Source: a virus
Taxonomy: Duplodnaviria; Heunggongvirae; Uroviricota; Caudoviricetes
DNA: 8,761 nucleotides
Virus record (IMG/VR): IMGVR_UViG_2645727563_000007
Direction: 5' to 3' (one strand)
In this document: positions 1-8,761 of the stretch, one piece after another
Layout of the letters: each line of letters opens with the position of its first letter
How positions within the stretch are numbered: position 1 is the stretch's first letter
Notes under the pieces: generated by a model
What the model saw: the letters and a program-made list of their open reading frames with translations, nothing else
Databases searched by the model: none
Told to the model about the DNA's origin: nothing
Translations under genes and position numbers: made by a program

Positions 1-81
1 ATGTCAAGCTGTTTTTTAATAGATAGCACAAAATGCTAAAGATGCCCCTATACCATCTCGTACAGGGGGTTTTGGAGGGGT

Positions 82-270
82 TTAGCGGGGGTCGGTATGG
101 TTATCTGTTCTGGTCCTGTCCTTGAGGTCAAACGACCATTCACGACCAAACAATCTGAACACGATAAACACTCTGACGATGAAATAGCGAAGTAGTAGGC
201 CTGCAATAAGTCCAATACCTCCACCAGCCCAAACATCAGGTGACCCCAGTTCAGGAGGGAGATTTACCAT
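82..270 (-). CDS. small predicted single-pass membrane protein (62 aa from internal ATG; the ORF extends to 306)
   Basis: ORF on - strand. The internal ATG (plus 268-270) is preceded by AGGA (revcomp of plus 277-280) at 6-nt spacing; the upstream ATG at 306 has no Shine-Dalgarno. Product MVNLPPELGSPDVWAGGGIGLIAGLLLRYFIVRVFIVFRLFGREW... has one hydrophobic helix then a charged tail. No family recognised. Confidence 0.3.
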   Translation of the reverse strand: MVNLPPELGSPDVWAGGGIGLIAGLLLRYFIVRVFIVFRLFGREWSFDLKDRTRTDNHTDPR

Positions 271-433
271 TAAATTTCCTGTGTGCAATGCAATACCATG
301 TGACATACATAGTTGATTCGGTTAGTTGGGCTTGTACCAACCCCTATCGAATAAACCTCATAGCCACGCCTCATATTTTACTCTCCCCATAGAACCATTA
401 TACCACAGATGTTAATAAAATGTTAAAAAATGC

Positions 434-462
434 TTGACATTAGTCTTTGAAAATGCTAGTAT
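434..462 (+). promoter_or_regulatory. sigma70-type promoter: -35 TTGACA (434-439), 17-bp spacer, extended -10 TGcTAGTAT (454-462)
   Basis: Perfect -35 hexamer, optimal 17-bp spacer, TG-extended -10 with conserved A2 and T6, AT-rich upstream tract; about 50 bp upstream of the first ATG of the 512-1823 operon. Confidence 0.45.
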
Positions 463-511
463 TGTCTATATGGTTAACAGAGAATTAACAATTATAAGGA
501 CTGGCTTATGA

Positions 512-1069
512 ATGAACGACAGAGAATTTAGAGCGATGCTTCAGGCATCAAAAGAACGCAACAAGCACAACTCCTACGCTTACACAAACAATCCCACCAG
601 CTACGAATTACCCAAGTTCACCAAGAAAGAACGCAAAGGCATTGACGAAGTAATTCGGGCAATTACACCGAGGAGTCGTTATATGTCAACCAGAAAGAGC
701 ACCCAGAACACTATTAAAAATTATTTGGCTAACTTTGACAGTTACGAGCAGTTACCAAGCAAGCTTGATGATATTTTTATTGGGTTCTGTAGAAGTGAAG
801 GTCACCCGAAATACAACAAAAAACTATTTTATCTTCTAAAGAATCTTGATGAAATTAACTCAGCTACCGTGACAAATTATCTTCAGCGACAAGCAACCAG
901 ACTTAGCTACGAATTACCAAGCGATAAATATTGTGCATTGCTTGCTGTAATGTGTGCAAAGCTAATTGGTATTGTTGAACATCATATTGCCGTTGGGAAT
1001 ATTGAGCCAATGGAAAACGAGCAACCAGATTTCGAGTTTGACCCGTATTTAGTTACAGAGGAATTTTAA
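512..1069 (+). CDS. hypothetical protein, 185 aa (first gene of a coupled four-gene operon)
   Basis: ORF track; AAGGA (496-500) upstream of ATG 512; stop codon directly abuts the next start (TAA 1067-1069, ATG 1070). No domain recognised by eye. Confidence 0.6.
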   Translation: MNDREFRAMLQASKERNKHNSYAYTNNPTSYELPKFTKKERKGIDEVIRAITPRSRYMSTRKSTQNTIKNYLANFDSYEQLPSKLDDIFIGFCRSEGHPKYNKKLFYLLKNLDEINSATVTNYLQRQATRLSYELPSDKYCALLAVMCAKLIGIVEHHIAVGNIEPMENEQPDFEFDPYLVTEEF

Positions 1070-1348
1070 ATGAAGAAACACACTTTGACCCGTATTTCAG
1101 AGGAAGCTTTTAACGAGCTTGCCAGAATTAAACGAGCTACTAACCTGCCTCATCAGACTGTTATGCAGCTTGCAATTGCTAAAGAGGTCACTGAGTCGGA
1201 TTTACTTAAATATCCAGTCTCTAAAGGTCGTAAGCACATCCGAATTACTCAGGACGCTTTAGATACTTTGAAGGCACTTAACGGCTTTAAGATTGATATT
1301 GCCCGTCTATTGAGTCTTAAGATTCACAAGTTAGCGATGGAGGTCTGA
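1070..1348 (+). CDS. ribbon-helix-helix (CopG/Arc-like) DNA-binding protein, apparently two tandem RHH units, 92 aa
   Basis: SD AGAGGA (1057-1062) 7 nt upstream. N-terminus MKKHTLTRISEEAFNELARIKRATNLPHQTVMQLAIAKEV has the beta-strand / helix / helix pattern of CopG-type RHH proteins; a second similar unit RKHIRITQDALDTLKALNGFKIDIARLLSLKI follows. Confidence 0.5.
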   Translation: MKKHTLTRISEEAFNELARIKRATNLPHQTVMQLAIAKEVTESDLLKYPVSKGRKHIRITQDALDTLKALNGFKIDIARLLSLKIHKLAMEV

Positions 1349-1350
1349 TT

Positions 1351-1623
1351 ATGAAGCAATGGCGAGATGATATTAAACGGTTCTTTGCAACTTACTTCAT
1401 GATTAATTACGAAACAGGAATGCTTGAATGGATTGATGGCGGAGAGGTTAAGACAAGAGATGATGCTTACGGTAATCCAATGATTCGTTATGGCACTCGT
1501 GATTATTATGTGAAGTATGTCATCTGGTTTTTGCATCATGAAGTTCAGGCAACTAAAAAGATTATCTTCAGGGATGGTAATAAAAGAAATTGCCACCCAA
1601 ACAATTTACTACAGGAGATTTAA
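1351..1623 (+). CDS. HNH_3-like (homing-endonuclease-type) small protein, 90 aa; canonical catalytic His apparently substituted
   Basis: SD GGAGG (1339-1343); start 2 bp after the previous stop. C-terminal ...YVKYVIWFLHHEVQATKKIIFRDGNKRNCHPNNL resembles the HNH_3 pattern (hR.vW ... vDHiDGN..NN...NL), but the DH preceding DGN reads FR. Confidence 0.4.
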   Translation: MKQWRDDIKRFFATYFMINYETGMLEWIDGGEVKTRDDAYGNPMIRYGTRDYYVKYVIWFLHHEVQATKKIIFRDGNKRNCHPNNLLQEI

Positions 1624-1823
1624 TGTTATGTATTAAATTCGAATATTTGACAGATAAAATGATTAAGCATGTATCAGACCTGCTCATCAAAGAAGATGGT
1701 TTCGGTGATGTTTGCAATCCAAAAGATATCTTCATTCACGCCACCAGCCCAAACGAAACATTAAAAACAGCAGTTACAGCGGAATGGTTTGAACGAAATA
1801 AGACAGAATTAGGTTATTGGTAG
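1623..1823 (+). CDS. hypothetical protein, 66 aa (start reassigned to ATG 1623)
   Basis: ATG at 1623 overlaps the previous stop (TAATG); SD AGGAG (1613-1617) at 5-nt spacing. The track's longer ORF from 1590 uses a TTG start inside the upstream gene with no SD. Confidence 0.45.
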   Translation: MLCIKFEYLTDKMIKHVSDLLIKEDGFGDVCNPKDIFIHATSPNETLKTAVTAEWFERNKTELGYW

Positions 1824-2002
1824 TCCGAGACTTTAAGAGAAATTAGAAAAAAAGCTTCTCAGGCGCTCTCAATCGCATTCTAACGCAAAAAACTATCTTA
1901 TTTTAGGGTGGGTAATACCACTGTACAGGCTACCCCTGAAAAAGACTGTTTAGCTCGTTACAGAGCGATTGAGGAGGTCTGGTAAAAAGGAGATTTTAAG
2001 AA

Positions 2003-2326
2003 ATGAACAATTTCCCGCTACAGATTTTCGTTGATAGCGACACCGCTATGATGGTGCAAAGCTTCATTGATGCAGGTATTAGCATTGACTTTGACAGGCT
2101 GTTAAAGCTAATGGCTGAGAACTCAGAAACAATCGAAGATTTTATTCAGGAAATTGAAACTGGTGAACCACGTTTTATGTTTCCTGTTACCGACTCAAGC
2201 ATGAAAAGGCTTGTTATCGAAGAAACTAACAAATACAGCGTTAGCCCTGAAAAATATCTCAAGGCGGCTATAGCAATTTTGTACAGCGATAATATTCTGG
2301 TGACGGATTCGAAGGTGGTGCATTAA
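2003..2326 (+). CDS. hypothetical acidic protein, 107 aa
   Basis: ORF with AAGGAG (1987-1992) upstream of ATG 2003. By hand count about 18 Asp+Glu against about 9 Lys+Arg. No family recognised. Confidence 0.55.
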   Translation: MNNFPLQIFVDSDTAMMVQSFIDAGISIDFDRLLKLMAENSETIEDFIQEIETGEPRFMFPVTDSSMKRLVIEETNKYSVSPEKYLKAAIAILYSDNILVTDSKVVH

Positions 2327-2403
2327 TGGGTTTAATAATTGCTTGGACGCTGTTAGGGTTATTTGTTGGTTGCTGGATGGGTAACACAGTAAATAGAAAT
2401 TGA
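2326..2403 (+). CDS. small hydrophobic peptide, 25 aa (MGLIIAWTLLGLFVGCWMGNTVNRN), candidate
   Basis: ATG overlaps the stop of the 107-aa gene (TAATG at 2324-2328), suggesting translational coupling. One predicted transmembrane helix. Below the ORF-track length cutoff, so supported only by coupling and hydrophobicity. Confidence 0.3.
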   Translation: MGLIIAWTLLGLFVGCWMGNTVNRN

Positions 2404-2427
2404 TGTTACCAATCTGTTAAAAAGCTG

Positions 2428-2456
2428 TTGACAAATAACCTTGAGCATGACATAAT
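2428..2456 (+). promoter_or_regulatory. sigma70-type promoter: -35 TTGACA (2428-2433), 17-bp spacer, -10 CATAAT (2451-2456)
   Basis: Perfect -35, 17-bp spacer, 5/6 -10, preceded by an A-rich UP-like tract (TTAAAAAG). No long ORF follows for about 430 bp. Confidence 0.5.
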
Positions 2457-2658
2457 TGTATATATGAGGATAGTCTTCTATCCGAAGTCTATAGGGAGAG
2501 CAATTCTCCTTGAATTAAAATATTAATCGTCTCTACATCGATGATAACTATATTCTGAGTTGGAAAGGTGCAATGCTTTTCGTCATGGCCTTTCAGTTTA
2601 GTCTGAGAGGCTATCTCAAAAAGTGCTTAATCATTCATTATTGAACCCTTACAGCTTT

Positions 2659-2688
2659 GCCCTAACTCATGATTAGGGCGTTTTCTTT
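2659..2688 (+). terminator. intrinsic terminator: stem GCCCTAA / TTAGGGC, 7-nt loop, then GTTTTCTTT
   Basis: Perfect 7-bp stem (2659-2665 / 2673-2679) followed by a U-rich tract (2681-2688). Confidence 0.5.
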
Positions 2689-2757
2689 AAGAGTTTTTAA
2701 ACAGAGCTTTTAAAGAAAGTTTTTCCTGAAACTTCGTTAACGTTAAAGCAAACCTTC

Positions 2758-2794
2758 AAAGCCCTTTACAGATTCAATGTTTAGGGCTTTTCTT
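2758..2794 (+). terminator. second terminator-like hairpin: AAAGCCCT / AGGGCTTT, 17-nt loop, then TTTCTT
   Basis: 8-bp stem (2758-2765 / 2783-2790) with U-rich 3' side. The long loop lowers confidence. The 3' half (TTAGGGCTTTTCTTAATAGAG) is a diverged copy of the 2673-2697 terminator region. Confidence 0.3.
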
Positions 2795-2890
2795 AATAGA
2801 GCATCTTTAATAAATCGTTAAGTCATCTTCTAAGTGTATTGGCGTTGAAGGTGCTCTATTAAGAAATAACCACACTTAGAGGAAATTATA

Positions 2891-3601
2891 ATGGCCAACG
2901 ATATTTACATTAACGGTAAAAAGATTGATAGCTTCGGTGACTGGTCACCAACGACTGAACATCCAGCTATCACTATTCAGCGTCAAGAGCATGACAAGCG
3001 TATTAAGCTTGAGCAAGAAATCCGAATGTCACCAAAGGTAATTTCCTTTGTGACTCCTGAACCTCAAGAGATGCCCGATATCTGCAAGGGTGAATCACTA
3101 CTTGAGCTTGAAAAGAAATATTACCCACTGCTGAAAGCACAGCGTATTAAACTTGATGACGCTTACAGCAAAGTTACCTTGATGCAATCAGCTATTGAGC
3201 CGTCAGAATTTGAGATTCAGGATGAATTGTCACAGAAACCATTTGTCTATTACCAATACGAAGACAATGATGGTTTTGGTATTTATCCAGAAAGCATCCC
3301 AGCCGTGATTAGTAGTCTTCCTGATGGATATCGAATTGTGAAGATGGTTAAAGCTTCAAGGGGTGCTGGTCAGTTTGTTTACATGACCGATAAAAGCGAT
3401 GAAGAAGTCTGTGAAATTGCCAGACAGAACATCTTGGCATCACGTAACAAGCAGCTTGATAGTGCTAAGTTGTGTCTTTCAAGAGAGCTTCAGGCTATGA
3501 AAGAGCTTGTGAAAGAATATGAAGATGCTAAGAAGGTTGCTATGCAGGCTGATATTGAGCAGCTTACGAAGATTTCTCAGAAGTATAGCAAGGTACTTTA
3601 A
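2891..3601 (+). CDS. hypothetical protein, 236 aa, predicted coiled-coil C-terminal region
   Basis: ORF with SD AGAGGA (2878-2883) 7 nt upstream of ATG 2891. No family recognised. Confidence 0.6.
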   Translation: MANDIYINGKKIDSFGDWSPTTEHPAITIQRQEHDKRIKLEQEIRMSPKVISFVTPEPQEMPDICKGESLLELEKKYYPLLKAQRIKLDDAYSKVTLMQSAIEPSEFEIQDELSQKPFVYYQYEDNDGFGIYPESIPAVISSLPDGYRIVKMVKASRGAGQFVYMTDKSDEEVCEIARQNILASRNKQLDSAKLCLSRELQAMKELVKEYEDAKKVAMQADIEQLTKISQKYSKVL

Positions 3602-3625
3602 CTAATAATTAAAAGGAGGTGATGA

Positions 3626-3829
3626 ATGATTGATTTAACAGAACGCTATGAACTTATTAAAGCAATTAGCGAGAGATTGAAAGAACAACCCAACAAACCA
3701 AAACGAATCAAATCATCCACCTCTAGGCAAAATAGCAGAATCAGAAGAATCGCTAAATGGTGTCTTGATAAATTACCAAGTGATTGTCAGATTGTCGGTG
3801 AAGATGGTAATTATTATCTGGTTAGGTAA
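3626..3829 (+). CDS. hypothetical small basic protein, 67 aa
   Basis: Strong SD AAGGAGG (3613-3619) 6 nt upstream of ATG 3626. Lys/Arg-rich centre (KPKRIKSSTSRQNSRIRRIAKW) suggests nucleic-acid binding. No family recognised. Confidence 0.5.
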   Translation: MIDLTERYELIKAISERLKEQPNKPKRIKSSTSRQNSRIRRIAKWCLDKLPSDCQIVGEDGNYYLVR

Positions 3830-3855
3830 CAAGAATTGGTTGGGTAAAAATCAAC

Positions 3856-3896
3856 GGGAGAGATTATCGAGTGACATCGGTAGCTCTCCCTTTTTT
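3856..3896 (+). terminator. intrinsic terminator: GGGAGAG...CTCTCCC stem with inner TATCGA/TCGGTA pairing, then TTTTTTGT
   Basis: 7-bp GC-rich outer stem (3856-3862 / 3884-3890), an inner 6-bp helix (3865-3870 / 3877-3882, one G.U), and a T6 tract (3891-3896) directly after the 67-aa gene. Confidence 0.55.
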
Positions 3897-3926
3897 GTAT
3901 ATGAACACTTAAGAGGTGAAACATGA

Positions 3927-6059
3927 ATGAGCAAATTCACAGTTGATAGTTTTATCGTTGAGCTAGGCTTCAGCGAGAACGTTATTAAGGGCTTGCAAAG
4001 AGTTGAAAAGGCAGCTTTGCAGTCAGCACAAAGAATTGAAAAGAACCTAAATAAAGGTTTCAGGATTAATACAAAGCAGCTTGATAGTAATTTAACGGCT
4101 TCTTTAAAGTCAATGGAAGGGAAGATTAATAAGACCTTTGACCGTCTGGAAGCTAGAGCACGAAGCACAAAAGTTTTCCAGTTTACCACCAGATTTAATG
4201 ACACTGTTAATCCTCCAAAACAACCGAGACAGCCACGAATTAGCGGCAACAGAGCAATCACAGCAGCTTATTCAGCTAATATGACCAAGCTGAAAGGTCT
4301 TAACCCAATTGTCGAGAAATACATCAAATCTCAGTTTTACGGGCTATCTGCTAAAGCTGGGTCAATGGATAATTCAAAATTCAATGAGAAGTTGGCTCAA
4401 TTAAATGCTTCGGTCAGAGAAGCAATTGCTAAAGCCAGAGGCCATACATCCACCAGCATTAACGGTGACAGAGCAGCTAGCAGTCTTGATAATCTGTCTT
4501 TAGCGGCGGTTAAAACAGCAGGTGCATTTATCAGCTTTCAGGCTGTACTATCCGCTTATCAGCGAGTAATGGAAGTTGGCCTTCAACGTGCATCATCGGA
4601 AAGAAGTATTGATTTCGTATTCGGTGACCAAAGTACACAGGTCAAAAAGTTCATTCAAGATTTAACTCAGATTACTGGGATGGACACAACCGAAACACAA
4701 GCACAGTTTGCTTCATTTGGTGCATCTGCAAAGAACACGATGGGTCTTGAAGGGTCAGAAGAGTTATTTAAAAACCTTACAGGTTATGCTCGTTTAATGG
4801 GTCGTTCAGATGAGCAGATTCAAAGAGCATTAACCGCAGTGTCGCAGATGGCTTCTAAGGGTCAGGTGATGTCTGAGGAGCTGAAGGGGCAACTATCTGA
4901 AGCTTTACCGGGTGCTACTCAGGCATTTGCAAAGGCTTTAGGTCTGACTGAAAAACAGCTTTTCGATAAGATGAAAAATGGTGATGTTAAAGCCTCTGAT
5001 GCACTCCCTAAATTTGCTAAAGAACTTGGTTCACAGATTAATTCAAGAGGTGGCTGGAAAGCTATTCAGGACTCTACGCAGACAATGCTAGGGAACTTGA
5101 AGAATACTTGGAACAACTCACTAACGGATATTTTCAAAGGTTCTGAAGATGGTTTGCAGGACTTCACAAGAAGCTTGACCAATCTTTTAAACGCTCTTGG
5201 TGGAACTGGTAAAACATTAGGTGAAAGTTTTGGTAGCTTGATGACTGATATGTCACATGGTGTCGATTCATTGACTGATATTTCTTACAAGGTGAGAGCT
5301 TTCTTTGATGAGGTGACATTAGCTTACCGTTCACTAAATGACACTCAGAAAAAAATTGTTGACGGTTTATCTGATGGGTTAATTGATGGTTTGAAGATGC
5401 TTGCTGTAGCTGTTACTGCTCAAAAGGCTGCAAATGTAGCTGGAGGCTTGTTAAACCTTGCAAATGCTGTTACTTCATTCGGTGATGCTGTTAATAAAGC
5501 TAAAGCTGGCAAGGCTGGTTCTTCAGGTGGTGCGCTAAGTAAAGTCGGTAGAGTTGTCCTTTATGCTGAGTTGGTGAACTTTGCTCTTGATAATTTAAAC
5601 CCTGAAGCTGCTAAGAATCCGAACTTACATCAATCAGGTATTGGCACAGAAACAAACTTCAACCCTGAATACAAAGGCGATTCATCTAAACCAAACCAAA
5701 TTAATGAGGGATGGGCTAAGATTGGTAGTTCTATCGCTGACTGGTTTAATGGTGCAGCTAATAAAATTGCTAACTTCCAAGAGCCAATGAGTAACCTTGT
5801 TAATAACACACAATCAACTCCACCAGCTATCACAGGTGACATGGTTAATAGCAATGCTCAACTTGCAATGACTATTAGTGAACTATCACGCAAGGTAGAC
5901 GCTTTAACAGTAGAAGCTAAGAAGCCCTTGTCAGTTAATATCACTGGTGAAGCAACTGTTAGACCGGATGAACCAGCTTTCTTTAATTTCAGTCAATCGG
6001 CTAATGACCAGTTCACGCAGGATATGCTCTTAAGTTCAAGCTATCCAGAGGAAGAATGA
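3927..6059 (+). CDS. phage tail tape-measure-domain protein, 710 aa
   Basis: SD AAGAGGTG (3911-3918). Central segment ...QMASKGQVMSEELKGQLSEALPGATQAFAKALGLTEKQLFDKMKNGDVKASDALPKFAKELG... matches the conserved tape-measure motif. Predicted helical N-terminal part and Gly/Ala/Ser/Asn-rich C-terminal part are typical of these proteins. Confidence 0.8.
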   Translation: MSKFTVDSFIVELGFSENVIKGLQRVEKAALQSAQRIEKNLNKGFRINTKQLDSNLTASLKSMEGKINKTFDRLEARARSTKVFQFTTRFNDTVNPPKQPRQPRISGNRAITAAYSANMTKLKGLNPIVEKYIKSQFYGLSAKAGSMDNSKFNEKLAQLNASVREAIAKARGHTSTSINGDRAASSLDNLSLAAVKTAGAFISFQAVLSAYQRVMEVGLQRASSERSIDFVFGDQSTQVKKFIQDLTQITGMDTTETQAQFASFGASAKNTMGLEGSEELFKNLTGYARLMGRSDEQIQRALTAVSQMASKGQVMSEELKGQLSEALPGATQAFAKALGLTEKQLFDKMKNGDVKASDALPKFAKELGSQINSRGGWKAIQDSTQTMLGNLKNTWNNSLTDIFKGSEDGLQDFTRSLTNLLNALGGTGKTLGESFGSLMTDMSHGVDSLTDISYKVRAFFDEVTLAYRSLNDTQKKIVDGLSDGLIDGLKMLAVAVTAQKAANVAGGLLNLANAVTSFGDAVNKAKAGKAGSSGGALSKVGRVVLYAELVNFALDNLNPEAAKNPNLHQSGIGTETNFNPEYKGDSSKPNQINEGWAKIGSSIADWFNGAANKIANFQEPMSNLVNNTQSTPPAITGDMVNSNAQLAMTISELSRKVDALTVEAKKPLSVNITGEATVRPDEPAFFNFSQSANDQFTQDMLLSSSYPEEE

Positions 6060-6072
6060 TTTCTTATATATC

Positions 6073-6137
6073 CGTGTGCTACGTGAAATCTTCTGAACAG
6101 ATATACCCACCAAAAATTATTTTTTACGTAGCTCACG
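6073..6137. repeat. imperfect inverted repeat: 16-nt arms (6073-6088 / 6122-6137) around a 33-nt spacer
   Basis: CGTGTGCTACGTGAAA and TTTTACGTAGCTCACG pair at 15 of 16 positions (one U.U mismatch, one G.U); located just downstream of the tape-measure stop codon. Confidence 0.5.
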
Positions 6138-6158
6138 CTTAACAGAGAAAATACATAT

Positions 6159-6208
6159 ATTTCAAAGGCTTGGTTAAAAATGATTAAAATACACTAAGCC
6201 TTTGAAAT
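6159..6208. repeat. perfect 13-bp inverted repeat ATTTCAAAGGCTT / AAGCCTTTGAAAT (extendable to 16 bp), ending 2 nt before the next gene's SD
   Basis: Arms at 6159-6171 and 6196-6208 are exact reverse complements; three further pairs (one G.U) extend the helix; SD AAGGAG at 6211-6216. Confidence 0.55.
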
Positions 6209-6222
6209 CAAAGGAGAATTTA

Positions 6223-6996
6223 ATGATTTACTCTAATCAGATTCGTTACAGTGGCAAAGATGGCATCTATTTCCACTTAAGAGATAATGTAGATGCCTTC
6301 TTAACCTTATCAGCAACTGAAAATATGGAATTTGACAGCCCTATGCAGGTAACTACACAGAACATGCAATCAGGGCAAACCGTTACAGATAATGTGCAAA
6401 GAGCACCCAGAACAATCACTATTAGTGGTGTCGTTGTAGTTGGCTATGAAGGAAGCTTATTATTAACTCGTCAGGGTCAATTAGTAGAAAACTTCATTGA
6501 CACTCTCGAAAGCTGGCGTGACCAGAAGCAAATTATTTCGGTTATCTGTAAGGACGGAATTAAAATTGATGATTCCATTATTACGAGTTTTAAAGCCTCT
6601 AAAGATGTTGGAATTTCAAATGGTCTAAGAATCCAGCTAACTTTTCAGGAAATTAACTTCAAAGCCATTGTAGGGCAAACTGATGTTTCAGCAGCTACTG
6701 GCAAAACTGCTACCACGAATGACGGTGGTGCTACCAGTAAGAAGAATGCGGGTAACGTGACTACTGAACGCAATAACGCACCTATGCTGATGTGTCAGGA
6801 ACTGTACAGTTACTCAGCATCTGAGCTATCTGATGAAGCGCTAAGGGTCCGTAGCAATTGCTCTAAAAATGTCACGGTGAAAGATGGTGTAAGCACCTTC
6901 ACAGCCTCAGCTAATGAGCAGGCTTCAAAAGTGCTTAAGTCGGGTAATGCTTTACGGAAGTTTTCTGTGAATCCGAATAAGAAGGGCACTTATTGA
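6223..6996 (+). CDS. hypothetical protein, 257 aa; by position possibly a distal tail (Dit-like) protein
   Basis: Start set at ATG 6223 with SD AAGGAG (6211-6216) rather than the track's TTG 6202. Immediately follows the tape-measure gene, the usual position of Dit in siphovirus tail modules; sequence looks beta-rich. Function is inferred from position only. Confidence 0.55.
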
Positions 6997-7000
6997 GACA

Positions 7001-7023
7001 TAAAAAGGGGCTTCATAGCCCCT
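7001..7023 (-). terminator. intrinsic terminator for the recombinase gene (stem AGGGGCT / AGCCCCT, 4-nt loop, U5 on the - strand)
   Basis: On the - strand the RNA reads AGGGGCUAUGAAGCCCCUUUUUAUG immediately after the recombinase stop codon (plus 7029-7031). On the + strand the U-tract is poor, so it is mainly unidirectional. Confidence 0.6.
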
Positions 7024-7028
7024 GAAAA

Positions 7029-8549
7029 TTACAGTTGATAAGCGTCAATATCCAGTAGCTCTTTATCAGCAATTTCAAAGATTGGTGACCCATCATTTAG
7101 CGGTAACGGGTTTGTAGGTATGGTGATTTCAGTGTCGTTCTGTAGCGTTACAGTTACCGAATCCTTACCCAATGTAAGCCCTTTTAGATGCTTGGACAAA
7201 ATCAACTGACACTCGACACGACCCACTTTAGTTGTCAGGTCAATATCTTTAAGCTGGGGTAGTTCCTTATCAGTGAGTGAAGCCTTACGCCTCATGTTAT
7301 CAATCGTGGTCTGTAGCTCTGTGCGCTTCTGGTTCAGTTCCTTAAGCTGAATTTTTAGTTCATCAATATCATCCATCTCAAGAAGTAGGGCGGTAGCTTT
7401 CTTGATTCTGGTTGTGACAATTTCAACCTCATGCTGTAGAGATGCAATCTCCCCCTCTGCTTCTCCATCATTCCCCACGTCAATCATTCCTAGAAAATTT
7501 TCAAGCATCCACTTATCAAACGGTTTACGCTTCAACGGAGGAACATCACAGCGACCATCAAGATGGTTATTGCACCGATAAACGCCCTGATACTTATTCT
7601 TAGTCCCTGTAGGGTGAACACTAGCCCCGCACTGACACCTAAACAGACCTTTGAAGATGTTAATCGTTAATGGATTATCACTTGCAGGTGTACGGCCTAT
7701 ACGGTTCTTACCAAGAATCTCTTGAGCTTTATTGAACGTTGAAGCATCTATAGCGGCTTCGTAGTAGTTCGGTATAGCGGGGCGGTCATTACGTTGTGAT
7801 GCTGGTAACGTGCCTATCGTTGTCTCTGACCTTAAGATGGTGCGTACAGAGTGAACACTAAACCCGTTAGCATCTTTACGGCGACTAAACGACTTTATAC
7901 CGTTGCTTTGAAGGTGACGGGCGATGTTATGCAGACTTTCACCACTTAGCAGCAGCTTGAAAATCAGTCTTACAGTCTCAGCGTGTTCATTGCACTTGAA
8001 AGTATCGGGGTCAATCCATCCGGGAACATTTCTTGTAAGACGCTGTTCACCAGCAAGGGCAAGCTTTGCACGTTGTTCCCATTTCTGACTAACACGGAAA
8101 GACTTCTGTTTACTCTCCTGATGCGCTATGTAGCTTTTAACCCGCTGAATGATTGAGATTCCTAAATCATCGGATAGAGCATCCCTTGTGTAGATTAGCC
8201 CATCCTGTAGAGTGTGAATCTCGATACCATGAGCAATAATGCGATTCATCAAGGCTTCTGTTTCAAGATGTTCAAGGCGGCCTATGCGGTCGATAGCTTC
8301 GACTAACAGAACTGTACCTTCTGAAAACTCCCCACTTTCAATACGGGAAAGCATATCCCCAAATTGCCCTGACAAGTGCTTACCTTTGTAACCGGATAGA
8401 CCCTCATCATTGAAAGATGCTACTACTTGAGCATCGCTATTCTTCTTCAACCATTGTTTGAACAGGTCGTTTTGTCGTCTGGTTGAATCTGCACCTTCAG
8501 CGCCTTGTATGGCTGAACTGTACCGAAGGTATGTAATTACGTGTCTCAT
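7029..8549 (-). CDS. large serine recombinase (serine integrase), 506 aa
   Basis: N-terminal resolvase-type catalytic domain (YLRYSSAIQ with the catalytic Ser; DEGLSGYKG; LLVEAIDRIGR), followed by a recombinase domain, a Cys-rich zinc-ribbon (FRCQCGASVHPTG...YRCNNHLDGRCD) and a C-terminal coiled-coil. SD GGGAG (revcomp of 8559-8563) 9 nt upstream of ATG. Confidence 0.9.
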   Translation of the reverse strand: MRHVITYLRYSSAIQGAEGADSTRRQNDLFKQWLKKNSDAQVVASFNDEGLSGYKGKHLSGQFGDMLSRIESGEFSEGTVLLVEAIDRIGRLEHLETEALMNRIIAHGIEIHTLQDGLIYTRDALSDDLGISIIQRVKSYIAHQESKQKSFRVSQKWEQRAKLALAGEQRLTRNVPGWIDPDTFKCNEHAETVRLIFKLLLSGESLHNIARHLQSNGIKSFSRRKDANGFSVHSVRTILRSETTIGTLPASQRNDRPAIPNYYEAAIDASTFNKAQEILGKNRIGRTPASDNPLTINIFKGLFRCQCGASVHPTGTKNKYQGVYRCNNHLDGRCDVPPLKRKPFDKWMLENFLGMIDVGNDGEAEGEIASLQHEVEIVTTRIKKATALLLEMDDIDELKIQLKELNQKRTELQTTIDNMRRKASLTDKELPQLKDIDLTTKVGRVECQLILSKHLKGLTLGKDSVTVTLQNDTEITIPTNPLPLNDGSPIFEIADKELLDIDAYQL

Positions 8550-8639
8550 GGTGATAAACTCCCATGCAATTGATTCTCATTTAAAGATGAACTTATAAAC
8601 GTTATGGCTAATGCTACAATGCCGAATAGCTACAATACA

Positions 8640-8761
8640 ATGACCCTTGATTTACCTCGCCGCTTCCCCTGGCCGACGTTACTTTCGGTCTGCATTCATG
8701 GTGCTGTTGTGGCGGGTCTGCTCTATACCTCGGTACATCAGGTTATTGAACTACCTGCGCC
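8640..8761 (+). CDS. tonB: TonB (energy transducer), N-terminal 40 codons; partial, continues beyond the window
   Basis: Translation MTLDLPRRFPWPTLLSVCIHGAVVAGLLYTSVHQVIELPA is recognised as the N-terminal signal-anchor region of Escherichia-type TonB; GC content is visibly higher than the upstream intergenic DNA. Confidence 0.9.
   Translation, partial: MTLDLPRRFPWPTLLSVCIHGAVVAGLLYTSVHQVIELPA

Follow-up and report, generated by a model that had tools for sequence, protein, structure and literature searches.

The stretch of DNA analyzed here (the window; 8,761 nucleotides) carries near its left end four small rightward genes, g1 to g4, behind a predicted promoter, P_R (Table 1). The earlier note on this DNA had described them as translationally coupled, and the coordinates and junctions were as it gave them. 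The stop codon of g1 abuts the start codon of g2 (TAA then ATG at 1069/1070, 0 nt), g2 and g3 are 2 nt apart (TGA-tt-ATG at 1348/1351), and g3 and g4 share a TAATG overlap (1621-1625). Each start has its own purine-rich Shine-Dalgarno (SD) sequence 7 to 12 nt upstream, with anti-SD duplexes of -6.0 to -10.0 kcal/mol, and all four genes are under purifying selection (dN/dS, 0.06 to 0.34). Divergent from them lies a leftward gene that is kept in 8 of 9 related loci; its product has a hydropathy peak of about 2.2 and no Pfam match.

Table 1. Genes and sequence features of the window, in order of position
Feature	Position	Strand	Description
Leftward membrane-protein gene	82-270	-	AGGAA SD; 58-62 aa, single-pass; divergent from operon
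P_L, leftward promoter	397-426	-	TTAACA-18-TATAAT with TG; 11/12 positions match; invariant in 9 loci
Upstream operator pair (candidate)	410-426	+	TGTTAA-N5-TGTTAA; -104 from g1 ATG, same offset in 6 complete islands
P_R, rightward promoter	434-462	+	TTGACA-17-TAGTAT, extended -10 TG; 10/12 positions match
Downstream operator pair (candidate)	474-490	-	TGTTAA-N5-TGTTAA; inverted relative to 410-426; in initial transcribed region
g1	512-1069	+	185 aa; helical, conserved; acidic/aromatic C-terminal tail
g2	1070-1348	+	92 aa; single-chain tandem ribbon-helix-helix (RHH) DNA-binding protein
g3	1351-1623	+	90 aa; truncated HNH_3 homing-endonuclease relative, probably inactive; sits in variable slot
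g4	1623-1823	+	66 aa; small, conserved; no family or PDB match
g5	2003-2326	+	107 aa; conserved; SD -8.7 kcal/mol; in 9/9 loci; no predicted terminator 5'
Micro-ORF	2326-2403	+	25 codons, hydrophobic; TAATG-coupled to g5; ORF kept in 8/9 loci
Three phased TGTTAA-type sites	2404-2431	+	TGTTAC, TGTTAA, TGTTGA; run into -35 of second promoter
Second strong promoter	2428-2456	+	TTGACA-17-CATAAT with TG; 11/12 positions match; kept in 9 loci
Intrinsic terminator	2658-2680	+	Ends ~230-nt untranslated transcript of second promoter; would also end P_R transcript
Tape-measure protein (TMP)	3927-6059	+	PF20155, E 7e-18; chimera with Felixounavirus TMP ends
Tail tube initiator homolog (Felixounavirus)	6202-6996	+	95-98% nucleotide identity to 212 phage records
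Large serine recombinase (integrase)	7029-8549	-	Resolvase, Recombinase and Zn_ribbon_recom families
Attachment core	8638-8650	+	13 bp, CAATGACCCTTGA; overlaps tonB start codon (ATG at 8640)

The near-consensus promoter that had been placed in front of g1 held up. Promoter-like matches across the whole window are not above chance (18 versus 20.9 expected), so the support for P_R comes from conservation. Among nine related loci, mean pairwise identity is 91% in the block from 396 to 493 but only 76% within the coding part of g1 and 70% on either side of the block, and the -35 hexamer of P_R is invariant. A terminator scan of the plus strand from 462 to 2658 found none, and g5 and the micro-ORF follow downstream in the same orientation. 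The coupling of g1 to g4 stands, and the operon is probably wider than the four genes first proposed and runs through g5 and the micro-ORF to about position 2403. No Rfam family matched anywhere in the window.

We then considered a short repeat that recurs around these promoters. As a single hexamer, TGTTAA shows no more than mild enrichment in the window (15 copies versus 8.6 expected, with 15 reached by 6 of 200 shuffles). The phased form TGTTAA-N5-TGTTAA, with a spacing of 11 bp, was found 4 times versus 0.12 expected when up to one mismatch was allowed. Phased sites bracket P_R, and the -35 hexamer of P_L doubles as a TGTTAA site. In the six complete islands of this family, phased sites occupy the same three positions and occur almost nowhere else, which makes 410-426, 474-490, and 2404-2431 candidate operators conserved across islands. 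The second promoter and P_R, when compared, have upstream and initial-transcribed sequence in common. The terminator hairpin that ends the second promoter's transcript is conserved, with an inverted loop in some loci, and RNAalifold found conserved hairpins with almost no covariation in that transcript. Upstream of distant g1 homologs (L006, L008, and L010), we saw no convincing phased repeats. The triple TGTTAA repeat was present in many unrelated contigs among the IMG/VR matches listed, a result with no bearing on specificity. We infer that g2 is probably the regulator that binds TGTTAA; the alternatives are g1 and some factor supplied by the host or the phage.

Two proteins, g1 and g2, are the only constant members of the cassette, and they are found throughout the island family. 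The first belongs to no named family, as had been noted for both the first and last genes, and its fold matched no known initiator. Its acidic tail (DFEFDPY...EEF) is conserved, and an acidic/aromatic stretch also lies C-terminal to the core in distant homologs, which had no significant Pfam match to extra domains. One such homolog belongs to a serine-recombinase island of another kind, whose TMP is Ounavirinae-like. The earlier assignment of the second gene to the RHH proteins was borne out by structure. The g2 protein has the RHH2 fold, with two beta-alpha-alpha units within one chain; the best structural matches were TraY (top), DndE, Arc, and AvtR, and VirC2 was also matched. The two units and a short linker helix take up all 92 residues, leaving no toxin-binding tail. 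By sequence, g2 fell below the cutoffs of the curated RHH families (PF08870, 13.4 bits against 25; TIGR03184, 17.2 bits against 71.85), and no relationship to tandem-RHH proteins was detectable (Pfam DndE, E of 0.096; no PDB sequence match). We suggest that g2 be annotated as a tandem RHH DNA-binding protein.

The slot after g2 is variable. Across nine loci it has at least five fillings, namely, HNH plus g4, g4 plus HNH, g4 alone, an unrelated 76-amino-acid protein, and a 118/128-amino-acid HTH protein, and g2 allele types do not follow its content. In an evenly spaced sample of cassette copies, the HNH gene was absent from about 23%. The g4 gene is part of three of the slot fillings and can precede or follow the HNH gene; its product matched no named family or PDB entry.

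An HNH_3-like third protein had been proposed, and the resemblance is there but weak. The match of g3 to HNH_3 (PF13392; E of 7.7e-5) scores 22.7 bits, below the gathering score of 24.8, whereas an HNH_3 paralog in a related locus (L003) passes the Pfam cutoff at 34.3 bits. The g3 motif reads IIFRDGNKRNCHPNNL versus IIHRNGN...NL and WIDHIDGD...NL in relatives, so that Phe stands where two related HNH proteins have the catalytic (general-base, beta-beta-alpha-Me) His; a paralog of 95 amino acids has the His. The protein ends 4 residues past the motif and has no attached recognition domain (AP2, NUMOD, or similar); AP2 is present only in a 174-amino-acid left-arm relative. All of g3 can be aligned to the left-arm HNH-AP2 protein of related islands, where it covers the N-terminal and HNH regions, and its own relatives form only 10 clusters in databases, some of them frameshifted or fused. 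The best reading of these sequences is that g3 is a decaying homing-endonuclease remnant, and it should not be annotated as an active HNH endonuclease. HNH_3-AP2 homing endonucleases (PF13392 plus PF00847) are the closest comparison; as with a free-standing homing-endonuclease gene, g3 may be there or not and shifts its place relative to g4, but it differs from the HNH_3-AP2 proteins in the missing AP2 domain, the altered His, and the subthreshold score.

The cassette was present in 384 of 5,426 complete E. coli genomes (~7%), always in the chromosome and always in the same backbone, which consists of a variable left arm; g1, g2, the slot, and g5; a noncoding region; g6, g7, TMP, and tube initiator; and the serine recombinase. 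The g6-g7 segment was found in 403 genomes, nearly the same number. Complete islands are 11.2 to 13.4 kb long. The empty site of K-12 matches both the left and the right flank with a 13-bp overlap, and each end of the island has a copy of the att core. Insertion was either at the tonB start codon, as in this copy, or inside yecE; the O157 yecE copy may be the Sakai element SpLE2. In many island copies an IS element interrupts TMP or the integrase gene, whereas both genes are intact in, for example, strain A0 34/86 (CP120567).

The earlier note had proposed asking whether the four genes co-occur outside this element. A tblastn search with the concatenated g1 to g4 proteins against 50,697 phage and 72,556 plasmid records returned nothing at an E of 0.01 or lower; the cassette does recur across the island family, with only g1 and g2 constant. 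No homologs of g5 to g7 were found by tblastn against the phage records, and the six-frame ORFs of phage garuso gave no match in profile or phmmer searches. When 185,579 species genomes were scanned with a single protein for related loci, the only matches were in E. albertii and a Citrobacter. Searches of Pfam, PHROGs, and NCBIfam found no replication, packaging, or capsid-remodeling genes in the island. In the literature, we found no description of the island or the operon, which apparently make up a small, undescribed mobile element of E. coli.

Two genes and one DNA motif tie the island to Felix-O1-type phages. The island TMP is near-identical to that of phage garuso over the N-terminal ~45 and C-terminal ~10 amino acids, with 29% identity overall, and residues 13 to 190 of the tube-initiator homolog are ~100% identical to garuso_119. 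The role of the phage protein as a tail tube initiator is taken from published work (PMC12609058). The phased TGTTAA motif occurs 8 times in garuso, where 0.04 would be expected; six of these sites are clustered within 550 bp of a noncoding stretch 1.65 kb in length. This stretch, which 255 phage records retain, is free of genes and lies where two transcription units converge rather than at a divergent promoter region. Because its TMP and tube-initiator genes are of the Felixounavirus type, the island is most likely a satellite-like element that parasitizes or antagonizes virulent phages of the Felix-O1 type. Its status as a satellite is unproven because it has no recognizable replication, packaging, or capsid-remodeling gene, and it could be a defense island or a decaying relic.

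Taken together, these results lead us to favor, with some reservation, the reading that 434-1823 is the promoter-proximal part of an autoregulated rightward early/control operon in a satellite-like island with a serine recombinase. The constant core of the operon is g1, a phage-derived helical protein, and the tandem RHH protein g2, followed by the variable slot, which in this copy has the g3 remnant and g4. By binding the 11-bp-phased sites on both sides of P_R, across the -35 of P_L, and leading into the -35 of the second promoter, g2 would set the output of its own operon and of two neighboring transcription units. A noncoding region of the phage is dense in this phased motif as well, so that phage DNA would be expected to titrate this regulator or to be bound by it. 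Incoming or replicating phage DNA might thus draw the regulator away and turn the island on, or the regulator might bind the phage DNA and interfere with the phage; both the direction of regulation and the connection to infection are inferred. A more elaborate version, which we offer only tentatively, is that the operon would be a sensing switch in an undescribed class of E. coli, Shigella, Salmonella, and Citrobacter satellites of Felix-O1-type phages. In such a switch, a tandem RHH protein holding three promoters would be titrated by, or redirected onto, a dozen or more phage sites, so that activation, including output of the substitute TMP and tube initiator, would be coupled to the copy number of helper DNA.

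A different use of the same parts, which we regard as unlikely, is a replication or DNA-processing module. Here g1 would be initiator-like and recruit the host or phage replisome via its C-terminal tail, g2 would be a TraY/VirC2-like DNA bender at iterons, the TGTTAA arrays (400-490, 2404-2431, and those of the phage) would be origin iterons, and the island would replicate via the phage origin machinery. The top structural match of g2 is indeed the relaxosome accessory protein TraY, with VirC2 also matched, the island lacks a recognizable Rep or primase, and the phage array sits in the gene-free convergent region; the conserved acidic tail of g1, with its counterpart in distant homologs, would also suit this role. 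However, the fold of g1 is unlike that of any known initiator, and the island sites fall exactly on the -35 hexamers of three strong promoters, a position that fits operators better than iterons. Control of excision, with g2 and/or g1 acting as a recombination directionality factor (RDF) or excision regulator for the serine recombinase in the manner of small Xis proteins, is improbable. Genes for small DNA-binding proteins beside a regulatory region often code for an Xis or RDF, and the island has a large serine recombinase for which no RDF was identified within it. Yet the phased sites are at promoters, none adjoins the att core, and the RDFs of serine integrases usually work by protein-protein contact and form no conserved family.

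The earlier note had likened the operon to toxin-antitoxin or abortive-infection cassettes; in such a reading g2 would be an RHH antitoxin or autorepressor and g3 and/or g4 a toxic effector freed on infection. A small RHH gene does lie directly 5' of coupled small genes behind a strong, operator-flanked promoter, as in ParD, CcdA, RelB, and VapB-type modules with their autoregulatory-looking operators, and g4 is under purifying selection with no function assigned. Type II systems, however, have a fixed gene pair, a neutralizing extension on the antitoxin, and a recognizable, active toxin. In this cassette, the partner of g2 varies among at least five arrangements that its allele types do not track, its C terminus has no neutralizing extension, no toxin is recognizable, and the HNH motif of the subthreshold, frequently frameshifted g3 is inactivated; about 23% of sampled copies lack an HNH gene altogether. 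The cassette was never found outside this island backbone, and PADLOC-DB 2.0 gave no match for g1 to g7, its sole hit being a weak one of the TMP to ZorA. We consequently find the toxin-antitoxin reading highly improbable; of the "uncharacterized defense or regulatory module" that had been suggested, the regulatory option is the part that survives.

Comparison with known systems places the operon near, but not within, several of them. The single-chain tandem RHH fold of g2 is shared with F-plasmid TraY, Ti-plasmid VirC2, DndE, and AvtR of an archaeal virus; g2 is shorter than these, has no extra domain, and is not in the context of a relaxase, a dnd cluster, or an oriT. Arc, Mnt, CopG, and omega have the same DNA-binding fold, but each is built as a dimer of chains with one RHH unit; in g2 the two units are joined covalently in tandem. 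Omega and CopG act at short repeats phased by one helical turn and overlapping promoter hexamers, and the candidate operators of the island are of this kind. At the level of the whole element, the island resembles PLE of Vibrio cholerae and PICMI in being small, chromosomal, equipped with a large serine recombinase, and tied by sequence to one group of virulent myoviruses. It has the integrase and att sites of a satellite, a size within the range of ~5 to 20 kb, and a sequence link to one helper group (Felixounavirus); no replication module of its own and no genes for packaging or capsid redirection were recognized. Unlike in PLE and PICMI, the searches turned up no RepA/ori, capsid-remodeling gene, or packaging gene; the island carries TMP and tube-initiator genes instead. 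To our knowledge, strictly virulent phages have few recognized satellites or dedicated parasites, PLE and PICMI being examples.

The island family is widespread in Shigella sonnei. An island at tonB takes the place of the native tonB promoter, with possible effects on iron uptake and on how sensitive the cell is to TonB-dependent phages and colicins. The host of the island is tractable, and the phages presumed to be its partners, Felix O1 and BASEL phage Bas63, are in standard use in the laboratory and in phage therapy. If the operon is a control switch, it would offer a simple test of the means by which mobile elements detect virulent phages. Should the substitute tail proteins poison the tails of Felix O1 or hijack them, the island would explain strain-to-strain differences in susceptibility to these phages.

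The window covers the greater part of an island whose insertion point is the tonB start codon. The empty site in K-12 matches both flanks, and the two matches overlap by 13 bp (CAATGACCCTTGA; window 8638-8650). The full length of complete islands is 11.2 to 13.4 kb, and the window starts ~2.9 kb inside the left end. The g1-g4 cassette was present in 384 of 5,426 complete E. coli genomes, always on the chromosome and either upstream of tonB or inside yecE, and also in E. albertii and Citrobacter. The segment with the later island genes g6 and g7 was present in 403 genomes, almost equal to the cassette count, and none of g1 to g4 had a match among 50,697 phage and 72,556 plasmid records. The O157:H7 copy in yecE (locus L004, E. 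coli O157:H7 E32511) may be the small integrative element SpLE2 of strain Sakai. In SpLE2, an SOS induction response was seen in only 1 of 16 genes (PMC5931665).

The backbone was identical in order in every locus that was read. A left arm of variable content and a leftward gene encoding a 58- to 62-aa membrane protein come first; these are followed by g1, g2, the variable slot, g5, a micro-ORF, and ~500 nt of noncoding DNA, and then by g6, g7, a tape-measure protein (TMP), a "baseplate" protein, and a leftward large serine recombinase. The left arm, between attL and the membrane-protein gene, carries variable cargo (L001, 623-2524; L005, 8447-10733; L003, 10014-10538) and may be a hotspot for defense or accessory genes. 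The cargo can be an N6-adenine methyltransferase, a serine recombinase of the small invertase type, an HNH-AP2 endonuclease, or uncharacterized proteins. IS elements interrupt the TMP or integrase gene in many copies (L003, 17628-18856 and 20856-23158; L005, 18581-19775; L016, 14436-16237), and for this reason a sizable share of the 384 is probably immobile or inactive. Insertion at the start codon has left the native promoter region of tonB ~11.7 kb away; a candidate replacement promoter, TTGATT-17-TTATAA, is present at the island end (8570-8598).

The analysis confirmed the four closely packed same-strand ORFs of the earlier note, g1 to g4: g2 starts directly after g1 (0 nt), g3 starts after a gap of 2 nt, and g3 and g4 overlap in a TAATG. 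Every start has a Shine-Dalgarno sequence (anti-SD duplex, -6.0 to -10.0 kcal/mol), and a near-consensus promoter, P_R, lies ahead of the genes. Since promoter-like matches in the whole window were not commoner than in shuffled sequence (18 versus 20.9), the case for P_R rests on conservation: among nine related loci, the mean pairwise identity of the surrounding block (396-493) was 91%, versus 70% in its flanks and 76% in g1 coding DNA. All four genes are under purifying selection (dN/dS, 0.06 to 0.34). No plus-strand terminator was predicted before 2658, and the operon extends past 1823 through g5 and the micro-ORF (2326-2403). The latter, 25 codons for a hydrophobic peptide TAATG-coupled to g5 (MGLIIAWTLLGLFVGCWMGNTVNRN), keeps an open frame in 8 of the 9 loci and occurs as two sequence types.

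Features of the operon and its control regions (window coordinates)
Feature	Position	Strand	Description
TGTTAA pair, 11-bp phased	410-426	+	one side of the P_R core
P_L (leftward promoter)	426..397	-	11/12 positions; -35 TTAACA supplied by the 410-426 pair; divergent from P_R
P_R (rightward promoter)	434-462	+	TTGACA-17-TAGTAT, TG extended -10; 10/12 positions
TGTTAA pair, 11-bp phased	474-490	-	other side of the P_R core
g1	512-1069	+	185 aa
g2	1070-1348	+	92 aa
g3	1351-1623	+	90 aa
g4	1623-1823	+	66 aa
g5	2003-2326	+	downstream of g4, probably on the same transcript
Three phased TGTTAA copies	2404-2431		run into the -35 of the second promoter
Second promoter	2428-2456	+	strong, near-consensus TTGACA-17-CATAAT; 11/12 positions
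Terminator	2658-2680	+	ends the second-promoter transcript

The phased TGTTAA pattern (at most 1 mismatch) occurs four times, versus 0.12 expected, and none of 200 shuffles reached four. In six complete islands it occupies the same three positions, with hardly any copies elsewhere, and P_R and the second promoter have upstream and initial-transcribed sequence in common. Because these sites are enriched and kept in place, a sequence-specific DNA-binding protein very probably controls the three promoters. The obvious candidate is g2, since it is constant in the family and encoded behind a regulated promoter and since both of its allelic types keep the beta-strand residues HTLTR and HIRI. Furthermore, each molecule of a pseudodimeric ribbon-helix-helix (RHH) protein would recognize a single site, and neighboring molecules would sit one helical turn apart. 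The earlier note was correct in calling g2 a tandem RHH protein, as its fold and domain layout are those of TraY, VirC2, DndE, and AvtR; its sequence, however, belongs to no curated family, and sequence searches gave no significant match. Within the control-operon reading, we place the assignment of TGTTAA binding to g2 just short of an even call.

The conserved single-pass membrane protein is encoded at 82-270 (minus strand), divergently from the operon, and a TGTTAA site forms the -35 of its promoter, P_L. No family matched this protein, which may act as a small toxin, as a holin-like protein, or in exclusion. The transcript of the second promoter (region 2428-2800) is untranslated, ~230 nt long, and has four conserved hairpins; a further terminator-like hairpin precedes the tail-gene block, near 2760-2800. 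The transcript had no Rfam match and almost no covariation, and it may represent a small RNA or a leader that acts in antitermination. The C terminus of g1 (1015-1066) is a conserved acidic/aromatic tail, PDFEFDPYLVTEEF, which we take to resemble the protein-recruiting C-terminal tails of single-stranded-DNA-binding proteins. Family and PDB searches with g4 gave no match of any kind.

Two island proteins point to Felix-O1-type phages. The "baseplate" protein (6202-6996) is a homolog of the Felixounavirus tail tube initiator, which is gp18 in Bas63 (PMC12609058); it is about 100% identical to that of phage garuso (MN850566) over residues 13 to 190 and diverges only in the C-terminal, baseplate-spanning extension. 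The TMP (3927-6059) has its first ~45 and last ~10 residues in common with the Felixounavirus TMP, at an overall identity of 29%. Together, the two resemble replacement tail components shaped to suit the tail of the helper; no phage homolog was found for the other island genes. The garuso genome also contains eight exact phased TGTTAA copies, versus 0.04 expected. Six of the eight cluster in a 550-bp part of a gene-free stretch of 1.65 kb (48,952-50,603) that lies between two converging gene blocks; one kilobase of this stretch holds 18 TGTTAA hexamers. This stretch is conserved in 255 Felixounavirus-type phage records, with at most an occasional repeat_region annotation, is not discussed in the Felix O1 genome paper, and may serve as an origin, as a terminus, or in regulation. 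More distant relatives of g1 are encoded in another serine-recombinase island, inserted in a Band_7/qmcA-like gene (L007 to L009, 10001-10870 and 14906-17116), whose TMP is closest to those of Pectobacterium and Felix-type Ounavirinae phages, and by the first early-region gene of an SU10-like podophage contig, where an HNH gene comes next (L010, 3104-3742).

Among the related loci compared, only g1 and g2 are constant genes of the cassette. The slot after g2 holds an HNH gene and g4 in the window (L001), g4 and an HNH gene with its His intact in L003 and L004, g4 alone in L005, an unrelated 76-aa protein in L012, and a 118/128-aa protein with a C-terminal HTH in L002, L013, and L014. Sampling the 384 records at even intervals gave 57 cassette copies, of which 44 have an annotated HNH gene and 13 lack one. 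The two allelic types of g1 (about 62 to 65% identical), the two of g2 (about 55 to 63%), and the slot contents combine freely with one another.

The description of g3 as HNH_3-like held insofar as g3 appears to be a truncated relative of that type. Its HNH_3 score was 22.7 bits, under the gathering score of 24.8, versus 34.3 bits for a 95-aa paralog from related islands. It aligns with this paralog and with a 174-aa HNH_3+AP2 protein of those islands' left arm, and its motif IIFRDGN, compared with IIHRNGN and IDHIDGD in the relatives, has Phe in place of the general-base His. Judged by sequence, g3 is a shortened form of an HNH_3+AP2-type homing endonuclease; unlike an active one, it falls below the gathering score and lacks the catalytic His and the AP2-type domain. 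The family comprises only ten clusters, several of them frameshifted or, by deletion, fused to g4. The g3-g4 fusion by deletion and several frameshifts through the HNH motif are found in the database variants P0236, P0238, P0240, and P0241, which suggests that g3 is decaying.

The earlier note had proposed a toxin-antitoxin or abortive-infection cassette. The changing slot contents and the free combination of allelic types are unlike the behavior of a toxin-antitoxin pair. The partner of g2 varies among at least five kinds of filling, g2 has no neutralizing tail, the supposed effector g3 has lost its catalytic residue, and PADLOC gave no match; we therefore reject such a cassette as the main explanation and regard it as highly improbable. 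The TGTTAA arrays could instead be iterons of a replication module, which we think rather unlikely, and a role of the operon in excision control seems improbable. Like phage satellites, the island has an integrase, attachment sites, a comparable size, and helper specificity, but no replication or packaging genes of its own were recognized.

We consider it probable that this is a control operon of the island and not a toxin-antitoxin or abortive-infection cassette. The segment would be the promoter-proximal part of an early/control operon, and the island would resemble a satellite linked to Felix-O1-type phages. Here, g2 would bind TGTTAA and set its own operon, the leftward membrane-protein gene, and the second promoter, with g3 as a putative decaying homing-endonuclease remnant in the variable slot. 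The phage TGTTAA array would then either titrate g2, so that the island is induced, or be the target of g2 in phage interference; even granting the control-operon reading, the titration (sensing) model is speculative and on balance unlikely. We found no description of the island or the operon in the literature. The operon is an ordinary-looking regulatory module, and its interest lies in the island it would control and in an operator motif common to island and phage.

Follow-up and report, generated by a model that had tools for sequence, protein, structure and literature searches.

A truncated HNH_3-like protein without the catalytic histidine in an Escherichia coli island carrying Felixounavirus-like tail genes

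The operon and its island

The window analyzed here, 8,761 nt of the IMG/VR virus record IMGVR_UViG_2645727563_000007, carries a row of four small ORFs, two tail genes, and a large serine recombinase gene (Table 1). The third of the small ORFs encodes the 90-residue HNH-like protein that is the subject of this work, hereafter HNHL (MKQWRDDIKRFFATYFMINYETGMLEWIDGGEVKTRDDAYGNPMIRYGTRDYYVKYVIWFLHHEVQATKKIIFRDGNKRNCHPNNLLQEI). The four ORFs are closely packed, with no gaps between them, and are preceded by a putative promoter (434-462), a site recognized by its match to the consensus. The stop codon TGA of the upstream 92-aa ORF occupies 1346-1348, and the HNHL stop codon and the ATG of the next ORF overlap in TAATG within 1620-1625. 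Translational coupling of HNHL is thus indicated by the placement of its ribosome-binding site in the upstream ORF and by the stop/start overlaps. This is the first operon of the island described below, probably with an early or regulatory function.

Table 1. Positions of genes, signals, and HNHL sequence elements in the window
Feature	Position	Strand	Remarks
185-aa ORF	512..1069	+	First in operon; function unassigned, hyperdiverse; promoter-like site 434-462 in front
92-aa ORF	1070..1348	+	Same operon as HNHL, upstream; ribbon-helix-helix-like by eye
GGAGG ribosome-binding site	1339..1343	+	Read directly; 7 nt 5' of ATG, within the upstream ORF near its end
HNHL ORF (Phe type), 90 aa	1351..1623	+	Truncated, catalytically degenerate HNH_3-like; TAA overlaps next start
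HNHL residues 1-53	1351..1509	+	N-terminal helix and beta-sheet; counterpart is the N-terminal part of I-HmuI and HNH-AP2 enzymes
H62-H63	1534..1539	+	End of helix 54-63; H63 is the family 'HG' His, H62 not conserved
I72-F73	1564..1569	+	Replaces I-HmuI D74-H75 (metal ligand, general base); invariant in 33 alleles
D75-G76-N77	1573..1581	+	Hairpin-loop motif; kept, invariant
N85-L86	1603..1608	+	Structural Asn kept (I-HmuI N87, positions the His); invariant
66-aa ORF	1623..1823	+	Downstream of HNHL; start overlaps HNHL stop (TAATG); variable slot
21-nt remnant	1826..1846	+	Identical to His-type 3' end (RDFKRN*); place of the His-type gene in sister islands
Tape measure protein	3927..6059		
Dit-like protein	6202..6996		Homolog of Bas63 gp18 'tube initiator'
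Large serine recombinase	7029..8549	-	Adjoins tonB

The 185-aa gene heading the operon shows extreme diversity, with 1089 clusters (90% identity; E. coli, Shigella, and Salmonella; all 'hypothetical'), in contrast to the tightly conserved HNH-like gene of the same operon. Its product gave no family match, and its AlphaFold model, built on a shallow alignment, was discarded at a pLDDT of 42.9. The 92-aa ORF product showed weak DndE/antitoxin matches. The 66-aa ORF occupies a hypervariable slot 3' of the HNHL gene (1623-1823 in the window; 8240-8659, 1914-2382, and 5473-5829 in loci L014, L011, and L001, respectively), which in other islands is filled by a homolog of the 66-aa protein of 40% identity, in one version accompanied by an additional small gene, by an HTH-bearing protein of 118-128 aa, or by other cassettes. 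The 118-128-aa protein has a weak C-terminal helix-turn-helix match (HTH_28, E=0.003), and in the database protein P0009 an HNH-like N terminus is fused to this HTH protein.

At its end, the window reaches into the 5' part of tonB (8638-8761), and in related E. coli loci the island is situated between yciI and tonB, spanning about 11.6 kb in locus L042. It begins with a variable left cargo and continues with genes for a Dam methylase, the 185-aa and 92-aa proteins, and the HNH-like protein and with a small variable gene, followed by genes for proteins of 107, 236, and 67 aa, the tape measure protein, the Dit-like protein, and the large serine recombinase. Capsid, terminase, replication, or known defense genes were not recognized in the window. 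Sister islands with the same gene order carry other serine recombinases (28-34% identical; for instance L048, 13465-15108) and occupy other sites, one of which adjoins wrbA and lies between ymdF and wrbA in strain M19.

The tail genes connect the island with Felixounavirus phages. Residues 13-185 of the Dit-like protein are nearly identical to Bas63 gp18, with only the C-terminal baseplate-contacting extension diverging. At the nucleotide level, 212 phage records matched, almost all of them Felixounavirus-like, and positions 6250-6756 share 96-98.6% identity with many of these. Between the tape measure protein and Bas63 gp17 the identity amounts to 30%, with the N terminus conserved. The island is therefore in recent DNA exchange with lytic Felix-O1-like phages. 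A second link between the islands and Felixounavirus is a full-length HNH_3+AP2 gene at the left end of the L042 island (5416-5940, minus strand), the product of which shares 47% identity with the HNH endonuclease of FelixO1 and aligns with the 90-aa HNHL from residue 2 on. In FelixO1, the endonuclease gene adjoins the phage DNA polymerase gene. We suggest that the island targets Felix-O1-like phages, either as a satellite or by interfering with tail assembly. A description of such a Felixounavirus satellite or of this island family was not present in the literature searched. Satellites of E. coli in which tape-measure and baseplate-hub genes have been described possess capsid genes and RepA_N, with Justusliebigvirus as presumed helpers (PMC10448857); identity of the island with these satellites was considered and rejected, as they constitute a different family.

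HNH_3 homology, fold, and active site of HNHL

The Pfam profile HNH_3 (PF13392) matched HNHL at E=7.7e-5 and 22.7 bits, just below the gathering score of 24.8, and PHROG 'HNH endonuclease' families matched at E=6e-5. The Pfam match pairs HNHL residues 52-86 with positions 1-36 of the 46-position profile; for an intact relative it extends to position 45. An exhaustive phmmer search of 1.84 billion representative proteins retrieved few relatives, among them P0011 (95 aa, 41% identity, E=5e-27) and several proteins of about 35% identity with the same motif. P0011 itself exceeds the Pfam threshold with 33.4 bits, and a profile built from HNHL and its relatives matched HNH_3+AP2 endonucleases of 160-180 aa with a best E value of 1e-13. 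Given the score and identity of P0011 and this profile match, the HNH_3 homology of HNHL is secure despite the subthreshold score. The resemblance that the preliminary description had seen by eye is thus beyond chance.

The same description had remarked that small HNH proteins of phages normally accompany terminase genes and that none is present here. Terminase genes are indeed absent from the ORFs of the window, but the expectation fits PF01844, the family of the terminase-adjacent HNH proteins that cos phages encode (HK97 gp74 type), and not HNH_3. The cos-phage proteins are likewise small, phage-associated His-Me finger proteins, and they are active nucleases; they differ from HNHL in Pfam family, HNHL having no terminase nearby and no PF01844 match at E<=1. 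HNH_3 is a family of free-standing homing endonucleases with NUMOD, HTH, or AP2 modules (PMC5714182). A second Pfam domain was not detected in HNHL, which thereby lacks a sequence-specific DNA-binding module of the AP2, NUMOD, or HTH type. Using HNH-AP2 proteins as tblastn queries, we found no AP2 remnant anywhere in the window, and 3' of HNHL no AP2, HTH, helix, or other endonuclease remnant was present in any frame. Scans with NCBIfam, PADLOC, and Rfam and for tRNAs yielded nothing relevant.

An AlphaFold2 model of HNHL based on 31 sequences was confident (pLDDT 94.7, pTM 0.86) and contains the fold of the I-HmuI N-terminal nuclease domain. Compared with predicted viral structures, the model gave 60 matches at E<=0.001, nearly all of them phage HNH or homing endonucleases. 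The next-best structural matches were Smad MH1 and NFI, DNA-binding domains derived from the His-Me finger fold (PMC5714182). A profile search of the PDB ranked I-HmuI first (E=0.15). A single-sequence phmmer search of the PDB yielded antibody and xylanase matches only, which were dismissed as spurious.

In I-HmuI, the His of the 'DH' motif acts as general base, the preceding Asp and an Asn of the following helix bind the metal, and Asn87 positions the His (PMC2816704), in line with the general active-site rule for the superfamily of His-Me fingers (PMC5714182). Three independent alignments, two with MAFFT (HNHL with the FelixO1 HNH-AP2 enzyme, 12 other HNH_3 proteins, and I-HmuI) and one of a HMMER profile with 1u3e, gave a single register, in which I72-F73-R74-D75-G76-N77 of HNHL corresponds to D74-H75-K76-D77-G78-N79 of I-HmuI. 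The metal ligand D74 is thus matched by I72 and the general base H75 by F73, while the hairpin loop K76-D77-G78-N79 is matched by R74-D75-G76-N77. The helix metal ligand N96 has no counterpart: it would fall at residue 94, and the chain ends at I90, 5 residues past N85, whereas in intact relatives the conserved Asn follows 9 residues past this position. Accordingly, a 3-residue turn is all that the model contains in the way of helix beyond residue 63. The first His of the family ('HR') is replaced by K55-Y56. HNHL therefore lacks the general-base His, a preceding D/E/H ligand, and the metal-ligand helix, and it keeps the Asn of the HNH motif and the DGN loop. The by-eye reading of FR-DGN in place of DH-x-DGN was right, and the loss goes further than this earlier observation, as the Asp and the metal-ligand helix are gone too. 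Since general base, metal-ligand Asp, and ligand helix are lost, HNHL should be unable to cleave DNA by the family mechanism, and its nuclease activity has in all likelihood been lost. The suggestion of an inactive HNH derivative agrees with these findings, the fold and the structural Asn being retained in the absence of all three catalytic elements.

An HH pair, placed about 14 residues upstream in the preliminary description and considered there as a possible substitute active site, does exist, albeit at a distance of 10-11 residues from F73. In the alignments, H63 falls on the His of the 'H-G-x-x-P' motif. As catalytically intact HNH-AP2 enzymes conserve this His too, H63 is not a compensating novelty. 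H62 is replaced by Tyr in P0011 and is variable in other relatives lacking the catalytic His. On these alignment grounds, catalytic rescue by H62/H63 was rejected. A nuclease of another kind, with H62/H63 as active site or with the missing helix supplied in trans by a partner, seems very improbable to us. In its favor, neither H62 nor H63 varies among the Phe-type alleles, HpyAV kept about 1% activity upon replacement of its general-base His (PMC2816704), PacI-type enzymes use Tyr for His (PMC5714182), and some distant relatives have a Tyr at this position, but Phe is neither base nor nucleophile, both metal ligands are absent (I72; no helix), and the downstream gene that might encode a partner varies between islands.

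Conservation, allele types, and distribution

The integrity of the gene was assessed in 33 alleles, comprising the window and 32 full-length copies from metagenomes, IMG/VR, Escherichia albertii, and an E. coli genome. At the nucleotide level, 23 of the sequences are distinct, and 13 variants exist at the protein level; stops and indels are absent throughout. The mean pN/pS was 0.147, pN being biased downward by retrieval of the loci via 8-residue query words, and 16 nonsynonymous stood against 17 synonymous variants, compared with a neutral expectation of 81% nonsynonymous (binomial p=2e-5). H62, H63, I72, F73, DGN, and NL are invariant, and replacements are mostly singletons or confined to the last three residues. 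With no stops or indels, a pN/pS of 0.15, a ribosome-binding site, and overlaps with its neighbors, HNHL is not a pseudogene.

Across 23 sequences (the window and 22 related loci), the block of 96-100% identity coincides with the HNHL ORF, with flanks at 60-85%. A reading of this extreme conservation as unique to the ORF was rejected, since the pattern is in part due to ascertainment, given the existence of a second class at 41% identity. Conservation within the class that carries Phe at the general-base position (Phe type) still holds: an unbiased search at the nucleotide level across 5,426 complete E. coli genomes identified 67 copies, all full length and with 97.4-99.6% nucleotide identity. 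A scan of representative genomes added only one further locus, in E. albertii, and the two IMG/VR matches represent the same island cut at the HNHL gene. In public protein data, the Phe type forms essentially one intact 90% cluster of 189 member sequences plus a rare variant of about 85% identity, as opposed to about 15 frameshifted sequences. The frameshifts occur at runs of T5 (1528-1532) and A5 (1555-1559), and a few deletion fusions exist as well. The T5 and A5 frameshift alleles share one alternative C terminus (…LSSGMVIKEIATQTIY…). The island of strain E8 (L001) lacks any HNH-like gene. HNHL is thus not absolutely required, considering the E8 island and the occurrence of frameshifted and deletion-fusion alleles.

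P0011, from a cluster with 334 members in E. coli and Shigella, represents the second class, the His type, which is annotated as 'HNH endonuclease' and has His at the general-base position (IIHRNGN) in place of the Phe of HNHL. Both types share the truncation, Ile for Asp, and Lys-Tyr for 'HR'. The His type was found in 226 of the 5,426 complete E. coli genomes and the operon region overall in 293 (about 5%). It resides in the same island family and operon as the Phe type, but 3' of the 66-aa gene, whereas the Phe type lies 5' of it. The two types never occurred together in 38 island loci, 36 of which carried the Phe type, one the His type, and one (strain E8) neither. In comparison of the window with L042, both behave as ORF-precise cassettes at two neighboring gene junctions. 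The Phe-type cassette, absent from the respective L042 junction, consists of the ORF plus 2 nt, with overlapping stop/start signals re-formed at both ends. The DNA after the 21-nt scar at 1826-1846 is intergenic and about 97% identical to L042. This scar shows the two allele types to replace each other at neighboring junctions. An ORF-sized presence/absence polymorphism between otherwise collinear genomes, as characteristic of homing cassettes, is thus present, but HNHL has no active site able to cut the empty allele. From the adjacent junctions, the common operon, and the lack of co-occurrence, we infer that the two types may be functionally equivalent irrespective of the His; if they do the same job, this job in the island would need no His. 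The His type might still be a weak nuclease, so that the types need not be equivalent.

HNHL had been called an orphan, a misleading designation: the gene is nearly constant in an island family that about 5% of complete E. coli genomes harbor, and one sister island also contains a full-length HNH_3+AP2 gene. Outside of this family, tblastn searches with both allele types against 50,697 phage records retrieved no close homolog. The best matches in these records were 29-35% identical, the Phe type as query giving E>=0.04 and the His type E=7e-4; HNH-AP2 endonucleases of Felixounavirus are 29-33% identical to HNHL. Relatives lacking the catalytic His include 290-aa proteins with two tandem domains (LFRDGD and A/GYRDGN) in phage-like contigs (L043, 8001-8873) and a 99-aa protein (APRDGN) of the T5-like Aeromonas phage AhSzq-1, where its gene is flanked by D2 and D3 (L047, 1438-1737). 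The genes of the 290-aa tandem proteins adjoin a canonical HNH_3 gene. Judging by the phage-like contigs and AhSzq-1, the degenerate HNH_3 form recurs, albeit rarely.

Possible roles of HNHL

HNHL is a non-catalytic, truncated branch of the known HNH_3 group. Compared with the free-standing endonucleases of this group, I-HmuI and HNH-AP2 enzymes such as FelixO1 NP_944955, it is about half as long, lacks AP2, HTH, and NUMOD modules, has Ile-Phe for Asp-His, and stops before the metal-binding helix. A close likeness is the sister allele P0011, equally truncated and encoded in the same operon in a mutually exclusive manner, but, unlike HNHL, with the His kept. Both loss of catalytic residues and purifying selection, the marks of domestication, were found in HNHL. 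We therefore favor, with moderate confidence, an explanation in which HNHL is an N-terminal HNH_3 domain that is maintained by selection, has been domesticated, and acts without cutting. It comprises no more than the N-terminal part of an HNH_3 homing endonuclease of the I-HmuI/HNH-AP2 type, cut off after the second beta-strand of the beta-beta-alpha-metal motif, and its gene belongs to the first operon of the integrative island, which is about 11.6 kb long and exchanges DNA with Felixounavirus phages. A non-cutting role in binding DNA or protein is most likely because the cutting residues were lost and yet the gene was kept by selection. HNHL may bind DNA via the retained N-terminal beta-sheet surface and act as a regulator or as a site-occupying protector; alternatively, it may bind a phage or island protein. 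According to Shen et al. in 2004, the N-terminal beta-sheet of I-HmuI is reportedly a DNA-binding surface common to I-PpoI. Against DNA binding count the missing specificity module and the only mildly basic character of HNHL (predicted pI 8.7).

By analogy to domesticated domains, we hypothesize that a DNA-binding or regulatory role is plausible. In Smad MH1 and NFI, as proposed here for HNHL, a degraded His-Me finger was recruited as DNA-binding domain (PMC5714182). Smad MH1 differs in being eukaryotic and zinc stabilized, in belonging to a different superfamily subgroup, and in having no detectable sequence similarity to HNHL. CapR, encoded by the Vibrio cholerae satellite PLE, is a domesticated T5orf172 homing endonuclease that represses capsid genes of the helper phage (PMC8096241, PMC10448857). 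It resembles HNHL as an endonuclease-derived gene product of a phage-associated island that is related to endonucleases of the phage group exchanging DNA with the island. It is, however, T5orf172/GIY-YIG-like and not a His-Me finger, and it retains its DNA-binding domain and has demonstrated repressor activity.

Binding of a protein instead of DNA, for example as decoy or inhibitor of a phage or island partner of the HNH_3 nuclease domain, is rather unlikely in our view. It would be consistent with the mildly basic character and the lack of a sequence-specific module, and with an island that exchanges DNA with phages carrying HNH-AP2 endonucleases 29-33% identical to HNHL and that in L042 harbors a full-length HNH-AP2 gene itself. 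Against a protein binder counts that HNH_3 homing endonucleases, as seen in the I-HmuI structure, are extended monomers on DNA and not oligomers. MH1 as a non-catalytic His-Me finger kept DNA binding, although the Enpp nuclease-like domain has been described as binding substrate (PMC5714182).

Distinctly unlikely, we think, is a decaying selfish cassette, that is, a free-standing homing endonuclease late in a cycle of invasion, fixation, degeneration, and loss, with no function in the island. The truncation and loss of catalytic residues, the ORF-precise presence/absence at two gene junctions with the 21-nt scar, and the frameshift alleles, deletion fusions, and E8 island without the gene would be expected of such an element. 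Decay is at odds, though, with the pN/pS of 0.147 (p=2e-5) and the invariant motif residues, with full length in 67/67 complete-genome copies, and with a confidently folded model and one copy per island kept in two allelic forms. Moreover, the 189 intact sequences outnumber about 15 frameshifted ones, all of which shift at homopolymers, where sequencing errors are common.

Within the favored explanation of a domesticated, non-cutting domain, a more far-reaching proposal appears doubtful to us, namely that the truncated HNH_3 gene is a hallmark of an undescribed Felixounavirus-associated E. coli island family, either a satellite or a defense element that interferes with tails, and recognizes phage DNA or proteins without cutting. 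If so, HNHL could sense infection, shield the island from phage HNH-AP2 nucleases, or reprogram phage gene expression, and the two allelic forms would reflect an arms race with the phage.

Publicly, HNHL is annotated as 'HNH endonuclease' in hundreds of E. coli genomes, a misleading name because the protein lacks every catalytic element. A conserved, truncated HNH_3 branch without the His would be a further case of a non-catalytic His-Me finger domain, in a setting of island versus lytic phage in which domesticated endonuclease domains are known as regulators or weapons. The finding also flags an island family with tail-initiation genes near-identical to those of Felixounavirus, and the island may be of more interest than the HNHL gene itself. 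The 236-aa ORF of the window (2891-3601) has RefSeq homologs named 'transposase', a name that looks unsupported, as no Pfam, PHROG, NCBIfam, or PADLOC match was obtained. The non-coding gap of 560 nt upstream of it (2327-2890) contains a promoter-like site close to the consensus (2428-2456, 11 of 12). It also has a hairpin resembling a terminator (2658-2680) and, just 5' of the 236-aa ORF, a 22-nt inverted repeat (2789-2810 and 2845-2866, 91% complementary). This gap could be a regulatory or origin region.

What the first reader, a model, noticed from the sequence alone, without database searches (positions are those of the whole stretch)
2003..2403. Acidic 107-aa protein coupled to a 25-aa membrane peptide
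The 107-aa product is strongly acidic by hand count (about 18 D+E against about 9 K+R), a property shared by phage DNA-mimic and anti-restriction proteins. Its stop overlaps the start of a 25-codon ORF encoding one hydrophobic helix. Small membrane peptides coupled to phage accessory genes can act as superinfection-exclusion factors or toxins. Both functions are speculative.
Basis: inference. Interest (0 to 1): 0.4.

Follow-up and report, generated by a model that had tools for sequence, protein, structure and literature searches.

The report
Acidic tandem-RHH protein plus membrane micro-peptide
Both small genes are real and conserved: the acidic protein is predicted to have a doubled ribbon-helix-helix DNA-regulator fold rather than a DNA-mimic fold, the 25-residue peptide is a selected membrane helix, and both are core parts of a 12-kb E. 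coli island built around tail genes and terminal-repeat sequences of virulent Felix O1-like phages.

Summary
ORF 2003-2326 encodes 107 aa (18 D+E, 9 K+R, pI 4.36). Its TAA overlaps the ATG of a 25-codon hydrophobic ORF (2326-2403).

Both are genuine genes. pN/pS is about 0.3 for each in its own frame and 0.8-1.5 in the other frames. A 21-25-aa hydrophobic ORF with an overlapping stop/start is present in all 24 related islands examined.

The N-terminal unit is strongly acidic (about -10), which is atypical for DNA binding.

The pair closes the early operon of an ~11.7-kb serine-recombinase island found in 470 of 5426 E. coli genomes. The island carries a Felixounavirus-derived tape-measure gene and Dit-like gene. 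An almost invariant promoter lies immediately downstream. It is preceded by 11-bp-phased TGTTA repeats, which also form a dense array in the Felixounavirus terminal repeat.

Most likely role: a regulatory factor of the island plus a small membrane effector. Function remains untested.

The parts
410..462 (+). Promoter P1 of the early operon. TGTTA-N6-TGTTA lies at 410-425, then TTGACA-17-TAGTAT with an extended -10 TG at 434-462. The architecture and the repeat-to-(-35) distance match those of P2.
1070..1348 (+). ORF92, a basic protein (about +7 by my count) with two beta-alpha-alpha sequence patterns. It has weak DndE hits and short local similarity to the N-terminal unit of the 107-aa protein. 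Homologues are present in all island types, so it is a likely DNA-binding partner or paralogue.
1855..1985 (+). About 130-nt stable hairpin element directly upstream of the 107-aa gene. Its base pairs with the region of the gene's Shine-Dalgarno sequence. It is present only in some island types.
   Evidence: z -4.1
1987..1992 (+). Shine-Dalgarno AAGGAG of the 107-aa gene, 10 nt before the ATG.
2003..2326 (+). CDS for a 107-aa acidic single-chain tandem ribbon-helix-helix protein. Unit 1 is strand 6-10 with helices 12-24 and 30-39. An acidic linker helix spans 41-50. Unit 2 is strand 58-62 with helices 65-78 and 82-95.
2312..2318 (+). Shine-Dalgarno AAGGTGG for the micro-peptide, inside the last codons of the 107-aa gene. 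In islands whose C-terminus reads SVR(I/V)H, the equivalent sequence is GAGGA or GAGGG.
2326..2403 (+). CDS for a 25-aa single-helix membrane micro-peptide (MGLIIAWTLLGLFVGCWMGNTVNRN) with a GxxxG motif. It is translationally coupled by a TAATG overlap.
2404..2430 (+). Three 11-bp-phased direct repeats: TGTTA (2404), TGTTA (2415) and TGTTG (2426). They start one base after the peptide stop codon and run into the -35 element. They are nearly invariant in 18 loci and are a putative operator.
2428..2456 (+). Promoter P2: TTGACA-17-CATAAT with an extended -10 TG, matching 11 of 12 consensus positions. It drives the operon of the 236-aa, 67-aa, tape-measure and Dit-like genes.
2463..2890 (+). Structured leader of the P2 transcript. 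It contains a covarying hairpin and a terminator-like site at 2658-2680. It is context for the finding, not part of the two ORFs.

Best explanation
The two ORFs are the last two cistrons of the early (P1) operon of an ~11.7-kb integrative island of E. coli. The island carries a large serine recombinase and has no capsid or terminase genes. It is tied to virulent Felix O1-like phages (Felixounavirus). It carries a tape-measure gene and a Dit-like baseplate gene derived from them, a stretch 91% identical to the phage terminal repeat, and promoters preceded by the same 11-bp-phased TGTTA repeats that fill that terminal repeat.

Shown or well supported:
- Both ORFs are under purifying selection and are universal in the island family.
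- The 107-aa protein is predicted to fold as a single-chain tandem ribbon-helix-helix (a pseudo-dimer, like TraY, DndE, VirC2 and AvtR).
- Its N-terminal unit is highly acidic and its C-terminal unit is neutral to basic.
- The peptide is a single hydrophobic helix with a conserved small-xxx-small motif and is translated by coupling to whichever cistron precedes it.

Inferred:
- The acidic tandem-RHH is a regulatory component of the island's switch. It acts on the invariant TGTTA-repeat promoter P2 that begins one base after the peptide stop, and on P1, which has the same architecture.
- It could do this directly, through its more conventional C-terminal unit (R57 on the strand, K68/R69, S79/S81 at the start of helix B).
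- Or it could antagonise a basic DNA-binding partner, such as the island's own basic tandem-RHH ORF92 or a helper-phage protein that binds TGTTA repeats.
- The micro-peptide is a small inner-membrane effector that binds or perturbs a membrane protein when the early operon is expressed.
For: Real genes:
- pN/pS is 0.33 for the 107-aa gene, against 0.83 and 1.31 off-frame.
- pN/pS is 0.31 for the peptide, against 1.19 and 1.50 off-frame.
- 24 of 24 loci keep the overlap and an intact peptide ORF. These include homologues at 44% identity, where the overlap is ATGA, and a lineage with an inserted 74-aa gene.
- Shine-Dalgarno sequences are preserved in both C-terminal sequence variants.

Fold:
- The model of the window protein has pLDDT 80 and pTM 0.70, with elements E6-10 H12-24 H30-39 H41-50 E58-62 H65-78 H82-95.
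- The model of the 44%-identical homologue has the same topology, pLDDT 82 and pTM 0.77, and all five models score 75-82.
- The Foldseek top hit is also TraY (E 0.24).

Charge: the asymmetry is conserved, -9.4 to -11.5 for residues 1-55 and 0 to +3 for residues 56-107.

Context:
- The island lies between yciI and tonB, or inside yecE.
- It is present in 470 of 5426 genomes.
- The 55 nt after the peptide stop are almost invariant across 18 loci, while the flanking coding DNA differs by 15-25%.
- Within the islands, TGTTA-N6-TGTTA occurs only at promoters. P1 and P2 have identical spacing to the -35 element.
- The same phased repeat occurs 12 times in the 651-bp terminal repeat of phage NBEco005.
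- The one island lineage with a 44%-diverged protein has TGATA/TGATG at the equivalent P2 positions and no TGTTA pair at all.
Against: - No sequence-profile match to any RHH, TraY or DndE family.
- One of the five models of the window protein failed, with pLDDT 36.
- The internal repeat is not detectable by hhalign (E 0.086).
- Net charge -9 is unfavourable for canonical RHH-DNA contacts. So are aspartates at the start of helix B of unit 1 (D29, D31), and exposed Phe9 and Met59 on the ribbon face inferred from the strand alternation.
- ORF92 is basic and is the more obvious candidate for DNA binding.
- The TGTTA sites could instead be bound by a phage-encoded protein.
- The co-variation of protein and operator rests on a single lineage, and the two features are physically adjacent, so linkage alone could explain it.
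- One genome (L013) has an internal stop in the 107-aa gene.
- Nothing here shows expression, DNA binding, membrane insertion or any phenotype.
Confidence: 0.45

Rival explanations
1. DNA mimic or anti-restriction protein. The acidic surface imitates DNA phosphate and blocks restriction enzymes or another DNA-binding defence or phage protein.
For: The acidity is conserved, with pI 4.2-4.6, and is concentrated in residues 1-55 (about -10). Aspartates occupy positions where an RHH normally touches phosphate, based on the sequence and the topology. An acidic RHH unit could act as a decoy for a protein that recognises TGTTA DNA.
Confidence: 0.1
2. Toxin-antitoxin-like or abortive-infection pair. 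An acidic RHH 'antitoxin' is followed by a translationally coupled membrane-depolarising peptide toxin, which is released when the island senses phage infection.
For: The gene order and overlapping stop/start resemble type II TA operons. Many RHH antitoxins (MazE, ParD, TacA, VapB) appear among the structural hits. The peptide resembles type I toxins in size and hydrophobicity (sequence; my own knowledge of Ibs, ShoB and TisB).
Against: In L073/L074 a 74-aa gene separates the two, and the peptide is coupled to that gene instead. In L013 the 107-aa gene carries a stop codon while the peptide is intact. No antisense promoter or known RNA was found. A soluble acidic protein neutralising a 21-25-aa transmembrane helix has no precedent that I know of.
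Confidence: 0.1
3. Recombination directionality factor for the island's large serine recombinase. A small acidic protein binds the integrase and switches it to excision.
For: The island must excise and encodes a large serine recombinase at 7029-8549. The directionality factors of serine integrases are small, unrelated to one another, and act by protein-protein contact (my own knowledge). The 107-aa gene is universal in the island family.
Against: The subtypes of the 107-aa protein do not track the integration site. Both main variants occur at the tonB and yecE sites. The gene is about 4.7 kb from the recombinase gene. The RHH fold is not known for such factors. Other universal small genes (67 aa, 236 aa) are equally eligible.
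Confidence: 0.1
4. Anti-helper or assembly factor. The protein binds a Felixounavirus protein, for example a terminal-repeat or packaging factor or a tail component, to redirect or block phage development, and has no role in the island's own transcription.
For: The island shares tail genes and terminal-repeat-like DNA with Felixounavirus. TraY and VirC2, the closest folds, are accessory factors at DNA-processing sites (for the hits; their roles are my own knowledge). The TGTTA repeats lie in the phage terminal repeat.
Against: There is no direct evidence. The strongest local signal is the invariant promoter next to the gene, which points to transcription.
Confidence: 0.15

Closest known systems
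TraY (F-plasmid relaxosome accessory protein), a single-chain tandem ribbon-helix-helix
   Different: Sequence identity is only 8%, and there is no Pfam TraY or RHH match. TraY is basic (my own knowledge), whereas this protein has net charge -9 with an acidic first unit. There is no relaxase or oriT context.
DndE, AvtR and VirC2, the other single-chain tandem-RHH DNA-binding proteins
   Different: There is no dnd gene context and no sequence similarity. The acidic charge contrasts with the positively charged DNA-binding faces of these proteins (my own knowledge).
Arc, Mnt, CopG and RHH antitoxins (MazE, ParD, TacA)
   Different: Those proteins are homodimers of one unit. Here two diverged units are fused, and their relatedness is no longer detectable by sequence.
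Small membrane proteins of E. coli and phages: type I toxins Ibs, ShoB, TisB and DinQ; regulators such as KdpF, MgtS and AcrZ
   Same: The peptide is 21-25 aa, forms one hydrophobic helix, has a small-xxx-small motif and has polar or basic residues at the C-terminus.
   Different: It has no own promoter, long 5' UTR or antisense RNA. It is translated by coupling at the end of an operon. It has no sequence similarity to any family: the only PHROG hit has E 0.064 and there is no tblastn hit in phages.
Phage satellites (P4-like, PICI, cfPICI, PLE, PICMI) as the kind of element that hosts the genes
   Same: The island is small and integrative, has its own recombinase, lacks capsid and terminase genes, shares helper-derived genes and cis-acting-like sequences with the phage, and is present in about 9% of E. 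coli genomes.
   Different: It carries a tape-measure gene and a Dit-like tail gene instead of capsid-remodelling or packaging genes. The presumed helper is a virulent myovirus with terminal repeats. Induction and packaging are untested. I found no description of such an element in the searchable literature.

Membership tests
Ribbon-helix-helix superfamily, single-chain tandem type (TraY, DndE, VirC2, AvtR) | Two consecutive beta-strand, helix, turn, helix units in one chain | tested here: met
   AlphaFold models of the window protein and of a 44%-identical homologue both give E-H-H, linker helix, E-H-H.
Ribbon-helix-helix superfamily, single-chain tandem type (TraY, DndE, VirC2, AvtR) | Structural superposition on solved members | tested here: met
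Ribbon-helix-helix superfamily, single-chain tandem type (TraY, DndE, VirC2, AvtR) | Sequence-profile match to an RHH, TraY or DndE family model | tested here: not met
   Pfam scans of the whole protein, both halves and four homologues at E up to 10 gave no RHH family. NCBIfam gave none. A profile search of PDB sequences gave none.
Ribbon-helix-helix superfamily, single-chain tandem type (TraY, DndE, VirC2, AvtR) | Sequence-specific DNA binding through the two-stranded ribbon | not testable with these tools
   Unit 2 has the usual features (R57, K68/R69, S79/S81). Unit 1 has D11, D13, D29 and D31 and a net charge of about -10. A candidate operator (TGTTA repeats) lies next to the gene.
DNA-mimic or anti-restriction proteins (Ocr, ArdA, Arn, HI1450-type) | Strongly acidic surface | tested here: met
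   pI 4.36 and charge -9.4, conserved in all variants.
DNA-mimic or anti-restriction proteins (Ocr, ArdA, Arn, HI1450-type) | Fold or sequence related to a known mimic | tested here: not met
DNA-mimic or anti-restriction proteins (Ocr, ArdA, Arn, HI1450-type) | Inhibition of a DNA-binding enzyme | not testable with these tools
   This needs an experiment.
Type II toxin-antitoxin module with an RHH antitoxin | The antitoxin gene is directly followed by, and specifically paired with, a protein toxin gene | tested here: not met
   The downstream gene is a 21-25-aa hydrophobic peptide. In L073/L074 a 74-aa gene is inserted between the two. In L013 the upstream gene is a pseudogene while the peptide is intact.
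Type I toxin small hydrophobic peptides (Ibs, ShoB, TisB, Hok-like) | Small hydrophobic membrane peptide | tested here: met
   GRAVY 0.95 and a single helix-length hydrophobic stretch.
Type I toxin small hydrophobic peptides (Ibs, ShoB, TisB, Hok-like) | Own transcript controlled by an overlapping or adjacent antisense RNA | tested here: not met
   No promoter-like site was found on the minus strand within or downstream of the peptide ORF; the nearest minus-strand site, 2167-2139, lies inside the 107-aa gene. There is no Rfam match. The peptide is translationally coupled inside an operon.
Bacterial lipoprotein precursor | A lipobox [LVI][ASTVI][GAS]C conserved across homologues, after a basic n-region | tested here: not met
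   FVGC is present only in the 25-aa type. The 21-aa and 22-aa types lack a suitably placed Cys, and there is no basic n-region.
Phage satellite (host element) | Integrative element with a recombinase, lacking a full set of virion genes, and sharing genes or cis-acting sites with a helper phage | tested here: met
   Searches show the gene content. Searches show that the tape-measure and Dit-like genes derive from Felixounavirus. Searches show the 91% match to the phage terminal repeat.
Phage satellite (host element) | Induction, replication and packaging by the helper phage | not testable with these tools
   This needs infection experiments with a Felixounavirus.

The most novel reading that the evidence does not exclude
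The acidic tandem-RHH and the micro-peptide are core parts of an undescribed family of satellites, or anti-phage islands, that parasitise virulent Felix O1-like phages. The acidic first RHH unit acts as a decoy, a partial DNA mimic built on a DNA-binding fold. It titrates a TGTTA-repeat-binding protein, either the island's basic RHH ORF92 or a helper factor that binds the terminal repeat. This switches on the P2 tail-gene operon or sabotages helper packaging. The peptide acts at the membrane to block superinfection or to time lysis.
Probability: 0.12. Interest if true: 0.8.

Novelty: new variant of a known kind. Interest (0 to 1): 0.5.

Why it matters
If the fold assignment and context hold, this is an orphan, enterobacteria-restricted family: only 16 clusters at 50% identity among 1.8 billion representative proteins. 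It uses a classical DNA-binding scaffold in an unusually acidic form, and it is always followed by a selected 21-25-aa membrane peptide that genome annotation misses.

Both genes are fixed components of an island present in about 9% of complete E. coli genomes. That island shares tail genes, terminal-repeat sequence and phased TGTTA repeats with Felixounavirus phages, which are used for Salmonella and E. coli typing and biocontrol. Understanding the switch could reveal how a chromosomal element senses or exploits a virulent phage. It would also add a verified micro-protein to the E. coli accessory proteome.

Tried and rejected
- Sequence-family assignment of the 107-aa protein found nothing credible. 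Pfam gave only a sub-threshold Casc1_C hit; PHROGs, NCBIfam, PADLOC and a profile search of PDB sequences gave none.
- tblastn of the 107-aa protein, the 25-aa peptide, ORF92 and the 236-aa protein against 50,697 phage records gave no meaningful match.
- hhalign of the N half against the C half was not significant (E 0.086).
- The afdb50 structure library was unavailable.
The 236-aa protein was therefore not modelled.
- A scan of viral contigs for the promoter pattern TTGACA-N23-TGTATATATG gave 48 single, scattered hits, probably chance, and no Felixounavirus cluster.
- Rfam found nothing in the window, and there are no tRNAs.
- I considered a lipoprotein reading of the peptide (FVGC) and rejected it, because the Cys is not conserved in the 21-aa and 22-aa types.
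- I considered the 23-codon ORF 2573-2644 downstream of P2 and rejected it, because it is truncated to 5 codons in other islands.
- The phage 'transcriptional regulatory protein' next to a repeat region is an HTH protein unrelated to the island proteins.
- Literature searches for a Felix O1 satellite, for the peptide or protein sequences, and for yecE or serine-recombinase islands found no description.
Full report
**1. The observation**

The ORF list gives 2003..2326 (+, 107 aa, ATG start) and 2326..2403 (+, 25 aa, ATG start). The junction reads CAT TAA TGG, so stop and start share one base. The peptide MGLIIAWTLLGLFVGCWMGNTVNRN has GRAVY 0.95. Shine-Dalgarno sequences precede both starts: AAGGAG at 1987-1992 and AAGGTGG at 2312-2318.

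**2. Where the window comes from**

- The exact 107-aa protein is recorded from an 8761-bp E. coli contig and is named 'hypothetical protein XA44_23845'.
- The window aligns to E. coli chromosomes. In strain RL465 it is the right-hand three quarters of an ~11.7-kb insertion between yciI and tonB.
- Related copies lie inside yecE (a DUF72 gene) and at a third site near msyB.
- The 1-kb region around the finding is present in 470 of 5426 complete E. coli genomes, always on the chromosome, with up to three copies per genome.
- Genes common to all versions examined are:
  - a ~92-97-aa basic protein (ORF92 in the window);
  - the 107-aa protein and the micro-peptide;
  - a 236-242-aa protein that PGAP labels 'transposase' without any support I could find;
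  - a 67-72-aa protein;
  - a tape-measure protein (Pfam TMP_3) and a Dit-like baseplate protein;
  - a convergent large serine recombinase.
- No capsid, portal or terminase gene is present.

**3. Link to Felix O1-like phages**

- Megablast of the window against phage records hits only Felixounavirus and close relatives. The hits fall in the tape-measure and Dit-like genes, with up to 98.6% nucleotide identity over about 500 bp.
- In phage garuso the two homologues are adjacent and in the same order.
- The Dit-like proteins are 78% identical overall, nearly identical over roughly the first 190 residues and diverged at the C-terminal end. The tape-measure proteins share only the first ~45 and last ~10 residues well, with 29% identity overall.
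- The non-coding left arm of the island has a 68-bp stretch that is 91% identical to positions 242-307 of phage NBEco005. It also has weaker collinear matches further along.
- In NBEco005 those positions lie in a 651-bp sequence repeated at both ends of the record, that is the direct terminal repeat. A Felix O1-like phage with 608-bp terminal direct repeats has been reported (PMC4837284).
- The island is therefore a plausible satellite of Felixounavirus, or a defence element directed against it. I found no description of it in the searchable literature.

**4. Are the two ORFs genes?**

I collected 24 loci: the window, 17 loci from complete genomes, and 6 from the divergent homologues P0122 and P0128.

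- *The 107-aa gene.* Fourteen distinct full-length alleles give pS 0.38, pN 0.13 and a ratio of 0.33, against 0.83 and 1.31 in the other frames. The two halves of the gene behave alike.
- *The peptide, conservation.* Every locus has an intact hydrophobic ORF whose ATG overlaps the stop of the preceding cistron: TAATG in 20 loci and ATGA in the four P0128-type loci.
- *The peptide, sequence types.* There are three:
  - 25 aa, M(G/T/D)LI(I/V)(A/L)WT(L/A/M)LGL(F/L)VGC...N(K/R)N;
  - 21 aa, MELVIICFVLIGMIAGASIKV;
  - 22 aa, MTLIILWVLLGIVLSFAISMER.

  All carry a small-xxx-small motif (GxxxG or GxxxS) at the same depth of the helix and a charged or polar C-terminus.
- *The peptide, selection.* Ten distinct 25-codon alleles give pN/pS 0.31, against 1.19 and 1.50 off-frame. 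The 21-codon type is identical at the DNA level in 7 loci whose neighbouring 107-aa genes differ. This suggests spread of the peptide segment by recombination.
- *Ribosome-binding site.* A purine-rich Shine-Dalgarno sequence 7-9 nt upstream is kept in both C-terminal sequence variants of the upstream gene.
- *Positional coupling.* In L073/L074 a 74-aa soluble protein gene is inserted after the 108-aa homologue, and the peptide ORF then overlaps that gene by TAATG. The peptide therefore behaves as the obligatory last cistron of the operon, not as a specific partner of the acidic protein.
- *A pseudogene.* In L013 the 107-aa gene has an internal stop while the peptide ORF is intact.
- *Annotation.* None of the annotated records examined lists the peptide as a gene.

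**5. What the 107-aa protein is**

- *An orphan family.* It has no credible hit in Pfam, PHROGs, NCBIfam, PADLOC or PDB sequences and no homologue in phage records. A full HMMER scan of 1.84 billion representative proteins found only 16 clusters at 50% identity. Most are fragments. The most distant full-length members are 66% and 44% identical. All named homologues come from Escherichia, Shigella or Salmonella.
- *Predicted structure.* AlphaFold2 on a 17-sequence alignment gave pLDDT 80 and pTM 0.70, with strand 6-10, helices 12-24, 30-39 and 41-50, strand 58-62, and helices 65-78 and 82-95. This is two beta-alpha-alpha units joined by an acidic helix, which is the ribbon-helix-helix (RHH) motif twice in one chain.
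- *Sequence pattern.* The C-terminal unit PRFMFPVTDSSMKRLVIEETNKYSVSPEKYL follows the Arc pattern (my reading). hhalign of the two halves is not significant (E 0.086), but it aligns the turn-plus-helix-B segments AGISIDFDRLLKL and TNKYSVSPEKYLK.
- *Verdict on the fold.* No DNA-mimic protein appears among the structural hits. I take the tandem-RHH fold as well supported but not proven.

**6. The unusual feature**

The charge is split between the two units. Residues 1-55 carry -9.4 to -11.5 and residues 56-107 carry 0 to +3, in all alleles. Unit 2 has what an RHH needs for DNA contact: R57 on the strand, K68/R69, and S79/S81 at the start of helix B. Unit 1 has D11, D13, D23, D29 and D31, including the positions that normally approach phosphate. 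The outward-facing ribbon positions inferred from the strand alternation include F9 and M59 (this is inference).

The same operon encodes ORF92 (1070-1348). It is a basic protein whose sequence also shows two beta-alpha-alpha patterns. It gives weak DndE hits (Pfam E 0.096; NCBIfam TIGR03184 E 0.005) and a short local match to unit 1 of the 107-aa protein (NGFKIDIARLLSL against AGISIDFDRLLKL). Homologues of ORF92 are present in all island types. The island thus appears to encode one basic and one acidic tandem RHH.

**7. The neighbouring DNA**

- One base after the peptide stop begins TGTTA-N6-TGTTA-N6-TGTTG, phased at 11 bp. It runs into a near-consensus promoter, TTGACA-17-CATAAT with an extended -10 (2428-2456).
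- These ~55 nt are almost invariant in 18 loci, although adjacent coding DNA differs by 15-25%.
- The early promoter P1 (434-462) has the same TGTTA-N6-TGTTA at the same distance from its -35 element. It also has an inverted copy just downstream.
- In the island sequences examined, the strict motif occurs only at these promoter positions, plus the spacer of a third promoter in L002. It is absent from the ~37 kb of flanking chromosome in locus L001.
- The same phased motif occurs 12 times within the terminal repeat of phage NBEco005, and only three more times in the remaining ~87 kb of that genome.
- In the P0128-type islands, whose protein is 44% identical, the equivalent P2 positions read TGATA and TGATG, and there is no TGTTA pair anywhere. 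ORF92 homologues do not track this difference. The L002 and L069 versions share their predicted strand residues (HTVTR / KAIRIT), yet their P2 repeats differ.
- This is one lineage only, and the gene and the site are adjacent. It is therefore a hint that the 107-aa protein and the repeats belong together, not a demonstration.

**8. Mechanism**

The best-supported reading is that the acidic tandem RHH is a regulatory component of the island's switch at P2 and P1. It could bind DNA through its conventional C-terminal unit. Alternatively it could antagonise a basic TGTTA-binding protein, either ORF92 or a helper-phage factor that recognises the terminal-repeat array. The micro-peptide would be a small inner-membrane effector made whenever the early operon is translated.

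- Shown: gene reality, conservation, fold prediction, genomic context and promoter architecture.
- Inferred: everything about binding and effect.
- Rivals: a pure DNA mimic, a toxin-antitoxin or abortive-infection pair, a recombination directionality factor, and an anti-helper protein. They are listed with their evidence in the Rival explanations section.

**9. Comparison with known systems and novelty**

Functionally and structurally the protein is closest to the single-chain tandem RHH proteins TraY, DndE, VirC2 and AvtR. It fails the sequence-profile test for those families and departs from them in charge, so I do not file it as a member of any curated family. The peptide resembles type I toxins and small membrane regulators in size only. 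It lacks their genetic organisation. The host element resembles phage satellites but carries tail genes rather than capsid or packaging genes.

I rate the finding as a new variant of a known kind. It has moderate interest in itself and more through the island it belongs to.

**10. Other things seen**

- The P2 leader (2463-2890) is strongly structured (z -4.8), with a terminator-like site and a covarying hairpin.
- A ~130-nt hairpin element (1855-1985, z -4.1) lies just upstream of the 107-aa gene. A second copy lies elsewhere in locus L001, at a place where the window has none.
- A small membrane protein is encoded on the minus strand, divergent from P1.
- An HNH endonuclease gene varies in presence and position between islands.

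Noticed in passing
Whole window; locus L001 about 16900-28600: The window is part of an ~11.7-kb integrative island. It sits at yciI|tonB, and other copies lie inside yecE and near msyB. It is present in 470 of 5426 complete E. coli genomes. It has a large serine recombinase and a tape-measure plus Dit-like gene pair derived from Felixounavirus, and it has no capsid or terminase genes. It is a candidate satellite of, or defence island against, virulent Felix O1-like phages. I found no description of it in the literature searches.
   Followed up: partly
Window 410-425, 475-490 (minus strand), 2404-2430; locus L075 54-830 and L076 (record positions 87675-88272): TGTTA-N6-TGTTA repeats phased at 11 bp sit just upstream of the -35 element of both island promoters. 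The same phased repeat forms a dense array of 12 overlapping pairs in the 651-bp direct terminal repeat of Felixounavirus NBEco005. The protein that binds them is unknown.
   Followed up: partly
Locus L001 19757-19824 against NBEco005 242-307: The non-coding left arm of the island has a 68-bp stretch that is 91% identical to the phage terminal repeat. It also has weaker collinear matches across the repeat boundary (phage 595-989). This may be a borrowed packaging or replication signal.
   Followed up: partly
Window 1070-1348 (+): ORF92 is a basic protein with two beta-alpha-alpha sequence patterns and weak DndE hits. It is conserved in all island types. It is probably a second tandem-RHH protein and the more obvious DNA binder of the operon.
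   Followed up: partly
Window 2463-2890 (+): The long leader between promoter P2 and the 236-aa gene is strongly structured (z -4.8). It has a terminator-like hairpin at 2658-2680 and a hairpin (GGGAGAGCAATTCTCC) that covaries between islands. It may be an attenuator or antitermination element, or a small RNA.
   Followed up: partly
Window 1855-1985 (+); locus L001 about 20270-20360: A ~130-nt element forms a long hairpin (z -4.1) with the arms GCTCTCAATCGC and GCGATTGAGGAG. It occurs upstream of the 107-aa gene. In L001 a second copy lies upstream of P1, at a place where the window has none. It may be a small insertion element.
   Followed up: partly
Window 82-306 or 48-236 (-): A small membrane protein (GGGIGLIAGLLL...) is encoded divergently from P1. 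It is annotated as a 58-aa hypothetical protein in other islands. It could be a gene expressed in the integrated state.
   Followed up: no
Window 2891-3601 (+): The 236-aa protein is labelled 'transposase' in RefSeq. It has no Pfam, NCBIfam, PHROG or PADLOC hit and no phage homologue. By eye, its C-terminal third looks like a coiled coil. The label appears unfounded.
   Followed up: partly
Window 3927-6059 and 6202-6996 (+): The tail genes are mosaics. The tape-measure protein shares only its first ~45 and last ~10 residues well with the phage protein (29% overall). The Dit-like protein is nearly identical to the phage protein over about 190 N-terminal residues and diverged at the C-terminus. 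Interfaces with helper parts may be kept while the remainder is replaced.
   Followed up: partly
Window 1351-1623 (+): The HNH endonuclease gene differs in position, or is absent, between otherwise similar islands. This is reminiscent of a homing endonuclease insertion.
   Followed up: no
Window 3626-3829 and 3765-3926 (+): A 67-aa ORF is overlapped by a 53-codon ORF in another frame just upstream of the tape-measure gene. This may be a frameshifted tail-assembly-chaperone pair. The 67-aa protein shows no similarity to the phage chaperone.
   Followed up: no
Locus L013 1603-1926: In one genome the 107-aa gene carries an internal stop codon, while the downstream peptide ORF and promoter P2 are intact.
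   Followed up: no

Follow-up and report, generated by a model that had tools for sequence, protein, structure and literature searches.

A conserved promoter-RNA-terminator unit, probably a functional non-coding RNA, ahead of the tail genes of a satellite-like Escherichia coli island

The interval 2428-2688 of an 8,761-nucleotide stretch of Caudoviricetes DNA (IMG/VR record IMGVR_UViG_2645727563_000007; the whole stretch is called the window here) is probably a functional non-coding RNA unit. Its promoter, its terminators, two hairpins in the RNA body and a 20-nt core are conserved among homologs, the small open reading frame (ORF) inside it is not conserved, and the tail-gene operon that follows has no other sigma-70-like promoter. 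The unit probably controls the timing with which that operon is switched on. The particular form of control preferred here, put forward tentatively, is that of a terminator-gated leader: transcripts that end at the terminator would persist as a stable small RNA, on the model of the lambdoid pR'-tR' region and StxS. We infer that the RNA is made, that its termination is regulated and what kind of partner might bind the core.

Results

The island and its homologs

The unit sits between two gene modules of an integrated island of about 8.5 kb that carries a serine recombinase. The tail operon 3' of the unit encodes proteins of 236 and 67 amino acids, a tape-measure protein and a Dit-like protein; between 2891 and 6996 all genes point the same way and the gaps between them are short, and over the tape-measure and Dit genes the DNA shares 93-98% identity with Felixounavirus. 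Motifs of the leader are common to the regulatory regions of phage garuso, and the promoter of the unit (P2) resembles the Felix-O1-like phage promoters GTTGACA-N5-CTTGACA. Of 5426 complete E. coli genomes, 471-477 (about 9%) have homologs of the intergenic region, one carrier being E. coli ES5 (NZ_CP133871, island at 1.971-1.983 Mb); 107 further stretches were found in metagenomes and 14 in viral contigs. Blastn of the region against phage records gave no match, and a search of species-representative genomes with the 236-aa protein added only one locus. The island is regarded as an undescribed satellite-like element of E. coli, associated with Felix-O1-like phages; nothing relevant to it was found in the literature, and no satellite of Felix-O1-like phages was found described there. 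Comparisons covered 110 unique homologs, drawn from metagenomes as well as from E. coli genomes, and, for terminators, 119 unique extended sequences.

The modules on either side of the cassette exist as very different alleles that occur in all combinations, and the variants of the RNA do not co-vary with the alleles of the 236-aa gene. The cassette itself, at 34.5% G+C, is richer in A+T than any other part of the window. The 236-aa protein has 3114 close homologs, with no Pfam domain among those listed, and itself has no match in Pfam, NCBIfam, PHROG or PADLOC; comparison with PDB sequences was uninformative, and the AlphaFold model consists mostly of long helices at low confidence (mean pLDDT 67.6), too weak for a fold search. 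The RefSeq label "transposase" for this protein is unsupported by Pfam or NCBIfam.

Table 1. Predicted features of the unit and of the leader that follows it (positions in the window)
Feature	Position	Strand	Description
Upstream promoter element	2403-2424	+	ATGTTACCAATCTGTTAAAAAG; TGTTA direct repeat x2, 11 nt apart, then A-tract
Promoter P2	2428-2456	+	-35 TTGACA 2428-2433; 17-nt spacer; extended -10 TG 2448-2449; -10 CATAAT 2451-2456
Accessory mini-hairpin insertion	2466-2492	+	27 nt, GAGGATAGTCTTCTATCCGAAGTCTAT; includes GGATAG/CTATCC hairpin 2468-2483
H1, conserved 5'-terminal hairpin	2492-2512	+	purine arm GGGAGAG, loop CAAUU, pyrimidine arm CUCUCC
Variable G-poor spacer	2513-2562	+	at least 4 unrelated alleles; (GATG)n expansions; optional second mini-hairpin
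Invariant 20-mer	2563-2582	+	GAAAGGTGCAATGCTTTTCG; contains SD-like GAAAGG and ATG
23-codon ORF	2573-2644	+	ATG 2573; stop 2642-2644; peptide MLFVMAFQFSLRGYLKKCLIIHY
H3, inner hairpin	2585-2614	+	12 bp; arms 2585-2596 / 2603-2614; loop 2597-2602
A/U-rich linker	2625-2657	+	variable number of TCATTC repeats
T1, intrinsic terminator	2658-2688	+	stem-loop 2658-2680; U-tract UUUUCUUU 2681-2688
Read-through-only hairpin	2682-2718	+	T1 U-tract 2682-2693 pairs with 2707-2718; -14.4 kcal/mol
T2, second terminator-like hairpin	2758-2797	+	AAAGCCC...GGGCUUU, UUUUCUU tail; -14.5 kcal/mol
Structured 5' UTR of 236-aa gene	2789-2890	+	22-bp hairpin, 2789-2810 with 2845-2866

Promoter P2

P2, which a preliminary description of this DNA had picked out as a near-consensus promoter (TTGACA-17-CATAAT), is the top promoter match of the window (11/12) and is near-invariant among the 110 unique homologs; transcription would start at about 2462-2464. 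Over the stretch from roughly -60 to +10 it is paralogous to the island promoter P1 (434-462), which suggests that P2 is part of the island's own regulatory circuit. The upstream element (Table 1) is near-invariant in 26 loci and its layout of repeat and A-tract recurs 5' of P1, the other plus-strand island promoter, making it a likely candidate for a regulator or UP-like site. A search for sigma-70-type promoters predicted no further site on the plus strand from 2475 to 3433 and no promoter-like site on the minus strand across 2428-2890. Counted over the window as a single sequence, promoter-like matches (18, against 20.9 in shuffles) and terminator-like matches (5, against 6.6) do not exceed chance, so the case for a more-than-chance unit comes from comparison among homologs.

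Conserved structure in the RNA body

The preliminary description took the 6-bp GGATAG/CTATCC hairpin for the 5' structure of the transcript. This hairpin exists (about -7.6 kcal/mol), but it belongs to a sporadic insertion carried at this site by only 18 of the 110 unique homologs; the insertion represents a small hairpin motif that recurs across the island family, with related copies at other intergenic sites and on both strands, and among viral contigs the motif is confined to these islands. The conserved 5' hairpin is H1, which forms in 41/41 sequence variants with an energy of -8.5 kcal/mol and whose pairs, as evaluated by RNAalifold, undergo GC/AU/GU exchanges, with changes on both sides in 22 and 24 sequences at two of them. 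The spacer that follows H1, taken together with the GCAAU loop described below, has what we take to be a boxA/boxB-like look, a resemblance only, not kept across the spacer alleles, and of use as a lead.

The 20-mer occurs once in the window. Among the 24 E. coli loci recovered by BLAST with the whole region it is identical in 22, the other two having one G-to-A change and one 1-nt deletion, respectively; it also served as the query that retrieved the 107 metagenome and 14 viral-contig loci, so that its invariance in that set is by construction. The core keeps its sequence even as identity between the flanking proteins drops to 26-30%. It can adopt two near-isoenergetic folds, either a 7-bp hairpin with a GCAAU loop that hides GAAAGG and the ATG, or a pairing of its 3' half with 2617-2624.

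Hairpin H3, which an outer stem (2575-2582 with 2617-2624) can extend, is formed by all 38 variants. Its pairing was scored on flank-anchored arms, in place of a plain MAFFT alignment of 110 sequences, on which RNAalifold missed H3 because indels misaligned the arms. Paired cells amount to 94.2%, compared with 85% in shuffles (0/500 of which reach the observed value) and 32-51% in slid controls, and 6/12 pairs have changed on both sides. The covariation check across homologous loci that had been proposed for this region returned compensatory changes in both H1 and H3. Both helices also contain many G-U pairs, possible only in the plus-strand RNA, and together with the compensatory changes these indicate selection on a single-stranded plus-strand RNA. 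The predicted fold is more stable than that of shuffled sequences, with z = -4.3 for 2462-2690 and z = -8.7 for 2462-2900. The predicted RNA is about 225 nt long here and 184-292 nt in homologs (median 210). Conserved promoter and terminators, compensatory changes, strand-specific G-U pairs and the invariant core all bear out the regulatory-RNA alternative of the preliminary description.

The small ORF

The other alternative, a small-peptide locus resembling a type I toxin, fares differently. The 23-codon ORF is present as described, with the SD-like GAAAGG (2563-2568) four nt 5' of the ATG, but in homologs a 2-nt indel (CGT--CATG versus CGCTACATG) shifts its frame, and stop codons give lengths from 5 to 58 codons counted from the first ATG and from 6 to 54 counted from the second (26 loci). 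Conservation is limited to the SD, the ATG and the Leu and Phe codons after it; frame, length and sequence are not conserved, nor is the peptide a conserved hydrophobic helix. The indel and the stops therefore leave no conserved type-I-toxin-like peptide, and no antisense promoter is predicted; the toxin-like interpretation is not supported.

Terminators and the read-through leader

T1 (-10.7 kcal/mol), given as 2659-2688 in the preliminary description and recovered here one nucleotide longer, is the predicted 3' end of the RNA. Each of the 119/119 unique extended sequences has between one and four terminator-like hairpins ahead of the next gene, and 108/119 have at least two; those that follow the RNA are either of a GCCCTAA/TTAGGGC type or of a replacement type. 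In the window, T2 is a partial duplicate of T1, and Tandem Repeats Finder detects a 13-nt x 2.7 array at 2690-2724, 3' of T1. The U-tracts of T1 and T2 are both interrupted (Table 1), which fits leaky, regulatable termination; the stems are reasonably stable, however, so the unit could also be simply a well-terminated small RNA gene. In the structured 5' UTR beyond T2, a pairing of 2826-2837 with 2872-2883 competes with the 22-bp hairpin and covers the SD of the 236-aa gene (AGAGGA, 2878-2883), and two leader alleles that differ greatly retain both of the competing pairings. A candidate antiterminator pairing that would compete with T1 (2619-2634 with 2669-2684) was dropped, as it is absent from other variants.

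Similarity to known RNA families

A search of Rfam 15 gave 0 matches at the gathering threshold, the best sub-threshold match reaching 23 bits against a cut-off of 59, and the C4 antisense RNA family gave no match at E <= 10. Tandem Repeats Finder detected no tandem repeats in 2462-2688, and 2428-2688 contains no iterons.

Discussion

In the preferred reading, RNA polymerase starting at the sigma-70 promoter P2 would normally be halted at T1 or T2, leaving the downstream tail module silent or expressed at a very low level and releasing a stable small RNA that would be guarded by H1 at its 5' end and by the terminator at its 3' end. The 20-mer and H3 would form the functional core, acting as a switch or as the site for a protein, an RNA-polymerase-modifying factor or a ribosome; this core would set the level of read-through, for example after infection by a helper phage, as well as the translation of the read-through mRNA, and the released RNA may also act in trans. 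That the unit might be only the long leader of the gene at 2891 had been named as a possible refutation of a discrete RNA; a long leader is instead part of the preferred reading, since the RNA is followed by a further terminator and then by a structured 5' UTR, and no other sigma-70-like promoter lies between the terminator and 2891. An extension of this reading is more speculative and rather doubtful. It sees in the unit a helper-sensing RNA switch of an undescribed satellite or defence island, in which a factor appearing on infection would read the 20-mer and H3, suppress T1 and T2 and so turn on tail proteins that act as decoys or hijack the helper, with the RNA perhaps doubling as a trans regulator.

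If the RNA of about 225 nt were instead the sole product of P2, it could be an independent small RNA that pairs with host, helper or island mRNAs, possibly through Hfq or ProQ, and the operon would then have its own helper-dependent promoter; a helper-specific promoter between T2 and 2891, if present, would likewise make the RNA an independent gene. This is possible, if somewhat unlikely. The layout suits it: every homolog has a strong promoter of its own, a hairpin at the 5' end, a linker rich in A and U and a Rho-independent terminator. The 20-mer is far more conserved than the neighbouring genes, and SviR is a precedent for a satellite RNA with effects on helper and satellite alike. Targets, however, do not stand out. 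Ungapped complementarity of the whole RNA to the helper genome and the island lies within the range of shuffled controls, as does that of the variable region across 46 island loci, and RNAduplex comparison with 177 helper and 18 island translation-initiation regions gives nothing above shuffles; a 14-mer scan of viral contigs returned mostly chance matches. A complement of 15 nt (perfect or G-U) in the mRNA of gene 17 of phage garuso does speak for pairing with a helper, but this site varies at synonymous positions in 13/18 Felix-like phages and does not lie at a ribosome-binding site, and it was rejected as a target. In addition, two alternative helices can each sequester the candidate seed, and the U-tails are short and interrupted. 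A different role for the core, which we consider improbable, is that of a ribosome-binding site and start codon (GAAAGG-UGCA-AUG CUU UUC), the act of translation into H3, rather than the peptide, controlling RNA folding, stability or termination. Every copy does keep the SD-like motif at its distance from the ATG, together with the ATG itself and the first two codons, while the rest varies, and the folds of the 20-mer either hide the SD and ATG or free them when GCUUUUCG pairs downstream. Against this, the frame is not conserved, a G-to-A change, seen in 3 sequences and the sole substitution within the SD, makes that motif weaker yet preserves the hairpin pair, and the stop falls anywhere from within the 5' arm of H3 to beyond T1, a scatter that leaves no conserved geometry between ribosome and terminator.

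The cassette lies exactly between modules whose divergent alleles combine freely, it has the highest A+T content of the window, and its mosaic spacer and terminator region suggests frequent recombination, all of which could be expected of an element acting as DNA, such as a linker for recombination between exchangeable modules, or a site at which the island is replicated or packaged. Such an element is nevertheless quite improbable: the compensatory changes and G-U pairs of H1 and H3 point to selection on RNA, neither iterons nor tandem repeats are present, and promoter and terminators are kept as a set. A toxin-antitoxin locus, with the 23-codon ORF as a type I toxin or the RNA as a type III antitoxin of the 236-aa protein, is very improbable indeed. 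The order of promoter, RNA, terminator and gene does resemble type III loci, and the 236-aa gene appears to be under layered repression by two terminators and the pairing over its SD. The type I version is largely refuted by the state of the ORF and the lack of a predicted antisense promoter, and the type III version was rejected, as the RNA contains no tandem repeats, the 236-aa protein matches neither ToxN/AbiQ nor any Pfam or PADLOC entry and has only a low-confidence, mostly helical model, and its alleles do not co-vary with those of the RNA. Toxin-antitoxin loci of types I and III are similar in being compact units of promoter, small RNA and terminator beside a small ORF or a tightly repressed gene, but a conserved toxin ORF, an antisense partner, tandem RNA repeats and a ToxN-like protein were all looked for here and not found.

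The closest parallel in organization is the lambdoid pR'-tR' region, the source of lambda 6S RNA and StxS. There too a strong promoter just 5' of late or structural genes gives a short RNA that stops at an intrinsic terminator, the genes beyond are reached by read-through only, and the by-product RNA can be a regulatory small RNA; StxS, the terminated pR'-tR' transcript, arises as a by-product of antitermination control and at the same time functions as a small RNA (PMC7547250). The present unit likewise places a promoter and terminator directly 5' of a structural operon with no other promoter of the sigma-70 type, and the predicted short non-coding transcript, enclosed by its own promoter and a Rho-independent terminator, has the form of a classical small RNA gene. 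The differences are considerable, however. The lambdoid systems use a Q-type antiterminator, whereas the island proteins have no Antiterm or Phage_antitermQ match, and searches for a Q- or N-type antiterminator among them gave no match in Pfam, NCBIfam, PHROG functions, PADLOC or PDB. No sequence or Rfam similarity links the two, the present unit has two tandem terminators, and its RNA body is under structural selection (H1, H3 and the 20-mer) of a sort not known for 6S or StxS. The element that carries the unit is a small serine-recombinase island and not a lambdoid prophage.

To our knowledge few satellite-encoded regulatory RNAs are known, and the CI RNA of P4 and the SviR of PLE are the ones that we can name. 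The P4 CI RNA, which belongs to the C4 antisense RNA family, comes from the untranslated leader of the satellite's constitutive promoter and causes premature termination of its operon; P4 immunity requires the complementary sequences seqA and seqC in the same leader. The present RNA would be similar in being the leader RNA of a satellite promoter with premature termination of the operon behind it, but immunity of the P4 kind was rejected, as the leader contains no internal complementary boxes and the RNA has no C4-family match. SviR is a small RNA of the Vibrio cholerae satellite PLE and regulates genes of both helper and satellite (bioRxiv 10.1101/2022.04.08.487710). Like the RNA described here, it is encoded by a phage-parasitic island and is strikingly conserved across divergent island variants; host, island and helper (ICP1 in one case, Felix-O1-like phages in the other) are unrelated, no targets were found for the present RNA, and homology between the two was assessed by the negative Rfam search alone.

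Felix-O1-like phages are used in phage typing and therapy. If the interpretation is correct, the unit would offer a concrete and easily tested way into the regulation of an uncharacterised island family that about 1 in 11 sequenced E. coli genomes carry, and the cassette would represent a new family of the Rfam type. The ORF at 2573-2644 illustrates how a short ORF within a structured RNA may wrongly be taken for a toxin gene. On the same interpretation, an RNA of about 225 nt with an invariant core of 20 nt would stand where the early genes of these islands meet their phage-derived tail genes.

The cassette and its homologs

Sequence comparison indicates that the cassette (2428-2688) is a conserved transcription unit under RNA-level selection, the promoter-proximal, terminator-bounded leader of a tail-gene operon. 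The intergenic region that contains it is found in 471-477 of 5426 complete E. coli genomes (about 9%) at 60-99% identity; all copies are chromosomal and none is annotated. Twenty-four E. coli loci spread across the identity range and one from Escherichia sp. were fetched, and a search with the core motif (the 20-mer GAAAGGTGCAATGCTTTTCG, 2563-2582) added 107 metagenome and 14 viral-contig stretches, giving a set of 110-119 unique sequences. Gene order (107-aa gene, cassette, 236-aa gene) is constant in the homologs.

In the window sequence taken alone, the elements of the preliminary description are statistically unremarkable: it has 18 promoter-like sites where 20.9 would be expected, and 5 terminator-like sites where the expectation is 6.6. 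The putative transcript folds far better than shuffled sequences (z = -4.3 for 2462-2690 and -8.7 for 2462-2900). No tRNAs were found in the window, and no Rfam family matched at the gathering threshold or at E <= 10.

Features of the cassette and of the surrounding island
Feature	Position	Strand	Remarks
Promoter P1	434-462	+	then genes of 185, 92, 90 (HNH motif), 77 and 107 aa
Small HNH gene (90 aa)	1351-1623		
Intergenic region, 564 nt	between 107-aa and 236-aa genes		contains the cassette
Promoter P2 (TTGACA, 17-nt spacer, CATAAT)	2428-2433, 2451-2456	+	extended -10 TG 2448-2449
Hairpin GGATAG-tctt-CTATCC	2468-2483	+	about -7.6 kcal/mol
23-codon ORF	2573-2644	+	GAAAGG four nt upstream
Terminator T1, followed by UUUUCUUU	stem-loop 2658-2680	+	-10.7 kcal/mol
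Hairpin after T1	U-tract of T1 with 2707-2718	+	
T2, terminator-like hairpin	2758-2797	+	partial T1 duplicate
22-bp hairpin	2789-2810 with 2845-2866	+	
Alternative pairing	2826-2837 with 2872-2883	+	covers Shine-Dalgarno of 236-aa gene
236-aa gene	2891-3601	+	then 67-aa gene
Tape-measure protein gene	3927-6059	+	PF20155
Dit-like tail protein gene	6202-6996	+	PF21821
Large serine recombinase gene	7029-8549	-	

Promoters and terminators

The near-consensus cassette promoter claimed earlier (P2) is present in the sequence, and P2 with about 25 nt 5' of it is nearly invariant among homologs. P2 and the other + strand promoter of the island, P1, are paralogous over roughly -60 to +10, where both follow the pattern ATGTTA-N6-TGTTAAAAA-N2/3-TTGACA-17-(-10)-TGTNTATATG (403-475 and 2403-2466). 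Both carry a pair of TGTTA direct repeats 11 nt apart and an A-tract, and TGTNTATATG is the initial transcribed sequence of each; this shared architecture suggests a single regulator. A divergent - strand promoter (426-397) abuts P1. No sigma-70-like + strand promoter is predicted in 2475-3433, which leaves P2 as the sole recognisable promoter of the co-oriented tail-gene operon.

The intrinsic terminator likewise holds up: one to four terminator-like hairpins precede the next gene in all 119 unique sequences, and at least two in 108 of them. The terminator type is exchangeable among homologs; a terminator is never missing. In the 5' UTR of the 236-aa gene (2789-2890), both alternative structures persist in two leader alleles that differ greatly, suggesting that translation is controlled in addition to termination.

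The conserved RNA body

The hairpin at 2468-2483, presented earlier as the 5' structure of the transcript, is real but is an accessory, sporadic module. It sits in a 27-nt insertion, GAGGATAGTCTTCTATCCGAAGTCTAT (2466-2492), present at that site in only 18 of 110 sequences; a related insertion lies immediately 5' of the core in 28 of 110, and others are found in the T2 loop, between the 67-aa and tape-measure genes, and farther upstream on both strands. These modules (24-41 nt) have the form GAGG-a-b-a'-CCGAA-b', two interleaved inverted repeats that both covary, the sequence differing between copies with complementarity kept. They occupy many intergenic positions on both strands, and their presence or absence differs between close relatives. 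Among viral contigs the version in the window is confined to these islands, and a search of the helper phage with the same pattern did not find the motif. A degenerate composite copy lies at about 303-360 (- strand), and other copies occur in the homologous loci L028-L148.

It is the hairpin following the insertion, H1 (2492-2512), that forms the conserved 5' structure; H1 folds in 41 of 41 variants with GC, AU and GU exchanges. It is followed by a G-poor spacer (2513-2562) with at least four unrelated alleles and (GATG)n expansions. The (GATG)n tract grows from 2 to 5 copies (L051, L056 and others, aligned to about 2535-2545) and the TCATTC repeat count 5' of T1 varies; both are slippage-prone tracts within the transcript.

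The 20-mer is invariant; fair evidence for this comes from the 24 E. coli loci found by whole-region BLAST, since the 20-mer itself was the metagenome search pattern. It is identical in 22 of these; of the other two, one has a G-to-A change and one a single-base deletion. Across these loci, identity drops to 29% for the 107-aa and 26% for the 236-aa flanking protein. The hairpin H3 (2585-2614) folds in 38 of 38 variants. With arms set by distance from conserved flanks, independently of structure, paired cells make up 94.2% of H3, compared with 85% in shuffles (none of 500 as high) and 32-51% in slid controls. Covariation, proposed earlier as a check, is present, with 6 of the 12 H3 pairs altered on both sides in addition to the exchanges in H1. 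The structured molecule is the + strand RNA, because many G-U pairs would become A-C mismatches on the opposite strand. The segment GCUUUUCG (2575-2582) has two possible partners. With GAAAGGU upstream it can form a hairpin of 7 bp and a GCAAU loop, in which the SD-like motif and ATG are masked; with CAAAAAGU (2617-2624) downstream it can lengthen H3. The energies of the two foldings are almost equal, and the balance is tipped by an A/G polymorphism at 2618.

The island and its presumed helper

The window is one complete contig of 8761 bp holding a small integrated island (~8.5 kb), which in strain ES5 sits between ymdF and wrbA. Parts of the tape-measure and Dit genes share 93-98% DNA identity with over 200 Felixounavirus phages of E. 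coli and Salmonella. For most island proteins, Pfam, NCBIfam, PADLOC and the PDB gave no match, and their PHROGs matches are to families of unknown function only. No paper describing the island was found in the literature; judged by its gene content, the island is probably of a satellite-like or defence type, so far undescribed and linked to Felix-O1-like phages. The 236-aa gene carries the RefSeq label 'transposase', for which Pfam and NCBIfam give no support, and its AlphaFold model consists mainly of long helices (mean pLDDT 67.6). Among homologs L001-L025 its alleles fall into three or more classes (about 85%, 60% and 26% identity), which combine freely with RNA and leader variants.

P2 resembles a promoter family, AAAAAGNTGTTGACA-N5-CTTGACA (12114, 47906, 57658), of phage garuso, which represents the presumed helper. 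The - strand sequence ACTTAGAAGATGACTTAA (2818-2835) matches at 17 of 18 positions a motif just 3' of two garuso promoters that head the phage's rightward operons (57695-57712, about 13695-13712 of stretch L027; and 12162-12179 of stretch L026), and is a possible operator or RNA signal common to helper and island. A/T-rich CTTTAAG/CTTAAAG palindromes after T1 are also found in phage leaders. These similarities are individually weak (blastn-short E 0.017-0.88); combined, they suggest that some signals are common to the regulatory region of the island and its presumed helper.

Complementarity did not exceed shuffled controls in scans of the whole RNA against the 86-kb helper genome and the island, of the variable region against 46 island loci, or against 177 helper and 18 island ribosome-binding regions. 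The best target lead is a 15-nt perfect or G-U complement between core positions 2567-2582 and garuso gene 17 (8301-8315, L026), in the - strand mRNA within the coding region of a small early gene, 38 nt 5' of the next gene's start and not at a start codon. By a rough hand estimate that counts the core only, such a match would arise by chance with a probability of about 0.5%. In 13 of 18 related phages the site shows synonymous variation; as a target it is unproven and may be a chance match.

Coding and non-coding interpretations

The unit is quite probably a functional non-coding RNA of some kind. The earlier proposal of an sRNA or type-I-toxin-like locus stands in its first part, given RNA-level conservation and paired hairpins, but not in its second. 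The 23-codon ORF with GAAAGG upstream is present, but the first ATG opens 5, 8, 9, 11, 12, 22, 23, 34, 35, 42 or 58 codons depending on locus, the second ATG 6-54, and in roughly one sequence in three the frame is displaced by a 2-nt indel (CGT--CATG versus CGCTACATG). This variation rules out a conserved peptide, and with it a type-I-toxin-like gene. Toxin-antitoxin readings in general are extremely unlikely, as tandem repeats and a ToxN-like neighbour are also absent. An unannotated 25-codon ORF, MGLIIAWTLLGLFVGCWMGNTVNRN (2326-2403, +), whose ATG overlaps the stop of the 107-aa gene, is more toxin-like; it probably encodes a genuine small membrane protein, since length and hydrophobicity are kept over 26 loci, where it has two allelic forms. 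No stretch complementary to the cassette RNA was found in it. The SD-like motif, ATG, and Leu and Phe codons are constant, all inside the 20-mer, as expected if translation start alone mattered and not the peptide; however, the stop lies at no constant position relative to H3 or T1, and the sole SD substitution weakens the SD yet preserves the hairpin pair, so that such a mini-ORF switch is improbable. The conserved part (2573-2581) encodes Met-Leu-Phe, and MLFAT is the entire ORF in some homologs. fMLF is the classical formyl-peptide chemoattractant; the match is almost certainly coincidence.

A role of the conserved region as a DNA-level linker or origin is very improbable; its hairpins are those of a + strand RNA. 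A purely trans-acting sRNA is somewhat unlikely, the gene 17 complement being the best lead to a target. The reading tentatively preferred is a terminator-gated leader in which P2 transcription would end at a terminator, releasing a stable small RNA ahead of the tail-gene operon, with the 20-mer/H3 element as the putative regulatory core. This gated leader has a parallel in the lambdoid pR'-tR' cassette, where transcripts from a constitutive promoter stop early, as a short RNA, until antitermination gives access to the late operon, and where the short RNA StxS became a regulatory sRNA (PMC7547250). The arrangement of promoter, short terminated RNA and downstream operon is alike, but no Q-type protein was found in the island. 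The CI RNA of satellite P4 is likewise leader-derived, but P4-type complementary boxes were not found here; the cassette RNA also recalls SviR, a conserved sRNA of the PLE satellite (bioRxiv 10.1101/2022.04.08.487710). With these features and any Rfam match lacking, membership in the pR'-tR', P4 CI RNA and SviR families was rejected, and the RNA is a mobile-element regulatory RNA or leader of no described family. Its significance comes chiefly from its setting, an apparently undescribed but common E. coli island with helper-derived tail genes.

Follow-up and report, generated by a model that had tools for sequence, protein, structure and literature searches.

The question raised by this locus is whether, in a phage-derived Escherichia island, a gene of 236 codons has its Shine-Dalgarno (SD) sequence masked by its own untranslated leader and, if so, by which structure this would be achieved and how the mask would be lifted. 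The window is the whole stretch of DNA that was analysed, 8,761 nt of the IMG/VR record IMGVR_UViG_2645727563_000007 (Caudoviricetes), and all coordinates refer to it except where another locus is named. An earlier note on this DNA, made from the letters alone, had proposed that the leader can sequester the complete SD in a pseudoknot-like arrangement of two interleaved helices, and had named temperature, a protein or an sRNA as possible controlling agents.

Results

The island and the genes behind the leader

The window corresponds to an Escherichia chromosomal island adjoining tonB, which in strain E8 lies between yciI and tonB. This phage-derived island occurs in about one tenth of E. coli genomes, and the region carrying a leader of type A or B (the types are defined below) was present in 444 of 5426 complete ones. 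The literature on the identity of the island, including its position at tonB/yciI, yielded no specific description. Several of the island proteins could not be assigned a function by family matches. The whole island in strain E8 (locus L001, positions 5441-16482) spans approximately 11 kb and contains two serine recombinases, a DNA adenine methyltransferase, an HNH endonuclease and only three tail genes of the Felixounavirus type; the large serine recombinase is encoded in the window at 7029-8549 on the minus strand.

The 236-aa gene (2891-3601, plus strand, from the list of open reading frames) is the first gene after the leader. It is followed on the same strand by genes spanning 3626-6996, of which the first encodes 67 aa and the others include those for a tape measure protein (3927-6059) and a Dit-like tail protein (6202-6996), both recognised by PHROG and Pfam matches and both related to Felixounavirus tail genes. 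Parts of 3918-6756 show 93-98% nucleotide identity to lytic Felixounavirus phages, and the order of the tail genes matches that of phage garuso. The island may be a satellite of Felixounavirus phages or an element interfering with their tail assembly. Between the 67-aa gene and the tape measure gene there is a terminator-like hairpin, GGGAGAG...CTCTCCC followed by TTTTTT (3856-3898), which is the third such structure counted from the promoter described below.

The 236-aa protein itself gave no match in Pfam, NCBIfam, PHROG or PADLOC and none by tblastn against phages, and no DNA similar to 2330-3700 was found in phages. Its AlphaFold model is mostly helical and of low confidence (pLDDT 65.8), with no match in BFVD at E <= 0.001. 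The family comprises 3158 clusters at 90% identity, nearly all of them from Escherichia, and is very variable. The label "transposase" given to its relatives by RefSeq/PGAP was not adopted, as it finds no support in Pfam, NCBIfam, PHROG or PADLOC.

For comparison, the leader was collected from 26 genomes of E. coli, from two further Escherichia species and from contigs, of which 80 are metagenomic and 6 belong to IMG/VR, giving 79 distinct leader versions that fall into five hairpin types (A to E), the window being of type A. Types A and B are common, and types C and E were each seen once; no type C leader was found in complete E. coli genomes. A query with the type D leader returned 81 genome matches, and the nine that were fetched proved to be a mix of types D, B and E. 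Note that some complete E. coli genomes carry two to three copies of the region, and that on the metagenome contig OOBX01000469.1 two copies of the 236-aa gene region (L038 and L040) lie about 11.5 kb apart.

Promoter, terminators and structured leader

The non-coding region 5' of the 236-aa gene is 565 nt long. It contains a sigma-70 promoter on the plus strand at 2428-2456, consisting of TTGACA, a 17-nt spacer and an extended -10 element TG-n-CATAAT (11/12 in the promoter scan), and its sequence is invariant in all 20 aligned loci. Judging from the promoter position, the transcript would start near 2463, so that the leader (2463-2890) would be about 430 nt long. The leader is strongly structured: its minimum free energy is -139.6 kcal/mol, against -91.3 +/- 5.5 for shuffled sequences (z -8.75). 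Its upstream part (2463-2790) is a chain of hairpins that co-vary between loci, for instance 2493-2511 and 2585-2614, and it is modular, with insertions and deletions of hairpin size; a 27-nt hairpin at 2462-2488 may be present or absent, and in other loci a 28-nt hairpin is inserted after approximately 2567.

Two of these structures resemble intrinsic terminators on the plus strand. The one at 2658-2688, found by the terminator scan, is a hairpin followed by a T tract and belongs to a module of about 110 nt, which some loci lack. The loop of this hairpin (2658-2680) is inverted between alleles, being CTCATGA in the window and TCATGAG in most others, while its stem is unchanged. The other, at 2758-2794, was found by the inverted-repeat search (AAAGCCCT...AGGGCTTT, followed by TTTTCTT); its stem is kept in all leader types, its loop varies from 7 to 45 nt, and its T tract doubles as the lowest part of the long hairpin's 5' arm (see the next section). 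A strong constitutive promoter followed by terminators resembles the control region of a late operon that needs antitermination, and the conserved promoter together with the two terminators and the third one further downstream fits a normally silent operon. A candidate leader peptide (2777-2821), which would run into the 5' arm of the long hairpin, was rejected: it has no SD, its ATG is absent in several alleles, and its frame shifts with the length of the T run.

A long hairpin conserved as RNA

The segments 2789-2810 and 2845-2866 form an inverted repeat with 22-nt arms that are 91% complementary, both of the two mismatches being T.G. On the plus-strand transcript they would give a long hairpin (2789-2866) with a 22-bp stem and an apical domain at 2811-2844. 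The second helix of the earlier note, AATAGAGCATC (2795-2805) with GGTGCTCTATT (2850-2860), was recovered both by direct reading and by the inverted-repeat search exactly as described (11 bp, one G.U, interleaved with the SD pairing), and it turned out to be the inner half of this 22-bp stem. The region 2790-2900 folds with -33.8 kcal/mol, against -16.8 +/- 3.2 for shuffled sequences (z -5.35, 0 of 200 reaching it), into 21 bp, a 5-nt bulge, 6 bp, a weak 3-bp stem and a 7-nt loop CUUCUAA.

The terminator scan did not report the long hairpin on either strand, and its role as an intrinsic terminator was rejected, the stem being A-U-rich and followed by AAGAAATAACC with no U tract. In Rfam the window gave no match at E <= 1, including the C4 (RF01695), ROSE, FourU and Lambda_thermo models, and the C4 and thermometer models were likewise unmatched at E <= 1 in loci of types B to E. 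In the loci of other types, the sole hits were eukaryotic miRNA precursors scoring below threshold, as a long hairpin will produce by chance.

The sequence of the stem differs between the types, and the stem itself is kept. RNAalifold gave 19 consensus pairs, 10 of them with compensatory changes. When the arms were set out in an ungapped table anchored on the conserved AGC/GCT, pairing extended over 26 columns in all five types. Of the cells, 98.3% are paired, as compared with 85.2% after shuffling of the partners (0 of 500 shuffles reaching the observed value) and with 41-52% when the partners were slid by one to three columns. Wobble cells are 60 G.U and only 3 A.C, which argues for a structure of the plus-strand RNA and not for a DNA palindrome. 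These comparisons show the predicted long hairpin to be a conserved structure of the plus-strand RNA. Among 28 distinct stem versions from the five types, invariance is confined to one U-A pair in the lower stem and to a trio, A-U, G-C and C-G (2800-2802 with GCT at 2853-2855), which in every type is located 11-13 bp down from the stem top. Stem length is 22-23 bp in type A, and the other types have stems of 21-30 bp.

Complementarity between the hairpin tip and the SD

The pairing at the centre of the earlier note was confirmed by direct reading and by the inverted-repeat search: TCTTCTAAGTGT (2826-2837) is complementary to ACACTTAGAGGA (2872-2883) over 12 positions with one G.U (T2828.G2881). 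The upstream segment, further called the anti-SD, comprises the apical loop CUUCUAA (2827-2833) and the 3' side of the weak 3-bp stem. The downstream segment includes the entire SD, AGAGGA (2878-2883) with the core GAGG at 2879-2882, and 7 nt separate it from the ATG at 2891-2893, likewise as the note had it. For a 22-nt segment with the SD against the upstream 103 nt, the best duplex has -17.3 kcal/mol, compared with -9.5 +/- 2.2 for dinucleotide shuffles, and this value was reached by 2 of 1000 shuffles in one series and by 0 of 300 in another. Among ten gene starts in the window, 2891 is the only annotated one with such a duplex; the other low value, at 6202, probably reflects a terminator hairpin and not a true start.

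The same relation was found throughout the collection. When the 24 nt before the start codon were compared with the apical region of the same leader, the tip of the hairpin was complementary to its own SD in all 79. The best duplexes comprise 8-20 bp with energies of -13.1 to -19.9 kcal/mol; in 78 leaders they include the complete four-nucleotide SD core, and in the last one three of its nucleotides. Complementarity is achieved by two unrelated pairings, UCUUCUAAG with CUUAGA(AGA)GGA and UUCACCUC with GAGGUGAA. In types A and B the anti-SD is UCUUCUAAG(U), the SD side is (A)CUUAGAGGA in A and ACUUAGAAGAGG in B, and the helix extends 5' of the SD core; in types C, D and E the anti-SD is (A/C)UUCACCUC(U/G), the SD side is (A/U)GAGGUGAA(U), and the helix extends 3' of the core. 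The segment TCTTCTAAGT is invariant in types A and B save for one variant, though the stem around it differs; types C, D and E have TTCACCTC in its place, and the SD changes along with it. Type B has, in addition, a 3-nt insertion that shifts the register, so that the preceding UC/CC covers the GG.

Duplex energies were used for the SD helix because the two classes are out of register in the MAFFT alignment. In the cross-type matrix, cognate and same-class combinations gave -12.7 to -18.2 kcal/mol, whereas combinations across the classes gave -6.2 to -10.7 kcal/mol, that is, the shuffle background of about -9.5 to -10.5. The observed duplex was reached by 2, 14, 54 and 49 of 1000 shuffles for types A, B, C and D, respectively, and its partner was always the hairpin tip; as conserved alternative partners of the anti-SD, the upstream leader and the first 150 nt of the gene offered only weak, non-conserved duplexes. 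Changes within a type mostly keep the pairing through G.U (for instance in loci L100 and L047), and in L021 and L028 the helix is weakened with no compensation. Few independent events underlie the co-variation of this helix: the class switched once, the register shifted once by 3 nt, and a few changes involve G.U. In types C to E, the CACCUC loop resembles the 3' end of 16S rRNA and would therefore pair with any strong SD; in types A and B the pairing reaches into CUUAG, outside the SD, and this extension is conserved.

At the level of sequence, then, the complementarity between anti-SD and SD is shown to be conserved and to co-vary between two classes. Since it is present with respect to the own SD in every version, co-varies with the class and falls to background across the classes, the predicted masking of the SD is regarded as real and under selection.

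Can the stem and the SD helix coexist?

The long stem (2789-2810/2845-2866) and the SD helix (2826-2837/2872-2883) interleave in the arrangement of an H-type pseudoknot. With the long stem kept intact, formation of the SD helix is energetically favourable: once the opening of the two strands is paid for, hybridisation still yields a net -8.4 to -13.1 kcal/mol, a figure that includes no pseudoknot penalty. Between the base of the stem and the SD helix, type A has a linker of 4-8 nt and type B one of 5-16 nt; in type C it is about 19 nt long, and the A-rich linker of type D measures 29-36 nt. From these lengths, 4-16 nt would probably be too short to span a stem of 22-27 bp, and a simple pseudoknot made of the complete stem and the complete SD helix is probably impossible in type A; the two may be mutually exclusive in types A and B owing to the short linker. 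For the SD helix to form in type A, either the A-U-rich lower stem would have to fray, which would leave the 11-bp helix originally described, or the tip would have to act once it has been cut off.

So, the pseudoknot geometry of the earlier note holds as far as the interleaving of the helices is concerned, but its second helix is a 22-bp stem instead of 11 bp, and the linker is only 4-8 nt. Similarly, its claim that the leader masks its own SD is borne out by the complementarity in all versions and by the class co-variation, but the nested minimum-free-energy fold of 2790-2900, dominated by the long hairpin, leaves the SD single-stranded.

Discussion

A proposed translational lock, probably released at the long stem

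The reading that we favour, and consider reasonably probable, is that the element is a cis-acting translational lock in the leader of the island's tail-gene operon, and that RNase III, or a factor that controls how accessible the stem is, releases it. Transcripts that read through the two upstream terminators would fold into the long hairpin (22 bp here, 21-30 bp in the relatives), and the apical loop would offer the anti-SD, which would pair with the SD of the 236-aa gene and thereby block binding of the 30S subunit. The pairing is expected to repress translation. When the first gene of an operon is not translated, Rho-dependent polarity lowers the expression of the downstream genes; polarity from an untranslated 236-aa gene would probably lower expression of the tape measure and Dit-like proteins.

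As for the release, E. coli RNase III acts on substrates of about 22 bp by a double cut, and in vivo a G-C or C-G pair is usually found between the two cuts (PMC6212723). The stem conforms to the rule of about 22 bp of near-continuous dsRNA (22-23 bp in type A, 21-30 bp in the others), and the invariant G-C and C-G at its centre, 11-13 bp from the top, are compatible with the rule for the pair between the cuts, the cut positions themselves being putative. Because the stem is far longer than the display of a loop needs and has an invariant G-C/C-G centre, it is a candidate RNase III site, and, to judge by its shape alone, this is what the long stem with the invariant centre most likely is. Cleavage at the invariant A-U/G-C/C-G centre, near 2801/2802 and 2853-2855, would sever the tip with the anti-SD and leave about 36 nt of unstructured leader with the SD free. 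Were cleavage by RNase III constitutive, the lock could work as a switch only with a further layer of control. Of the controlling agents named in the earlier note, temperature is unlikely and no separate sRNA gene was seen; release by a protein, or through RNase III processing, is more plausible.

Alternative explanations

The main rival of the cis-acting lock is that the hairpin is the precursor of a trans-acting antisense RNA: RNase III would free an apical stem-loop of about 50 nt, which would repress the SD of the 236-aa gene in trans as an immunity RNA like P1 c4 or P4 CI, the anti-SD classes being its specificity types. A cut at the invariant centre would indeed free a stable hairpin bearing the anti-SD, and the difficulty of the short linker in types A and B would disappear; the two classes do not cross-react, some genomes have two to three copies of the region (one contig with two, 11.5 kb apart), and RNase III-processed sRNAs are known. 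At the same time, the hairpin has neither a promoter nor a terminator of its own in the scans, it would be made 1:1 with its target as part of the same transcript, and it does not match the Rfam C4 model. We regard this reading as unlikely, and the present data do not separate it from the cis-acting lock. Its more specific form, in which the ~50-nt species is the immunity RNA of an island that parasitises Felixounavirus phages and silences the tail operon through the first SD, is likewise unlikely. If it were true, the anti-SD classes would be immunity specificities that let variants of the island coexist in one genome, and c4-like logic would have been realised on an unrelated RNA with a different processing enzyme. 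Release by a protein other than RNase III is doubtful too; here the hairpin would be bound by an RNA-binding protein, encoded by the island or by a helper phage, with the effect of exposing the SD (compare Com on Mu mom) or of stabilising its masked form (compare S15 on rpsO). It would account for a patch that stays invariant within an otherwise co-varying stem, it suits the kinship of the island with Felixounavirus tail genes and its probable activation upon infection, and several island proteins have no known function; yet no candidate RNA-binding protein was identified, and RNase III explains the invariant patch equally well.

The remaining explanations deny the loop-SD pairing its effect, or assign it to temperature or to the DNA. 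That the hairpin is only an element of processing or stability, with a complementarity of no regulatory consequence, would agree with the free SD in the nested minimum-free-energy fold and with the fact that long stems alone suffice as RNase III sites, but it is hard to reconcile with a complementarity that is kept in all 79 leaders of five types, switches together with the SD and is significant against shuffles in each type tested; it is regarded as improbable. An RNA thermometer, in which the SD helix melts at host body temperature, is suggested by types A and B, where the strand opposite the SD is rich in U and some of the pairs are G.U. FourU and ROSE elements are usually far less stable than the helices found here, which have 8-13 contiguous bp and -13 to -19.9 kcal/mol; types C to E, moreover, pair through the G-C-rich CACCUC, and no thermometer family of Rfam was matched, which leaves this explanation highly improbable. 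Finally, the arms are long inverted repeats and the homology of the alleles breaks near them, as could be expected of a protein-binding or recombination site acting at the DNA level and not as RNA. Such a site scarcely deserves credence, given that the arm sequences differ between the types with their complementarity kept, that the mismatches are nearly all T.G on the plus strand (A.C on the other, 60 against 3), and that the apical segment is never inverted in the 79 versions.

Relation to known regulatory leaders

In the phage lambda N-leader and the E. coli adhE 5' UTR, a hairpin stands just 5' of the SD, and RNase III cleavage removes the structure that hinders the ribosome. The present leader is alike in having a long hairpin directly 5' of the SD, with cleavage proposed from its shape; it differs in that the inhibitor would be the anti-SD of the apical loop pairing at a distance, and there is no sequence similarity to either of these leaders. 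With the c4 RNA of P1/P7 and the CI RNA of P4 it shares a stem-loop that precedes its own target within one transcript of a mobile element, a loop complementary to the downstream ribosome-binding site and the silencing of an operon by polarity from a block of its first gene. Unlike the present element, for which the covariance model (Rfam C4, RF01695) is unmatched and the release of the hairpin is putative, c4 and CI are matured by RNase P and adopt another fold, in which two loops bind the target.

Fold-back inhibition in IS10, and the sequestration of the ribosome-binding site in early T4 transcripts of e, soc and I-TevI, are relieved by a promoter inside the hairpin. Similarly to these systems, transcripts from far upstream would carry the sequence that pairs with the ribosome-binding site, and read-through transcripts would be translationally silent. 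In contrast to them, no promoter was found here between the anti-SD and the SD: an internal promoter of the T4 e/soc kind was rejected, the scan giving no sigma-70 match in this interval, and a T4-late-like TATAAAT occurs only in some type D alleles. The Felix O1 paper reports no phage-specific promoter.

The pseudoknots of rpsO (regulated by S15) and of IncI-alpha repZ have short stems, and that of repZ activates translation. In both, as here, a hairpin loop pairs at or beside the downstream ribosome-binding site, but the stem of the present element has 21-30 bp and its pairing covers the SD core. FourU and ROSE elements likewise pair the SD with a pyrimidine-rich strand including G.U; the helix considered here is much longer and more stable, is carried on a long stem and has no match in Rfam. 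As judged by sequence, the element would function like known leaders with SD masking and RNase III control, and it lies outside C4, ROSE, FourU and the other curated families. What is unusual is the architecture, that is, an anti-SD on a stem of 21-30 bp, two interchangeable specificity classes and a mosaic leader, in an island related to Felixounavirus.

The element is a conserved structured RNA that has no Rfam family and was previously undescribed, although the kind of mechanism is ordinary, SD masking being well known. It would, as the proposed lock, gate the first gene of an operon with Felixounavirus-type tape measure and tail genes, and the island that contains this operon is very variable. 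Should the lock prove true, it would provide a handle on how an island silences and then switches on phage-like structural genes, and a clear natural case of an anti-SD presented on an RNase III-type stem in two specificity classes.

Two further observations concern the surroundings of the element. A copy of the anti-SD word with one mismatch, TCTTCTAAGC, is present on the minus strand at 6260-6269 of locus L001 in strain E8, where it is intergenic, between the small recombinase and the methyltransferase of the island. Additionally, upstream of the promoter an unannotated open reading frame of 25 codons (2326-2403), whose ATG overlaps the stop codon of a 107-aa gene (TAATG), encodes the hydrophobic peptide MGLIIAWTLLGLFVGCWMGNTVNRN; other loci have a second allelic form of it, MELVIICFVLIGMIAGASIKV, which suggests that it is a real small membrane protein.

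Follow-up and report, generated by a model that had tools for sequence, protein, structure and literature searches.

The window analysed here is an entire contig of 8,761 nt, and the full extent of the element that it carries was read from syntenic relatives. All ORFs named in the initial annotation are present and intact (Table 1). ORF calls, domain matches and identity to tonB also bear out the gene order described there, in which a tape measure protein (TMP) gene is followed by a single 257-aa gene, the recombinase and the chromosome. Comparison with E. coli tonB shows the chromosomal junction to be real, with tonB identity beginning at 8638-8640. The 11-nt core ATGACCCTTGA corresponds to the first 11 nt of tonB and forms both attL and attR; it is duplicated at attL of relatives L001 and L002 and occurs once in K-12, where the site is empty. 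A dyad (CCGAATAG...CTATTCGG) is present in the reconstructed attP, whose junction was absent from the IMG/VR and JGI metagenome contigs searched. In syntenic relatives the whole element is ~11.6 kb long and is bounded by precise attL and attR sites. Most likely, the window represents the right-hand 8.6 kb of an ~11.6-kb E. coli mobile island inserted at the start of tonB.

Table 1. Features of the 8,761-nt window
Feature	Coordinates	Strand	Evidence or remarks
Small ORF, 62-74 aa, single hydrophobic segment	82..306	-	Leftward; left of the divergent promoter-like sites
Divergent promoter-like region before the early block	397..462		Consensus matches only
185-aa protein, island-specific, first gene of the early block	512..1069	+	No Pfam/NCBIfam match
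92-aa protein	1070..1348	+	DndE-like match 0.005-0.1, under cut-off
90-aa HNH-type endonuclease-like gene	1351..1623	+	Pfam HNH_3 7.7e-5; PHROG 959
107-aa protein	2003..2326	+	ORF call; alleles 26-83% identical between islands
564-nt stretch without long ORF	2327..2890	+	Promoter, terminator-like hairpin and long hairpin predicted
236-aa coiled-coil protein, island-specific	2891..3601	+	AF2 pLDDT 67.6, long helices
67-aa basic protein, adjoins the TMP gene upstream	3626..3829	+	dN/dS 0.08
Intrinsic-terminator-like hairpin and U-run between the 67-aa and TMP genes	3856..3896	+	dG -21.1 kcal/mol, z -5.5
Tape measure protein, 710 aa	3927..6059	+	Pfam TMP_3, TIGR02675, PHROG 4036, PDB 9ndy_F
Island-specific conserved cassette GCTACGTGAAAT...N33...TTACGTAGCTCACGCTTAA in the TMP-TI spacer	6078..6142	+	Comparison of islands
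Stable hairpin immediately 5' of the TI ribosome-binding site	6159..6208	+	dG -19.3 kcal/mol, z -6.1
Tube initiator (TI, Dit-like), 257 aa	6223..6996	+	Pfam Dit_like, PDB 9ndy_A
Terminator-like hairpin 3' of the recombinase gene, between the convergent TI and recombinase genes	7006..7023	-	
Large serine recombinase, 506 aa	7029..8549	-	Resolvase, Recombinase and Zn_ribbon_recom domains
attR	8621..8650		Element-side half-site CCGAATAGCTACAATACA; 11-nt core ATGACCCTTGA at 8640-8650
tonB 5' end, chromosomal	8640..8761	+	Native promoter separated from tonB by the element

The initial annotation had reported no head, terminase, fibre or lysis genes in the window. ORF and domain scans agree, and sheath and tube genes are missing as well. 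No capsid-size gene, packaging gene, small terminase or replication initiator was recognisable in the window with Pfam, PHROG or NCBIfam. A complete structural module just to the left, which would have made the locus an ordinary prophage end, is not present in the relatives. Only ~3 kb more of the element lies left of the part equivalent to the window; it holds no structural genes, and its left end consists of a small resolvase and a Dam methylase, followed by attL and then yciI. Head, terminase, sheath, tube and lysis genes were likewise not found in the full elements of the relatives inspected. All three domains of the 506-aa recombinase score above cut-off, and the protein matches the PHROG 95 integrase (2e-77). 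It is presumed to be the integrase for the tonB site, and its identity is 92-95% in tonB-site relatives and about 34% in yecE-site relatives.

Profile searches uphold the tape measure assignment of the 710-aa gene: it matches Pfam TMP_3 (7e-18, 65.4 bits, cut-off 41), TIGR02675 (4e-14, 52.6 bits, cut-off 21.35), PHROG 4036 (7e-84) and PDB 9ndy_F, 'Tape measure protein gp017' (Bas63 gp17, 3e-67). The 257-aa protein, which would have 264 aa if translation began at TTG 6202 rather than ATG 6223, matches Pfam Dit_like (PF21821; 2.6e-20, 73.3 bits, cut-off 24.2) and, over residues 5-257, PDB 9ndy_A, 'Tube initiator protein gp018' (Bas63 gp18, 2e-122). These matches identify it as the tube initiator (TI) from tails of Felixounavirus. 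We compared both proteins with their phage counterparts. Identity of the TMP is ~78% over residues 1-40, 100% over the last 10 and 5-35% over the remainder; judged from the alignments, its interior is an island-specific lineage and its termini are phage-like. The TMP N-terminus is conserved as protein while its synonymous sites are saturated, which points to constraint. The N-terminal tube-like domain of TI is nearly identical to that of Felixounavirus (95-100% over residues 1-180), and the C-terminal extension is divergent (20-35% over residues 181-240) save for the last 17 residues (82%). In the Bas63 structure (PMC12609058), the last 25 TMP residues touch the hub and the helices of the puncturing apparatus, and the TI N-domain forms a tube-like hexamer, the adaptor between hub and tube. 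Mapped in this way, the phage similarity of both proteins is confined to contact regions, and both differ elsewhere.

The island TMPs are 682-723 aa long, every one of them shorter than the phage TMPs (735-742 aa). At 0.15 nm per residue, the rule applied in the initial annotation to predict a tail of roughly 100 nm, 710 aa gives about 106 nm, so the arithmetic holds; the shortfall relative to the phage is more telling than this absolute estimate. Both genes are under purifying selection (dN/dS 0.16-0.36 for TMP and 0.11-0.25 for TI). At the DNA level the TI N-domain is 98.6% identical to that of phage skuden (dS 0.057) and 78-95% identical to those of nine other islands, so that skuden is nearer than any island. 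This points to recent recombination between island and phage, and hence to their co-residence in one cell.

The order of TMP and TI in the island is that of Felixounavirus genomes, and the TMP termini are conserved with the Felixounavirus tail module (Bas63 gp17 and gp18, PDB 9NDY, PMC12609058). However, the two phage genes abut or overlap and follow two chaperone genes in a complete structural operon, whereas a 163-nt spacer containing a hairpin lies between the two island genes, a terminator precedes them, and island-specific genes and the recombinase flank the pair. The spacer cassette GCTACGTGAAAT...N33...TTACGTAGCTCACGCTTAA lies upstream of TI in all nine islands examined, additionally upstream of TMP in L006, L009, L010 and L012, and is missing from the phage genome compared; it may mark the edge of a module or serve in regulation. 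The hairpin and T-run before TMP are retained in relatives with different stem sequences. A terminator directly 5' of the TMP gene implies that TMP expression needs a further mechanism.

The initial annotation had found the 236- and 67-aa genes unlike tail assembly chaperones and had seen no frameshift arrangement between them. Our analysis likewise found no such arrangement, and family and PDB searches came back empty. The 236-aa protein has no Pfam, PHROG, NCBIfam, PADLOC, PDB or phage match, and a Foldseek search of its AF2 model against PDB returned nothing under E 0.3. It forms just 22 clusters at 50% identity, with dN/dS of about 0.4. PGAP names it 'transposase', which no family or structure search supports. 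The 67-aa protein matches no Pfam, PHROG or NCBIfam family and no PDB entry, and bears no similarity to the phage chaperones garuso_116/117. No tail assembly chaperone was detected among these two proteins or the 102- and 138-aa proteins of relatives.

The left-hand ('early') block is preceded by two divergent promoter-like sites, TTAACA-18-TATAAT on the minus strand (426-397, 11/12 consensus match) and TTGACA-17-TAGTAT on the plus strand (434-462, 10/12). A counterpart of the leftward ORF is annotated by PGAP in L001. The 185-aa protein falls into 1,089 clusters at 90% identity from E. coli, Shigella, E. albertii, E. fergusonii and a few Salmonella; its AF2 model (pLDDT 46.8) is too low in confidence for use, and in some relatives a 325-aa HTH_36 protein takes its place. 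The 92-aa protein, whose alleles share 36-98% identity between islands, is possibly a small DNA-binding regulator. The 90-aa HNH-like protein scores 22.7 bits against HNH_3, slightly below the cut-off of 24.8, and weakly matches a homing endonuclease of skuden (E 6e-6); its gene is missing from L001 and divergent in L005 and L006. The 564-nt stretch is probably regulatory: it contains a near-consensus promoter (2428-2456), a terminator-like hairpin (2658-2680) and a long hairpin (2789-2866, dG -33.9 kcal/mol, z -7.7) immediately 5' of the 236-aa gene, and has no match to an Rfam family. Small ORFs of membrane type were also observed at 82-306 and 2327-2404.

Of 5,426 complete E. coli genomes, about 500 carry a related TMP-TI module, at no more than five places per genome and never on a plasmid in this set. 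The island is also found in Shigella, E. albertii, E. fergusonii and some Salmonella. One architecture recurs at three or more sites, including tonB, yecE and ymdF/wrbA, with a different large serine recombinase at each. Alleles are shuffled gene by gene and left-end cargo such as a Dam-type methylase varies; the TMP-TI pair is the sole constant feature of all variants. The island genes evolve under purifying selection overall (dN/dS 0.08-0.4), and IS insertions interrupt TMP or TI in a fraction of related islands.

These distributions bear on the two origins proposed initially, a deletion remnant or a compact element from which a helper phage obtains a tail-length determinant and its partner. 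Phage tail genes beside an integrase at a chromosomal junction, together with the IS insertions in some relatives, could be what a Felix O1-like temperate phage left behind after deletion of all but TMP, TI and integrase. We consider such a decayed prophage end very improbable. The element has precise attL and attR and a constant size (about 11.6-12.5 kb) in many unrelated strains at three sites, and its genes are intact and under purifying selection. Across related strains the compact gene set is conserved rather than variably truncated, and it is present in hundreds of genomes, with different recombinases at several att sites, which contradicts the remnant. Moreover, no phage homologues of the island's non-tail genes were found, and the database phage matches are all to Ounavirinae (81-90-kb phages), two genomes of which were inspected and lack an integrase.

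The tail genes could also have been acquired by a mobile island of some other lifestyle, in which TMP and TI act outside the tail, as a trigger or sensor of abortive infection or as a superinfection block at DNA entry, or have no function. The inner membrane is where TMPs act as DNA enters the cell, the island encodes membrane-type small ORFs (82-306, 2327-2404), and most of its proteins have no assigned function. However, the pair is syntenic with the phage, retains the exact hub- and tube-contact surfaces of the solved virion, and is the one feature that every island variant keeps. Purifying selection excludes the version without function, and we regard this explanation as a whole as improbable.

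In 2026 Vibrio PLEs were shown to build chimeric tails, and the same had been predicted in 2023 of other E. coli satellites. The PLEs of V. cholerae are satellites of a virulent myovirus that integrate with a large serine recombinase; a TMP and a chaperone are encoded by all of them and a hub protein by some. PLEs have a RepA_N replication initiator with its cognate origin; the helper phage sets off their excision, replication and transduction, and they restrict it in turn. In PLE virions the PLE proteins replace those of the phage and tails are 10 nm shorter, and deletion of tmp lowers transduction by 96-99.9% (PMC12987554). The island resembles PLEs as a compact chromosomal element with a large serine recombinase whose related phage is a virulent myovirus. 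It brings its own TMP and a hub-proximal baseplate component without tube, sheath or fibres, and its TMP is shorter than the phage's and of low identity to the helper's in the interior. The host here is E. coli and the helper would be Felixounavirus. Unlike PLEs, the island shows no gene recognisable as one for a tail assembly chaperone, a RepA_N initiator or capsid remodelling; Pfam and NCBIfam searches found neither a RepA_N nor any other replication domain in the window proteins. Its second tail gene is a tube initiator rather than the hub protein BhuB, and the TI N-domain is near-identical to the helper's, whereas BhuB is 41% identical to its ICP1 counterpart.

Barth et al. 2023 described putative satellites of similar size (10-14 kb) in E. 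coli. They show the same order at one end (67-aa gene, TMP, 'phage baseplate protein', integrase), and at the opposite end they have a small serine recombinase that shares 61% identity (E 2e-76) with the far-end one of the island family; like the island, they lack most tail genes. However, they encode a major capsid protein, a decoration protein and a RepA_N-type initiator, mostly with a tyrosine integrase beside tRNA-Thr. None of these was found in the window or in the relatives inspected, and the TMP, baseplate and 67-aa proteins of the island have no detectable sequence similarity to those of these satellites. PICMIs, minimalist satellites of virulent vibriophages (PMC10803314), are small islands dependent on virulent phages that, like our island, have no capsid-remodelling genes; their published abstract describes a reduced gene content and leaves tail genes unmentioned, whereas the island has TMP and TI. 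The island is unlike PICI and P4-like elements, as Pfam, PHROG and NCBIfam searches found no AlpA/Stl-type regulator, Pri-Rep, small terminase or Sid/Psu; the capsid and head-tail connector genes of cf-PICIs were also not found in the window with these libraries.

We lean towards the view that the island is a satellite, a parasite of virulent Felix O1-like myoviruses (Felixounavirus, its likely helper) that builds chimeric tails. A compact element giving a helper a tail-length determinant and partner, the second of the initial proposals, fits all the evidence and has an experimental precedent in PLEs. Some results count against the satellite reading: the reconstructed attP junction was absent from the metagenome contigs searched, the window has no recognisable chaperone, capsid-size, packaging, small terminase or replication initiator gene, a terminator precedes TMP, and some related islands have IS insertions in TMP or TI. 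A complete Felixounavirus genome also has nothing in common with the island beyond TMP, TI and the weak HNH match, and we saw no promoter or pac signal common to both. We infer a cycle in which infection would activate the island, leading to its excision and replication and to production of island TMP and TI. The two proteins would seed tails on the hub, tube, sheath, baseplate and fibres of the helper, and such chimeric tails should be shorter than phage tails by about one tube ring. Island DNA would leave in helper-derived particles, and the recombinase would integrate it in a new cell. Our guess, by analogy with PICMIs, is that 11.6-kb island DNA would be packaged into the 86-88-kb phage head as concatemers. 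Diversion of tail assembly, perhaps with the 236- and 67-aa proteins, should also cut phage yield.

Interference of this kind could instead be the island's whole purpose, with TMP and TI as dominant-negative decoys that poison helper tails through their phage-like ends, and with the island itself unpackaged and spreading otherwise or rarely by generalised transduction. Similarity restricted to interfaces is what a decoy needs, and blocking tail assembly is an established strategy, known from Tai systems (PMC11364771) and from Rta of PLE11. Pfam and PHROG searches found no packaging or capsid genes, and the variable left-end cargo, such as the Dam-type methylase, would suit a defence island. 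However, a poison requires neither a TMP of near-phage length under purifying selection along its full length (dN/dS 0.16-0.36) nor a conserved TMP core domain. The wide spread over several sites and species also weighs against defence alone, because for a non-conjugative element with its own recombinases it argues for efficient horizontal transfer. PADLOC (2023 library, which does not include Tai and Rta) matched no model in the scanned proteins beyond one weak ZorA-like match within TMP (3e-4). We therefore consider defence without transfer unlikely as an alternative; since the two coexist in PLE, it may instead be part of the truth.

More tentatively, and with somewhat less conviction than the satellite reading itself, we suggest that the islands form a new family of minimal satellites of virulent Felix O1-like phages, very common in E. 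coli and Shigella. Their sole structural contribution would be a plug-in TMP-TI pair, with helper-matched ends as adaptors and interiors free to evolve, which redirects the helper's tail assembly in favour of the island and also restrains the phage. If so, the 2026 discovery of chimeric satellite tails would extend from Vibrio to the best genetic model organism, providing a genetically tractable E. coli counterpart of the PLE system and implying independent origins of the strategy in several satellite lineages. The natural chimeras map the TMP and TI residues that must match the helper, a map to which the solved Bas63 structure can be applied. At its tonB site, the insertion detaches tonB from its native promoter, with possible effects on iron uptake and on how sensitive the cell is to colicins and TonB-dependent phages. 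Felix O1-like phages have a classic role in the typing and biocontrol of Salmonella and belong to E. coli therapy and reference collections (such as BASEL Bas63). Roughly one complete E. coli genome in eleven has the island; if it parasitises or blocks such phages, it would affect predictions of host range and the outcome of therapy.

The gene layout proposed in the initial annotation, with a tape-measure gene followed by a 257-aa gene, a recombinase and the chromosomal junction, is borne out by the ORFs, the domain matches and the right end of the window, where the last 124 nt are tonB of E. coli. The 710-aa protein is a tape measure protein (TMP). Both it and the 257-aa protein have solved homologues in a single PDB entry, 9NDY: 'Tape measure protein gp017' is matched by the TMP at 3e-67 and 'Tube initiator protein gp018' by the 257-aa protein (hereafter TI) at 2e-122. 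This entry comes from a cryo-EM study of Bas63 (JohannRWettstein), a Felixounavirus (PMC12609058). The N-terminal part of the Bas63 TI is tube-protein-like and its C-terminal extension of ~100 aa spans the baseplate; in the TMP, only the last 25 residues are ordered, and they touch the hub as well as the puncturing-apparatus helices (PMC12609058). Felixounavirus genomes carry the TMP and TI genes next to each other, in the order seen in the island, downstream of two chaperone genes. We found no chaperone, capsid, packaging gene or replication initiator among the window proteins, and no tRNA or Rfam family in a scan of the whole window.

Features of the window, in order of position (dG in kcal/mol; numbers in brackets after profile names give the significance of the match)
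Feature	Position	Strand	Remarks
Small hydrophobic ORF, 62-74 aa	82-306	-	One predicted membrane segment
Divergent promoter-like sites	397-462		
185-aa ORF	512-1069	+	ORF call
92-aa ORF	1070-1348	+	ORF call
90-aa ORF	1351-1623	+	ORF call; HNH-type endonuclease-like
107-aa ORF	2003-2326	+	ORF call
Small hydrophobic ORF, 25-aa peptide	2327-2404	+	MGLIIAWTLLGLFVGCWMGNTVNRN; overlaps stop codon of 107-aa gene
Stretch without long ORF, 564 nt	2327-2890	+	
Sigma-70-like promoter	2428-2456		Within 564-nt stretch; best in window; near-consensus TTGACA-17-CATAAT
Terminator-like hairpin	2658-2680		Within 564-nt stretch
80-nt hairpin	2789-2866		dG -33.9, z -7.7; adjoins ribosome-binding site of 236-aa gene
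236-aa ORF	2891-3601	+	ORF call
67-aa ORF	3626-3829	+	ORF call
Strong intrinsic-terminator-like hairpin with U-run	3856-3896		dG -21.1, z -5.5; ~30 nt before TMP start codon
TMP, 710 aa	3927-6059	+	Pfam TMP_3 (7e-18), TIGR02675 (4e-14), PHROG 4036 (7e-84)
~65-nt cassette	6078-6142		TMP-TI spacer; GCTACGTGAAAT, ~33 nt, TTACGTAGCTCACGCTTAA
Hairpin	6159-6208		Before TI gene
TI, 257 aa (264 aa from TTG 6202)	6223-6996	+	Pfam Dit_like (2.6e-20)
Large serine recombinase, 506 aa	7029-8549	-	Resolvase, Recombinase and zinc-ribbon domains

At least 80% of the window is present in 21 complete E. coli genomes (86-93% identity), always adjoining tonB. Strains that bear the island include E. coli E8 (NZ_CP104526) and DJH_183sputum (NZ_CP123593). 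In two of these, the segment from yciI to tonB contains, from left to right, a small serine recombinase, a Dam-type methylase, the genes of the window and the large recombinase. The unoccupied K-12 site reads ...ACTTCA-ATGACCCTTGA-TTTACC..., the 11 nt ATGACCCTTGA being the opening of the tonB reading frame. This core is found at both ends of the element in relatives, which sets the length of the element at ~11.6 kb, and the flanks of these elements are identical to the right end of the window. In the reconstructed attP a dyad CCGAATAG...CTATTCGG flanks the core, and the predicted junction contains ...CTACAATACAATGACCCTTGAATGAAGTCTATTC.... The left-most ~300 nt of the element are also conserved in relatives inserted at other sites; the element therefore includes the resolvase and cargo region. 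The left flank was derived from relatives, the window itself being the complete 8,761-nt contig. A structural module just to the left would make the window an ordinary prophage end rather than the compact element considered in the initial annotation. We looked for such a module in the elements of the relatives and found no structural gene left of the window genes, in keeping with a compact element. The left end of the family combines the small serine recombinase with variable cargo, either a Dam-type methylase bearing an HTH at its C-terminus or a protein with an AP2 domain (3441-4007 and 5008-5676 in L001 and 3623-4171 in L002, two relatives with the element at tonB; 5548-6072 in a further island, L006); L001 and L002 differ in the strand on which the small recombinase is annotated. 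As for an excised form, searching IMG/VR and the JGI metagenome contigs for the reconstructed attP gave nothing, a weak negative. The IMG/VR hits to a window protein appear, judging by the contig identifiers, to derive from isolate-genome proviruses and not from viromes, and were therefore not counted as evidence of packaging.

Since the element interrupts the tonB frame within its opening 11 nt, tonB must be transcribed from the right end of the element. A candidate promoter is present there (TTGATT-18-TATAAA, 8571-8600). A Fur-box scan of the new upstream region gave two 11/19 sites (8566 and 8588); the native box scores equally, and such scores are near background. The native Fur-regulated tonB promoter now faces the left end of the element, followed by a four-codon stub, ATG ACC CTT GAA TGA (L001 2920-2985). 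The insertion could affect the control of TonB by iron and the susceptibility of the cell to phages and colicins that depend on TonB.

By megablast, the region encoding the 236-aa protein through TI (2891-6996) is matched in 501 of 5,426 complete E. coli genomes; a single genome may have as many as five such places, and all are on the chromosome. The same architecture is also found within yecE and between ymdF and wrbA, each time with a different large serine recombinase, ~34% identical to that of the window. The 185-aa and 236-aa proteins, which are island-specific, have homologues in Shigella, E. albertii, E. fergusonii and a few Salmonella. For every gene slot there are several alleles, deeply diverged and independently reassorted (identity 40-95% for TMP, 24-93% for the 236-aa, 41-97% for the 67-aa and 26-83% for the 107-aa protein); N- and C-terminal alleles of TMP and of TI recombine as well, and some relatives have additional small genes (102 or 138 aa) between the 236-aa and 67-aa genes. 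All genes tested are under purifying selection (dN/dS 0.16-0.36 for TMP, 0.11-0.25 for TI, 0.08 for the 67-aa and ~0.4 for the 236-aa gene). Some related copies are disrupted by IS elements. Taken together, spread, mosaicism and selection fit a living family of mobile elements and not a decaying prophage end. With this pattern, and with no structural gene to the left in relatives, we reject the deletion remnant that the initial annotation had offered as one of two readings, leaving it only a small weight. Only some islands carry the HNH-type gene: L001 lacks it, and islands at the yecE site have a 41%-identical version in its place. The gene behaves as a free-standing insert would, similar to a homing endonuclease and located where modules meet.

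Matches at the DNA level to more than 200 Felix O1-like phages are limited to 3918-4039, 6031-6060, 6247-6756 and 6943-6994. TMP is ~78% identical to the phage protein over residues 1-40, 100% over the last 10 residues and 5-35% over the remainder (~50% in the core domain). For TI, identity is 95-100% over residues 1-180, 20-35% over residues 181-240 and 82% over the last 17 residues. We infer that these conserved parts correspond to contacts in the Bas63 structure. At the TMP N-terminus the protein is conserved and synonymous sites are saturated, which indicates that selection keeps this end phage-like. The TI N-domain differs from that of the Felixounavirus skuden at 7 of 498 nt (dS 0.057), whereas nine other islands are all more distant (78-95%); the domain was therefore exchanged recently with a phage. 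In other islands the same domain is 83-91% identical to phages, and one other island has an additional TMP segment in common with them. In a whole-genome comparison with skuden, nothing was found beyond TMP, TI and a weak HNH similarity: there was no common promoter or pac-like sequence, and exact matches of 15-17 nt were at chance level. Searches of phages with positions 1-3926 (sensitive blastn) and with the 236-aa and 185-aa proteins (tblastn) returned only one marginal match, to an Aeromonas phage (E 0.01). Felix O1-like TMP and TI sequence is also contained in a 147-kb GenBank record, GU169904.1 'Staphylococcus phage SA1', with up to 88% DNA identity to an E. coli island over ~1.9 kb, which suggests that the record is chimeric or contaminated.

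The spacer between TMP and TI contains the ~65-nt cassette in every island examined, but the phage genome lacks it. In some islands it also lies directly upstream of TMP and so brackets the gene (2733-2797 and 4980-5042 in the island L010). It could be a recombination boundary for swaps of the TMP cassette, or a regulatory RNA or DNA element. The terminator before TMP retains its hairpin and T-run in relatives with different stem sequences; given its position, the tail genes seem to depend for their expression on read-through or on a promoter of their own. The 564-nt stretch upstream of the 236-aa gene may be a leader or a small-RNA control region.

The 236-aa protein has no match in Pfam, PHROG, NCBIfam, PADLOC or phages. 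Its predicted structure is mediocre (pLDDT 67.6), made mostly of long helices, and has no fold match below E 0.3; a profile of divergent alleles gave only coiled-coil noise against PDB and Pfam. The family comprises just 22 clusters at 50% identity, and no distant relatives were found in IMG/VR or metagenomes. NCBI/PGAP labels this protein and thousands of relatives 'transposase', a name we reject for want of Pfam, NCBIfam, PHROG, PDB or fold support and which looks like an annotation error that has been passed on. The 67-aa protein is basic and strongly conserved, is unlike phage chaperones and has no PDB or family match. For the 185-aa protein the predicted model is unusable (pLDDT 46.8). 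Its gene contains an exact 14-nt direct repeat (599-612 and 905-918) encoding a repeated SYELP motif, hinting at an internal duplication.

TMPs of the islands are 682-723 aa long, versus 735-742 aa in phages. By the rule of 0.15 nm per residue, the TMP of the window predicts a tail ~4-5 nm shorter than that of the phage, which at typical tube spacing amounts to roughly one tube ring. As a working model, the PLEs come closest; these Vibrio cholerae islands integrate by a large serine recombinase and parasitize the virulent myovirus ICP1 (PMC12987554). A 2026 study showed that every PLE has genes for a TMP and a chaperone, that some have one for a hub protein too, and that these proteins displace those of ICP1 in PLE virions; the resulting tails are 10 nm shorter, deletion of tmp cuts transduction by 96-99.9%, and PLE11 additionally encodes Rta, which is 80 aa long and inhibits the phage TMP (PMC12987554). 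In some relatives of the E. coli island (L017 and L018; at ymdF/wrbA and tonB), the block of 185-aa and 92-aa genes is swapped for a 325-aa HTH_36 protein and three small genes, and by analogy with PLEs replication or regulation modules would seem to be exchangeable.

Barth et al. 2023 described 224 putative E. coli satellites carrying a TMP and a baseplate gene beside an integrase (PMC10448857). The one we compared has the same order of 67-aa gene, TMP, baseplate protein and integrase, and its small serine recombinase ('resolvase') is 61% identical to that of the island family; it has capsid genes and a tyrosine integrase as well. Membership of the island in that family is rejected, since tblastn detected no similarity in the TMP, baseplate and 67-aa proteins and only the small resolvase is common. 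Full-text literature searches on satellites, on tape measure proteins, on chimeric tails and on Felix O1 or Felixounavirus turned up no description of the present family.

Overall, the reading best supported is that of the initial annotation's compact element, which supplies a tail-length determinant and its partner to a helper. We suggest, with moderate confidence, that the island is a putative Felixounavirus satellite that builds chimeric tails. That its tail proteins serve defence only, as a decoy, seems improbable to us, and the two roles may well coexist; other functions receive little weight. A satellite of this kind would add a new family, a new host and a new helper to a mechanism demonstrated only once so far, and the island is readily testable in E. 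coli.

Follow-up and report, generated by a model that had tools for sequence, protein, structure and literature searches.

Conserved hairpins beside ribosome-binding sites are familiar from the translational operators of phages MS2/R17 (coat protein) and T4 (RegA, gp32 and gp43), and from the attenuators and riboregulators that sequester an SD. Processing hairpins are represented by the T7 R0.3–R1.3 sites and the lambda N leader. Among antitermination sites, nut has a boxA followed by boxB, whose 5-bp stem carries a GNRA-like pentaloop, and put has a pair of stem-loops that come soon after a promoter and ahead of terminators. PeSLs of T4-like phages are short, repeated intergenic stem-loop cassettes carrying expression signals (Arbiol et al. 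2010, PMC2839356; Comeau et al. 2014, PMC4122927). They contain consensus sigma-70 promoters and short G/C-rich terminator stems, and occur in tens of copies in phage hyperplastic regions (PMC2839356, PMC4122927). Hairpin leader cassettes controlling a downstream gene are a familiar idea and, taken alone, the two inverted repeats described here (IR1 and IR2) are a well-conserved example, ordinary in kind. They work like SD-sequestering leaders and PeSL-type cassettes, and differ from these in their long A/U-rich loops, their weak or absent promoters and their chromosomal-island host.

The window, the whole stretch of 8,761 nucleotides analyzed here, is a small E. coli chromosomal island. Its integration site adjoins tonB (positions 8630–8761 are the start of tonB, and the same neighbor is found in relatives), and relatives of the island occupy other chromosomal sites (yecD/DUF72, wrbA) with gene order unchanged. 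The genes and terminators around the repeats are:

3856–3896, plus strand: intrinsic terminator upstream of the TMP gene (GGGAGAG...CTCTCCC, then T6)
3927–6059, plus strand: tape-measure (TMP) gene; Pfam TMP_3, 7e-18; PHROG 4036, 7e-84; C-terminal end identical to that of phage garuso
6223–6996, plus strand: Dit-like gene, 'phage baseplate protein' in RefSeq; Pfam Dit_like, 2.5e-20
7006–7023: island terminator at the end of the operon, the only one that follows IR1 and IR2
7029–8549, minus strand: large serine recombinase with Resolvase, Recombinase and Zn_ribbon_recom domains

The island also contains an HNH-like ORF and several orphan ORFs with no PHROG or PADLOC match, and its proteins include Orf92 (1070–1348) and Orf67 (3626–3829); a search of the window for tRNA and tmRNA genes returned none. 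The two genes flanking the repeats are as described in an earlier note on this DNA, with TMP_3 at 3927–6059 and Dit_like at 6223–6996. The start of TMP and Dit positions 6250–6756 are 93–98% identical at the nucleotide level to Felixounavirus phages of E. coli and Salmonella (megablast), the Dit segment itself being 95–98% identical. As judged from these alignments, the two island tail genes are mosaic in their identity to Felixounavirus phages.

The spacer between the two genes is where the island departs from phage gene order. The stop codon of TMP runs into the start codon of Dit in phage garuso (GAATAATG, TAATG overlap), where the final TMP codons also contain the SD of Dit. The end of TMP (...SSYPEEE*) is common to the island and Felixounavirus, and the island then adds a 163-nt spacer (6060–6222) with a new SD. 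Because the phage TMP stop overlaps the Dit start, the spacer is an island-specific insertion, and since the TMP end is retained ahead of it, the repeats sit exactly at the break of translational coupling. No match to the spacer was found among 50,697 phage records, and a short-word BLAST of the island intergenic regions against the complete garuso genome returned chance matches only, of at most 18 nt (at most 13 nt for the spacer). A 28-codon ORF at 6056–6142, ATGA-coupled to the TMP stop, keeps neither its start nor its frame in relatives. Folded as RNA, the spacer reaches −45 kcal/mol (z −5.2), a value attained by 0/200 shuffles. The earlier note had described the paired arms; the insertion of the spacer relative to the phage order, the portability of IR1 as a repeated cassette and the satellite-like character of the island had escaped it.

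IR1, the upstream repeat, is made up as follows:

6073–6088, plus strand: IR1 5' arm, CGTGTGCTACGTGAAA, with the invariant core TACGTGA at 6080–6086
6122–6137, plus strand: IR1 3' arm, TTTTACGTAGCTCACG, with the invariant core T(T/C)ACGTA at 6124–6130
6118–6123, plus strand: TAnnnT hexamer, always 2 nt ahead of ACGTA; it reads TATTTT here, and other variants have TAGAAT or TAGATT
6079–6142, plus strand: 64-nt IR1 cassette, CTACGTGA-N39-ACGTA-N3-CACGCTTAA, with 33 invariant columns

The imperfect 16-bp repeat claimed at 6073–6088 and 6122–6137 is borne out: its arms are complementary at 14/16 positions, one of the two exceptions being a G.U on the plus strand, and a repeat finder extends it to 29 nt at 72%. 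IR1 alone folds at −18.7 kcal/mol, with z −4.76 for the sense strand against −2.36 for the antisense, and 0/200 shuffles reach the sense value. For both IR1 and IR2 the sense strand folds better than the antisense because sense G.U pairs turn into antisense mismatches.

The IR1 unit was defined by comparing 24 island loci and then 12 more (n = 36), and the cassette lies upstream of Dit in 36/36 of the island copies examined. A second copy is present in 10/21 relatives, between a strong intrinsic terminator and the TMP SD; the window is without this second copy, and its positions 3897–3919 read GTATATGAACACTTAAGAGGTGA. In the copies examined, whether before Dit or before TMP, IR1 abuts the SD. 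The spacing is 39 nt in all but two copies, one of which has 40 nt and the other an insertion of 24 nt. When 23 distinct variants are aligned, 33 columns are invariant, both core arms and TAnnnT among them; in the remainder of the loop about five types are combined as a mosaic. Of the species representatives in GTDB, only E. albertii has the IR1 pattern, and further single IR1 or IR2 arms in the window occur at chance level.

The seven core pairs of IR1 are kept in the minimum-energy fold of 23/23 variants (−10 to −24 kcal/mol), with a core of only 8–11 bp. Covariation in IR1 was not above shuffles among the 23 variants, whose copies are close kin and recombining, giving low power. The core never varies and therefore says nothing about pairing; outer pairs are often broken without compensation, as in a GCT-to-CAA replacement. 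An invariant stem without covariation suits a putative protein-recognized operator, on RNA or on DNA. In this IR1 resembles the MS2/R17 coat-protein hairpin and the T4 RegA, gp32 and gp43 operators, likewise hairpins of conserved sequence beside a ribosome-binding site, and its presence on two mRNA regions, which would then be co-regulated, also recalls phage translational operators. However, the known phage operators are small, have short loops and usually overlap the SD or AUG, whereas IR1 has a loop exceeding 30 nt and stops 6–7 nt short of the SD. Complementarity of the IR1 loop to the SD was not significant in any of the 23 variants (p 0.2–0.9).

IR1 segment types recombine, with changes at the 5' edge, inside and after the cassette, and all four combinations of left and right loop occur. 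Read from this pattern, IR1 is a hotspot of homologous-recombination mosaicism, and the question arises whether the repeats are recombination linkers with no regulatory role, serving as homology patches for the shuffling of TMP and Dit alleles between islands and phages or being homogenized by gene conversion. The reassortment of TMP and Dit allele types among islands, the changes of segment type just listed and the very fast diversification of the orf236 family (3114 clusters at 90% identity) all accord with such linkers. However, mosaicism extends into Dit itself, so recombination does not need the cassettes; the phage DNA that recombines with Dit is without them; and hairpin geometry, position against the SD and complementarity to the SD would be left unexplained. 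Linkers of this kind are considered very unlikely.

IR2 lies between IR1 and the Dit start codon and comprises, with its surroundings:

6159–6174, plus strand: IR2 5' arm, proposed anti-sequestor, holding TCAAAGG, a heptamer common to the SD region
6175–6192, plus strand: IR2 loop, TAAAAATGATTAAAATAC, nearly invariant, with a −10-like TAAAAT at 6185–6190
6193–6208, plus strand: IR2 3' arm, with the anti-SD CCTTTG at 6199–6204, whose partners are the 5' arm or CAAAGG at 6209–6214
6211–6216, plus strand: SD AAGGAG of the Dit-like gene, with ATG at 6223–6225; the RefSeq start in relatives is the same ATG
6138–6225, plus strand: 88-nt leader (IR2, SD and start codon), with a mean pairwise identity between islands of 95.8%

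The 13-bp perfect core (6159–6171 / 6196–6208) can indeed be extended to 16 bp (6159–6174 / 6193–6208; 15/16, 94%, one G.T), and the statement that the repeat ends 2 nt before the SD holds, with the arm ending at 6208 and AAGGAG at 6211–6216. IR2 alone folds at −19.3 kcal/mol (z −7.13 sense against −5.02 antisense), and 0/200 shuffles reach the sense value. Between islands the 88-nt leader has a mean identity of 95.8%; the corresponding means are 83.9% over the opening 450 nt of Dit and 70.9% when only third codon positions are counted. The leader is present in 367/5426 complete E. coli genomes, in 302 of these at 95% identity or more; in E. coli E24377A (NC_009801.1) it occupies 1,409,336–1,409,423. 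IR2 occurs only where the island Dit begins MIY(S/T)NQ; in MFDTKQ-type islands IR1 is followed directly by the SD. A metagenome scan with the 18-mer of the IR2 loop recovered at least five island copies, the other matches among those listed being unrelated and AT-rich.

Among 21 variants of IR2, variable columns number 9/16 in the 5' arm, 5/18 in the loop, 2/16 in the 3' arm and 2/17 in the SD region. Such unequal constraint on the two arms is expected if the 3' arm has a second partner. Stem cells pair in 92% of cases and most arm substitutions retain sense-strand pairing; the pair G31–C62, for example, changes from G–C to G.U in five sequences and to A–U in one. Unpaired changes in the 5' arm are seen in three variants (L155, L156 and L157). 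TAAAAT is invariant in the 21 variants while its immediate flanks vary, and the loop is conserved like the stem. A mini-ORF in the loop, MIKIH, is not conserved and is lost in one variant (L018). Covariation counts are not above shuffles, 163/500 of which reach the observed count, in sequences that are only about 4% divergent; the covariation sample of about 40 copies, close kin and recombining, gives little power. The earlier note had proposed conservation and covariation of the arms as a check, and had taken unconserved arms as a point against its proposals: the arms are conserved in homologous loci (36 copies for IR1, 21 variants for IR2), and neither repeat covaries above shuffles.

The heptamer TCAAAGG is found in both the IR2 5' arm and the SD region, and its complement lies in the 3' arm. 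The computed probability that the AAGG bases of the SD are unpaired is 0.52–0.99 when the 5' arm is part of the transcript, and 0.01–0.13 in RNAs starting at or after 6175. The SD is closed in the short RNAs because CCUUUG (6199–6204) pairs with CAAAGG (6209–6214). The hairpin between the 3' arm and the SD has an energy of −6.5 kcal/mol (p ~0.02 vs shuffles) and is paired in 21/21 variants. As a generic anti-SD, CCUUU pairs almost equally strongly with the window's other SDs (−3.6 to −6.2 kcal/mol). IR2 thus has the three-segment logic of SD-sequestering leaders, namely an anti-anti-SD (5' arm), an anti-SD (3' arm) and the SD, in states that are computed; an anti-SD with a competing upstream partner is present in IR2 and absent from IR1. 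In contrast to the known leaders, the mini-ORF of the IR2 loop is not a conserved one and there is no Rfam match. The suggestion in the earlier note that the repeats are translational control elements fits IR2, with its computed SD switch and its very conserved 3' arm and SD; the note's options of RNA processing or stability and of protein binding may hold as well, above all for IR1.

We tentatively favor the reading that the spacer consists of mRNA leader cassettes, IR1 being a hairpin of operator or insulator type and IR2 a translational switch. Two island-specific cassettes would act on the TMP–Dit mRNA, replacing the direct translational coupling of the phage. IR1, the portable 64-nt cassette, would set its hairpin immediately 5' of the region where ribosomes bind on the phage-derived tail genes of the island. 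This hairpin combines an invariant stem of 7–8 bp (UACGUGA / U(U/C)ACGUA) with a long loop whose length is fixed, and it may be recognized by sequence, or may just shield and isolate the downstream ribosome-binding site. In a long transcript the IR2 anti-SD CCUUUG would pair with the 5' arm, leaving the Dit SD free. In an RNA lacking the 5' arm, or one in which that arm is occupied or cut away, CCUUUG would instead pair with CAAAGG at the SD and close it. On this reading TMP and the spacer would share a transcript, the hairpins would form in the cell, and a factor, if there is one, would flip the switch. Several features weigh against mRNA leader cassettes. The IR1 loop, of 33–39 nt, keeps its length and has invariant positions, which is out of the ordinary for a simple hairpin in RNA and would be in keeping with an element acting at the DNA level. 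In IR2 the loop, with its −10-like TAAAAT, is conserved to the same degree as the stem. Covariation of IR1 and IR2 is not above shuffles, the IR1 loop is without an anti-SD, and CCUUU is generic.

A DNA-level element is what the main rival to the mRNA-leader reading supposes: cassettes of the PeSL kind, in which each inverted repeat brackets a weak or activator-dependent promoter and gives TMP and Dit their own, possibly infection-triggered, transcription. The arms would then be operator half-sites or an attenuating stem, and TAnnnT would be, under promoter cassettes only, a candidate −10 element. The likeness to PeSLs is evident in placement. IR1 and IR2 are directly upstream of genes, variably present and located at mosaic or recombination junctions; a PeSL stem can sit between or over promoter hexamers, and an intergenic stem-loop adjacent to or overlapping a promoter, upstream of an ORF, is found here as well. 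Repeated copies at insertion, deletion or replacement junctions are matched by the second IR1 in 10/21 relatives, mosaic breakpoints inside IR1 resemble PeSL-mediated shuffling, and the strong terminator followed by a cassette upstream of TMP reproduces the terminator-then-promoter order of PeSLs (PMC2839356, PMC4122927). IR2 includes a sigma-70-like match of 9/12 (TTCAAA-18-TAAAAT), its TAAAAT being the invariant one; in IR1 the TAnnnT hexamer keeps an invariant register just before the 3' arm, with constant 39-nt spacing and conservation without covariation. If transcription began at about 6197, it would be understandable that conservation is strongest in the block made up of the 3' arm and the SD. 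Garuso, of the phage family that exchanges DNA with the island, also embeds promoters in inverted repeats in its early intergenic regions, as in TTTACA-GGGGCTTA..TAAAGT-AAGCCCC; the design is alike, with arms bracketing a −10-like sequence directly upstream of the SD, but there is no sequence similarity, and the garuso cassettes have clear TTTACA/TTGACA −35 boxes and GC-rich arms.

The promoter matches themselves are less persuasive. A 9/12 sigma-70 match such as that of IR2 is at chance level, with three found against 2.6 expected in 700 nt, and the −35 in most relatives is ATCAAA, matching at only 3/6 positions. A relaxed sigma-70 scan of IR1 yields at most 8/12 (9/12 in one variant), only in the TGAACA loop variants and in none of variants B and C; a sigma-70 promoter in IR1 was rejected, as it is not conserved among variants. 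The strong sigma-70 consensus of PeSLs is thus lacking in both repeats, as are their short GC-rich stems: IR1 and IR2 have A/U-rich stems and 18–39 nt loops, occur in one or two copies per element and reside in a chromosomal island. Half of the islands have no IR1 before TMP, the terminator abutting the SD, so IR1 cannot be an obligatory TMP promoter. The unequal conservation of the two IR2 arms is unexpected for a symmetric operator. On balance promoter cassettes are possible, if somewhat unlikely, and mRNA leader cassettes are retained as the tentative preference.

A further alternative at the RNA level is that both repeats are RNase III-type processing or stability hairpins only, their stems being cut or left intact so that the TMP and Dit segments differ in half-life; neither a switch nor a dedicated binding protein would be involved. 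Two stable sense-strand hairpins with stems of 15–16 bp stand between two cistrons without a U-tract, as do the RNase III sites of the T7 early region, likewise intercistronic hairpins without U-tracts in polycistronic phage-type mRNA. However, the T7 sites consist of two stacked helices around an internal loop, about 20 bp in total, unlike IR1 and IR2, and in many variants the stems are shorter than the approximately two helical turns that RNase III prefers (IR1 core 8–11 bp). Processing alone would also leave the invariant stem sequence, the fixed loop length, the conserved IR2 loop and the heptamer matching the SD unexplained, and it is judged quite unlikely.

The absence of a U-tract also separates the repeats from intrinsic terminators, which are stable hairpins after a gene as well. 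The conclusion of the earlier note that neither is a standard terminator stands: no T-run follows either repeat (tails CTTAACAGAG and CAAAGGAG; loops of 33 and 18 nt), a terminator scan of 5800–6500 was empty, and in place of the G+C-rich stem, short loop and immediate U-tract of an intrinsic terminator, both have A/U-rich stems and long loops. At 3856–3896 and 7006–7023 the island has genuine terminators, of quite another appearance.

A role of the spacer as a cis site for DNA transactions (pac/cos, a replication origin, a relict att or a target of the HNH nuclease) is highly improbable. The AT-rich loop center with an A-tract is compatible with such a site, as is the presence in the island of a serine recombinase and an HNH-like ORF, and CTTAACAGAG resembles the CTTAACAR boxes repeated in a 1.65-kb non-coding phage region. 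Yet the relict recombination or packaging site entertained in the earlier note finds no counterpart, nothing similar being present in the 50,697 phage records or in the complete Felixounavirus genome, where garuso gives only 13-nt chance hits; a packaging or origin site common with a helper phage was rejected for the same reason. The link to the CTTAACAR region is weak, the 10-mer CTTAACAGAG occurring twice in garuso against about one expected and TTAACA being mildly enriched in the window (15 against 8.3 ± 2.7). Duplication directly before two SDs, and optional at one of them, is unlike the arrangement of pac, ori or att sites.

Further identities were examined and rejected. TACGTGA and TYACGTA boxes in garuso are scattered through coding DNA and are not regulatory. 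Against Rfam 15 families, at a permissive threshold, the only match was one at chance level elsewhere in the window (E = 4.7). A dispersed E. coli repeat (REP/BIME, ERIC or MITE), expected in many copies at unrelated places on the chromosome and, for MITEs, with target-site duplications, is contradicted by the fetched matches, which adjoin a TMP or baseplate gene, and by the comparison of filled with empty sites, which shows no duplication. Lambda-type nut (boxB) and HK022 put sites do not fit loops of 18 and 33 nt, nor the position of the elements downstream of an internal terminator with only the end-of-operon terminator following. In a crude test for a P4-like RNA–RNA interaction between the non-coding transcript at 2460–2690 and the spacer, the duplex was no better than shuffles.

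A further hairpin bears on whether control by RNA would be out of place in this island. Directly upstream of orf236 lies a third large inverted repeat:

2789–2810 and 2845–2866: arms of the orf236 repeat, enclosing a 34-nt loop

The repeat exists in relatives in two forms with arms unrelated in sequence, and in both forms the loop contains 11–12 nt complementary to the orf236 SD region. The complementary segments in the window are CTTCTAAGTGT (2827–2837) and ACACTTAGAGG (2872–2882). The loop–SD duplexes lie at −17 to −19 kcal/mol (p ≤ 0.004), and those of shuffled sequence at −7 to −9 ± 2.5 kcal/mol. As the complementarity is found in both forms, the island uses RNA anti-SD devices, and this two-form hairpin suggests post-transcriptional wiring of the island as a whole.

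The spacer is widespread. A 201-nt spacer query gave 608 matches in 467/5426 complete E. coli genomes; of 40 evenly sampled among the 608, all 40 were labeled TMP, baseplate protein or unannotated, and every match that was fetched adjoins the island TMP or baseplate gene. The frequency of the island is about 7–9% of complete E. coli genomes. Within the literature searched, no Felixounavirus-associated satellite or island of such a type is described, and the island is apparently an undescribed satellite-like element of E. coli. The island family may be a more notable object than the repeats themselves.

The repeats mark exactly where the island has uncoupled two tail genes shared with virulent Felixounavirus phages and placed them under its own control instead. 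It is tempting to speculate that IR1 and IR2 are the control points of an undescribed satellite-like or defense island of Felixounavirus, in which a dedicated island or phage factor would read IR1 on both stolen tail genes and, with the IR2 switch, confine the chimeric TMP and Dit to infected cells, hijacking or poisoning tail assembly; this extended scenario is unlikely as it stands. Should the IR2 switch and the IR1 operator prove real, they would provide an experimental handle on when and how the island expresses phage-like tail proteins, one that bears on whether the island is a satellite, a defense element, or both.

The island occupies about 8 kb of the E. coli sequence (approximately positions 400-8600 of window 1-8761) and encodes a large serine recombinase, an HNH-like ORF, orphan ORFs, a tape-measure protein (TMP) and a Dit-like baseplate protein (Dit). 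At its left end, two strong promoters diverge:

426-397, minus strand, strong promoter (11/12)
434-462, plus strand, strong promoter (10/12)
410-426 and 474-490, TTAACA box pairs in inverted orientation, 11 nt apart, flanking the promoters
82-306, minus strand, small hydrophobic ORF of 74 aa

Judged by sequence, the TTAACA boxes around the promoters (397-498) look like an operator arrangement. The 74-aa ORF, for which no family match was found, is transcribed by the 426-397 promoter in a direction leading away from the island.

Two further units with predicted RNA structure lie upstream of orf236 (2891-3601):

2428-2456, sigma-70 promoter, near-consensus TTGACA-17-CATAAT with TG
2469-2484, small hairpin module GGATAGTCTTCTATCC, downstream of this promoter
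2658-2688, terminator, downstream of the hairpin module
2789-2810 and 2845-2866, arms of a third large inverted repeat
2827-2837, anti-Shine-Dalgarno (anti-SD) sequence in the loop of this repeat, complementary to the SD region at 2872-2882

The 2428-2688 unit contains no ORF of at least 40 aa and may specify a non-coding RNA or leader of approximately 220 nt; relatives carry its hairpin module again near TMP, where it either precedes or follows the terminator upstream of that gene. Relatives also carry a second form of the orf236 repeat, in which the arms are unrelated and the complementarity between loop and SD is retained (p ≤ 0.004). The orf236 family comprises 3114 clusters at 90% identity, and its micro-diversity is extreme. 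The best 120 all belong to E. coli, Shigella or E. albertii. NCBI labels many of them "transposase"; despite these labels, Pfam and PHROG searches with orf236 gave no match.

The region from orf236 to the spacer between TMP and Dit (6060-6222) includes two small reading frames:

3626-3829, Orf67, the last gene before the terminator upstream of TMP
6056-6142, 28-codon ORF, its start overlapping the TMP stop as ATGA and its frame running across the IR1 hairpin to the conserved GCTTAA

Orf67 contains an arginine-rich stretch, SRQNSRIRRIAKW, which we take to be reminiscent of RNA-binding motifs in N-type antiterminators. The 28-codon ORF is probably not a gene, because neither its start nor its frame is kept in relatives. 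In one relative (L009), the copy of IR1, the 64-nt hairpin cassette, that precedes TMP carries a 24-nt insertion, TGATTCGGATAAGAATTATCCTCA, directly after the 5' arm. This insertion is a small hairpin in its own right, and the cassette evidently tolerates or attracts extra hairpin modules.

Repeated cassettes also make up the early intergenic regions (43.3-48.7 kb) of the Felixounavirus phage garuso (MN850566.1). Some consist of an inverted repeat with an embedded promoter (TTTACA-GGGGCTTA...TAAAGT-AAGCCCC), and others of a promoter followed by the 5' hairpin GGGGAGGGAATGACCTTCCCC; they resemble the promoter-early stem-loop cassettes (PeSLs) of T4-like phages. A 1.65-kb non-coding region of the same phage (48953-50602), with convergent gene blocks on either side, is dense in CTTAACAR / CTAACAAG / TGTTAAG repeats and may be a phage origin or regulatory region.

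The island TMP and Dit genes are mosaics with 93-98% identity to virulent Felixounavirus phages. The spacer between them is present in 467 of 5426 complete genomes, and islands bearing it are integrated at several sites, namely tonB, yecD/DUF72 and wrbA (relatives L002-L004 and L022-L026). No description of an island of this type was found in the literature searched. The element may be a satellite, or else a defence island that interferes with tail assembly.

What the first reader, a model, noticed from the sequence alone, without database searches (positions are those of the whole stretch)
7029..8761. Serine recombinase gene starts 90 bp from tonB: probable right junction of an integrated element
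The recombinase is the last element-type gene, is transcribed inward from the junction, and chromosomal tonB begins immediately beyond. Serine-integrase elements usually carry their att site next to the recombinase gene, so the 90-bp int-tonB spacer (8550-8639) is the best candidate for a hybrid att site. If so, part of the tonB promoter may now be element-derived. I cannot place the crossover point from this window alone, and the left end of the element is not identifiable here.
Basis: partly seen in the sequence, partly recalled or inferred. Interest (0 to 1): 0.6.

Follow-up and report, generated by a model that had tools for sequence, protein, structure and literature searches.

The report
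Serine-integrase island docked in tonB start
A small mobile element uses a large serine recombinase to insert itself four bases into the E. coli tonB gene, rebuilding the start codon and replacing the gene's whole promoter with its own DNA.

Summary
A 506-aa large serine recombinase (LSR) gene (7029-8549, minus strand) starts 90 bp from the tonB ATG (8640).

- **Junction:** About 5,200 of 5,426 complete E. coli genomes match the window only from base 8638 onward. 224 carry the int-tonB junction and 229 the reciprocal left junction.
- **Repeat:** attL and attR share the 13-bp repeat CAATGACCCTTGA (8638-8650), which spans the tonB start codon.
- **Crossover:** The rebuilt attP reads CCGAATAG-N13-AC-N13-CTATTCGG. 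In three diverged relatives, attL and attR agree only over CAATGAC. Both results place the crossover at AC (8643-8644), the first two bases of tonB codon 2.
- **Consequence:** The whole 90-bp spacer, the tonB promoter region and the ATG are element DNA. The native Fur-regulated promoter stays at attL, about 12 kb away.
- **Breadth:** LSR relatives down to 57% identity sit at the same tonB position in several enterobacterial hosts. The spacer is far more conserved than the int coding sequence.
- **Not settled:** The tonB promoter in the spacer, a Fur-like box, and an in-frame upstream ATG (8604).
- **Element type:** This is not a full prophage. It is an ~11.7-kb island whose tape-measure and Dit-like genes resemble those of virulent Felix O1-like phages, with up to 98.6% DNA identity over ~500 nt. 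It may be a satellite of those phages.

The parts
7006..7023 (-). Intrinsic terminator just after the int stop codon
   Evidence: 7-bp GC-rich stem followed by TTTTT on the minus strand.
7029..8549 (-). Large serine recombinase (integrase) gene, 506 aa, transcribed away from the junction
   Evidence: Pfam Resolvase, Recombinase and Zn_ribbon_recom domains. PHROG 95 integrase, E=1.7e-77. N-terminal YLRYSS motif seen in the translation.
8550..8639 (.). 90-bp int-tonB spacer, entirely element-derived. It must hold the expression signals for tonB and probably for int.
   Evidence: Absent from empty sites. It shows 0-4 differences in 90 nt among copies whose adjacent 291 nt of int differ by 29-51 nt.
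8560..8564 (-). Shine-Dalgarno of int (GGGAG on the minus strand)
   Evidence: Read from the sequence. Inference.
8566..8584 (.). Fur-box-like sequence. Weak in this lineage and stronger in relatives.
   Evidence: 12 of 19 matches to the Fur consensus, shuffle p=0.18, the same score as the native tonB box. At the same position in five diverged lineages the score is 13 of 19, with the exact core TGATAATCATT (p about 0.04 each). Not proven.
8570..8599 (+). Candidate tonB promoter 1: TTGATT, 18-nt spacer, TATAAA
   Evidence: The layout (A/T)TGATT-18-TAnnAA-4-ATG recurs in 8 lineages. Crude PWM score 5.8, against 7.4 for the native promoter. It fails the strict consensus scan.
8604..8639 (+). Element-borne ATG and 12 codons in frame with tonB (MANATMPNSYNT), with a second in-frame ATG at 8619
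   Evidence: Translation. An in-frame upstream ATG with no stop codon is kept in 9 lineages, and gene callers extend tonB there. There is no excess of third-codon-position variation. Whether it is translated is unknown.
8612..8620 (+). Candidate tonB promoter 2: extended -10, TGcTACAAT
   Evidence: Best plus-strand PWM hit in the spacer (7.0, against 7.4 for native), but 18% of shuffles reach that score and it is not kept in all lineages.
8622..8629 (.). CCGAATAG, the outer inverted-repeat motif of the attP-derived arm of attR
   Evidence: Its partner CTATTCGG sits at the mirror position in attL. The layout is 8 + 13 + AC + 13 + 8 in five lineages.
8638..8650 (.). 13-bp sequence CAATGACCCTTGA shared by attL, attR and attB
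   Evidence: Also present in Citrobacter.
8643..8644 (.). Inferred central (crossover) dinucleotide AC, the first two bases of tonB codon 2
   Evidence: Dyad axis of the rebuilt attP: 14 of 22 complementary positions, shuffle p=0.015. In L024, L025 and L026, attL and attR are identical only through CAATGAC(C). To the right of that, bases follow attP in attL and host tonB in attR.
8640..8761 (+). tonB 5' end. The gene runs off the window. The ATG and the A of codon 2 are supplied by the element and the rest by the host.
   Evidence: The full-length tonB ORF is intact in occupied genomes.

Best explanation
Positions 7029-8761 hold the attR end of a site-specific integrative element. The element's large serine recombinase recombines an attP of about 50 bp (CCGAATAG-N13-AC-N13-CTATTCGG) with an attB that straddles the tonB start codon. 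Strand exchange occurs at the AC of codon 2 (8643-8644). The attP arm next to int already carries ...CAATGA, so integration rebuilds an intact tonB reading frame. It also cuts tonB off from its native Fur-regulated promoter, which stays at attL and now precedes only a 4-codon ORF (MTLE*) reading into the element. In carriers, tonB must therefore be expressed from the 90-bp element-derived spacer. That spacer is kept under strong constraint beyond what recombinase binding requires.

Shown: the junctions, the empty site, the repeat, the dyad symmetry, the limit on the crossover position, the site's use across lineages and genera, and the spacer conservation. Inferred: the exact cleavage dinucleotide, that the spacer holds the working tonB promoter, and how it is regulated.
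For: - **LSR domains:**
- **Empty sites versus occupied sites:** (224 genomes with attR, 229 with attL, out of 5,426).
- **Junction sequences and the 13-bp repeat:**
- **attP dyad symmetry:** centred on AC, 14 of 22 positions, p=0.015.
- **Crossover position:** natural attL/attR mismatches in three diverged elements restrict it to CAATGAC.
- **Same site elsewhere:** used in Citrobacter and in LSR lineages of 57-72% identity.
- **Spacer conservation:** 0-4 differences in 90 nt, against 10-17% divergence in the adjoining int sequence.
- **Asymmetric arm conservation:** beyond 21 nt from the centre, the int/tonB-side arm keeps 0.79 and 0.60 mean pairwise identity. The other arm falls to 0.37 and 0.30.
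- **Natural test case:** EHEC O111:H- 11128 keeps only a 291-nt int stub plus the spacer in front of an intact tonB. Prophage DNA fills the 14.5 kb upstream. tonB in that lineage cannot use its native promoter.
- **No read-through from the left:** int has its own terminator and converges with the upstream gene.
Against: - No recombination, excision or transcription was measured.
- The strict sigma-70 consensus scan finds no promoter in the spacer. A crude PWM finds candidates no better than 18% of shuffles, and none is conserved in position across all lineages.
- The Fur-like box in the window's own lineage is not above chance.
- No recombination directionality factor was identified.
- A sequence search of the PDB found no solved relative.
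- Some spacer conservation could serve int expression rather than tonB.
Confidence: 0.85

Rival explanations
1. Integration silences or strongly lowers tonB. The benefit to the host or element would be resistance to TonB-dependent phages and colicins, rather than preserved tonB expression.
For: No convincing sigma-70 promoter or Shine-Dalgarno lies upstream of 8640. The native promoter is displaced by about 12 kb.
Against: The tonB ORF is full length and annotated intact in every occupied genome inspected, including 60 listed carriers. The EHEC O111 lineage has fixed the stub-plus-spacer arrangement. The spacer is conserved well beyond the recombinase arms. The native tonB also lacks a clear Shine-Dalgarno.
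Confidence: 0.15
2. The element is a decayed remnant of an ordinary temperate prophage. The recombinase end is a fossil that no longer moves.
For: IS elements interrupt the Dit-like gene or int in several copies. About 60 of 224 carriers lack the int 3' two-thirds. No capsid, terminase or lysis genes are present.
Against: The same ~11.7-kb gene order persists in copies whose int differs by up to 12%. A sister element with a 34%-identical LSR sits in yecE. The same element and site occur in Citrobacter with a host-type tonB. attL and attR are both intact. No phage record matches the element except one tail-gene segment.
Confidence: 0.2
3. The 13-bp direct repeat is a target-site duplication from a transposition-like or illegitimate event. 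The recombinase would be a passenger gene.
For: Direct repeats flank the element.
Against: The repeat is pre-existing tonB sequence present once in empty sites. The same position is used in different genera and by diverged elements. In diverged elements the two copies differ exactly as expected for attP/attB exchange. The site shows the dyad symmetry typical of a serine recombinase. No transposase is present.
Confidence: 0.02

Closest known systems
Large serine recombinase (serine integrase) systems of phages and islands, such as phiC31, Bxb1, A118/comK, SPbeta and TP901-1 (from general knowledge)
   Same: Three-domain LSR. The int gene lies next to attP. The att sites are short imperfect inverted repeats around a non-palindromic central dinucleotide. 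The attB lies inside a host gene.
   Different: The target is the first codons of tonB. The gene is not split and inactivated, as comK or sigK are. The element restores the ATG and swaps the promoter. The closest LSRs in the phage collection are only 31% identical (YbcK type). No solved structure was detectable by sequence.
SXT/R391 ICEs integrating into the 5' part of prfC
   Same: Integration occurs inside the 5' coding portion of a housekeeping gene and restores a functional gene (PMC12210918, citing Hochhut and Waldor 1999). This is the closest functional analogue of what happens at tonB.
   Different: SXT uses a tyrosine recombinase and is a conjugative element of about 100 kb. Here the enzyme is a serine recombinase, the element is 6-13 kb, and the target is tonB.
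PLE of Vibrio cholerae, the satellite of the lytic myovirus ICP1
   Same: A small chromosomal island integrated by a large serine recombinase and linked to a virulent myovirus (PMC7145576, PMC9638900).
   Different: There is no sequence relationship. PLE targets Vibrio cholerae repeats, not tonB. Induction, replication or packaging by a Felix O1-like phage is untested here. This element carries tape-measure and Dit-like tail genes.
Phage phi80 attachment site
   Same: Same chromosomal neighbourhood (kch-yciI-tonB).
   Different: att80 lies between kch and yciI and is used by a tyrosine integrase (PMC11148124). It is a different site with a different mechanism.

Membership tests
Large serine recombinase (serine integrase) | N-terminal resolvase-type catalytic domain with a catalytic serine | tested here: met
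   PF00239, E=4e-16, residues 4-162. The R9-x-S11 motif within YLRYSS is visible in the translation. The catalytic role of that serine is inferred.
Large serine recombinase (serine integrase) | Recombinase domain plus zinc-ribbon domain in a C-terminal extension of more than 300 aa | tested here: met
   PF07508, E=8e-17, and PF13408, E=2e-6. PHROG 95 integrase, E=2e-77.
Large serine recombinase (serine integrase) | attP and attB are short imperfect inverted repeats around a non-palindromic central dinucleotide, and attL and attR are hybrids | tested here: met
   CCGAATAG-N13-AC-N13-CTATTCGG in five lineages. The hybrid junction pattern is seen in L024-L026.
Large serine recombinase (serine integrase) | Demonstrated integration and excision activity, with a directionality factor | not testable with these tools
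   No RDF was identified. Needs an experiment.
Complete temperate prophage | Capsid, portal, terminase, lysis and replication modules | tested here: not met
   The element is about 11.7 kb. Pfam and PHROG recognise only TMP, Dit-like, HNH, Dam, small HTH proteins and recombinases. There is no nucleotide match to any phage record except one tail-gene segment.
Phage satellite (PLE/PICI-like) | Small island with its own integrase, lacking a full virion gene set but carrying genes related to a helper phage | tested here: met
   The Dit-like protein is 76% identical at the amino-acid level to Felixounavirus proteins, with a ~500-nt core 96-98.6% identical at the DNA level. The TMP is 28-31% identical, with conserved termini.
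Phage satellite (PLE/PICI-like) | Induced, replicated and packaged upon helper infection | not testable with these tools
   No data. The only hint of a replication protein is a weak DnaD_N/HTH match in some copies.
5'-end gene-restoring integration (SXT/prfC type) | Crossover inside the 5' coding region, with the element restoring the start of the gene | tested here: met
   The crossover is at codon 2, and the ATG in attR is element-derived.
5'-end gene-restoring integration (SXT/prfC type) | Element supplies a working promoter for the host gene | tested here: inconclusive
   The need for one is shown by the geometry and by the O111 stub. Conservation supports function. No promoter could be placed with confidence.
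Fur-regulated promoter | Fur box overlapping the promoter | tested here: inconclusive
   Window lineage: 12 of 19 (p=0.18). Relatives: 13 of 19 with an exact 11-nt core (p about 0.04) at the same position.

The most novel reading that the evidence does not exclude
A whole clade of serine-integrase islands in Enterobacteriaceae is dedicated to codon 2 of tonB. These islands carry a portable replacement expression cassette for tonB, with their own promoter, a Fur operator, and possibly a new start codon that adds 10-12 N-terminal residues to TonB. The window's member is in addition a PLE-like satellite or decoy island aimed at virulent Felix O1-like phages, with which it exchanges tail-gene DNA.
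Probability: 0.3. Interest if true: 0.8.

Novelty: new member of a known kind. Interest (0 to 1): 0.6.

Why it matters
TonB powers all high-affinity iron and B12 uptake. It is also the entry route for several phages and colicins. In about 4% of complete E. coli genomes, including the EHEC O111 lineage, tonB is no longer driven by its textbook Fur-regulated promoter but by DNA from a mobile element. This could change iron regulation, virulence and phage sensitivity in those strains.

The att site is now defined to the dinucleotide, which gives a new, naturally orthogonal LSR/attB pair in a conserved enterobacterial gene. The element itself is a candidate first satellite of Felix O1-like virulent phages, which are widely used in typing and biocontrol.

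Tried and rejected
- **Fur box in the window's spacer.** It scores 12 of 19, the same as the native tonB box. However, 13-18% of random or shuffled 90-nt windows score as high, so it is kept only as a lead supported by better boxes in relatives.
- **Promoter placement.** The strict promoter scan found nothing. A home-made sigma-70 PWM, with frequencies recalled from memory, recovered the native tonB promoter but gave no significant or conserved hit in the spacer.
- **Leaderless start from the TACAAT at 8631-8636.** Rejected on spacing.
- **Selection on the 12-codon extension as a peptide.** Variable columns fall 5/5/4 over the three codon positions, so nothing supports selection on its sequence.
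- **Small serine recombinase at the left end as an invertible segment.** Rejected. L001 and L005/L014 carry different genes in a variable cargo slot, not an inversion.
- **phi80 att site.** It is a different site.
- **Database and literature searches.** PDB sequence search found no relative. Rfam found nothing in the window. PADLOC found only an orphan methyltransferase. Literature searches on tonB with serine recombinase, on Felixounavirus satellites, and on O111 integrative elements found no description of this element or site.
- **Species-representative genome scan.** It returned only one close relative, in Citrobacter, so more distant lineages came from the protein search instead.

Full report
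**1. The observation**

The window holds a 506-aa ORF on the minus strand at 7029-8549. It carries the Resolvase, Recombinase and Zn_ribbon_recom domains of a large serine recombinase and matches the PHROG integrase family at E=2e-77. It ends at its own intrinsic terminator, 7023-7006. The E. coli tonB reading frame (MTLDLPRRFPWPTLLSV...) starts at 8640.

**2. Is it a junction?**

Yes. I compared 8300-8761 and the whole window with 5,426 complete E. coli genomes.
- Genomes without the recombinase match only from base 8638 onward, at 98-100% identity.
- 224 genomes carry int and tonB contiguously.
- In the occupied genome MDR_56 (L001), the element lies between yciI and tonB. In the empty genome EBJ001 (L002), yciI and tonB are adjacent.

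Reading the three sites directly:
- attB: ...gactt CAATGACCCTTGA tttacc...
- attL: ...gactt CAATGACCCTTGA atgaagtctattcgg...
- attR (window 8638-8650): ...acaata CAATGACCCTTGA tttacc...

A 74-nt attL probe finds the left junction in 229 genomes. The 3' two-thirds of int is present in 172 genomes, nearly complete in 159. About 60 carriers therefore hold truncated copies.

**3. Where the crossover is**

The rebuilt attP reads CCGAATAG-N13-AC-N13-CTATTCGG. Its dyad symmetry is best at that AC: 14 of 22 complementary positions, against 10 for the next best centre. Only 1.5% of shuffles reach 14 anywhere.

Independent evidence comes from diverged elements whose two ends could both be read:

| Locus | attL | attR |
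|---|---|---|
| L024 | CAATGACCATTGA | CAATGACCTTTGA |
| L025 | CAATGACCATTGA | CAATGACCCTTGA |
| L026 | CAATGACTATTGG | CAATGACCCTTGA |

The block identical in both junctions shrinks to CAATGAC. To its right, attL follows the element and attR follows the host tonB codon (Leu CTT or Phe TTT). The exchange therefore lies within window 8638-8644, and its rightmost dinucleotide, AC at 8643-8644, coincides with the dyad axis. AC is non-palindromic, as a serine-integrase centre must be (general knowledge). All five lineages keep the 8+13+2+13+8 layout.

Integration therefore occurs inside the tonB ORF, at codon 2. The ATG in attR is element DNA. The exact cleavage positions remain inferred.

**4. 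Breadth**

- A Citrobacter genome carries an LSR 91% identical at the same position. Its spacer is identical to the window's, and it is followed by Citrobacter-type tonB sequence.
- A search of the large protein collection found relatives at 72%, 69%, 60% and 57-58% identity.
- Every one whose context could be read sits divergently next to tonB at the same nucleotide, in hosts with different tonB and neighbouring genes.
- Their cargo and size differ: about 11.7 kb with TMP and Dit-like genes (the window, L018), and 5.8-7.7 kb with HTH proteins, a small resolvase and DUF4145 (L024-L026).

The LSR-attP module is thus a portable docking unit dedicated to the tonB start.

**5. Consequence for tonB**

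At attL, the native promoter with its Fur box now precedes ATG ACC CTT GAA TGA (MTLE*) and reads into the element. At attR, nothing can read into tonB from the left, because int is on the opposite strand and has its own terminator. tonB expression must therefore start in element-derived DNA.

Three observations argue that it does:
- **tonB stays intact.** It is intact in all carriers inspected.
- **The O111 stub.** EHEC O111:H- 11128 keeps only a 291-nt int stub and the spacer in front of tonB. Prophage and IS DNA fill the 14.5 kb upstream.
- **The spacer is strongly conserved.** It shows 0-4 differences in 90 nt, while the adjoining 291 nt of int differ by 29-51 nt. The conservation is also asymmetric. 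Both att arms are conserved out to 21 nt from the centre. Beyond that, the int/tonB-side arm keeps 0.79 (22-40 nt) and 0.60 (41-60 nt) mean pairwise identity among lineages, whereas the other arm falls to 0.37 and 0.30.

I could not place the promoter.
- The strict scan finds none.
- A crude PWM that recovers the native tonB promoter (score 7.4) gives two candidates: TGcTACAAT at 8612-8620 (7.0) and TTGATT-18-TATAAA at 8570-8599 (5.8).
- Neither candidate is significant against shuffles.

**6. Two leads in the spacer**

*A Fur-like box at 8566-8584.* In the window's lineage it scores 12 of 19, equal to the native box but not above chance. At the same position in five diverged lineages it reads TTGATAATCATTT, which contains an exact 11-nt match (TGATAATCATT) to the core of the Fur consensus. 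That scores 13 of 19 overall, p about 0.04 each. It overlaps the -35-like hexamer of candidate promoter 1.

*An in-frame ATG at 8604, 12 codons upstream of the tonB ATG* (MANATMPNSYNT). An in-frame upstream ATG with no stop codon is present in all nine lineages. Eight of the nine lineages have 12 codons and L023 has 10. In the lineages with the ~90-nt spacer it always lies 4 nt after a TAnnAA hexamer, and automatic gene callers extend tonB accordingly. Variable columns are spread evenly over codon positions (5/5/4), so the peptide sequence itself is not under visible selection. Whether TonB is made with an extended cytoplasmic N-terminus is open.

**7. What the element is**

It is not a complete prophage. 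Across about 11.7 kb it carries:
- a variable left cargo slot (a small serine recombinase or a hypothetical protein);
- a Dam-type methyltransferase;
- small HTH and hypothetical proteins, and an HNH nuclease;
- a 710-aa tape-measure protein and a Dit-like protein;
- the LSR.

It has no capsid, terminase or lysis genes. The same architecture persists in copies with up to 12% int divergence. A sister element has a 34%-identical LSR that splits yecE.

The Dit-like protein is 76% identical to the protein encoded just after the tape-measure gene of Felix O1-like virulent myoviruses (Felixounavirus). Window 6247-6755 is 96-98.6% identical at the DNA level to 212 such phage genomes. The TMP is 28-31% identical, with conserved first and last residues. 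Nothing else in the window matches any phage record. The nearest LSRs in the phage collection are 31% identical.

This pattern resembles PLE of Vibrio cholerae: an island that an LSR integrates and that is tied to a lytic myovirus. It suggests a satellite or a tail-assembly decoy island. Induction and packaging are untested, and IS insertions in the Dit-like gene in two copies show that decay also occurs.

**8. Comparison and novelty**

- **Mechanism.** This is a standard serine-integrase system, and all sequence-level defining features are met.
- **Function.** The closest analogue is SXT/R391 integration into the 5' part of prfC with restoration of the gene (PMC12210918), but that uses a tyrosine recombinase.
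- **Location.** phi80 integrates nearby, between kch and yciI, at a different site.
- **Prior description.** I found no paper describing this element, its tonB site, or a Felixounavirus satellite.

I class the finding as a new member of a known kind. The unproven parts (own Fur-regulated promoter, N-terminal extension of TonB, satellite lifestyle) would raise it to a new variant.

**9. Verdict**

The crossover is at tonB codon 2, not in the spacer. The whole tonB upstream region, including the ATG, is element-derived. Interest: 0.6.

Noticed in passing
window 6202-6996 (core 6247-6755) and 3927-6059: The Dit-like gene has a ~500-nt core that is 96-98.6% identical in DNA to 212 Felix O1-like virulent phage genomes. 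The adjacent 710-aa tape-measure protein is 28-31% identical to theirs, with near-identical first ~25 codons and last 27 nt. This suggests recent DNA exchange with a lytic phage and a satellite or decoy role for the island.
   Followed up: partly
L004 about 5025-17317 (E. coli SCU-387): A sister element has the same gene order, but its LSR is only 34% identical and it splits yecE (DUF72), next to a tyrosine-integrase prophage.
   Followed up: partly
L009 14261-14641 (E. coli O111:H- 11128): Only a 291-nt int stub plus the spacer remains in front of tonB. An IS3 fragment and prophage effector genes lie upstream. This is a fixed, element-derived tonB upstream region in an EHEC lineage.
   Followed up: partly
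L001 16884-18097; L014 10963-12191; L006 7490-9291: IS elements repeatedly interrupt the tail-gene end of the island. IS1203 and an IS3-family element lie at different positions in the Dit-like gene, and two adjacent ORFs (340 and 259 aa, not identified) lie beyond a shortened TMP-position ORF in the Citrobacter copy. In another strain, ISEc10 lies in or beside the recombinase gene.
   Followed up: no
L001 7398-7740 and 7740-8510; L005 2979-4170; L014: The first ~300-350 nt after attL are conserved non-coding DNA (85-95% identity). They are followed by a variable cargo slot holding different small serine recombinases, in either orientation, or a hypothetical protein. This is not an inversion.
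   Followed up: partly
L001 8694-8756; L003 about 5890-5916 and 6083-6145; L005 about 9755-9778: Short non-coding stretches of the island match intergenic regions of Felixounavirus skuden: 24-63 nt at 84-100% identity, at phage positions about 57.0 kb and 65.0-66.0 kb. These could be shared regulatory sequences.
   Followed up: no
window 3800-3818: The best Fur-consensus match in the whole window (15 of 19, GAAGATGGTAATTATTATC) lies inside the small ORF 3626-3829, just upstream of the tape-measure gene.
   Followed up: no
L024, L025, L026 (element spans of 7.7, 7.5 and 5.8 kb): Smaller islands use related LSRs at the same tonB site in other enterobacterial hosts. They carry a small resolvase, HTH proteins and a DUF4145 protein, so the tonB start is a shared docking site for several island types.
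   Followed up: partly
window 1351-1623: A 90-aa HNH-endonuclease-like ORF (Pfam HNH_3, weak) shows a weak match to a homing endonuclease of phage skuden.
   Followed up: no
E. coli genome collection: Thirteen records labelled as plasmids carry the tonB promoter and 5' region. They may be F-prime-like or misassigned replicons.
   Followed up: no

Follow-up and report, generated by a model that had tools for sequence, protein, structure and literature searches.

Displacement of the native tonB promoter by the end of a putative serine-recombinase island

Introduction

Large serine recombinases integrate a variety of elements into protein-coding genes, among them phiC31, Bxb1 in groEL1, A118 and phi10403S in comK, SPbeta in spsM and the Vibrio cholerae PLE. 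Elements such as e14 and phage 21 (icd), and those integrating into tRNA genes, use tyrosine integrases and bring a duplicate of the gene part that they displace, so the gene stays intact; they replace the 3′ end and leave regulation untouched. Insertion sequences including IS10 (pOUT), IS1, IS2 and ISAba1 provide outward or hybrid promoters to host genes, and in the res sites of Tn3 and gamma-delta the recombinase-binding sites lie over the tnpA and tnpR promoters.

All high-affinity uptake of iron and vitamin B12 draws its energy through TonB, which several phages, colicins, microcins and siderophore-conjugated antibiotics also need for entry. The native K-12 promoter of tonB, which we take to be TTGAAT-18-TAAAAT, is accompanied by a Fur operator (Postle and co-workers).

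Here an 8,761-nucleotide stretch of DNA (the window) is analyzed, in which a large serine recombinase gene and tonB diverge from a short spacer. The locus resembles large serine recombinase phages and islands in its Resolvase, Recombinase and zinc-ribbon domain set, in an attP lying directly upstream of the recombinase gene, and in short att sites that have imperfect dyad symmetry, share few bases and target a conserved gene. It differs from the examples known to us, in which the target is interrupted or truncated, in that its attP includes the tonB start codon as well as the first 11 bases of coding sequence; recombination, as deduced from the junctions, would rebuild the frame and exchange only promoter, operator and leader. 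As with e14, phage 21 and tRNA-gene elements, the displaced part of the gene is duplicated and the gene stays intact, whereas here it is the 5′ end that is replaced and the regulatory region that changes. Like the insertion sequences, the element would supply a promoter for a host gene from its end, with a tonB promoter candidate that lies across the end that the recombinase would bind and across the divergent promoter of the element itself. Here, by contrast, insertion is site-specific and identical from carrier to carrier, with nothing of a random activating event; the putative island promoter would stand in permanently, as a co-evolved substitute, for a regulatory region that is essential.

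Results

Copies of the spacer (8550–8639, with the tonB ATG at 8640) that are identical or nearly so adjoin tonB in over 220 E. coli genomes, one Citrobacter genome and many of 47 metagenome loci. The island is carried by 224–229 of 5426 complete E. coli genomes (about 4%), and about 5200 of the 5426 have an empty tonB site, which in K-12 is ordered yciI, 223 bp, tonB. The preliminary description of this DNA had considered that the spacer might be identical to the native tonB promoter of insertion-free genomes, in which case nothing would be altered. It is not: right-anchored identity to the K-12 upstream region is 31%, and the best local alignment score was reached by 128 of 500 shuffles. The spacer thus shows no homology to the yciI–tonB intergenic region of island-free E. 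coli, and a diverged native promoter is ruled out.

In MDR_56, E24377A and FG92-1 the island sits between the native tonB promoter and tonB. The native promoter, its Fur site and the 5′ leader are intact at attL, 11–14 kb distant, where the promoter (PtonB) now precedes a four-codon stub (MTLE*) and faces into the island. The insertion point falls inside the coding frame of tonB, in a 13-bp core (Table 1), and not upstream of the gene. Displacement of the native promoter and the anatomy of both junctions are direct observations. Since all DNA upstream of the start codon has been replaced in carriers, tonB must be driven there by island DNA, and because the spacer is not the native promoter, regulation of tonB must be altered, as had been suspected. 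We hold with high confidence that the right end of an island abuts tonB and that the native promoter has been displaced, and consider it likely that 8550–8639 is the attR-side end of an 11–13 kb integrative island mobilized by the recombinase encoded at 7029–8549.

All 45 carrier loci that contain the whole gene have an uninterrupted tonB reading frame, including carriers in which the island recombinase or a Dit-like gene is broken by IS elements. Old, IS-riddled islands with a truncated recombinase gene still have an unchanged spacer.

The recombinase contains PF00239 Resolvase (4e-16), PF07508 Recombinase (8e-17) and PF13408 Zn_ribbon_recom (2e-6), all above the Pfam cut-offs, which together form the domain set of a large serine recombinase element. 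In its translation one recognizes a catalytic-serine region near the N-terminus (YLRYSSAIQ), a segment rich in Cys and, towards the C-terminus, a stretch that resembles a coiled coil; the start codon, read as CAT on the plus strand, occupies 8547–8549. Relatives down to 57% amino acid identity, with different cargo and from E. coli, Citrobacter and other enterobacterial hosts, all lie next to tonB, separated from it by about 90 nt; close relatives are also recorded from Shigella sonnei and Citrobacter. A search of the PDB gave no sequence match, and a scan with the recombinase of a genome collection in which each species is represented once returned one locus only.

No sequence other than the core CAATGACCCTTGA is identical between the two junctions and the empty site; island and host share nothing else. 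At attL, ...ACTTCAATGACCCTTGA is joined to ATGAAGTCTATTCGG, and at attR, ...CCGAATAGCTACAATACAATGACCCTTGA to TTTACC; both are hybrid sites with a short core common to the empty attB of related genomes. When attP was rebuilt from attR and attL, it displayed perfect 8-bp inverted repeats 28 bp apart, centered between GA and CC at 8643/8644, and attB is symmetric around the same center (TCAA-TGACCC-TTGA). The P arm is kept as CCGAAYAG in all lineages. The rebuilt site has the imperfect dyad symmetry around a central dinucleotide expected of an attP of about 40–60 bp, the identity of the dinucleotide being deduced; crossover probably takes place at AC (8643–8644), a position read from the dyad symmetry alone. 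The recombinase would recognize the attP arms CCGAATAG...CTATTCGG, and attB would comprise the last bases of the tonB leader and the first tonB codons. Exchange at AC would then rebuild the tonB reading frame exactly, because attP itself carries the core. A metagenome contig, L065, runs circularly over a unit of 11.26 kb in which P and P′ are joined, consistent with an excised circle or a concatemer and also with an assembly artefact; it is the sole attP-containing contig, and its P′ arm has one T more than that of any attL.

The spacer is under strong constraint. Among 30 distinct island-family sequences, nucleotide diversity is 0.002 in 8600–8639 and 0.042 in 8550–8599, compared with 0.21 for third positions of codons in the neighboring recombinase gene, so that variability in the final 40 nt is lower than at recombinase synonymous sites by a factor of about 100. 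Between lineages whose recombinases share only 57% amino acid identity the spacer is conserved in blocks, which can be assigned to attP (8618–8643), a minus-strand promoter (8611–8616 and 8635–8640) and a palindrome. As 8600–8639 is wholly invariant in the main family, conservation there cannot separate a -10 element from attP or the recombinase promoter. No RNA family in Rfam matched the window, and the possible leaders on both strands folded no better than shuffles.

The preliminary description had proposed TGcTACAAT as a TG-extended -10 element shortly before tonB, and this is where and what it was said to be: the TG is followed by c and then by TACAAT, matching TATAAT at 5 of 6 positions. 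It is a credible extended -10 and scores 8.9, the highest value for a plus-strand candidate in the window, against 12.2 for native PtonB (scores come from a crude weight matrix). A standard -35/-10 scan of 8300–8761 gave no promoter on either strand; the same scan found native PtonB. Transcription from TGcTACAAT would start near 8627 and give a short, unstructured leader without a Shine-Dalgarno sequence. Folding agreed that a leader from 8627 is unstructured, and no plus-strand terminator was found between the element and tonB. The statement that tonB has no clear Shine-Dalgarno sequence was correct and applies equally to native tonB; duplex energy with the 16S rRNA 3′ end is about 0 for the native and island leaders alike.

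No main-family sequence departs from TGcTACAAT, and lineages L016, L017, L018 and L050 retain the element as TGnTAC(A/T)AT. It is lost in L021 (TACATC) and L005 (TACCTC). Since these two also need tonB expressed, a promoter common to all lineages may lie elsewhere, as their lack of TGnTACAAT suggests. TGnTA[A/G/C]ACT, represented in the window by TGaTAAACT, is present in all eight spacer variants scored (two of the main family and six others; 7.2–8.3 with the crude matrix), a conservation that its overlap with the recombinase translation start region could also explain. Read-through into tonB from plus-strand island genes is unlikely, given a hairpin between convergent genes at about 7004–7025, the terminator-like hairpin at 8416–8435, which would stop antisense read-through from further upstream, and the whole recombinase gene lying antisense. 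Taken together, a promoter inside the island end very probably keeps tonB expressed, and TGcTACAAT has an even chance of being the promoter that drives it.

The octamer GCTACAAT was reported as duplicated, and both copies are present (8613–8620 and 8629–8636, 16 bp start to start), against 0.29 occurrences expected in the window; at least two copies arose in 10 of 200 shuffles. The duplication proved to be lineage-specific, other lineages having GCTTCAAT, GCTTAAAT or GCTCAAAT at 8629–8636, and the second copy falls in the attP arm. This copy lacks a TG, has a poor -35 and scores 6.1. It was rejected as a tonB promoter: transcription would begin about 7 nt further on, near 8643 and past the ATG, and the copy is lineage-specific and within attP.

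For the Fur-like sequence GCAATTGATTCTCATTTAA, the position and the match of 11/19 on the plus strand were confirmed, and its resemblance to the Fur box in the window turned out no better than chance. The consensus used, GATAATGATAATCATTATC, comprises three GATAAT-like hexamers, and a search of the window allowing up to 3 mismatches gave no site; in E. coli DNA, 0.19 sites of at least 12/19 and 0.034 of at least 13/19 are expected per 90-bp spacer. By the same measure the site reaches 13/19 in relatives, and the native tonB Fur region 12/19. At its center (8575), some 52 nt before the start that TGcTACAAT would set, lies the palindrome TGATT(A/C)TCA, which no lineage has lost. Of 34 distinct main-family sequences, 14 have C at position 8576 and 20 have A; L016 also has C. 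The minus strand of L005, L017, L018 and L021 reads TGATAATCATT, 11/11 to the Fur core, and the A variant reads GATAAT on that strand, a candidate recombinase -10 that the Fur-like site overlaps. Being conserved, the palindrome could serve as a Fur site, as the recombinase -10 region, or as both.

On the minus strand, TTGTAG (reverse complement of 8614–8619) and TATAAG (8592–8597), separated by 16 nt, had been put forward as a recombinase promoter. Both hexamers are in place, and the pair is weak: the -10 lacks its final T (-7), the score is 4.6 and the arrangement is not conserved, which makes this role unlikely. TTGTAT-18-TAGCAT scores 7.5 and is kept in every lineage, with AATACAATG invariant in all of them. 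The recombinase promoter may therefore be TTGTAT-18-TAGCAT, the GATAAT inside the palindrome, or both. The suggestion that promoter-like elements on opposite strands overlap stands. The island end would hold the recombinase ribosome-binding site, one or two recombinase promoters, the P arm of attP and, by necessity, whatever transcribes tonB.

Table 1. Features of the recombinase–tonB junction (positions in the window).
Feature	Position	Strand	Remarks
Large serine recombinase (island integrase), 506 aa	7029..8549	-	ORF and Pfam domains
Island right end: entire recombinase–tonB spacer up to the common core	8550..8637		all island DNA; not in K-12
Alternative extended -10, TGaTAAACT	8552..8560	+	start near 8567; palindrome then at about +5 to +13
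Recombinase Shine-Dalgarno, GGGAG	8559..8563	-	duplex energy with 16S rRNA 3′ end -6.8 kcal/mol
Fur-box-like 19-mer, GCAATTGATTCTCATTTAA	8566..8584		11/19 plus, 12/19 minus against GATAATGATAATCATTATC
Conserved palindrome, TGATT(A/C)TCA	8571..8579		window has C variant TGATTCTCA; matches Fur consensus core
Twelve codons in frame with tonB from ATG (MANATMPNSYNT)	8604..8639	+	possible N-terminal extension; weak
TAGCAT, candidate -10 of recombinase promoter	8611..8616	-	within cross-lineage conserved block TATGGCTAATGCTAC
TGcTACAAT, near-consensus extended -10	8612..8620	+	start near 8627, leader about 13 nt; best tonB promoter candidate
Outer inverted-repeat arm of attP (P arm), CCGAATAG	8622..8629		partner CTATTCGG at opposite island end
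Second GCTACAAT	8629..8636	+	inside attP P arm (predicted recombinase-binding)
TTGTAT, candidate -35 of recombinase promoter	8635..8640	-	abuts crossover core and tonB start codon
13-bp core, CAATGACCCTTGA	8638..8650		common to attB, attP, attL and attR; spans tonB start codon and codons 2–3
tonB 5′ part (MTLDLPRRFPWPTLLSV...)	8640..8761	+	host DNA from 8651 on; identical to K-12 tonB

Discussion

Several other accounts of the island end were weighed against a promoter at TGcTACAAT. The spacer could be the native tonB regulatory region, or its motifs functionless chance matches in AT-rich DNA, and single motifs are indeed statistically weak (the octamer recurs in shuffles and the Fur match is at background). 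This account is already refuted, as the region is neither present in the empty site nor related to it, is about 100-fold less variable than neighboring synonymous sites, and keeps its blocks across recombinase lineages at 57% amino acid identity. A rather unlikely alternative has tonB transcribed from further upstream, from TGaTAAACT or, in A variants, from GTGATA-18-TATCAT, with TGATTATCA as Fur operator. The palindrome would then lie at or just after the transcription start, and the native Fur-regulated promoter would have been swapped for an island one with iron control kept. The occurrence of TGnTAnACT in all eight variants scored and the detection of GTGATA-18-TATCAT by the scan in the E24377A variant are consistent with this, as is a palindrome found in every lineage, for which relatives reach 13/19 and a core match of 11/11 where 0.034 sites are expected per spacer. 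Moreover, the experimentally known native Fur region scores only 12/19, and the best native–island local alignment, although not significant in score, pairs the two Fur-like sites. The C variant TGATTCTCA argues the other way: it breaks the palindrome, lowers the match to 12/19, a chance level, and destroys TATCAT, and C is nonetheless found in 14 of the 34 main-family sequences and in L016. The conservation of TGaTAAACT is explicable by its overlap with the recombinase start codon, spacer and Shine-Dalgarno region, and that of the palindrome by the plausible minus-strand -10, GATAAT.

It is quite improbable that the island end contains no dedicated tonB promoter and that its conserved elements (attP arm, promoter and operator) serve the recombinase only. 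Expression of tonB would then be strongly down-regulated or left to incidental transcription, with reduced sensitivity to TonB-dependent phages, colicins and microcins as a possible gain while the island is integrated. The spacer has no canonical promoter, all candidates score far below native PtonB, no good plus-strand -10 is common to all lineages, and every conserved block can be assigned to attP, the minus-strand promoter or the palindrome, all of which fit this account. A silent gene would be expected to decay, however, and the intact tonB of 45/45 carriers from several host genera, IS-riddled islands included, therefore counts against it. So does the presence among carriers of pathogens dependent on TonB-driven iron uptake, and a near-consensus TGnTACAAT usually works without a -35. 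Very unlikely, finally, is translation of tonB from the island ATG at 8604 (or 8619), which would add a cytoplasmic N-terminal extension of 12 (or 7) residues and would require a transcript starting at or before 8604. In every lineage the ATG is present and the frame open, gene callers place the tonB start at the 8604 ATG in L016, L018, L020 and L021, the block TATGGCTAATGCTAC is conserved, and a whole GFP on the TonB N-terminus is tolerated with normal activity (PMC5147803). Substitutions between lineages are, on the other hand, about equally frequent at codon positions 1, 2 and 3, the amino acid changes are non-conservative (N/Y, M/S, Y/F/L/S), the +1 frame is equally open over the same stretch, and the 8604 ATG has no Shine-Dalgarno sequence; TGcTACAAT, if it is a promoter, would start the transcript downstream of 8604. 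With no codon-position signal, the 12-codon frame was rejected as a selected coding extension.

The putative promoter at TGcTACAAT can be set beside the native one. The island spacer is likewise AT-rich, lacks a Shine-Dalgarno sequence and has a Fur-like site about 55–75 nt before the ATG with an equal Fur score; it differs in having no sequence homology to the native region, which scores far higher as a promoter. The geometry also recalls the res sites of Tn3 and gamma-delta, the candidate promoters at 8611–8620 and 8635–8640 overlapping the predicted recombinase-binding arm at about 8618–8643. By analogy, and from this geometry, binding of the recombinase could repress both its own gene and tonB. 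We know of no description of such autoregulation by large serine recombinases.

In about 4% of complete E. coli genomes, including the ETEC strain E24377A and O111:H8 EHEC, tonB is cut off from its textbook Fur-regulated promoter. The regulation and level of tonB in carriers bear on iron physiology and virulence, and possibly on susceptibility to cefiderocol and colicins. As a natural case, the locus also illustrates cleanly how a mobile element can restore the 5′ end of the gene it targets and exchange the regulatory region. A literature search, with subscription journals outside its scope, returned no description of a tonB-targeting recombinase island or of a yciI–tonB element. A far-reaching and improbable extension of these observations would be a family of serine-recombinase islands specialized on the tonB start codon across Enterobacteriaceae, the 90-bp end being a compact and co-evolved regulatory cassette that puts its own promoter and Fur-type operator in place of the Fur-controlled one of tonB. 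An island promoter overlapping both the recombinase-binding arm and the recombinase promoter would, if true, couple TonB level, iron status and integration or excision. In the same speculative scheme, the native Fur-regulated promoter at attL would read into the island, and the main-family island may be a satellite of virulent FelixO1-like phages.

In the main family the cargo genes run in the same direction as PtonB, and in the L005-type island most do not; capture of the native promoter was accordingly rejected as a family-wide design. The island encodes replication-initiator-like, tape-measure and Dit-like proteins. Searches of the island gave no match for capsid or terminase genes, a defense-system library matched an orphan methyltransferase only, and attP and attR patterns had no match in viral contigs, from which the island is absent. 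Satellites of the PLE type are small islands that combine a large serine recombinase with a replication function of their own, are related to a virulent helper phage and have neither capsid nor terminase genes; on its gene content, the present island may be one of them. The Dit-like gene has 95–98.6% nucleotide identity to a Felixounavirus gene.

Insertion of the island into the tonB start

In a genome search, the recombinase gene adjoined tonB in 224–229 of 5426 complete E. coli genomes; the remainder carried tonB without it. At the empty site of K-12, yciI is followed by 223 bp of native intergenic DNA, which holds the promoter TTGAAT-18-TAAAAT, and then by tonB. The carriers MDR_56, E24377A and FG92-1 have an island between this intergenic region and tonB. 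The left junction (attL) runs from the native promoter through ACTTCAATGACCCTTGA into ATGAAGTCTATTCGG, and the right junction (attR), within the window, from GCCGAATAGCTACAATACAATGACCCTTGA into TTTACCTCG. The sole sequence common to both is CAATGACCCTTGA (8638–8650), and the element therefore sits inside the first tonB codons, not upstream of the gene. Consequently, the start codon and the next eight coding bases come on the island copy, rebuilding the tonB frame; the native promoter, Fur operator and leader stay at attL; and the whole of 8550–8637 is island DNA. At attL the native promoter region precedes a four-codon stub, ATG ACC CTT GAA TGA (MTLE and a stop), pointing into the island.

No homology links the island end 8550–8637 with the native upstream region: right-anchored identity is 31%, and the local alignment score was reached by 128 of 500 shuffles. 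The spacer is thus not identical to the native tonB promoter, and the preliminary description was right to suspect altered control of tonB. Insertion into the tonB start, with displacement of the native promoter, is the key fact about this locus.

The recombinase has 506 residues and contains Resolvase, Recombinase and zinc-ribbon domains (domain search), as in large serine recombinases; the N-terminal serine motif is visible in its translation. The island's own site, attP, rebuilt from the island sides of attR and attL, carries perfect 8-bp inverted repeats 28 bp apart, and the empty host site, attB, reads TCAA-TGACCC-TTGA about the same centre. From the dyad symmetry of both sites we infer crossover at AC (8643–8644). 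Insertion would proceed as for large serine recombinase elements, whose domain set, hybrid junctions sharing a core with the empty site and dyad-symmetric attP are all present here. In the metagenome contig L065 (CYGL01000620.1, 12,790 bp), bases 1–1486 repeat 11256–12742 at 99.4% identity and an attP-type P-P' junction that includes AATACAATGACCCTTGtAATGAAGTCTATTCGG lies mid-contig (3860–3925), consistent with a circle or a concatemer of 11.26 kb, or with an assembly artefact. The P' arm in this contig is longer by one T than in any of the ten attL sites collected, which would give an odd arm spacing of 29 instead of 28. L065 is without the invertase module seen in MDR_56.

Protein and pattern searches recovered recombinase relatives down to 57% identity. 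In every relative looked up, the recombinase gene is divergent from tonB across a spacer of ∼90 nt, and the hosts of these relatives include E. coli, Citrobacter and further enterobacteria. Islands like that of the window (the main family) carry a DNA invertase, a Dam-type methylase, a replication-initiator-like protein, ORFans, a tape-measure protein and a Dit-like protein. The recombinases of loci L005, L017–L021 and L037 are 57–60% identical to that of the window, with the same tonB core, similar attP arms and unrelated cargo; the L005-type island (∼7 kb, L005 12963–20121) has different genes, including a PH-domain protein and a small recombinase, and others of this group encode HTH proteins. 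This constant position with varying cargo points to a recombinase family dedicated to the conserved tonB 5' end, a tonB-targeting integration module common to different islands across host genera.

Candidate promoters and constraint at the island end

A plus-strand terminator-like hairpin at 8416–8435 would block antisense read-through from further upstream. Another hairpin, the GC-rich GGGGCTTCATAGCCCC (about 7004–7025, within 7000–7030), lies where the Dit-like and recombinase genes converge and has runs of A to one side and of T to the other. It is a probable terminator, and a clear one for transcription of the recombinase strand. A tonB promoter is therefore required between roughly 8436 and 8639. 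A generic -35/-10 scan found no promoter on either strand; candidate elements are collected in the table.

Features of the island and its tonB-proximal end. Promoter scores are from a crude matrix of hexamer frequencies; diversity was computed over 30 distinct main-family sequences; L-numbers are compared loci or contigs.
Feature	Position	Strand	Score, diversity or distribution
Native PtonB	outside window	+	12.2; island-free genomes and attL
TGcTACAAT	8612–8620	+	8.9 in main family, L017; L016 6.8, L018 5.1, L050 8.5; missing in L021 (TACATC), L005 (TACCTC)
TGaTAAACT	8552–8560	+	7.2–8.3; all lineages; overlaps recombinase start region
GTGATA-18-TATCAT	about 8551–8580	+	8.8; A-variant islands only
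Second TACAAT	8631–8636	+	6.1; main family, L050
TTGTAT-18-TAGCAT	8635–8640 and 8611–8616	-	7.5; every lineage
GATAAT in palindrome	8573–8578	-	5.8–7.6 (window's GAGAAT 4.5); A-variant main family, L005, L017, L018, L021, L050
TTGTAG-16-TATAAG	8614–8619 and 8592–8597	-	4.6; not conserved; final T missing
Recombinase ORF (ORF reading)	7029–8549	-
Recombinase third codon positions			0.21; 85/148 sites variable
Spacer, distal part	8550–8599		0.042; 6/50 sites variable
Spacer, tonB-proximal part	8600–8639		0.002; 1/40 sites variable
TGATT(A/C)TCA	8571–8579		cross-lineage block
TATGGCTnATGYTAC	8603–8617		cross-lineage block
CCGAAYAGCT	8622–8631		cross-lineage block
AATACA	8634–8639		cross-lineage block; runs on into core
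attP arms	CCGAATAG at 8622–8629; partner CTATTCGG		centre between 8643 and 8644
Tape-measure gene	3927–6059
Dit-like gene	6202–6996
IS insertions	L001 16611–18697; L004 15574–18797; L007 1–1850; L070 2038–6145; L015 1250–1790

Two of the cross-lineage blocks, CCGAAYAGCT and AATACA, are part of the attP P arm, and the other two need a function other than that of an attP arm. The minus-strand TTGTAT-18-TAGCAT would explain the conserved TATGGCTAATGCTAC block.

All coordinates in the preliminary description proved correct on reading 7000–8761, including both copies of GCTACAAT (8613–8620 and 8629–8636), TGcTACAAT, and TTGTAG and TATAAG 16 nt apart on the minus strand. Singly, none of these motifs carries much statistical weight: two octamers are present where 0.29 would be expected, and at least two copies arose in 10 of 200 shuffles. 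The duplication is real, but it is peculiar to one lineage, since others read TTCAAT, TTAAAT or TCAAAT at the second TACAAT. This second copy was rejected as a productive tonB promoter: it lacks the TG, its -35 is poor, and its start near 8643 would fall past the tonB ATG at 8640. The minus-strand pair proposed as a recombinase promoter is unlikely to act as one. The reported lack of a clear SD before tonB was confirmed for the island leader, and the native leader likewise has none; folding leaves the start codon unpaired in a leader from 8627.

The tonB reading frame is complete (236–245 aa) in 45 of 45 carrier loci containing the whole gene, among them islands with the recombinase or Dit-like gene broken by IS1203, IS66, ISEc12 or another IS, in all of which spacer and tonB are unchanged. 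This argues that tonB would be expressed from the island end, its silencing in carriers being the minority reading. The predicted promoter in the window is best assigned to TGcTACAAT, for which we see about an even chance. Translation from an island ATG at 8604, adding a 12-codon N-terminal extension, is improbable. This ATG is in the tonB frame and present in all lineages, gene callers start tonB there in four loci, and TonB tolerates large N-terminal fusions (PMC5147803); yet substitutions in the 12 codons favour no codon position, a second reading frame is open to the same degree, and the ATG has no SD.

The Fur-like palindrome

The Fur-box resemblance described earlier is present at 8566–8584, matching the 19-bp consensus at 11/19 positions on the plus and 12/19 on the minus strand, but the weight given to it needs revising. 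In E. coli DNA a 90-bp spacer would be expected to hold 0.19 matches of at least 12/19, and the C variant that the window carries at 8576 (TGATTCTCA, 12/19) is at chance level. Position 8576 is A in 20 and C in 14 of 34 distinct main-family sequences; it is also A in L005, L017, L018, L021 and L050, and C in L016, a lineage of 72% identity. The A variant forms the palindrome TGATTATCA with a 13/19 match, of which 0.034 are expected per spacer, and the Fur core TGATAATCATT matches 11/11 in L005, L017, L018 and L021. The native tonB Fur region, which is experimentally established, reaches just 12/19 by the same scoring, so the island site resembles a Fur box no less than the genuine site does. 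Read on the minus strand, the palindrome also gives GATAAT, and a Fur operator, a recombinase promoter element or another operator would all be candidates alike. Predicted Fur binding is tentative for A-variant islands, with the balance leaning against it, and less likely still in this window. Position 8576 lies just off the palindrome centre, and C there disrupts the palindrome and makes for a poorer Fur match and poorer -10-like hexamers on each strand. For a functional site it is odd that both alleles should be frequent.

Comparison with known elements

The elements e14 and phage 21, which integrate in icd, and tRNA-targeting integrases likewise rebuild their target with an element-borne copy, but they rebuild the 3' end and leave regulation untouched, whereas the tonB island rebuilds the 5' end. 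As with the outward promoters of IS elements, an element end would serve as promoter source for the neighbouring gene. The combination is unusual: site-specific, cross-genus, 5'-end rebuilding that removes the Fur-regulated promoter from tonB, a gene with a central part in iron uptake and in the entry of phages and colicins and with a well-studied native promoter. No description of the tonB island was found in the literature searched, coverage of which was incomplete, and earlier work may exist.

Observations on the island and its neighbourhood

Over ∼500 bp (6250–6756) the Dit-like gene is 95–98.6% identical in nucleotides to the gene after the tape-measure gene in ∼200 virulent Felixounavirus genomes, such as that of phage garuso (L069 3011–6018), and the tape-measure gene shows partial similarity as well. 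With a replication-initiator-like protein and no capsid or terminase matches found, the island may be a satellite of lytic phages of the FelixO1 type, in the way that PLE is of ICP1. The literature searched contained no paper that connects Felixounavirus with a satellite. Independent insertions of IS1203, IS66, ISEc12 and an IS3-family element recur in the Dit-like or recombinase gene of different strains.

At attL (L001 7319–7440, likewise L004 around 6103) the native tonB promoter and Fur region are intact and face the island. Main-family cargo genes are all co-oriented with this captured promoter, those of the L005-type island mostly not, and the only hairpin just inside attL (L001 7425–7439) is terminator-like on the opposite strand only. 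From this arrangement, the island genes might be read from the captured iron-regulated promoter.

A 90-aa ORF at 1351–1623 weakly resembles HNH_3 endonucleases (22.7 bits, narrowly short of the 24.8 cut-off); the ORFans around it gave no PHROG or defence-library matches. In E24377A (L004 24056–40440) and TUM9812 (L070 9851–12235) a lambdoid prophage with a tyrosine integrase adjoins ompW, only ∼3 kb beyond tonB, which makes a double integration hotspot of the region from yciI to ompW.
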